DNA of 37,118 nt, taken from assembly GCA_013115145.1 (NCBI GenBank), contig JAAPAO010000352.1:1-37118 (forward strand), given 5' to 3'. The DNA comes from Perkinsus chesapeaki ATCC PRA-425. Lineage: Eukaryota > Protista > Perkinsozoa. Numbering within the stretch: position 1 is the stretch's first letter; each line of letters begins with the position of its first letter. Position numbers and translations under genes: made by a program. The notes below the pieces were generated by a model. That model was not told the DNA's origin. It saw only the letters and a list, made by a program, of their open reading frames with translations, and did no database searches. Below are positions 1 through 37,118 of this stretch, piece by piece.

Positions 1-268
1 TACGGTTTTGGAGCTTGGATTTCCCCATCTTGCTTGGATTACCACACATAGCTTGGCTTACAGTGGTCAGCCCATAAGCGATCCGCTGCTAGCGGTTTAC
101 ACAACGGCGGAACAACTCCGCTTCAGCACGTTGTTTCACTTCCATTGGCGACTTGCAACCCCAGTTCGTCTCATTGTTATCTCTTAAGGGCTTGGCCGTT
201 TGCTTACTCGCGGCGGGTCGTTCGCATCGCGAACACAAAACCTCGAGAACTCAAGAAGAAAAAAATGA

Positions 269-358
269 GTGACACGACAAACTGTTGAACTGAAGAAGCA
301 AGACACAAACATTGTGACACGACAAACTGTTGAACTGAAGAAGCAAGACACAAACATT
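269..358. repeat. Tandem duplication of a 45-bp unit (2 exact copies)
   Basis: gtgacacgacaaactgttgaactgaagaagcaagacacaaacatt at 269-313 and 314-358. Confidence 0.95.
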
Positions 359-521
359 CTTGAAATGTGTTCCCTGACAGCTTCTGTCATTGGGACACAC
401 CTTCACAAAGGGCGATAGCCCATGAATGAGGAAGATTACTTGATTGAACTACGATGTAGAACGAGTGCCAAGCGCAATCGATCATGATAATAAGTAGCAG
501 ACGCCCATGAGGAGTACATCT

Positions 522-2142
522 TTACACGCATTCTTCACCGGGGTCCAACTCCTCAGCTAAAAGCGGGTAATATGCCTGCCTTAAAATGCCACACTCGCCT
601 AAGGTATCATCGAAATGCTACAAACTTATAAGGTTTACCATCACCGCCTTTTCCACGAATGATCCTGCCATAGCCTTTCATGCCCCAATCCTCACCCCAA
701 GAATTCTTGAATTCCCAATACCTACACCGCAAGTAACGCACGATAGACCATCTTCACTGTCCCAACCCACTTGATGCCTTTGTCATCCTCACCATAGCCA
801 GTTATGAGAACGCTATGGGAAGTCTTTGAGGAAGGGCACGCATCAGCTGAGGCGACGGGGTCGGTAAGATGACAATGTCAAATGAAATACTCACACTTAT
901 AAATACCACCGGTATAAGATTTGAAGTCGGCAGGATATGCATTGAGTATGGCGGATACAGGCTGTTGAGCAACTCCCTCGAGCATCTCTTCGAGATCGCC
1001 TTCTTTAATCGGCCACCAACCAACCAAGTCACCAGGCTGATCGTAGCAAATGTTCACCTCAACGCTATGCCGACTACTCACTCTGAGGCATTGCTTATGG
1101 ACATCTTGTGTGATTTTCGTTTGACAAGTACCAGCCACAGCCTTATATGGATAAGAAGACTCTTTCACAATTCCACGCTCTTCAATATAATGATAAGAGT
1201 TCACTTGAAACCCTCCTTTACAGCCTCTGACAAATACACAGCAATAAAACGTCTTCATAGTGTAAATCCTCTATGGGTGATAAGGTCACTCACTCATTCC
1301 CAAAGCTTGAGCTGCAGTCAACAATCTGTTGGACCGATAGATCTACTAACTTTTTTTTCTTGATCTGGAAGATGCCTTCGGTGGCCTCTGAATGGAACAC
1401 ATGTCATCGAACAGCTTGAGTTTGGCGCATGGGCACAGCCTACTCCGCGCAATAGGTTTGCTTACCAGTTGTCGCCATAGCATAGCAGCAACCACATCCA
1501 TTCTGTTTACGAACTGGAGTGACCGCTCCAGCAGCCCTCCAGTCAACTTTGGCCGGTGGCGCCAATTTTCTCAATCTATTTTTGTGAAGGATACCTGATA
1601 GATTGAACCTCATGTATGATCATCACAACATGATAGCTGGACTATCATAGTTCTCAGTGAGAACTTCTCACCCTCGGTAGAGTTAGGATTGATCATTTTA
1701 CCAGTTTTAGGGGAAATACCATCATTACAAACTAGCCTATCTGTGAACTCTTCATCAGTCAGAGCAGCGAACTCTGTTATTCCTAGCTTAAAAGTGTAAT
1801 CTGAATAGATAGAAGTCCTTATCGAATGGTATCCAGCGAATACTGACTGCCCGCTCACTTTTGGCATTGACTCTCCGAATGTGAGCTAAGGTCTTCCTGA
1901 ATATCTTCAGTCTGCGAGCATCCTCATCGGGGCCGAAATGAAGCTTATACCTGCGAGTCCGAGGCGGACCGAGGGTACAAGCGTAAGACGCCTTAGGCGA
2001 GCTCGCCTATAATCAGCGGCCTATCCAAAGCCTACTTGTATTTGTATTTCTCATATGCTTTATAAGCACTGAGCTTGCCAAACACTAGGGGAATTTCAAA
2101 GACGTAGCTAGTGAGCACGAGCAGCAAACTGGTCCATATCAT
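522..2142 (-). CDS. Papain-family (C1A, cathepsin L-like) cysteine protease, multi-exon, with signal peptide and I29 prodomain
   Basis: Spliced translation gives [10 protein letters not shown] (signal), [17 protein letters not shown] and [16 protein letters not shown] (prodomain), [24 protein letters not shown] (catalytic Cys), [25 protein letters not shown] (His), [17 protein letters not shown] (Asn), GECGI. GT-AG introns are phase-consistent where traced. Confidence 0.93.
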
Positions 2143-2363
2143 ACTTAAGGGTGAGAGGTCTACGGGTTCGACTATAGAATGCATGCTGGCAGGGGACAAA
2201 TTCTCTGTCACGTATTTTGGCTAATTGTCCCTAAATTAGGCCATGATGCCACCAGACGGCATTGCTATGTGATGGATGGGGCCGGTAGAGGTGGCCAAAG
2301 AGAAGAGGTTTTCTGCTTTGCTTTTGTCGAGCGTCTCCAGTGAAGTTGTCGAGAGCTCTCCTT

Positions 2364-2396
2364 GAAAAGGGTGACCGATGATCGGTCACCCTTTTC
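2364..2396. repeat. Perfect 16-bp inverted repeat (33-nt palindrome)
   Basis: GAAAAGGGTGACCGAT-G-ATCGGTCACCCTTTTC. Confidence 0.9.
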
Positions 2397-3139
2397 CGGT
2401 TGAGCTGGTGCTGTAACTATGTAAAGGAGTAGACAGTATGTATCTGTTGGAGTATTTATTGGCGTAAGCTAGATCATTCTATGTGCACTGGTTTGAGTTT
2501 GGCTATGCTATGATTTCAGTATAGTTTAGTCAGTGTAGGGAGCTGAGAATGGTTATCTTTGCACTGTCCTTTGTAGTTGCGCAGTTTGCTATTAGCTATG
2601 TGATCTACACAGTTGCACGCATACGTTAGGGTTTTCTGCGCCCTTAATAAGCCTTGGGTTATAAGTTCTTGCTGGCACTCAACAACTACACCGTACACAG
2701 CACTATACTGTAGTTCAGACTGAGCTGTTCAGTGAATGTTGCAGCTTCCAGCTAAAGCCGGCTAGCTGCCCTCTTCTACCCTTGCTTGTGTGCATCAATT
2801 GGGTTGCCCAATTTGGGTTGCCCCGCATGACTCGCACAGCTGGGCAACTCGGCAGTGCCGGATCGGCACCAGTGTTACCGTGTCACCAGTTTCACTTGGA
2901 GTGTTATTGAGACCACCAGCGTAAACGGCCTCGTCACTGAGTCACTGACAGTGACTCTGAACGCCACCGCGACGTAGCTCAGCTACGGTAGCTGTTTTAA
3001 GCGGAACATCAAAAACCCTGGATCTGCATGACTTGCCCTTGAACAGCAGAGATTGAACATCCGCTCAACTTCGAATATCGCATGACGGTGCGGCAGAGGA
3101 CACATTTGTCTCCCGTTCCTCCACCCTTTATTAACGTGA

Positions 3140-3485
3140 TCATTAGTCACGATCAGCCTGATGACTTGGTTTGTTGGCGCCGCCAACCTGGCGGCCGATT
3201 GAAGAAGGCGACCCCGGATTGATGGTAGCGGGAGTCGCGCAAGAGCCTGTATCTGCCACAAGTCAACGCCTACCCTGCTGATTTCCTATACAGATGCTAT
3301 TCATAACTGTGACTGTTTTACTTGATATTACGATAATATTGTTATCGTCTTACGGTTGGACGCTTACGGTCTTACCATCGCTTCAACTAATGTGTGCCCT
3401 TCCTCAAATACGAAGGGTTTTCCCATAGTCTTCCCATAGCGTTCTCATAACTGGCTATGGTGAGGACGACGAAGGCATAAGTGAG
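3140..3485 (+). pseudogene. Decayed partial inverted paralog of the cysteine protease
   Basis: acgatcagcctgatgacttgg, gcctgtatctgcc and ttcccatagcgttctcataactggctatggtgagga closely match the reverse complement of about 780-1040. Indels break the frame and intron positions are retained. Confidence 0.85.
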
Positions 3486-4168
3486 TCGAAACTGTGAAGA
3501 TGGTCAGTCCATGTTTTTTGCGCAGCCCTACTCTATGGTGTCTCATCAGCCCAGAGCTCACAGCTCTTCACTAAGACACAAGTTATTAATAATAGCTTTT
3601 TATACTGGGCCCGTCTAGGTTACACCTTTTATCTACGAGTTCGCTTAAACGATATGTTGTCTAGCTGTGTTATCATGTCCGTCGGACTCCGTCCATTGAG
3701 GGAGATAGTGTCTTCTGGTTTGAGGGAGTTTCTTGTACAAACAAGTTGTCTCTACGGTATTGAAGAGCGCCGAAGTTTTTAATGAGACTTGATCAATAGA
3801 CTGACTCTTGATGTATCTCAAGATTGGCTAATCAGTCAAGATCTGTTACTTCGGTGCACGCTAGACTTTCATGCTCCAAGGCATAGTGTTAGTATGCTGT
3901 CAGTCATTCGGAGGTCGTGGTGATAAGTACTAGTGACAATGCCTTTGGACTATAGATTGAATCTATTAGATTCCAAAGACTATAGATACGTTTAGACTAT
4001 AGGCTGTAGATAGACAAGTTCATCTTTGAGGGTATGAGAAGTATTCCGGGAGCGGCCTCGCGTGCTCGCCGTCAAGCGGCTTCCTGCCTCCGGTGCCTGC
4101 GAATATGACGTGCTTCCCTCGAAGAAGAGCTACTTTTGGCAAGAATCTCGCCGCGAAATGATTCCGTC

Positions 4169-4205
4169 GGCAACAGTAGTGCGCTAGAAACGCACTACTG
4201 TTGCC
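4169..4205. repeat. Perfect 15-bp stem hairpin with 7-nt loop
   Basis: GGCAACAGTAGTGCG-CTAGAAA-CGCACTACTGTTGCC. Confidence 0.9.
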
Positions 4206-4658
4206 TTAGCATGCTGAATCATCGGTATAGCTTACAGAGTCGATCGCTGCTCCGGTCTCCCCCCGGAACTCCGAGACTTTTGGCCGCTCATCACCACTCG
4301 TTGAGATAGTGCGCATGTCACGCGACTCGTATGACCGCGTGCGCCGCGCGTCTACGTGCATCGTGCACTGGCTCTGTTTGATGTCTCATGTCCCAGCGAG
4401 GTATATTGCAATTTGAAACAGGCCAGTTTGCTATTCATTTGTATTAATCGGCTAGAGACGAATAGTACTGTAACAGGCAGAGCGAAACTCGAATGCATTC
4501 GACGCTGGCACCCTGGTTCAATCCCTGGTGGTGACGTTTTCGAATTGTTATCGGAAATCTCGCTCGCCACGATATGCGCATTCCCATTATCGGGAAAAGA
4601 TATCTTGCCCGTTGGTGATGCAACGTTCCTCTTCGAGTTATTTTTTCTGATAATTATA

Positions 4659-6179
4659 ATGTCTACTAACTTTGTGAGAACTGATCCTGGTGGGCTTCTG
4701 GATATTCCAACTAGCTCTTTACCTCCTCCTGGTCTCAACATCTCCAAGGATGGCCGTAGTACTAGTCTCTCATCTGAGGGCTGTTCCTTGGTATCTGGTG
4801 CCAATCTGCAAAAGCAGATAGAGTGTTCAATGCCATCTGATTGCCCTCCTGATGAGCTTACATCTGTTATGTGGCGTAATATACCCAATCGATACACTTA
4901 CGAAATGCTTGTCCAAGTAATGAACCAACATGGTTTTGAGTACGGCAATGATCGACAGTATCATAGTGTATATTTGCCTTGGGATGACTATAACAAATGT
5001 AACCGTGGTTATGCATTTATCAACCTAACATCTAGAACAGTTGCTGATAGGTTTATGTCTGTATTTAATGGTTATCAATGGCCAAGGAACACAACCAGAT
5101 CAAGCAAGACAAGCTGTGTCACTTGGGCTACTACTCAAGTCAAACACTTCAGTTTCGATGATTCATCTGGTGATGGTCAGCCAGATGGTGAAATAACAGA
5201 CGGTCGTTTTAGAGCGTCCAGCTGCAGTACTATTACGGGTGGTAACAGCAATACTAATGGTGATGGTCATCGGTCTGCTGATATACAGCTTGATGAAAGT
5301 ATCAATATGCCTGCTAATTACGTAAATCCTCCGCCAGAGAACACGGTATTTGTTGGTGGTTTATCTCCTGCCATTAACACAGCTGATTTAAAGGCTCTTA
5401 TGTCTCGTCAATTTGGTCCTGTAATAGACTGCGAGGTGAAACGGTGCCGCAGTACAGGAAAAAGTCGCTGTTTTGGTTTCTGCAGTTTTGAGAGCTCATC
5501 GTCGGCTGTTGCCGCGGTTAATGCAAGTAACTCAGCTCTACAAGGGAATCCATCGGCAGGTGGACTGTTAAGGCATTTGGGCTCCAGTGCTCGAGTGAAG
5601 CATTACGAGCAGATACCGAGGAGATCATACCCTACAGTAGATGCTACTTCCTCTAATGGTGTTCAACAGCTTGGCATCGGCCATCACTACACCGCTGAAG
5701 CATATAATTATTACGCTCCCCGTGGTGGTAGAGTTGATTGCCTACCAGAGGTTATGCGCTCAGCATCGTCGAGTACAACCGCTCCAACAAGTGTTGGAAG
5801 TAGCCCGACTGTGTTCCCTTCAACCATCGATTCCGGTGTTGTTACCGAGAATGACGATAGAGGAATTGAGACGATTCTTGGAGCTGATGGTAGCAACCAT
5901 TTTGCTGATGAATTAAACCTTGATTGTCTCCGTAACATTTCTGGTGATAATATATTAATTGATAACAAACGTGAAGGTTTGGCTAGAGCAGCTTTTACCA
6001 GTGGCGGCTGCTACTATCTTTATGCTAAAGATATAATAAATAATCCGTCTATCGATGAATCCTATCGAACTCCTTGGGAAGCACCTACTGCAATGGGGAC
6101 GGCCGGTCCTCGTGTTTATGATGAAGATGAGGGTGAAGTAGAGCATGTCACTGCCGATCCTGATTGTGCACAGCAGTGA
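4659..6179 (+). CDS. Mei2-like RNA-binding protein (Mei2-type RRM plus a canonical RRM), intronless
   Basis: TSVMWRNIPNRYT...VYLPWDDYNKCNRGYAFINL (Mei2 RRM3-like) and TVFVGGLSP...KSRCFGFCSF (RNP2/RNP1). The ORF is open from 4356, but ATG 4659 is the more likely start. Confidence 0.85.
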   Translation: MSTNFVRTDPGGLLDIPTSSLPPPGLNISKDGRSTSLSSEGCSLVSGANLQKQIECSMPSDCPPDELTSVMWRNIPNRYTYEMLVQVMNQHGFEYGNDRQYHSVYLPWDDYNKCNRGYAFINLTSRTVADRFMSVFNGYQWPRNTTRSSKTSCVTWATTQVKHFSFDDSSGDGQPDGEITDGRFRASSCSTITGGNSNTNGDGHRSADIQLDESINMPANYVNPPPENTVFVGGLSPAINTADLKALMSRQFGPVIDCEVKRCRSTGKSRCFGFCSFESSSSAVAAVNASNSALQGNPSAGGLLRHLGSSARVKHYEQIPRRSYPTVDATSSNGVQQLGIGHHYTAEAYNYYAPRGGRVDCLPEVMRSASSSTTAPTSVGSSPTVFPSTIDSGVVTENDDRGIETILGADGSNHFADELNLDCLRNISGDNILIDNKREGLARAAFTSGGCYYLYAKDIINNPSIDESYRTPWEAPTAMGTAGPRVYDEDEGEVEHVTADPDCAQQ

Positions 6180-6968
6180 GGTGTTACTATTGCTACCAAG
6201 GGCAAGATGATTATATTGGCAGCATATCTCGTGGAGCATATTGTTTATCATCTATCGGATATTGGATGATACAATAATTATATGATAGTAGCAATTACCG
6301 TCTTTTCTGGTATAATCATTTCTACGATCAAGTAAGGTGCTCATTGTTAGTACCTGTTTAGTAGCGTTTTTTTGTGCCAATTCGCCTGTGGTGTGATGAG
6401 AGGCGCGTAGCTGAGTTTTTGATAGAATCCTTTTTACCATCTGTTATCATATATTACACTAGTATTCTTAATCGTCGTCATTATTATTATGGAACATTGT
6501 ATCAGTATACCGGGTCATTCCTACTTACCATCACCATCATCGAGTAATTATATCACGACTATCAATCCTCGCCATATGTTTTATTTTACATTAGTATGAC
6601 TTGGTGATGGTGTGGATATAGATTGTATTAGTAGTATTCGTGGTTTAAGTATGATGGATTATCTCGAGCGTTTACCAAAGACGGCGCTGAACTTATTATT
6701 AAAACTACTACAGTAGTTGTAACTGGCAGCGAGATGTTGGTATTAAGAGATGATTTACGAAGAGATGATCAAATTATTTCAATTCGATCCTGTGTTGAGT
6801 TGTTAGTAAATAGTACAATTAATTTATATAGAATATACAGTATGATTACTAGAAGGTATTATAGCAGAGATGGATGAATGCGGTGCATACACTTTATCAG
6901 AATACCCATACGTTAATACTTTTATAAACTCAATAAAGGGGCTATTGAAACTTGGTAAAGCTATGAGT

Positions 6969-8903
6969 TTAAGCAGTAGTCTCGGTGGCAGACTTGGGCA
7001 GCTCTACAATCTTACCAATAGCAATAGTTTTACCTAATAAAAGCGTAATTATAACAAAGATACCTATCCTACCTTCATCTCGGAGAGTGAAACGACCAAG
7101 TTGAGGAGTGTGCTTGAATGTATCCACGCACACCTTATTGGTGGTCTCGATGACACCTGAATTAAATGAGGGAAGAATGATAAGTGATGGCTGAGCTACA
7201 TAGGAGCATCTGGCCAGTCTTGGCGAATCGAGGACGCTTTTGTTTAGTCTTCTTTTGCTTATCAACACACTAAAAAGGTCATATTATTCATAGTAAAACA
7301 GCTTGTTGATTTTACCTCTAACAACTTTGTGATGGTACATTCCTCAATGGCGGTATGGACGTGAAGAACGGCAGTGTAACCGATTGTAATGATTGGTCTG
7401 TTGGATAAATTAGCCAAGCAATGATTTAGAGTACTTGCACTACTTGTGCTCTAGAAGATCAGTGATGACAAGCTGAGCTTGGAACTTCTGGACTACTGGG
7501 CAAGGATTCTCGATAGCAGAGAGGACGAAACCTACGAAGAGTATGATAGCTAGAGGTGTCAGAAAAATGCTACCCTTTTGAACCTGCTCCTCGTCGACAT
7601 TCTTCAACTTGAGCCTCACATCCTCACCTATTAAATGACAAATGCTTTAATGAGGCGTTTGGAGACATTACCGGGATTAGCGTATTTGTATTCATCATCT
7701 TCAATGTAGACGGACTGAATCTCGGTAATTGTTTTATTAGGCAGTATTATACACTGCTGACCTGATAATAGGGAATATTCTGACACCTCTAGCTGCCGTT
7801 TCCTACCAGGACATGCCTTTCCTTGCTCTATCTTTCCCATAGCAATAGTTCCCATATCTCTGTAACCATCAACAATTGGCACACGAAGAGGGTCCACAGC
7901 ATCTCTAATGAGATCATCATCATCACGCCAACACGCCAATCCCTTCCGCTCACCTTGGTGGAGGATTAGCGTTATCCAACACCTTGAAAAGTGTAGGTCC
8001 CTTATACCAATCCGAGCCAGGTGCCTTCGGTGATTCCTTGAGATTCTCTCCTGCGAGCGCCCAACTAATATTTTTCTGACACCTCTAGCTACCTACCCTT
8101 GAGTCCGGAGATAGGCAGGAATTGCACATCATCTTGGCTCTTGACGTTGAAACCGCAGCTCTTGAGGAAAGGAGTAAGCTTGTCAACAATCTGGTCATAA
8201 CGGTCCTTCGACCTGTATTAATACCATATTTCCCTCAACTTTCCTCCTAATATTACCAGTTCACTGTAGGATCGTCCATCTTGTTAACAGTAACAATAAG
8301 CTTATTAACACCCAATGTCTTCGCCAACATAGCATGCTCTCGTGTCTGGCCGCCTTTATCAAATCCAGTCTCAAATTCACCTAACTTCGCCGTCACTTCC
8401 CTCCCCACCACCCAGCCTACCCTTTCTTGCTGATATCATCAACACACCAATGTCGGCCTGTGCTGCACCAGATATCATATTAGGAACGTAGTTTTTATGA
8501 CCCGGGGCGTCCAATATAGTAAAGCGCCTGTGTGGCGTCTCGAAATGCGCCCGACCAACCTACCCAACCAATTGCTGCTAATCTCCCATTGGCACGTATC
8601 CCACCTCAACAGTGATGCCCTTCGCCCTCTCCTCCTCGTTGGTATCCATAATATAGGCAAGGAACCACGACTCACGATTCTTATCTTTGGCTTCTCGCTC
8701 GAACTTCTCAATAGTACGGTTGTCCACCAAACCTAAACCCGTCCATACAAGCCCTCCTGCTGTCGCCAAGCCTCACCGGAAAGATACATAATATTTCCGC
8801 AAGTGGTGGATTTGCCAGCATCGACATGACCGATGAACACGAGGTTGAGATGAGGCCTCGGATCAGGCTCCCTCAGATTACTCTGGTTATCAGACGACGA
8901 CAT
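6969..8903 (-). CDS. eRF3: Eukaryotic peptide chain release factor 3 (eRF3/Sup35/GSPT), short N-terminus
   Basis: [105 protein letters not shown]-like C-terminus across GT-AG introns. Confidence 0.92.
7547..8091. repeat. Three intronic copies of AGCTAGAGGTGTCAGAA (17-22 bp) in both orientations
   Basis: 7547-7568 (+), 7778-7794 (-), 8070-8091 (-). Copies 1 and 3 are an exact 22-bp inverted pair. Confidence 0.9.
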
Positions 8904-9234
8904 CAGAATAAAACACCGCTAGACGGAGGAGAAGGGAGGGGAGAGGCGTTAAGGCATCCCGGTTGCAGACAAGACAAAATCGATCAGAATGGCGAGCGCG
9001 ACTGTCGCAGATCAGAAGGCACAGGTTCGATCCGCGGCGAGAGTATTTCCCGACTTTAAACGCAATAGTTTTGATATTATTGTATTTTTCCTTTCTTTAT
9101 GAAATTGAGCGAACTACTTCGCCACAAAGGACATTGGCATTATCAACAGAGATTGTACAGGGCGGAAAGTACTAGTAAAGTAGAACGAAAATTGATTGGA
9201 TAAATTGTTGATTATTTATATAACTACAACAACA

Positions 9235-12200
9235 CTAAGAGGAATCCGGAGCGGTCGTAGAGCCAACTGTTGATGATGGGCTCTTAGGCTCATCATCTTC
9301 ATTAACAGGACGACAAGAGATATCATAAAAGAAATGAGCGATCTCCTTGGTAGCTGGACGGGAGTCTTGCCAACCAACCCATGCGGGGGGCATACCAACA
9401 AAAGCATGTCGTGAATTAGGATATATCTGAATAACAACAACAACTAGGGGATATGTTAACATGACGTGCTGCTGCTGCAACCAGTTAGTATTGATACTCC
9501 TTCCTATGGAACGCTGCCCTCTGCCAAGTGATTTAATTGCGTTGACCGTGTAAAGTAATACTCAGTTTTATCAGCATGCATAACTTATGGGAATGTGATA
9601 TGGTAAATAATAAAATTTGATGATTGTACTAGCCGATAATGGATTTTAATAATCATCTAATATCTTACCAAGTTTCCATGTCATACAGGATCTAATGCGT
9701 TAACCAGACATTGTCACACACAAAGCGGCAACTAAACCGCCGTTTGGTCCAAACGTCGAAATATAATGGAAATGAGTACAAGTGTATATCAATTGGAAAT
9801 GAGATAGAGAGGCTTACTTTCATAGTAACTCGAGCTCCACGTTTGCGGAGATACTCATAAGTAGCCTTGGTGCTGTTAACAAGGATATCTTTACCACCGC
9901 ATTGCAGGTTTATAGGAGGAAGACTCCAAGCTGCTCTGGGAGGCATCTTTTTGATAGCATCCAGGAATTGTGTCGGCTGTCCCTTTTTTAAGTTGGGGTT
10001 ACCAGCGTACCTATTATCAAATAATACCATGGTATAACAGGTTCATCCAACCACATCACAGGAATATACCAAAAAAAGCCCTTATGCAGATATACAATAT
10101 AAAGTAGACAATCATATATACTATTTTATACCAATATTAAATTAATGATTGTCCTCAATGGTGTGGATACTTAATTCCTTTATATGGTCATCTCCTTACA
10201 TTCTCATCGACGCTTCAATGGCGAACTCGCTTATTGCTTGTTCATTAGCCGATATCGACTTGACTCGTCCACAGTGTGTGGCATGCCAAGAGTGAGCATC
10301 CAATACACCGTACCTGCCAATAGCCAACTCACTGATAATACCACCTTCCTCCGGCGGCGCTTACAACTAAATGCGAAATCTGATATGAATCAGATAAGAG
10401 ATAAACTATAATAAGATATAGAAATAGATCTAGAGCATTTTCCGTAGATTCGAGTCATATTGTTTTTGACACTAACAAAGTAACAGATAAAACAAAACCG
10501 ATAAGTATTGCGAGAAAGCCAGGAAAGATTAATTACTATAATTAGACAGCTACTATGAAATGCTGTAAATGGTGGATTCCTATTTATTACGGACATGGAG
10601 AAGAGTCACATAAGGAAGGTATCCCAAGAAGGAGGTCACAAGCTGCTTTACTTACACAGATGCAACACCAAGTATGTGTGGGAGCTGTGATGGATGAATA
10701 GGAGAATAACAACAACCACAAGAGAGCTCCGGCATATCTGAAAAAGGGTGAAGACACGATAATGAGGGTTATGGTACCGAAGCCTTCTGAAGCCCACAGT
10801 GTAGCCATCAATGCTAATGAAGCGCCGGCACTGTCACCCATTATACATATATTATCGAAACCTGAAAGAATACCCAGAAGAGTTGTAGGAAATATGGTAT
10901 GAAAGGCGGGTGTAAGTCCTATCTAAATCAAAGCTTGATCGAATAGCATAGTTCCACTCATCGAACAAGTTGGATTCTTCTGTTTTTTTCTGTCTTATGG
11001 TCATTAGCGTGTGTTAGCCGTGGCTCATATCGAGTCCCGAATCGCTGTAGCCTATCATGAGTTTGATTGGTTTGCACTGATTGGATATTTCATGCCTGTG
11101 TCGGATAATTGATTTCTGCGCAGAAGATTCTTTTGGATTAGCGCGCACCCGCGGATATTGGAAAGTAGGCTATCGGATATTTGAGATGCACGAATTGGGC
11201 GGATATTAGAATGACCGTATTCGCAAGATATTGCACATGACCGAATCGGATAAATGGGTGCTGGTCGGAAATAATTGTGACGCGCCGGATATTTGCCTGC
11301 GGTATCTCGGAAATAACAGTGCGCATGTCGGAAACATGACCGGGAAATGCTGTAGTTTCCGCGAATTACAATATTCAATCATACAATCCAGTTTAGATTA
11401 TCTACGACCTATATCACGTGTGTAAAATGTGAAGGCTTATTCATGTATATAAACGATATACCGTATCCCAGCATATTGTCACAGCGGTTTAGGCCCTCTT
11501 TTACCCAATTGCTCCTTCATGAACTTCATCGCTTGCATTGTCTAAAACAGCATTGCTGATCAGAATCAACTAAGGACACTTACTGATAACAAAGGACATG
11601 GATATGGATGTTCTGGACTGAGAGGATAGTCAATGGAGTATATGGTGAAATTATATGGCGCGCGGGAAAATGCGGTCACACTATGCAGCATAACTGCTGA
11701 ATTGGCAGCCACAAACCCTCCGCCATGAATATATCTGAAATAACATTGATAGTGCTTATAATTTCGCGGCGCGTGACGATATTACAGAATAGGTATGGTT
11801 GCTGCCTCTCCTTCCTGAACGGAATGGGTGGGGCGAATTACGTCGATTGTTTGTCTTTTTTCGGGACCGTAGCGATACCTATTTAGAATACAAGGAATGA
11901 TATAAAAAGGGGGACTATAATATGAAGGAACCTTTCTAGTTCCTCCCAACTATTCCAACATCCGTAGGCTATAACCGCCTCCTTACAGAGACGAGTATAA
12001 AAGGCTTCTCTATGTCAAGAAGTATCTTTTAACCATAATTTCACACGCTAATTTACCTGCCTCGGTACTGCTTTAACTATTTCAGAGTAGCCCACTCCAC
12101 CCCGTTTATATTATTACTCTTTGAAAGTGACGGTACAGTCCTTTGCCGGAGGTATAGCGCCATCCTGCGCTTCTACACCACCAAGACAACCACTAAGTCG

Positions 12201-12455
12201 ACCAGGGAGATGAACATATCTGAAATGCATCCATTATAATAACAACACAGACCAAACAACAGTGATTTTTCAATAATAATAACAATAGCCCTCTTCTTTT
12301 TCTCCTCCGCCTCCTTACTTCATGAGGAAGGGGCCAAAGTTATCCAGTAATATCCTAGTAAAGATAATTATCATATGCCCAATAGGGAGGACCAGACTAT
12401 TCCAAAAGACTCTATTTCGAAGGAAGCCGCAGAGCAACTTCCGTGTGGTGGTCAT
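9235..12455 (-). CDS. HSL-family alpha/beta hydrolase (esterase/lipase) with probable N-terminal membrane anchor, multi-exon
   Basis: ICIMGDSAGASLAL (Ser), LPPINLQCGGKDILV (Asp), RVTMK|IYPNSRHAFVG (His). The link between the exons at 11950-12455 and the catalytic exons was not fully traced, so the 5' boundary is uncertain. Confidence 0.7.
11083..11348 (+). repeat. Co-oriented array of CGGATA/CGGAAA motifs
   Basis: CGGATA at 11102, 11152, 11174, 11200, 11247, 11286 and CGGAAA at 11266, 11308, 11329. Confidence 0.75.
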
Positions 12456-12530
12456 TTAAGCAGGTCCGTTGAGGACAATACGGTAAAGGAACGTTATTAA
12501 CTACATTAGCAAGCCCGATGCTATTAGTAC

Positions 12531-12667
12531 CTCTGAAATGCCGACCAGAAGGTATCCAAGGAGAACCGCACTATACAGATTATCGCAGTCCCTATTGGGA
12601 TAATTATCCAATTCATAAACCGATCAACGGTTTCTAGATGCCAGAGTGCATCACTAAATGATATCAT
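12531..12667 (-). CDS. Duplicated candidate alternative first exon (137 nt) of the hydrolase gene
   Basis: MISFSDALWHLETVDRFMNWIIIPIGTAIICIVRFSLDTFWSAFQ aligns without gaps to the exon at 12319-12455, with the same length and a phase-2 GT donor. Confidence 0.6.
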
Positions 12668-12962
12668 GATTTCTAATAATATACTAAAACAATCCGCGCT
12701 TCGCTCCGCTGTTATAATACAACACATTATCCAATTTAAGAATGTCGATGATGATGATTGTTGTTATTATTATAGAAACAGTACTGCTTGTTGTTGATGC
12801 TCTTGGTGGGGGAGGGACCACTAAAGGCCATTTTAGTAACATTATCGACATTAGAGGAAAGGCTAGTTACCGGCCCAGTCCTCCTATGTGTAATAGAAGA
12901 ATGTACCTGAATAAGAAGGAGAGTTGAGGGAAATATGGTAGTATTAATTATCTATTTACAGT

Positions 12963-15900
12963 TTAAAGATTAACGTTAAGCCTGTTGGCATATGTAGCCA
13001 CCTTGTCTTCGGTAAAGATATTGTAATCTTGTAAAGTCTTAACCACCTCACCCACGAAGATATCGGCAATGTTAGGGATGTCCAATTTCATATCATCGAT
13101 AATCCTACAACACACTTCACCATCACCACAGTCACTTGAACAGTATCCTACTCGGGGTCCGCGAACTCATCCAAAGCCTTCTCCAAAGCTTCAGTCTCCC
13201 AAGTACCCTTCTTCTCCGAAGAGAACAGCTTGCCCAAAGCCTGACACATCAACAGCAACAATGATGACATAAATACTAATATGAATAACCATCCGAATGA
13301 TAGAAACTCCACCAAACGAATCTGTACTTTAAAAATAGGCACTAGCCGAGGAAATAAACAGACAGCACTTTGTACAGAAATTCGCTAACAGAGCCTATAG
13401 GCTTTGAACACCTACCTTCAAATGAGCCTGTCTTTGCTCCTTCTTTATATCACAACTGGCGCCAATACGATCCAAAAGTATCTTAGTTTGTTCCTCTGGG
13501 GTAGCGCTAATATCGGCAAGCTCCTGTACGGCGTTATCAACCTAACCATCACAACGTTCGTTACAGGACCTCGCCGATGACAACTGTCATCAACGTCCTA
13601 CGTCTAAAGAGGCGCTGAGCTCCTCCAGAGTGCTCTTGACCTGCTTGGCAGGGTCTTCGTGGTCTAAGGGACAATTACCATAAATATGCTATGCAGTCTT
13701 ACGAGAAGGCTTAGACTCGGTGACACTTCTAGAGTCGGAGGAAGGACTAGAAGATCTCTCGGCACCTAAACACACACAAGGAATCGAACCCGGGCCATTT
13801 GAAGCGAAGCGCCGCGCTCTACCGCTGCGCCATTACTTCTGCTAGATAAGTCCTGAGTAGCTCTAGCAGCAACATGTCCCCAAGGAGCTGGAGTGGGACG
13901 AGCCGGTAACGATCCTCGACTGCCAAAAGCTGTGCCTGAATCACCGACGGGATTCATTCGAAATCATACGAAAGTAACATTAGTCCGCAAGCACTTCTCG
14001 GCAATGCTGTGCTTACCGGGTCTCGAAGAATTGGTGGAGGAAAGCCCATGGGGTATGCTGCTCCCCCTCGAGATGGTCCTCTGTAATCCTCCTCCACGTC
14101 TATCAAGCTTACTACTACTGCCAAAGCCTGTACGTGAACGGTTAAGGCCACCTCGACCACCTACAAGGGCGAATCATTCTATCAATGAATTCAATGTCTA
14201 CCATCATTACCACCACTACGGGAGTTCTGACGGCTGAATCGTTCAGTCTCAGCTCTCTCAAGCTCAACTTGACGATGAACCTGAAGATGGAGGATATCTT
14301 AACTGCGGGTATAATATCAGCTTCAGGAAGCAGTAGTAGTATACGGCTTTGTCAACGCATCCTCAAATATGAGCTGCTGTCACTTACAGTCTCATCAGGG
14401 ACTCTCGAAAATGAGCTCTATAAGATAGTAAAAAAGTTTCATAATGTTAACCGAATACAGATAAAGATGTTGGCAGCAGTTGTTCCGGAGTAAGTAGTTC
14501 TCGGTACCCTTGGACCAACTATTATTAGTGTATTTGATAATAATTATCTTGCATCATCGACTACTAGTATTATTACCTATTTCATATTAGTAGTTATAAT
14601 GTTCCATATTATAATATATTAATAATATGAAGCTTTATTTTCACAACGTGTACAATTTCATTTTCTACACTCCACCGCCGCCGCCGACCTCTACAATGTA
14701 TCTTAGCCTACCTCAGAGATGGTAAGAGGGCCATTATCCTTCTTGGGGTCAACCCAGCGATGAGCTCTAAGATCCAGGATATCCTGAACTCGAACCGTGC
14801 AAGATACTCCGAGCTCTCCCTTTTCCTCACCTGGCACATAAATCGTATCCTACTAGAATAATGATCAGCATCCTTGGTAACTTCCTTCAATCTATCAAAC
14901 GCCACAGCAAACCTGCAAAGAGATCATCAACCAATACCACAGCATCCTTCCAAACTGACTCGGTATAATGACTCCATTTGGGGTTGTCAAAAACTGGTCC
15001 AGTCTCTCTCAAGAAAACACACAAGGCTTCGATGCACTCCTCTCTGTACTTTCTCTCCCACATTTGGTTGATCTGACGGAGATGACTATGCAGCAACACA
15101 AGGAGGAAGGGGACAGCATTACACAAACAATGGCGATCTTAGAAGAGATCAACTTCCTTTGGACCAGCTGCGCTACGAACTTGATATTACCGAGCATCCT
15201 TGTCTTGTATCTGATCAGAAGGAAATATGGTATGAATTCATAAGCCATCACCTTACCGTATCTCAGCTTCCTGAAGCTCTTCACCTTGCAATCCACTCTC
15301 AGTAAGCTCCGCTGGAGGGTTGAGGTTCGATTCAAACTCGTGCTGAATGATACCAAACATCTCCCACTACCAACGACTACTACCAACTACTAACTCACTT
15401 GGCACGTATTTAACAAGACGTTTTTAAAGGCCTCCACCTGAGCCTTCCCAGCATCCACATCCTCTAACACTGGCTCTGGACCTAAAGCCAGCATTATCCT
15501 CCCAGTAGTGTACAGCAGCAAAGCTAATAATAGTAAATACCACTGCCGAGTTCGAGAGCGTATGAATTATACTCGTTTATGGACACCACCGCAAACACTC
15601 TCCCAAGCTGGTGGAGTTCTCGACAACTCTCCTACGCATTCCTACTGGAGATCCTCAATTTCAGGACTACCTCATGATTCTGCTTAATATACTTCTCACA
15701 TTTTATCAGGGTTCGGATTGACTCCGGTCAATTCTGACATCATTTACTTTAAAAATATCGAATACTGCTAGTCTCGGTGGAAATATCATTGCCCAACTGA
15801 GGGTGACCTTTGCACTTCCGGCCCCCTCCCCCCTCCTCTGCCCCCCGCCTTACTTTGCTTCAGCCAAATAACCGTTCTTTGGCAGACATCCGCATACATA

Positions 15901-18900
15901 GGAATGAAATGATGCTGCGTGGTGGCCTTTTCAAATAATCGATCAACAAGAGCTTTAATGTGCTCCTGTTTGCATATGCCAGTCTCTGGACTTTGCAATT
16001 GGTTCTGAAAATTGTAAAACATGACACAGAATAAGGGCGGAGCGAAGCTCGACATTACCACTAGCTTATCAAACTTCTCTACAGTCAACTTGTTGAGTAT
16101 AGCAATAATATGCCTCTCGACCTTCTCATCACCAGATTGCTAAGAACACCAGTTTTCATCATCGATAGATCAGTCCGCCTCCTACCTCGAGTTTCAACTT
16201 CTGCTGTGTTGCCCATGAGCTCTCTGAATGCTGCAAAGGCTCCACATACTCATTAGGATCAGCGCGTGGAGGCCTGTCCGAATGACGGCCAGATTTGCCG
16301 CCCTTCCTCCCTAAACCACCACACTCTCTTCCCCCTCCTCCGTCTCTCCCTTACGGCCCTCTTTATGCCTCATCGATCTATGCCTTTCAGCATCCTTCCT
16401 CCAATCCATCCCTTCCTCATCTCCCTTGTGATTCTTCATATGTCCAATCCTGCTACCAACAACAACTCTCCTCCCTACACCCCACACACGGCTACCTAGA
16501 GTTCTTCAGAATCTGTGCCGGTATGTTATGATCGTCGGGTAGCTCCTGGCATTCTGGCAGATCTCTCAATGATCGAAGGAAGTCCAAAGTGTAATGTCTG
16601 AAACAAGGCAAGCACTCAAGGCCCTCGTCGGTCGCTGTGATCAAGCAGTCGCAGGTTCGACTCCCGACTCCGTCATTTCTCCGCATTTTCAGCAAAGAAC
16701 TTTCCCGAGGAAGGCTTCCTTTGCCCCACAAACTGATGAGCTTGTGGGGATGCCTACATTTTGATAAGCCGATCTTCCCCGAGAAATACAAGTCCTACAT
16801 TGTCCTACAAGTTTATATGTTATATTAATAAATAATCTTTCTATTATACCCCATAAGTAAAAGCAGATGTTAACGACGACGACCAAGTTGGCCTTTGGGC
16901 TGTCCCACTTGCCCACATTATTATTACTGATAATCCAGTACAGCATCATAGTTAGGTGTAGCGCTTGGTGTATATCCACCTTCATCTTCGTCATCCTCAT
17001 CCTGCTCCTGCTGCTCCTGCTGCTGCTGCTCTTGCTCCTCCTCCTCCTTATCATACCCTTCCGAGGCAGTGACCTCCTCTTCGTTCTCCTCCCGAGCTGT
17101 CTTCTCCGATTCCTACATTACTTCTTATACTATTTATACCACATTTCTCTCACCTCAGACTCTCGAGCAGCAGTAGCCGCGGCTAGAGCTTCAGCTGAAC
17201 AGCAGCAACAGTTCCCCACATAATCCGTCTCTTCCCCACCTACCCTCAGCAGCAGCAGCCTCTTCCTCAGCCTTCCGTTTAGCTTCTTCCTCTGCCCTCT
17301 TCTCCTTTGCTACCCTCTCTTCCTCCTCAGCCTTCCTAGCGGCCTCTTCAGCAGCAGCCTCCTCAGCAGCAGCAGCAGCCTCCTCCTCAGCAGCAGCAGC
17401 AGCTCGCTCCTCCGCAACCCTCTTAGCCTCTTCTTCTTCAGCCTTCCTAGTTGCCTCTTCCTTCTCCTTGGCAATCCTCTCTTCCTCCTCAGCCTTCTTA
17501 ACTTCCACTTCTTCCTTCTTTGCCTTAGCAGCTGCCAAATCGGCCGCAGCTGTCAATGCGCTTGGGCGCTAAAGATAGCAATTTGCCAACATCAAAGCCC
17601 ATAAACCTTACCCCAGCAGCAGCAGCGGTGGTGGTGCTCTCAGTGACAGTCTTGTCCGCCTAAACAAAGTTATCACTGACCATTTCCCATGCTACCTACC
17701 GGCTTCGTAACAGGGGTCCGCGACGCCCTGGCCGCCCATGCACCCTTCAGCTTCCTCGGTGACACAGGAGGGCTCGCCGGAGCTGTCCCCTCCTCCTCCT
17801 CCACAGCGGGAGCGCTGTGCTTGGGCAAAGTAGGCGAAGGTGTAGCAACAACTGTCCTAGGTGTGGGCATGCCCGAAGCTGGGGTTCTCTTAGGGGTAGG
17901 GTGAGCGGCCACAACAGGCGTGTGAGATTTAGCAGTCATAAGGGTTGGCTTTGTAGTGACAACTAAAGGTGATGTAACACCGATGGCGGTCGAGGGGGCA
18001 GTAAGGTGATGCTGCTGCTTAGCCCTATCAGCCCAAGAGGGCCCTTGAGATAATACAGTGGCCACCTTCTGCGGTGCCTAATAGTTGGTACAACAACAAT
18101 AACACAATGCAGCTACCTCTGTAGCTTCCTCCTCGACATGCTGCTGTTCCATAGCTGCTGCTTTCGGGACTTCAACCTACCAGTAACGAAGACTGTCATA
18201 TCTAAGCCGCCCCACTAAAGTCAACCTCACATTAGTCGCCGCCGCCGAGGCCTTGGTTGGAGCAGCTCGTGGCATGACAGTGGGAGTTTTAGCAACAACC
18301 ACCTTAGGGGTGACCTAAGCGTTTACATAACCAGGTTCAGCAAAGCCCAAGATCCCTACCTTCTGCACCGATGCTACTGCCGGTGGCGCTGCTGTTGTTG
18401 TAGTGGCCTTAAGCTTTGCGGCCCAATTCATAACCTAACAAACCATACAAGGACATCTCCCCCCAACACCTTTACCTTCGGCTTCTCCTCTTCTTCTTCC
18501 TTCTTCCTCTCGGCTTCCTTCCTTGCCTCTTCCTCCTCCAAATGCTTTAACTACCACCACCACAACACCATCCCTCCAATCCTTCCCCCACCTGCCCCCT
18601 TACCGCCTCCTTATCAAGCTTCTTACCAGCAGCTGCTATGGCTGCTGATACCGCCAATGACGGCCCAGATAAATCAATCTTCTCTGGCTCTTTCTTTTCA
18701 GGAGTAACGCTCTTCGTTGGGGTCGTACGACCATTGGCGCTGCCATAAGCGGCTCCCTTGCCCTCAGCAGCTCCCTTGGCGGCACCCTAAATCGCACTTC
18801 CCCTCTACTTCTATTATACAGTAATATTACCTTCCCTCCTTTACCTTTACCAAAACCCTTGCCCCCCTTAACGCCTTTACCAGTAGGCGTCCTTGGCCCC

Positions 18901-19740
18901 CGCAGGTTCGGGTTTTTACGGCCACTCTAATCAAGTGGGTTGAAATTGTAATAATACCGTATTTCCGTCAAATCCTACTTGAGGGTGATGCTGCTGTGGT
19001 CCACCAGCAGCGGCTTGCATGTCTCCAGCGTTACCAGGTACCATCTGACCGAGAGTCTGCATCTCACCAGTTTGAGGGTTGTAGTAAGTTCCCATCTGAG
19101 AGAGTCCATTGACAGAAATAAGGTCAATGCCGCTTACGGGAATAAACTGCTGTTGGTTCATATAATTCACCACATAGGCACCATGAGGAACGTATCTACA
19201 AATACGTCAGATGCGCACTCGACCTTAAGATACGCCTACCCAGGGTATGCAATTAAGTTGGCAGCGGCCATACCGTATTGATATCTAAATCGACGCTTTG
19301 CAGAGAGAGCGGTATAAGAACGAACGCCTCACCCCATTGAGAAGTCCTGCTGCTGCTGTTGTTGCTGCGCTTCCCAGCCGCCCTTTGCTCCAGTAGAAGG
19401 CAAGAGACCATTCTGTTTATTGGACGGTGATGCACCTATCAACAACCACTACGATTAGAGGGAAATACGGTATAATTACCAGACTGGCTGTTTGCACTCT
19501 GGGATGGCCGTCGCTGCTGATCTGTCGGTGTAGAGGTTGAGGATCGATTCTCCGAGTCTCCTTGTACCGTATTTGCTGTTGTTGATGTTGTTGACGTTAA
19601 ATTGTTGTTGGCCACTGCTGCTGCAGTATAGGACCCTAAAACGGCTTAACGTAATCGATAATGGGAGAGAGGAGGCTACCAGGGACAAACTCTGAAGCGT
19701 TCGGATTGAGCTTGCTCGTTGGAGAGGTTTGAGTGGCCAT
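12963..19740 (-). CDS. eIF4G: eIF4G-like translation initiation factor (PAM2, long low-complexity region, YxxxxL 4E-binding-like motif, MIF4G, MA3-like C-terminus)
   Basis: SKLNPNASEFVPG at the start, HYTLDFLRSL, ILNKLTVEKFDKL, LFEKATTQHHFIPMYADVC, GNIKFVAQL, SSRIRFMCQ, KSTLEEL...KLDIPNIADIF. Many GT-AG introns. The central low-complexity exons were not all traced. Confidence 0.85.
13766..13836 (-). pseudogene. tRNA-like (A box plus B box) sequence filling a 71-nt intron of eIF4G
   Basis: GTAA-TGGCGCAGCGG-TAGAGCGCGGCGCTTCGCTTCAAATGGCCCG-GGTTCGATTCC-TTGTGTGTGTTTAG. Canonical A-B spacing, D-stem intact, acceptor and anticodon stems do not pair. Confidence 0.65.
17200..17540 (-). repeat. Low-complexity coding repeat (E/A/K/R-rich charged helix) inside eIF4G
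   Basis: KAEEEERIAKEKEEATRKAEEEEAKRVAEERAAAAAEEEAAAAAEEAAAEEAARKAEEEERVAKEK. Confidence 0.85.
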
Positions 19741-20481
19741 GGTGGAAAATACAACTATGATAATCATCAGATATTCGATGTATGCTGCACGCACAAGCAA
19801 AGTCTCCAGTTAACCTATTTTGTATCTTACCACCAACTCAAAGATACGCCTGAAATTTAGCTCCTTATCCCACTTCTTCTACCCCAAAGTACCCCCTCTC
19901 CGCATATCATCAAGCAACCTCGCAAGAATCTTCCATTCCAGTCAGGGCCGGCGGCCCCACAGCATGATAGCGATGAATCGAGAATAAAAATATTACCGTT
20001 AAGTAAGTGCAAGATCTGGTAAGTCTGCAAGATTTACTCTGTACTCGTCTCGCGTATCTTCTCCCGCTGGTGTGTCCCCATTTGATCCGTCGTTAGGATT
20101 GCCTATCTTGTTCTGTGTTGCTATTTTAATTTAGACATAGATAGACACTTTAGGATTTGCTTGGCTAAGATTCAAAATAGGTTAATTCGATGACATCCTA
20201 CATACGAGTTCTATCGCGTTTGGTAGTGCGTCGCATCGTTACTTTTTATAATCGAACTAGCTTGCTTATCACAGTGCTTCAACTAACCGTTTTCTTAACA
20301 TTGAATTGTTACCTTATTCACGTGGGTTGTTCAATCGACCTACTTTGAATCTTACCCCAGCCATCGATTGACACTGTCACCCCCTATAGATTAGACTATC
20401 TGCTTTACCCGTTCCATAAAGCATCTCCAAAGCTTGATTAGTAGACTCAGTGATCGTATTATGGCAGTTTCTTGGTGCAAT

Positions 20482-21931
20482 ATGTCCGAGGAAATAGTTA
20501 AACTCCGTACATCTGATGGCGTTGTTATGACAATGCCACTACAAGCAGCTTGCTTTAGTGTATTGGTTAAGAATATGGTTGATGATGCTAGTGGCAATAT
20601 AAGTGATGAGGTAACAATAATCATTATAAATTCACATTAGTAAATCACACGTTATTGTATAGCAGCCTAGGTTGTTTATTAATAGCTTCTACTAGTTAAG
20701 TACACGTTTATATGTAATCTAACCTCTCTCTTATATTAAACCTTCCCACACTATTTGGCTCACCTCACCAGTCTTGTCAATACTATTATTAATTAATAAC
20801 ACCTGCCGAAACAGTGTGATCTGCATCATATTTAATATTACGTATTATTATACATAGTTTTATTTCTAGCATTAAAGTATTATATAGCCTATTATATCAC
20901 TTCAGGAGATCCCCCTGCCCAACGTATCTTCTAAGATCCTCGAAAAGGTTATTCAGTGGTGCGAGTATCACGTGGACCATTCTACCAGTACCTTCCCTTC
21001 CACATTTCTATTCGGATGTTATCTTCTTCAGGTATTATTAATAAGCCCCTTAAAATGGGCGGTCAACTTAGAGACAATGGCGTAGTCGAATGGGATATCA
21101 AATTTTTGGAAATGCCCGAGGTAGAGTTACCGAAGTCCGTCTCATTTCTTTCTGTATCATTGCGGCATCTCTTCATTAATTTTCCACTATCCGTGACGTC
21201 TCGAAGCTGATATCGGATAAGTTTTGGAGTTGGACTTCTCCGAGTTGGAAATAGTCAAGAAAACATGTCAACTTCATGAGCGTTTTCCCCAAGGCCTGCT
21301 GCCGTCCCCGTTAGTTAGCGGTAGATCGTTTTCTTCCCCCTCAGAAAGAGTTATTCGATGTGATGCTTGCGGCCAACTTCATGGACATCAAACCACTTCT
21401 AGAGCTTTGCTGTGCCTCGGTAACAAATTCTTGTTACGAATTTGGTTATCATAGTATTAAGGTTGCTTCATCGATAAAGTCAAAAACTGTTGAAGAGCTA
21501 CGTGAGGAGCTAGGCGTGGGTGAAGAAGGTTTTACACCTGAGGAGGAGGAAAAGATTCTCAGGGACAACGCCTCATGGTAGGCCAGCGCGAAAAACGAGT
21601 CGCTGTTGCGAATGGGTGTATAACACTTGTTGATATATGTATGTTCGAGGAAGAGTGGTAAAATTCCCGCCTAGCTTTGCTAGGATTCGGCGGTGTTGTG
21701 AGAAGATTGTTAAGAGCAATCGAAGGAAACCAGCGCTGTAGCTGTTTCCTGCTGCGTGGTTGGCGCGCTCCAACGATCAGAGGCTCTCTTGCGGACAGTC
21801 GTTACATCATCAGGTGTAAAGAGGCCGCTGATATGCTTAAGGACATTGAGAAGGAGAAGGCTATTCAAGCGGCAGCGGAAGCACAAGAGAGATCTGAGGG
21901 AGCAGATGAAAATGCCGAGGCCAACGCCTAG
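20482..21931 (+). CDS. SKP1: Skp1-family SCF adaptor
   Basis: VKLRTSDG, EIPLPNVSSKILEKVIQWCEYH, LFDVMLAANFMDIKPLLELCCA, IKSKTVEELREELG, FTPEEEEKILRDNASW across GT-AG introns. Confidence 0.93.
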
Positions 21932-22099
21932 GAACATTTCTGATAATTCATTGGGAAACGACGGTGATGAGTAATATTTAATGATTTTCTACTAACTACG
22001 ATATATCGTTATTCCAGCAGCAGCAGCGTGAGTTGAGTTAACAGCAGCAAGTCATTCAAAACCTTACGGCTGCGCAAAGATAATGTCATTTAAGAATCG

Positions 22100-23320
22100 C
22101 CGTAACATCTCCGGTTAGCACAGATTGAAGCAACCAGGATTATTCTTAGCGACAGACCATCCATCGTACTCAGAATGATGAACAAATTGATCCGGCCCCC
22201 GTTCGGGGTCGTAGTCGCCCGTTCCAGCAATATCCGAAGGAGATATCGATAACCAGTTCGTCCTCATACTGTAGCCCTTTCTGTGGTATTCATCGCCTGG
22301 AGCTGTATAAATATATTAAATCATAAGTATTAGAATCCTACATTATACGAATACTTATATTCACATTATCTGAATGTTATTAGCACCACTAATGATTTAT
22401 CATATATTACTACTCAACCCCGTGCTCAGGGCAACGTAGATGGATTTTTAACCAAGGTATTCGGCATTACTCTCCGCAATACTGGCGAGCTTGAACAGGA
22501 TACTTGTTCGATTGGTGTGACAAAGTTGATAATTGATTGTACCGTTGTAGAGGTACTCACTTCTCAGAACTAGCGCAACAATAGGCGGCATTCTCTATCG
22601 TGGTGCTGCTCTAGTAGTGCTAGGAACGTTAGTACTAGACACACCAAACTGCCCAAGGGTTAGCCGAACTGAAGGCCAAATACAAAAAGGTGCCGCAAAA
22701 GATATAGAAATACGGATACATGCAAGGGCTACTGAAGTAGATTCGGTGAGTCTGAACTAGACTCCATATTTGTTCGATTGAGTAGCAGGTTGATATTATC
22801 AACCATCGGTAAAGGACTTCCGTTTTTCTTCATTGAGCCTCCACGGCTCTCTGATACTTCTCAGCTCGAAGCTCCTACCGGGTCTCGGTTCTTCAGTTCA
22901 ATAGATGTGCAAAAGTGTTAGTTAATACACTCGAGAGAAAGTGTGTCACTCATACATTGATTGAACACTTTTGTATCGGCCCCACCTGGTTGCGTATATG
23001 CAAAAATATTCGCATTATGGGTATAGGCCGTCAGTAATACGCCTCCTAATGAGAGCCTACGTGAGGCCAGTTCATACTCTAGAGCCTACAGCTTCTCATC
23101 ACCTATGTCAAAAGCAGCAACTCTCCTATGGGAATGCGAGCGAGCACGAATACGATTGAATGCTGAAGCTTGCTGAGGATACCTAGACAACATTTGGATG
23201 AACTTCAACTTGCTCAGAAAACATCGGTTCAAAATGTTGCCTACCACATCCTCAACCGAGCAGTTCGGAAACTTCAGCAAGCCTTTGCGTTTATCAATAC
23301 AAACAGGTTGGGTGTTCAAG
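22100..23320 (-). CDS. Possible hypothetical multi-exon gene, structure unresolved
   Basis: Protein-like segments (GYSMRTNWLSISPSDIAGTGDYDPERGPDQFVHHSEYDGW; MYPYFYIFCGTFLYLAFSSANPW) flanked by splice-like sites, but no consistent exon chain was found. Confidence 0.3.
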
Positions 23321-23499
23321 ATGCAATCCGTTAATTGGTGTTTTAAACCTAGGCTTGCGTATCACTGAAGCATATTCGGGTATGATGAATTATCCACTTT
23401 AAACCGGCTGTTAAGTCGCGTAGTCACTACACCCTACAGTTTTCAATGAAATGCACTACGCCGTAGGTATAAGGTGATAGTATCCGGAAACCAAAAAGT

Positions 23500-24830
23500 T
23501 GTTTTGCCTAATGATTCACTGTGACTGGACCGTTACGAATGGCATATTAGCTCACCATCAGAAGCTACTTCGTAAATTGGCGAAAAGCGAGGAGGAGAAA
23601 CAGTTGCTTAACATTGCTGAAAAGGAGGTTGAGATAACCGAGAGAATAACTCTCTGGTGTAGCTTCAATGGTGTAGCTCGCGGCCGCCGTCCAGCAAGGA
23701 ACCAGGAACACGTTAAGTCTGTCTGTTGATGAAAGTTCGCTGGAGAAAAGGATCGAGGAGGTACATCCGATCTTAGGACTGAAGACTTCGGTTTGGTGAT
23801 CAGATTCGGGTGGAGTTTAGAGAGTATATAGATGCAGCTCTTGAGAAGGTGGTCGACGATGCCAAAGCTTATTGGCACGCTAATGCAGACAGACTGCCGG
23901 AGGTTAAATGGAACTCGTTAACAGGTTGCTGATTTTGGCTACAGAAGCTCGGAATCGAATACGAGTCGGCATCCGAGGGGTTAGAAGAGCGCATCACGAT
24001 TCTTGAGGAAGCAATCGCAAGCAAGCCCACCACCAATGTGAATGACCATGGGGAAACTAACACTGCAGAAGAGGTGCCAGATAGTGCAAGCTAGAGCCCC
24101 GAAAGCTGGCATACTGTGCGGTTAGGTGCAGGGTGTGCCGGAAAGAGAGAGGGATATGTGGAGGAAAACACGGTTATGTATGGAGGACCTTGCTGAGGCT
24201 ATTGAAGAGGTGGGCATGGTTGGACAGGAGCAGTTAAGCAGGAATGCTCAGAACAAGAGAGATATTGAAGGGCTCCATACTAGAGTCGAAGAGTGTCGAG
24301 AGGTGTTGGACATTTTGCCGGGAATAATAGAGAGAAATCGAGAGCCGGGTGGCTTAGACACTCGGCAGCGTAGGGAGCTCTCCTGTTTAGATAGGGTCAT
24401 GCTCCTCGAGAGCGACAGTAGCAAAGCGGATGCGCTCGTGGGGGGAAAGAACGCCGAAGAAGAACGAGAACCAAAGTAGGATACTCGTCCAGAACTGAGA
24501 TCATTTGGAGTAGCAGGCACTGTGCGACAGAAGAAGACCCGGGTGAACGAATCGAGATTGGTGAAGTACTTGAAGGACAGGATGCATCTGGTGAGCGCAG
24601 GGCGTGAATCACACCGTTTGAGGTATCCAGGCTACGGGAGGACGAGATTCTTGCATTCCTGGCACGAAAACGCGGGGCGCCCACAAACCGTGGGCCACAA
24701 TACAACGCTTACTTTCTGAGCGGCTCAGACAAGTATGAGCAATTACAACTGACCCGGTTGGAACCTACCAATTGGACGCGCAATGTATGGCAAAGTTATG
24801 TAATTGGAATGACAGCAGGAATCAAATTTT
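23500..24830 (+). mobile_element. Decayed intronless ORF (coiled-coil, gag/ORF1-like) with stops and frameshifts
   Basis: Frame-hopping peptides such as VVDDAKAYWHANADRLPEVKWNS, LQKLGIEYESASEGLEERITILEE and LAEAIEEV...IEGLHTRVEECREVLD. No splice pattern. No RT or integrase motif was seen. Confidence 0.35.
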
Positions 24831-25149
24831 GAACAGTTAACTCTTTTACCTGGCTAGTTAGGGCTGAAAAGAGAATTTTCAGTTTCAAACACTCGACATT
24901 CCTGACCTACCGAAGGTCGGCCTACCAGGCTATTCATAGTCCAGCACACAAAAACTGTCCCCGTCTGGGAAACACTTCAGAATGGATAAAAGCCGATACA
25001 ACTAGCCTGAGTAGCACTGTTTCACTAACCCTCTAGTTAGAAGTCGGCTTTCCAATAAACTCGACTTAAAAGTTCGCGCATTTGTGGAAACATCTTGGCA
25101 CGATCACCGTGGTCACCTGTGTGCACGCGTGCAACTTGCGCAGAAATAC

Positions 25150-25161
25150 TACCACATTTCC
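25150..25161 (+). promoter_or_regulatory. Candidate snRNA-type upstream element of U3 copy 1
   Basis: TACCACATTTCC 57 nt upstream of the RNA start. The near-identical TACCACACTTCC sits 56 nt upstream of copy 2 in otherwise divergent flanks. Confidence 0.5.
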
Positions 25162-25206
25162 GTCGCATCGCGCCTGCAATAAGGCGTCTCCGTGCTATTA
25201 ATGTAT

Positions 25207-25408
25207 GTCGACTGTACTCGAACAGGATCACTTATGTAGTGATTTCCTTTCGTTCACAAGAGTACTCTTGACAAAACCCTAAACCGTGATGAGGAGTTGT
25301 ATACCTTTCCACCCTAATGGAGGTTTAGTCAATACAATAATGTATTCGACTTCGATGATCCATTTACTCTTTTAAGAGTTATTGGGTGTGGGTATTGCTG
25401 AGCGGTTT
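25207..25408 (+). ncRNA. U3: U3 snoRNA, copy 1
   Basis: 5' GTCGACTGTACT (box A'), AGGATCA (box A), GTGATGA (C'), CGATGAT (C), GCTGA (D), closing stem AAACCG/CGGTTT, about 200 nt. Box B is not clearly canonical. Confidence 0.85.
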
Positions 25409-25829
25409 AATTGTCAACCACGTTCTTCCACCTGTCTAGGAATCGTACTCACTGACGAAGCTGTGCCCAACCATACGATGCCGCTTGGTCCGTTTCGAGA
25501 AGTGAGTCGCTCTTATCTTTTAACAAAAAGCCTTCCTTGCAACAGGAGCTCAACAGTAGATTGTCATCGGTAGAGGCCTCATTGTGCGGTCTTGCTCGGG
25601 GGGTAGCTCGATTATCTCAAGTAGGACTATACCTGTCTATCCGTGCTACAGTTTGCGACTCTGTCGGAAATCTCAGATAGTTGGAGTCTTCCCTGGTATC
25701 AAAGCGGATGATCTCGAGAAAGATGTAGATGTTAACGTTCTTCAGTGGCGGGATTGCGCTAATAACATGGTGCTTCTTACTACATGTACTTCATAACGAG
25801 ATTCCTGAGCAATCGTAGGCAATACGCGT

Positions 25830-26390
25830 CGATAGAACGTGGCGGCTACGATCTCAAGGGCGAGTTAAGTCACTACTCGAAGCCATAGAGTCCAAGGCTG
25901 ACCGCTCGGTGGAAAGATCTAACTGACTTGTAGATGACTTACGGCGTCTTCAGATGGTGAGGTTACTGCAAATATCCCAGGAGCATATAGACATGCAGTT
26001 GGAGCGTCTGGAAGGAGAGCGAAACAGTTGGAAAGAGGTATGTAGGGCGATTGCCTTTCGAGAATATTCCAAGCTGTGAGCAGATGGTAAAAGAGATGGA
26101 GAAGAGAAGCCCGAGCGCAACGGTTTGTCCTCTCTGGGTCTATGAAAAAACTTGTAGCCTTTCAGTTATCATCCACGCGACCGACCTCTTGTATGAGAAG
26201 GAAGCAACGGGAAGGCTCGAACAAGGTGGGCTTAGCGTAAATTGGTCCTGGGTACTTTTACTTCAGACTGCTCAAGAACAGGGGCCCACAACGCCAAGCG
26301 GTCAGAAGTTTAGAATGAGTCGTGATTCGGCCACAGGTGTGACCCATCCCAAATCTTCGTTTATGACCATTCGAAGGTACACTTAAGGCG
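25830..26390 (+). mobile_element. Decayed gag-like ORF fragment
   Basis: RVKSLLEAIESKADRSVERSN*LVDDLRRLQMVRLLQISQEHIDMQLERLEGERNSWKEVCRAIAFREYS with internal stops. Confidence 0.3.
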
Positions 26391-26702
26391 AGCGTTACTC
26401 CAAGACGGTTACTAGAGATGAAAGCTACTGCAAATGTAATTGATAATCAAGATACGTGTAAGGTTCAAACACCGCGCCCGGCGACGTCCGGAAGTCGTCC
26501 TCGGATGATACTACCTACTGGTAGTTAAGTGCATGTTCGCAACCTTCAAATTGTGCTTCCAAATCGTTGTTTCGAGTTTAGTGGCTTTCCTCGGCGGCGT
26601 CCAGATGCCCCCACCGGGGTTTGAACCTGCGTGGCATTCCATACGCAAGCGCGCAATTCTAAATTGCGACCAACGCGTTGAGCAAATAGATTATTTTTTA
26701 AT

Positions 26703-27301
26703 ATGTCGGGCCACCTGCAACCTTTGATGCCCAAAAGGCGGCCACCGGATAAGGGCAGCTTTCCACTCGATCACTTTAACCAATGCAAGCAGATCCACGA
26801 TAAGTATCCTACGTTGATGCATGCAAGATGCGCACAAGGCCTCCTCAGGTATTTGAAATGCTTACGAACACATAGAAACGATAATAGAAGTTGTCGCTTC
26901 CTAGCTAAAGAGTATCTACAGTGCCGGTGAGCCTTCCCGACTGCTTCTTCGGAAACTTTCCACCTCAGTATGGACCACGGCCTGATGGCGCCAGAACCCA
27001 TGGAACGTCTTGGTTTCACTTCTGAAGATGATCGAGCACGAAAGCCTCGCGAGTTTCGAACCGATACCGTAATTCATTTATATTTTCATATTTTTGTTTT
27101 TTTGATGCTACATAAAGCATCTATCTGCCTTAGGTTCGAGAAGATGAAGGCTGGCTGGCAGGAAGGGATCTATTGGAGGCTCGTGGATGGGTTAGACCTA
27201 GAATGTTCGGTGGCGGTGTCTGGGGCGGAGCTAAACTAGATAATCGTAATAAGGTGGAAGAGGAAGATTCAGAAGAGGTTGATAAGAAGGCTAATAGTTA
27301 A
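26703..27301 (+). CDS. COX19: COX19-like twin Cx9C mitochondrial intermembrane-space protein
   Basis: [16 protein letters not shown]. Removing a 45-nt in-frame intron restores [11 protein letters not shown] (Cx9C), followed by [11 protein letters not shown] and RMDHGLM. The last exon boundary is less certain. Confidence 0.9.
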
Positions 27302-27385
27302 GACAGCATGTTTCTGTTATTCCTAATTGTGTTGAGTTCATGCCCATCGATTCCATAGAGTTCGATATAATACCTCTCCCTGTAA

Positions 27386-28054
27386 ATGATCAGACGGTTT
27401 TTCAGTTCCCCTGCCGCTACCAACGCTTATGAGAAATCGGTAAGTCGAATAGGGCAGCTAATATTCCCCGAATCTTGTGAGTAAAGTTGGCATCTAGATA
27501 ACATCGGTGTTCCTCATTTTGTAGTTTTATCGGATCAATCGTCTCATCGTCGTTTATTTCAGTTGGAGGCATTGCTGAGGGCGACTTTATCAGCAACTGC
27601 AACCAAAGTCGAAGATGTTTCGGGTGGATGTGGTTCAAGCTATCGAGTGGAGGTTGAATCCCCCAAATTTGTTGGTACTGCGGGGGAATCTTCCGCGGCG
27701 ATCGGGACGAGCATCAAGCTAGGATACCTTTTTTGTCGCATTGTTATCATCGTCTCTATTGAACGCGAATGCTTTCCCTATTTTCTCTCACAATCCTTTG
27801 TATTAATTTTTCTATGTCTCAGTAAGCTTGGAAAATGCATCTATGTTGGTGCATAGAATCCACGACTTGATCCACTATCACCCACTATTAGTGTATTATT
27901 GACTGTAGGCCTTCCTAAGATCAAGCAACATCAGATGGTAAATAATGCATTGAGGGATGAGATAAAGAAATGGCACGCTATAACGATAATAACCAAGCCT
28001 ACCACCGCTGCCAGCGGTGACGCCGCCGCCGGCGAAGTACAGTCGAAGGAGTGA
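27386..28054 (+). CDS. BolA: BolA-family protein with mitochondrial-type presequence
   Basis: MIRRFFSSPAATTLMRNR leader, KVEDVSGGCGSSYRVEVESPKFVG|LPKIKQHQMVNNALRDEIKKWHAITIIT. Confidence 0.88.
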
Positions 28055-28135
28055 CTGAATATTAATTATGTTTCTCGACGATTTGTGGGGTTTGATTTTG
28101 AGAGCTGACTATGGTTATTCAGTTTTTATTATTTG

Positions 28136-30310
28136 ATGGTTTTGGCTGAAAGCTCCTCCTCGGAACAGCAGCAGCAGCAGTCGCCTCAAGTAAGGTCTTG
28201 AGGTGGCCTGAGCAGCAGCACGTGGTGTTTGTCAGATTCCCGGCATGGATACTGTGTCTGGTAGCTCGGCGTCATCAAATGGAAGTATAGAAGGAAGGGA
28301 AAGTGGATCACAGAATGGTAGTAGGATCAGATGGTGGATAGGAATGCGTCGTGATAGGGGGGAATATATCAATATAATTTTAATAAATATATCAATAATA
28401 TTTTACATTGCTTTGGTATGCTGCACTTGCCGCTTGCTCGCCTACTGATAATCTAGCTGCCAGTCTAGTTTCGTCAGTCAGTTAATTTGAGGTGTGAAGC
28501 ACCACCGGCGTCAACGTTGTTCGTGCCATACTGAAACTCAGCTTGTCTTTGTCAATCTTTATTTGGTACTCGCGCCATTAGGCGACCATAGATCTAGTAG
28601 TATTGTTATCGTATATAGTAGGTTCTACTAGCAGAAGGCACACAATAGGAGGAAGTTCCACATCAACTTCGTCTGTCCGAGAGGTTCCGCGAAGGTAATC
28701 CGTGTTGCTGGAATTAGTATCACATTTCCTTCAAATCATCGTCAGGCTTACTACTCTTGACCAGCAATCTGGCATTCGGTACATACCTCTTGGAATTCGG
28801 CATGACAGCTTTGAGGTCGAGCGCCATCAGAGGCTCCTAAAGACCAAGTAGGCCGTTTTAGAATCGATAAAGACACTACGAAGCTGGAAGGTGTCGAGCT
28901 ACTCCAGCACCGAATAGGACGGCTTCGAAAGCCTTCGTGTTTTCTGCCACTTGCCCACTAAGAAATAAGAGTTCCGCACTGCTGATATTGGGGGTTTTAT
29001 GGAATACTATCATAGCTTCCCTAATCGCTGGGAAGCCACTCTCAAGAGCTTTAGAAAGGCGTAGGAACCAACGAAATATCTTTTTAGAGCATTCGAAAAT
29101 AGCAACTATTTCCCTTCGTGGGCCACGCTGTAAGTAAAGACAGCTATTTTGGCGGCTAAGTAGGTATTATACGGAACGGTTCATACTTGTTCGTACTGTC
29201 CTGTTGGATGCCGCCCTTCCCGTAGGTTTTGCCGGTTCGGTCAGAACTGTGAATTCGCTCGAAAGGGGCAGTGCTTCTTCGTACATGCCCCGCAAGAGCT
29301 CAAGTACAGGCCGCCAAGGCCAGATGGATATCCGGTAGGATGTCACGCGCCACGAAATTATCGTGGTTAGTGTTTGTTGTAGCAGGGGGAATCTTAGTTA
29401 AATTTCGTTACGCGGCGCACTGCGAAGATTTCAGGTACGAGATCGTGCTGCCGAAGGGTACGATGATTATGATAATTACTATTACGGTGATGGCGAATAC
29501 TATCCTAATGGACAGTATTACGACAATCCGTCTAACGAAACAGAAGTAGTCGAAGGATACCAACAGCAAGAAGATGGTTATGGATACCAAACTGTTGAGG
29601 TGAAATCGATTGAGTGATCGATTTTGTGGAAGATATCTGTAGGCTCAAGTTGGAAGGAAGACTTCATCGACTGAGCCGGCGCTGGTCGCCATGGAGTTGG
29701 CGATTCAAGTGAGCGTGTTGGTAATTTTATGAAGTCGATAGGCGTTCCCAGATTCGAGATTTCGTTACCACTCAAGATAGATTACAGTTGCTTGTTCAAG
29801 CAATGAACGTCTTGGCGAGCAGTGAGGCAGCGGAAGGGGATAAATCTTCATGTGAGCCTGGTGATGGTCCCGAGTTCTATCCCTGGTGAAGGTGTTCATC
29901 AATTTAGACTCTCTAAATATCTTGTTTGCTCTCCTGATTATTACGTTATCCGAGTGTCATCTTATGATTCATCGCTGTGCTCCCAGGTGGAATTGGTAAT
30001 GTGGCGTCAACTCTGGCGACGTCTTTCGGAGGATCTCCAGCTACCTCTTCCACCAGAACCGAAGTTACACCGGACAAAGAGAATAAGCGCCCATCAGGCG
30101 CCCAACCGGTGAGTTTGGTGGATAAAGCGTTGGTTAGAGAAAGCTGCACCATGTCTTTTGTTGTATGGACAGTCAAGTGGCGGATATCCGATAAAATTAG
30201 AAGATCATATACAGCAAACAAACTTTGCCAAATTGGACGCTCCCAGCGAAAAAGCGGCTGCTGCTGTCACCACCGCTGAGATGTCTGCGAATTCCTGCGC
30301 CCAACAGTGA
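28136..30310 (+). CDS. Hypothetical protein, many small exons
   Basis: Series of AG/GT-bounded open segments (RRHTIGGSSTSTSSVREVPRR, FEVERHQRLLKTK, IRDFVTTQDRLQLLVQAMNVLAS). No family recognised and the 3' end is uncertain. Confidence 0.55.
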
Positions 30311-30866
30311 TGTCCCGAGTAAGCTCTCATACGCTCGCCAAAGCGTCATTTGCTCTTTCAGATTTGCTGCTACTGGTCGCGCTAATAACTGACAAATATT
30401 ATTGTTTTGAGCTATCCAGCTGCCGTATTGTCTGCCACGCTTTTTTCATATTCTATCGTTGTAGAGGTGTTGTTCGCATCGGTTGCTGTAAGAGCCCCAT
30501 CATCATTACTTTATCAATACACTCACCTTCTTTGTGATTGTAGTGATGGATTGTGATGGTGCTTAGAAAGATGCTTCTGTGCGTGTAGAAGCTTGTTAGA
30601 AGAGTTGAGTTGTTAATTTCAGAGGTGGGCAGCAATGAAGGGGTTCAACGATAATATTCAGAACAGCTTGTCCAAGTAGAGTTCCTTCCCTCGCCGCTAC
30701 AGAGCTCTCGCGATCTTCGAAATGGGTTTTGACTGAGGGAAATTTATTGTTCTTTTTTCCACGTGTTTTTCGAATTCTCTAATAGATTGGTAAGGAGTAT
30801 TCGAGTTATCAATTTTTCGGCATTTTTTATTGGCTTTATTTGCGTAACCGCGCCTCTGTCCAATTC

Positions 30867-33800
30867 ATGAGCCTGCGTGTTGGCAGTGCTAACCTTAATA
30901 TGATTCTAGCATCCGGTCGATTGTCTTTGATACTTGCTCTTCTTAATATCCTCAAGGTTGAGGGAAACAATTGGCTGCTGCAATGCAGTAGTTGTGTGGA
31001 TCAGAGCATGTAAGGTTGCTCTCTTAGGTTGCACGCGTGCGCACGTCGTCTATGACAGGTTTGGCGACATATCTCTGAAAAGCGATATTCAACCGGCAAA
31101 TCAAACTAAGCTTTATGAACAGCTCCGGAAAATGCAGGTATACGAGGTTCTTGCTCTGTTGAAGCTCTGAGATATCTTAATGCTGTTCAACCTTTGGAGT
31201 ATCTTTAATCAATTCGACCTTTGGAGTATCTTCTTCCCTTCAACCTCAAAATATGTGTCAGTTGCGTGAGTTCACCCATACAGAGCGCGAGTTCTTCAAT
31301 AAGTTCTTCGCTACAAGACAACTAGGTCTGATTGCACAAGAGTTACAAACGGTTATACCAGAAGCAGTATCACTCATACCAGAAAGAAGGTAAGCTCCAA
31401 AGATATCTTCTTGGGAGAGTTTCGCAAACTCGGAAAGGAGACTTCCTTATCCGGCTTGCTATTGGCGAATTGCTCTTTACACGTCTACCAAGTTTAGTGA
31501 CTAAACTCGTTCTTGGAGGTTACTAGCCCTCTGCCGTTAGAACTACAGTAGGCCATATTGGCCAACATAAAGAAACCCGCGCTGCCTCAGAAATTGGCCG
31601 AGAGAGATCACCATTCTACGCTCGCTCGCAAAATGTCCCTACGTGCGAATGGATAGGCCTCCCTTGGCTCCTCCGCTTCTGCCCTGGAGGGGGGCACAAC
31701 GTAACACGTGACGTAGACAACTTGACTGAATTCAGAAATGTCACAATTGTATAGAAAGACTTCGATGAACATAGGAGAATCTAACTGGTCAAGGTCGGAG
31801 TTCGTATTCTATCCGTTAATGCAATTCACTTTCTATGCGGGGCTCAAGCGCTGCCATTGTGCAACATTATCTCTCAGGTGGACGTCACTTAATGGTACAC
31901 AATCACGCACTAAGAATGTGTAGGTCATCATCATTATTGACATGCTCATACCGTCTTATTCTCATCTCAATATGTTAAGATACATGCTTCGAGAGGCGCA
32001 TCTTTTGATGACAGCCTTGGGGGCACTGCAAGAGTTATCTGGACGCCATGAACATATGGCTGGCGACTACTGGGAAAGGTGGGGTTTTGTCACTGCGCCA
32101 CAAAATTATTTCGTTGAACTAAGTGTATGATATTTTTGCCTCAGAGTTCAAAAATGGAGCGATGAGATGAATAAAATGCAAGCTGAAATGAACAAAGTCA
32201 GCGAGGAGCAATCAAGGCAGACAGAGAAAGTTCAGAGTCTTAATACAAAGGTGTGTAGGAGTATCAAGGACGATGGTCGTGACGTCGTCGTGGAATAGGT
32301 TCATGTTGTCAATCATGATCTGGATCGCCTTGAGACCTCAGTAAAGGTGGCAGATGAACGGGGAAAGAAACAAGAATTTGAAGTTGGTAGACTTAAAGAG
32401 GATCATCGACATTTTACGTCCAGAGTTGAAGATAAAATTGGGTAAGAGGAAGAGGGTGATGATGGTGAGCAATCTGGCGAATATACAGCTTCAAATTAGG
32501 AGTCGGATTAATAAGTTATACTTGATCTAGGCTCGAGTGGAGTGTGATTTATTGCGTGACTTGCTGCGGGCTTACGCGCAGAACAATAGTAGCGGAAATC
32601 GTAATGAACTTGTTGACTTCTGTGGCAATTCGCCACTGGCGAAGAGTCCAAAACGCATACCAGTACATTTGGATGCTCCACTGAATCTCCTCTTGTTGGA
32701 GCTAGTGAATGGCGGGAACCATCTTCTCCTACTCCAGTAGGAGTAAGGAAAGGCCATTCAGTTGTTATAGATTGGCTTTCTTCCTTGTAGCGTCATGGTG
32801 GCTAGCCTTATGTAACAATTATTATTATCCTGAACGTTTGGTCCGTACTGCTGTTGTTAGACTGTCTGCTGTGTAGGTTGTTGTTGAAGGAGATGACTCA
32901 AAGGGAAGAAGCTTTGAGCAGAGAGAAGCTAGAAATGCGAAATGCGATCGAATTGGAGGCAGAGAGAAGCAGTCGATCGCTGGGTAGACTAACTGACGAT
33001 TTGTGCAAGGAGTGGTAGGAGTCGTTTACAGGTGACCTGAAGGATACGCTCTCGGCATTGCGATCGCTGCACTACTCGCTGGCATTCCTCGTTGAGGAAT
33101 ACAGACGGGATGCCCTGGAAAGGGGAGAGACTATGAAGGAAAGTGTTGATGAGATGCAAGTGAAGTTGACTAGGCTTAAGTAAGAAGTGAGAAGGGTTAG
33201 CTGCCGTTGAGCTCGCCATTGGTCAGCAACTCTTTGGTTGAGTACGACCGATTCTATCGGGAGCAGTTGGTGAAGTTGGAAGAGGCGAAAGAGAAAGATC
33301 GAAGGAGAATGAAGCTGATTGAGTCGAATGTGACAGAATTGTGGAAGGCCATGGATAAGCAAGCCAGTGCCGACTTGGTGGAGTTGACCAAAAGAGTAGG
33401 GCTGGCGAGTGGTGGCGGGTTTCGGTAACGGTGTTTCAGGCGGAGCTTGAGGTCGAAGGAACTATGGCAAAGATACGATTGGAGAAGATGCGTCTAGAGA
33501 TGGAGAGGGATAATATGGAGAGGCAAAGAGAGCTCCAGCAACAGGCAGACGAACATCAAGATGAGTGAGGCCTTCTTGAACAGTGACTCAGGATTTAAGC
33601 CGCCTCGATATTTAGACTGCATCGGCGTCGAACAGCGGCCGAGTCGGAGCGTAGAGAGGCACACGATGCTAGATTGATAGAAATGCAGGAGGAGAGCCAG
33701 ATAAGGTGCGTAGTGGTCGCTGTGATAGTAGATGATGACGTTAGTTAGGCAACAGCACAGTGCTCATACACTAGAAATGGAGCGGCTAAATAGGACAGTT

Positions 33801-35656
33801 GAGGCTGACCGAGAAAAGGTTGAGGTAAGACGACCTCGAGGATAGTGAGAAATGATTTCTCTGGCTCAGGCGGAGAGTCGTAAGGAGGTGGAGTTGGCTC
33901 GAGTGAGAGAGGAAGCTCGATTGAGGGACAGAAGAGAGAATGAAGATATCAATTTGAGAGAGATAGCTGCCAAAGCACAGCATGATATCCAAGCGATGGA
34001 AGCGAAAGCGAAGGAAGACCGGGAAACAGCTTTACAGGTCGGTGATGGTTGCAGTATTGATTGTCTGATATGTTATTCATCAGAACCTACGAGAATCTGT
34101 TCATCAAGTTCGAGAATCCGTAAAATGGTTCTTCTCCTCCCCAACTCAAGTGCTACGTAGCGTCGCCTTTTTAGCGGGTAAGGTGGTGAGTTTGCAGATC
34201 AGTAGCGATTTAGCTCGTATTACTTATATTTATCATTTTGGCACCAGGCTGGTGCAAGCTAACAATCAGCAACGGGGGCAGCAATAAGCTCAGCTTACTG
34301 TCGAGGTGTTTCTGCAATATCAGGTTGCGCGGCATCTATTTACTTCACTCGTGAGATGGCGATGCTTGCCAGAGATCAGCTTAATAAACGCCTTGGCAAA
34401 CCAAGCCTGCTTCGAAGGACGAGTCGGAAATCATTGTTACATGTAGGTTAATAGTTCATCACGTTTAGCGGAGCGAAGCGGATATTTTCATTTCAGGACC
34501 TGAGAGATTGGCTTCTACATCGTAAGGCTCCATCGCGAGTATTTTCGGATGTTGTACTTCGACCAGATCATTTAATAACGATAAAGCGTCTTGCTGATGC
34601 AACTCGTAGGATCATTACTGCTCTGGAATAGACGGACGATGACCTCTCTAACAGGCACAGCGAAAAGGCGAGGCCAGCCTTTATTGCATTGTATGTTCTA
34701 TGGTCCACCAGGGACAGGGAAAACAATGACTGCAGAGAGATTTGCTGAGTACCGCTGCTGTTGAATCTATCGGATTTGGAGAATTGGTTTAGATACTCTG
34801 GACTGGAATATGCGATAATGTGTGGAGCTGACGTGGCACCTTTGAACGAATCCGCAGTCACTGAGCTTCACAGTCTCTTCGATTGGGTCAAGAAGAGTCG
34901 TCGAGGCGTGCTTCTCTTTATTGATGAGGCTGACGCATTTCTTGGTAGGTTGCTAGTCTGTTATTTATGTAGCTGGTGCCAGGTGCGAGAACAGCAGGTA
35001 TGGGGGAACATATGCGAAATGCTTTAACAACGATGCTGTACCATACAGGGACATCGTCCTCGCAGTTCATGCTCGTCCTTGCGACCAATAGACCAGGAGA
35101 CCTTGATGCTGCAGTTCTTGATAGAATCGATGAGAGCGTCGAATTCGGGCTGCCAGACACTATTGAGCGACATATGATGTGTAGAATGTATTATGATAAA
35201 TATGTTGTGATGCCCATGGAGAAGGCAAAGATGACCAAACTGAAAATAAGTCGTCCCTCGAGCCCCCTACTGAAGGCCGCTGCGATAACAGTTACAAAGG
35301 GTAGCAGATCGGCGCCAAGCGCGGCACGGAAAACGGCGAGTGTTAGACGACGCAGTCGACCGCGTGTTGAGGAGGCAAGTCCGGAGGAGAGCTGCGGAGT
35401 ACCTGAAGGTTACCAGGATCTTGCAGTCGACGACAGTTGCCTTCGCAGAATCGCGGAACGGCTTTCGGGCTTCAGTGGTCGAGAAATTGCAAAGTTGTTT
35501 ATGTCGCTTCAAACGCATATATATTCACTGGGCATAGAGTCAATTGAAGGCGTTAAAGAAGGTGTACTAAATGACGTGGTCGAGTCTAAGCTGGCAGAGC
35601 ACTCCCAAACGGTTGATATGATGGATAATGGCTACAAGTACAGAGGAAGCCGATAA
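30867..35656 (+). CDS. Fusion protein: hydrophobic leader, Peptidase_S74/ICA domain, long coiled coil, ATAD3-type N-domain, AAA+ ATPase
   Basis: [43 protein letters not shown] (S74/ICA). [68 protein letters not shown] (ATAD3). Exon phases are consistent between the domains. Confidence 0.8.
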
Positions 35657-36043
35657 GGAAGACAAGCCTATCAATGTGGTAACTTGAAAGATATTGTTTA
35701 GTTAATGCCCCGTTCATCGTTATATAGTATTACAAGTTGCTCTGTCATGCCCGCCATTATTGGTGTACACGGAAATTGACTATTGCGTTATTGCGTGCTA
35801 GTAAAAGCTTGTAAAGCGATAGCAGTGCCAGGAGAGACGTTCCTACATAATTTCATACGTTAAATCGGTGACCCACTCAGAGTGCCGGGGATTCTGCGGA
35901 CTGCGAAACTGCACCGGTAGGATCTTGATCCACGCAACTCTCAGCATGGCTACAGATTAAGTGGAACTTAACGCCATTTCCATCCCATCTCATTTCGTCA
36001 AGGAAAACCTGAAGGGGGAGACAAATGATTGTGCAATTTTGCA

Positions 36044-36055
36044 TACCACACTTCC
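36044..36055 (+). promoter_or_regulatory. Candidate snRNA-type upstream element of U3 copy 2
   Basis: TACCACACTTCC, same position as in copy 1. Confidence 0.5.
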
Positions 36056-36099
36056 CTCAAATCTCACCCCAATAAGGCGCCTCCGTTCTATTAATGTAT

Positions 36100-36301
36100 G
36101 TCGACTGTACTCGAACAGGATCACTCATGTAGTGATTTCCTTTCGTTCACAAGAGTACTCGTGACAAAACCCTAAACCGTGATGAGGAGTTGTATACCTT
36201 TCTACCCTAATGGAGGTTTAGTCAATACAATAATGTATTCGACATCGATGATCCATTTACTCTTTTAAGAGTTATTGGGTGTGGGTATTGCTGAGCGGTT
36301 T
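36100..36301 (+). ncRNA. U3: U3 snoRNA, copy 2
   Basis: Same boxes as copy 1, with 4 substitutions over about 200 nt. The shared block extends 36071-36311 versus 25178-25418. Confidence 0.85.
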
Positions 36302-36589
36302 AACTGTCAACTAAGTTTTATTTTGACTGATTAGTTTGGTTGATGTATGAATTATTTACGATAAAAGTCCAATAACTTTTGAGCAAAGGCTGTTGAGCAC
36401 CTGAAAATCAGTTAAAGACAGCTTGTTTCATCGATAGTTGTTGGGATATCCGTACTAAGTAAGCATCTCTGGAAGCCATGATAGTAATTTACTACGACGA
36501 TATTGTACGAGATACTGTATGTTGATGCGAAAGTGCTGCCAGCGTGAAGCTGAAGCCTATGCCAATAACTTGCTTGATACACTATCTAA

Positions 36590-36642
36590 CAAACAATTTT
36601 TAATGTACACCTGAACTACCAAACAATTTTTAATGTACACCT
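36590..36642. repeat. 23-bp direct repeat with 30-bp period
   Basis: caaacaatttttaatgtacacct at 36590 and 36620. Confidence 0.9.
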
Positions 36643-37118
36643 AAACGATGAACCATGATAGCGGCATAATTGCCAACGCTGATCACACTTATCCGGATAA
36701 GGCGTTTACATCCGACAACAAGCGTACCAGTAGCACTTATTTGCATGAAGCTAAATTAGAACGCGATGTGGGTACTTAACCGGGAAGCACTGACGGTAAG
36801 ACACCGTGGGAAGAGCCACCACTGAATGTATAAGATAGTCTTATTGGGGAAAATTCGCAGAGCTGAAGGGAAAATCTGCAATGCGTTTGTTGTGACCAAA
36901 ATTGCTGAATGTGATGCGTAATGTACAAGGGAATTTGGTTCCCACAGCTAGTTCATGAGCCGCTATACGTTACTATCACAATATTGTTCTAGCTCTCGCA
37001 TCTTCACATCAAGTGAAGCCTCCCTTCATGCTTTCCCATTAGCGATGCTGTTCCGTAGAACTGTAACCAACTCAAACGCGCAAAGCAATAAACCAGATAC
37101 TTGTCCTTTGAGGCCTGC

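Follow-up and report, generated by a model that had tools for sequence, protein, structure and literature searches.

Animals and Plasmodium cannot do without the AAA+ ATPase ATAD3, whose organisation across the two mitochondrial membranes is debated. In both, the protein lies in the mitochondrial inner membrane with its ATPase in the matrix. Human ATAD3A and the Plasmodium protein (PfATAD3, PF3D7_0707400) both have an ATAD3_N coiled coil, a single membrane helix, the motif RLGKPSL, and an AAA+ domain with Walker A and B motifs and an arginine finger, all of which are also found in the Perkinsus protein described below. Plasmodium ATAD3 has been shown to be mitochondrial by microscopy and immuno-electron microscopy, and to occur in a megadalton complex (PMC13249166).

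The chaperones of phage tail spikes and tail fibres, such as those of endosialidase (3gw6), phi29 gp12 (3gud) and T5 pb1 (4uw8/8hqz), belong to the Peptidase_S74, or ICA, type. The phage S74 domain sits at the C-terminus of a trimeric beta-helical passenger, which it folds before releasing itself by cleavage. A eukaryotic ICA domain is present in the membrane protein MYRF, and there its C-terminal helix runs on into a helical stalk. In the characterised ICA domains (endosialidase, MYRF), the residue that stands at the cleaved bond itself serves as nucleophile.

Here we describe a gene of Perkinsus chesapeaki ATCC PRA-425 in which an ICA domain precedes an ATAD3. The window is the whole 37,118-nucleotide stretch of contig JAAPAO010000352.1 (GenBank assembly GCA_013115145.1, positions 1 to 37,118 of the forward strand), and all positions refer to it. 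We consider it likely that the locus is one spliced-leader trans-spliced gene of 20 exons and 943 amino acids, and that it encodes the ATAD3 orthologue of Perkinsus in a version that alveolates and stramenopiles share. Across a very wide range of eukaryotes, among them dinoflagellates, Perkinsus, Syndiniales, labyrinthulids and oomycetes (Phytophthora, for example), ATAD3 starts with a domain whose other known bearers are MYRF and phage tail fibres, behind a cleavable-type leader and an invariant CxxC motif. Eukaryotes have thus put the ICA domain to a second, old use apart from MYRF. Several parasites of animals and plants carry this lineage-specific feature in an essential protein, and it offers a testable handle on stalk stoichiometry (trimer versus hexamer), import and maturation. 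In the literature searched, we found no paper linking ICA or S74 to ATAD3, and the only catalogue entries for the architecture are automatic Pfam domain lists; the 2026 PfATAD3 paper makes no mention of the leader, CxxC or ICA region (PMC13249166).

Gene structure and transcript evidence

Rebuilding the exon chain from the P. chesapeaki contig gave 20 exons on the + strand (30900-35656) that encode 943 aa with one stop, and all 19 introns are GT..AG. The phase-consistent exon chain proposed in a preliminary description of this DNA is therefore real, and every peptide that it quoted is present, including GPPGTGKT (Walker A) and LLFIDEAD (Walker B). The landmarks of the gene are:

30885..30886, + strand: AG acceptor for spliced-leader trans-splicing, with the mRNA body from 30887 (cDNA)
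30900..30965, + strand: start codon and hydrophobic leader, residues 1-22 (first ATG past the spliced-leader junction)
31010..31058, + strand: intron 1, 49 nt, GT..AG, skipped in the cDNA and so experimentally supported
35654..35656, + strand: stop codon TAA

The 5' end is fixed by a cDNA contig of 350 nt, assembled from one small 454 metatranscriptome and 100% identical to the locus. Its loose 22-nt 5' end matches the dinoflagellate/Perkinsus spliced leader (compared with the sequence in PMC3101222), joined at 30886/30887. The start at 30867 given earlier lies upstream of the trans-splice acceptor, and gives way to 30900, the first ATG of the spliced-leader mRNA. In the same cDNA, intron 2 is unspliced and a poly(A) end follows near 31246. 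Searches of RNA runs for the locus returned nothing except this metatranscriptome, and no transcript of exons 3-20 was found for P. chesapeaki; two runs labelled with P. chesapeaki's own species contained no sequence of the locus.

The rebuilt product agrees with the deposited P. chesapeaki protein P0166 over its residues 448-1385, bar one difference of 5 aa (ARTAG), which are absent from the deposited protein and present in the P. olseni orthologue. The 447 aa that precede this part of P0166 are a public annotation error, having been prepended from the upstream BolA and CCCH zinc-finger genes. For exon 10, an acceptor at 33212 was rejected in favour of 33227, which agrees with both P. olseni and the deposited model. 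A scan of the two large introns for RNA genes, tRNAs and repeats found none.

Domain architecture

The protein can be read from its N-terminus as a leader, a short cysteine motif, an ICA domain, a long helical stalk, ATAD3_N, a membrane helix and an AAA+ ATPase:

30966..31004, + strand: NWLxQCxxC-type motif with a CxxC pair, residues 23-35 (alignment)
31063..31080, + strand: degenerate S74 cleavage motif G39-D-I-S-L-K44, consensus S-D-x-x-L-K (alignment)
31063..32076, + strand: ICA / Peptidase_S74-fold domain, residues 39-152, exons 2-5 (31059-31137, 31262-31389, 31878-31919, 31980-32078) (Pfam, profile, AF2, Foldseek)
32077..33347, + strand: helical/coiled-coil linker, residues 153-361, from the end of exon 5 through exons 6-9 (32145-32250, 32299-32441, 32877-32983, 33032-33179) to the start of exon 10 (AF2)
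33348..34415, + strand: ATAD3_N, residues 362-592, exons 10-16 (PF12037)
34150..34346, + strand: membrane helix, residues 553-569, split by the 146-nt intron 15 (hydrophobicity, AF2)
34693..35152, + strand: AAA+ core, residues 651-776, with Walker A (34702-34725), Walker B (34911-34934) and the Arg-finger region VLDRIDE (35114-35134) (PF00004)
35243..35419, + strand: basic low-complexity insertion in the lid/C-terminal region, residues 807-865 (AF2, alignment)

The leader is the most hydrophobic segment of the protein (KD 1.98). Judged by residue preferences among full-length relatives, in which the residue before NWL is G/A/S/T in 66 of 68 and position -3 is A/V/T in 61 of 68, it carries a signal-peptidase-type site. 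It would probably be removed by a type I signal peptidase, whether of the ER type or the mitochondrial inner-membrane peptidase, to leave a mature protein beginning NNWLLQC... Both cysteines of the motif that follows are invariant in all 77 NWL-type relatives.

The match to Peptidase_S74 that the preliminary description anticipated was found above the curated threshold: in the spliced protein, PF13884 scores 32.8-35.5 bits against a cut-off of 22, and exon 3 alone reaches 23.6 bits. Searched against the PDB, the family profile finds the ICA domain of MYRF (7dc3) as its best match (E 4.8e-19). The AlphaFold (AF2) model of the domain, a monomer with pLDDT 90, has the beta core and long C-terminal helix of the ICA fold; its best 13 PDB matches in Foldseek are all ICA domains, led by 7dc3 (E 6e-8), 3gw6, 3gud and 4uw8. 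With the phage chaperones it has in common the fold, the motifs (S)D..LK and G.IAQE....P.AV and the closing helix, and with MYRF its place in a membrane protein and a C-terminal helix that continues into a stalk. Unlike the phage domains, however, it is N-terminal and has neither passenger nor serine: only residues 23-38 stand between leader and cleavage position, and there is no trimeric fibre or beta-helix. It also differs from MYRF. Ahead of the domain there are only the leader and the 13-aa motif, with about 15 residues before the cleavage position and no match to an NDT80-type DNA-binding domain in Pfam scans of the spliced protein; glycine stands for serine, and the membrane helix comes about 400 residues downstream, followed by an ATPase. 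The domain is thus of ICA fold, but is probably not an active S74 peptidase.

In the full-length AF2 model, again of a monomer, helices at residues 125-207, 223-302 and 304-497 form a near-continuous helix of about 420 residues that begins as the ICA domain's own C-terminal helix, and the linker is likewise continuous in an intronless relative (P0167). What follows has the domain order of the ATAD3 family: ATAD3_N (PF12037, 63.4 bits, E 2.6e-17, cut-off 25) and then AAA (PF00004, 77.1 bits, cut-off 21.2) in the spliced product, with a single membrane helix between them and intact ATPase motifs. That helix is the second most hydrophobic segment (KD 1.65; AF2 helix 550-584), the hallmark motif RLGKPSL comes after it, and Walker A, Walker B and VLDRIDE all fall in invariant alignment columns. 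The basic insertion near the C-terminus is poorly conserved, with pLDDT below 50 over residues 796-859 (numbered on the 938-aa deposited sequence). Compared with other ATAD3s, the Perkinsus protein adds a cleavable-type leader, the CxxC peptide, the ICA domain and about 200 helical residues, whereas animal ATAD3 has a proline-rich N-terminus there.

One gene and its place in the ATAD3 family

A gene boundary might be suspected at intron 7 (32442-32876), whose 435 nt compare with 38-66 nt for most introns of the gene. Two adjacent genes could have been merged by prediction here, the first encoding leader, ICA and coiled coil and ending at the TAA at 32442-32444, and the second, with its own trans-splice junction at 32876/32877 and its start codon in exon 8 (KEMTQ), encoding a canonical ATAD3 of about 700 aa. 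Retention of intron 7 would indeed bring an immediate stop (GGG TAA), the exon 8 ATG stands 14 nt past an AG, as the start codon does at the gene's real 5' end, the deposited model is demonstrably over-merged at its 5' end, and no RNA was found across the junction in P. chesapeaki. Relatives nevertheless contain both parts together. P0167 is a single uninterrupted ORF of 807 aa with PF13884, PF12037 and PF00004, ICA and ATAD3 are likewise united in dozens of complete ORFs from transcripts (MMETSP, EukProt), and the ICA domain is N-terminal to ATAD3 in 127 of 179 long homologues. P. olseni keeps the exon pattern, and its intron 7 has the same position and phase and a strong GTGAGT donor; the protein sequence of exons 6-9 is conserved from one Perkinsus species to the other, and the P. 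olseni gene has its own ATG leader with an in-frame stop ahead of the ATG. A merger of two genes is accordingly most improbable. The preliminary description took S74/ICA, ATAD3_N, the membrane helix and the AAA+ domain, its motifs intact, to be fused in a single gene. This is supported by relatives that have all of these in one ORF or complete transcript, and it is on them that the one-gene reading rests.

ICA-bearing members include those of Amoebophrya, Noctiluca, Durusdinium, Hondaea and Chrysophaeum. In the oomycete and other stramenopile-type copies tested (Phytophthora, Chrysophaeum and P0147), the ICA domain falls below Pfam thresholds and so goes unflagged in databases; in a single-sequence search of the PDB, the sole match of the Phytophthora protein was the MYRF ICA (E 3.7e-8). 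None of nine green-plant ATAD3s has the domain. In a FastTree phylogeny with long branches among the stramenopile sequences, the ICA-bearing ATAD3s form one clade (support 100) that spans Perkinsus, Syndiniales, Noctiluca, core dinoflagellates, labyrinthulids, oomycetes and a pelagophyte-like alga. Their nearest ICA-less homologues are plant and algal ATAD3s, with the plant mitochondrial-type ATAD3s as outgroup to the tree. Among the homologues compared, ATAD3 of dinoflagellates, Perkinsus, oomycetes and other stramenopiles usually has this fused form. The earlier suggestion of a distinct machine gives way to the lineage's ordinary ATAD3: there is one ICA-bearing clade, and no second Perkinsus ATAD3 among the best 120 homologues.

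Cleavage, localisation and a proposed ICA cap

At the cleavage position, the nucleophilic serine is replaced by Gly39, while Asp40 and Lys44 are kept. Self-cleavage, which the preliminary description mentioned as known for phage tail spikes and MYRF, is unlikely in the Perkinsus protein because of this replacement. Among relatives, the motif is S-D..K in 49, G-D..K in 33 and A-D..K in 8, and on the tree serine, glycine and alanine have interchanged at least 18 times. The aspartate and lysine are invariant in the 38-sequence alignment of close relatives (A3), and the one group that has lost Asp+1 and Lys+5 is a divergent stramenopile-type subgroup. Their retention could be taken to mean that the domain still matures like MYRF and the tail spikes through another nucleophile, for example Ser42 of GDISLK, a serine three residues past the glycine in both Perkinsus species. 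Other glycine-type relatives (GDELVK, GDETIK, GDYMLK) have no serine there, however, and it is established for endosialidase and MYRF that the residue at the scissile bond is itself the nucleophile, which makes such a substitute very unlikely. To the opposite idea, that the domain is a decaying, functionless relic in Perkinsus with loss of the serine as its first sign, we give next to no credence. The nucleophile is gone, and some stramenopile copies lack the whole S-D..K motif, but between P. chesapeaki and P. olseni the domain retains 89% amino-acid identity over 129 codons, with pN 0.061 against a pS of 0.84 at which synonymous sites are saturated, and it is confidently modelled by AF2. It is also more conserved than the coiled coil, and purifying selection on it is about equal to that on the membrane-proximal linker. 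The dN/dS value for ATAD3_N is left out of this comparison as unreliable, since the tblastn alignment there extended into introns.

By homology with animal and Plasmodium ATAD3, the protein would most likely sit in the mitochondrial inner membrane with its ATPase on the matrix side, and the ICA-capped stalk would most likely project into the intermembrane space or lie at contact sites. Plastid targeting, one of the possibilities raised earlier along with the secretory pathway, is unlikely because plastid-less oomycetes share the leader and Plasmodium ATAD3 is mitochondrial. A re-targeted, non-mitochondrial ATAD3 would enter the ER by its signal peptide and hold ICA, stalk and ATAD3_N in the ER/secretory lumen or a relict-plastid space, leaving the ATPase cytosolic. 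The leader does resemble a classical signal peptide in its length, with a short n-region, a hydrophobic core and small residues at -3/-1, and the invariant CxxC pair would fit an oxidising lumen. The mitochondrial inner-membrane peptidase, however, is of the same peptidase family and obeys the same -3/-1 rule. N-glycosylation sequons, sought as a mark of the ER lumen, show no conservation (19 of 77 and 24 of 77), and the leader is the same in oomycetes that have no plastid. The protein is apparently the sole ATAD3 of these lineages among the best 120 homologues, and the tree groups it as an ATAD3 with plant mitochondrial-type ATAD3s as outgroup; Plasmodium ATAD3 has been located to mitochondria by microscopy and immuno-EM (PMC13249166). 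Although it deserves more weight than a merged gene or a substitute nucleophile, we regard re-targeting as unlikely.

Given the glycine at the nucleophile position, the free interchange of serine, glycine and alanine, and the invariance of Asp+1 and Lys+5 in close relatives, we infer that the ICA domain would serve not as a protease but as a cap that trimerises and folds the ATAD3 stalk at the end far from the membrane. A three-fold module on a six-fold ring could cross-link rings into larger assemblies. In relatives with Ser-Asp...Lys, self-cleavage would release a short CxxC peptide. More tentatively, and with the balance against it, ICA-capped ATAD3 may be ancestral to the whole stramenopile-alveolate lineage, parasites included, and may build a new mitochondrial assembly, in which three-fold caps, six-fold AAA+ rings and long stalks make up a lattice or contact-site scaffold, and in which the Ser-Asp...Lys species mature by phage-style self-cleavage, shedding the invariant CxxC peptide. 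Were this true, an ICA-ATAD3 lattice could explain the megadalton ATAD3 complex of Plasmodium, and an organellar AAA+ protein would for the first time be seen to mature by an autoproteolytic ICA step.

Structure of the ICA-ATAD3 gene and its 5′ end

Rebuilt by hand from the window sequence and translated, the ICA-ATAD3 gene comprises 20 exons that encode 943 amino acids and close with one terminal stop, and all 19 of its introns are GT..AG. Most introns measure 38-66 nt, the exceptions being introns 2 (124 nt), 3 (488 nt), 7 (435 nt) and 15 (146 nt); in the two longest, at window 31390-31877 and 32442-32876, neither a tRNA nor an Rfam match nor a repeat was found, and intron 7 cannot be aligned with its 310-nt P. 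olseni counterpart. The phase-consistent exon chain of the preliminary description, and every peptide quoted there, was recovered in this product. A homology search returned the deposited protein of the locus (P0166, 1385 aa, "ATPase AAA domain-containing protein [Perkinsus chesapeaki]"), whose residues 448-1385 equal our product save for five residues (ARTAG) that the deposited model skips. P. olseni has these residues, other ATAD3s likewise keep residues there, and the P. olseni orthologues (P0001, P0165) are 66-85% identical. At window 34945-34997 the acceptor of the deposited model lies 15 nt downstream of 34982/34983, which drops ARTAG.

Window 30900-35656, forward strand: ICA-ATAD3 gene
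Window 27386-30304: upstream exons joined to it in P0166 (BolA domain, CCCH zinc finger)
Window 36101-36300: U3 snoRNA gene (Rfam RF01848, 97.7 bits), some 450 nt beyond the stop codon of ATAD3
Window 25177-25424 and 36070-36317: repeat pair, a 248-nt second copy of the U3 snoRNA region, 96% identical

A search of RNA runs found coverage of the locus in one small 454 metatranscriptome only. One of its contigs, 350 nt long, matches the window at 100% identity, and 22 loose letters at the 5′ end of this contig match the dinoflagellate/Perkinsus spliced leader (sequence from PMC3101222), which joins the window at the AG at 30885-30886 (junction 30886/30887). The same cDNA skips 31010-31058 (GT..AG), so that intron 1 is removed. 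The spliced-leader junction means that the mRNA body starts at 30887 and that its first ATG is at 30900 (MILASG...); the start at 30867 proposed earlier lies upstream of the junction and is withdrawn. This cDNA (window 30887-31251) is spliced-leader capped, retains intron 2 and finishes in a poly(A)-like tail at about 31246-31251; its predicted product has 73 aa, with the stop codon at 31168-31170, and the end of the cDNA may reflect premature intronic polyadenylation or an oligo-dT priming artefact.

The P0166 model joins the acceptor at 30885-30886 to the upstream exons. Read on without splicing, the upstream frame meets a stop after two codons (CAQQ*, stop 30308-30310), the P. olseni leader exon has its own ATG immediately preceded by an in-frame TAG, and all full-length relatives start with Met and a hydrophobic leader. 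Given the spliced-leader site, the upstream stop, the P. olseni ATG and the leaders of the relatives, residues 1-447 of P0166 belong to other genes. P0166 is thus a BolA-domain gene and a CCCH zinc-finger gene (window 27386-30310) merged with the ICA-ATAD3 gene; the P. olseni 'variant 2' models show a similar merge, with BolA called separately.

Domain identity and the single-gene reading

Pfam domains of the 943-residue product
Residues 40-99: Peptidase_S74, 32.8 bits (cut-off 22)
Residues 362-592: ATAD3_N, 63.4 bits
Residues 651-771: AAA, 77.1 bits

The N-terminal domain is confirmed as an ICA/S74 fold by the agreement of Pfam, profile search and structure model, and the earlier domain call stands. 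The translation of exon 3 alone exceeds the Pfam S74 cut-off. When a profile of 31 N-terminal regions was compared with the PDB, the MYRF ICA structure 7dc3 was matched over the whole domain (E 4.8e-19), followed by the phage T5 tail fibre (E 6.7e-5). The AlphaFold2 model of residues 1-203 has a mean pLDDT of 90, and its best structural matches in the PDB are exclusively ICA domains (7dc3, E 6e-8; endosialidase 3gw6; phi29 3gud; T5 4uw8). In the models the final ICA helix, from residue 125, is continuous with the stalk. The full-length model (mean pLDDT 67) has helices at 125-207, 223-302, 304-497 and 501-546 ahead of a membrane helix at 550-584; the AAA+ fold that comes next contains a basic, disordered insertion. 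In the alignments, the intact Walker A, Walker B, sensor and arginine-finger region all fall in invariant columns.

It is very improbable that gene prediction has merged two genes here, one for an ICA protein and a second for a separate ATAD3. Retention of intron 7 would bring an immediate frame stop, exon 8 has an ATG soon after an AG, the part after exon 8 would by itself be an ATAD3 of about canonical size, and the RNA found for the P. chesapeaki locus in 454 metatranscriptome contigs and run searches includes none over the intron 7 junction. However, in the relative P0167 (43% identical in the N-terminal part, 56% in the ATPase) the three domains PF13884, PF12037 and PF00004 lie in one uninterrupted 807-aa ORF, at 3001-5424 of genomic contig L001. 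They occur together in 9 of the 10 closest representatives scanned, several three-domain relatives are complete ORFs from transcriptome assemblies (MMETSP, EukProt TSA), and P. olseni keeps the exon pattern, with intron 7 at an equal position and phase and a GTGAGT donor. At the level of sequence, the relatives settle the single-gene reading, as the preliminary description had it. The relative with this intronless gene has a very compact genome: on contig L001 (1-8424) genes stand 50-120 nt apart, and DHHC, TPT and EamA transporter genes lie near the P0167 gene.

Distribution of the fusion and fate of the cleavage site

The named carriers are P. olseni, P. chesapeaki, Amoebophrya (Syndiniales), Noctiluca, Durusdinium, the labyrinthulid Hondaea, whose SDERLKTN motif is a textbook case, and Chrysophaeum. 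The family HMM also matches the N-termini of three Phytophthora ATAD3s (E 1e-25 to 1e-28), whereas nine ATAD3s from green algae and Brassica gave no match. Independently of the HMM, one Phytophthora N-terminus was compared with the PDB, where its only match was MYRF ICA (E 3.7e-8). Pfam matches to Peptidase_S74 and MYRF_ICA are co-linear and below threshold in the sequences tested from oomycetes, a pelagophyte-like alga and others of stramenopile type, which is why databases do not flag these copies. In the Atlas, the divergent group adjoins oomycete and diatom ATAD3 clusters of 730-770 aa.

With a green-plant outgroup, the ICA-bearing proteins form one clade (support 100). The 120 best homologues of the Perkinsus ATPase domain include no Perkinsus protein other than the ICA-bearing ones, and the protein therefore appears to be the ATAD3 of this lineage and not an additional machine. 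The preliminary description was right in what it observed, namely the fusion, domains and exon chain, and only partly so in its interpretation, since the "distinct machine" gives way to a lineage's own ATAD3. The P. falciparum ATAD3, which is mitochondrial, essential and part of a megadalton complex, was reported in 2026 in a study that describes itself as the first in a unicellular eukaryote (PMC13249166); the features listed there are limited to ATAD3_N, AAA and membrane helices described as putative. No relevant paper emerged when the literature was searched for a link of ATAD3 to endosialidase, S74 or intramolecular chaperone, or of Peptidase_S74 to AAA. The conserved fusion, not found in the literature searched, is a variant of the known ATAD3 family, and its interest reaches past the P. 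chesapeaki genome.

In both Perkinsus species the S74 motif S-D-x-x-L-K takes the form G39-D-I-S-L-K44. Across 113 relatives the nucleophile position holds Ser in 49, Gly in 33, Ala in 8 and Cys in 2, and the D..K pattern is lost in the other 21, of which those that can be placed are of stramenopile type, mostly with Tyr in place of Lys. On a tree built from the protein part after the ICA domain, with the trait columns left out, the nucleophile state changes at least 18 times, sometimes between sister sequences, while Asp+1 and Lys+5 do not vary in a 38-sequence alignment. The serine can therefore be dispensed with, unlike the other motif residues, which points to a structural rather than proteolytic role in many lineages, Perkinsus included. 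Cys replaces the nucleophile Ser in P0040 from Durusdinium (CDKRLK) and P0269 from EukProt (CDKRVK), where self-cleavage could still be permitted. Nor is the domain decaying in Perkinsus: although the comparison of P. chesapeaki with P. olseni shows saturation at synonymous sites (pS 0.84), the nonsynonymous difference is 6% in the ICA domain (129 codons), next to 3% for the AAA core and 23% for the coiled coil.

Leader, CxxC peptide and proposed mechanism

No stretch of the protein is more hydrophobic than the leader. Among 68 full-length relatives with the NWLxQCxxC motif its median length is about 24 residues, G, A, S or T directly precedes N-W-L in 66, and A, V or T occupies position −3 in 61. 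Such a boundary is characteristic of type I signal-peptidase sites, with predicted cleavage at VEG|NNWLL in P. chesapeaki and VAA|NNWLL in P. olseni. In the NWLxQCxxCxDQ peptide that follows, both cysteines are kept in all 77 NWL-type relatives, among which no conserved N-glycosylation sequons were found.

Domain order, fold, serine loss, selection, the signal-peptidase-type site and the ICA helix running into the stalk are established, and the following model builds on them. Type I signal peptidase would remove the leader, and the protein would sit in the mitochondrial inner membrane with its ATPase in the matrix and its stalk in the intermembrane space or at contact sites, the ICA domain serving at the far end as a trimerising and folding cap. 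In Ser-type relatives this domain may cut off the CxxC peptide. More speculatively, rings could be joined into larger arrays where a three-fold cap meets a six-fold ring. The main rival to the mitochondrial location is targeting to the ER or secretory pathway; nothing sets the leader apart from a secretory signal peptide, and we regard this destination as unlikely.

A second subfamily (P0040, P0101, P0051, P0061, P0069 and P0258) is without NWLxQCxxC and keeps the canonical SDxRLK; it unites the dinoflagellate Durusdinium with the labyrinthulid Hondaea, a grouping that may reflect paralogy or gene transfer.
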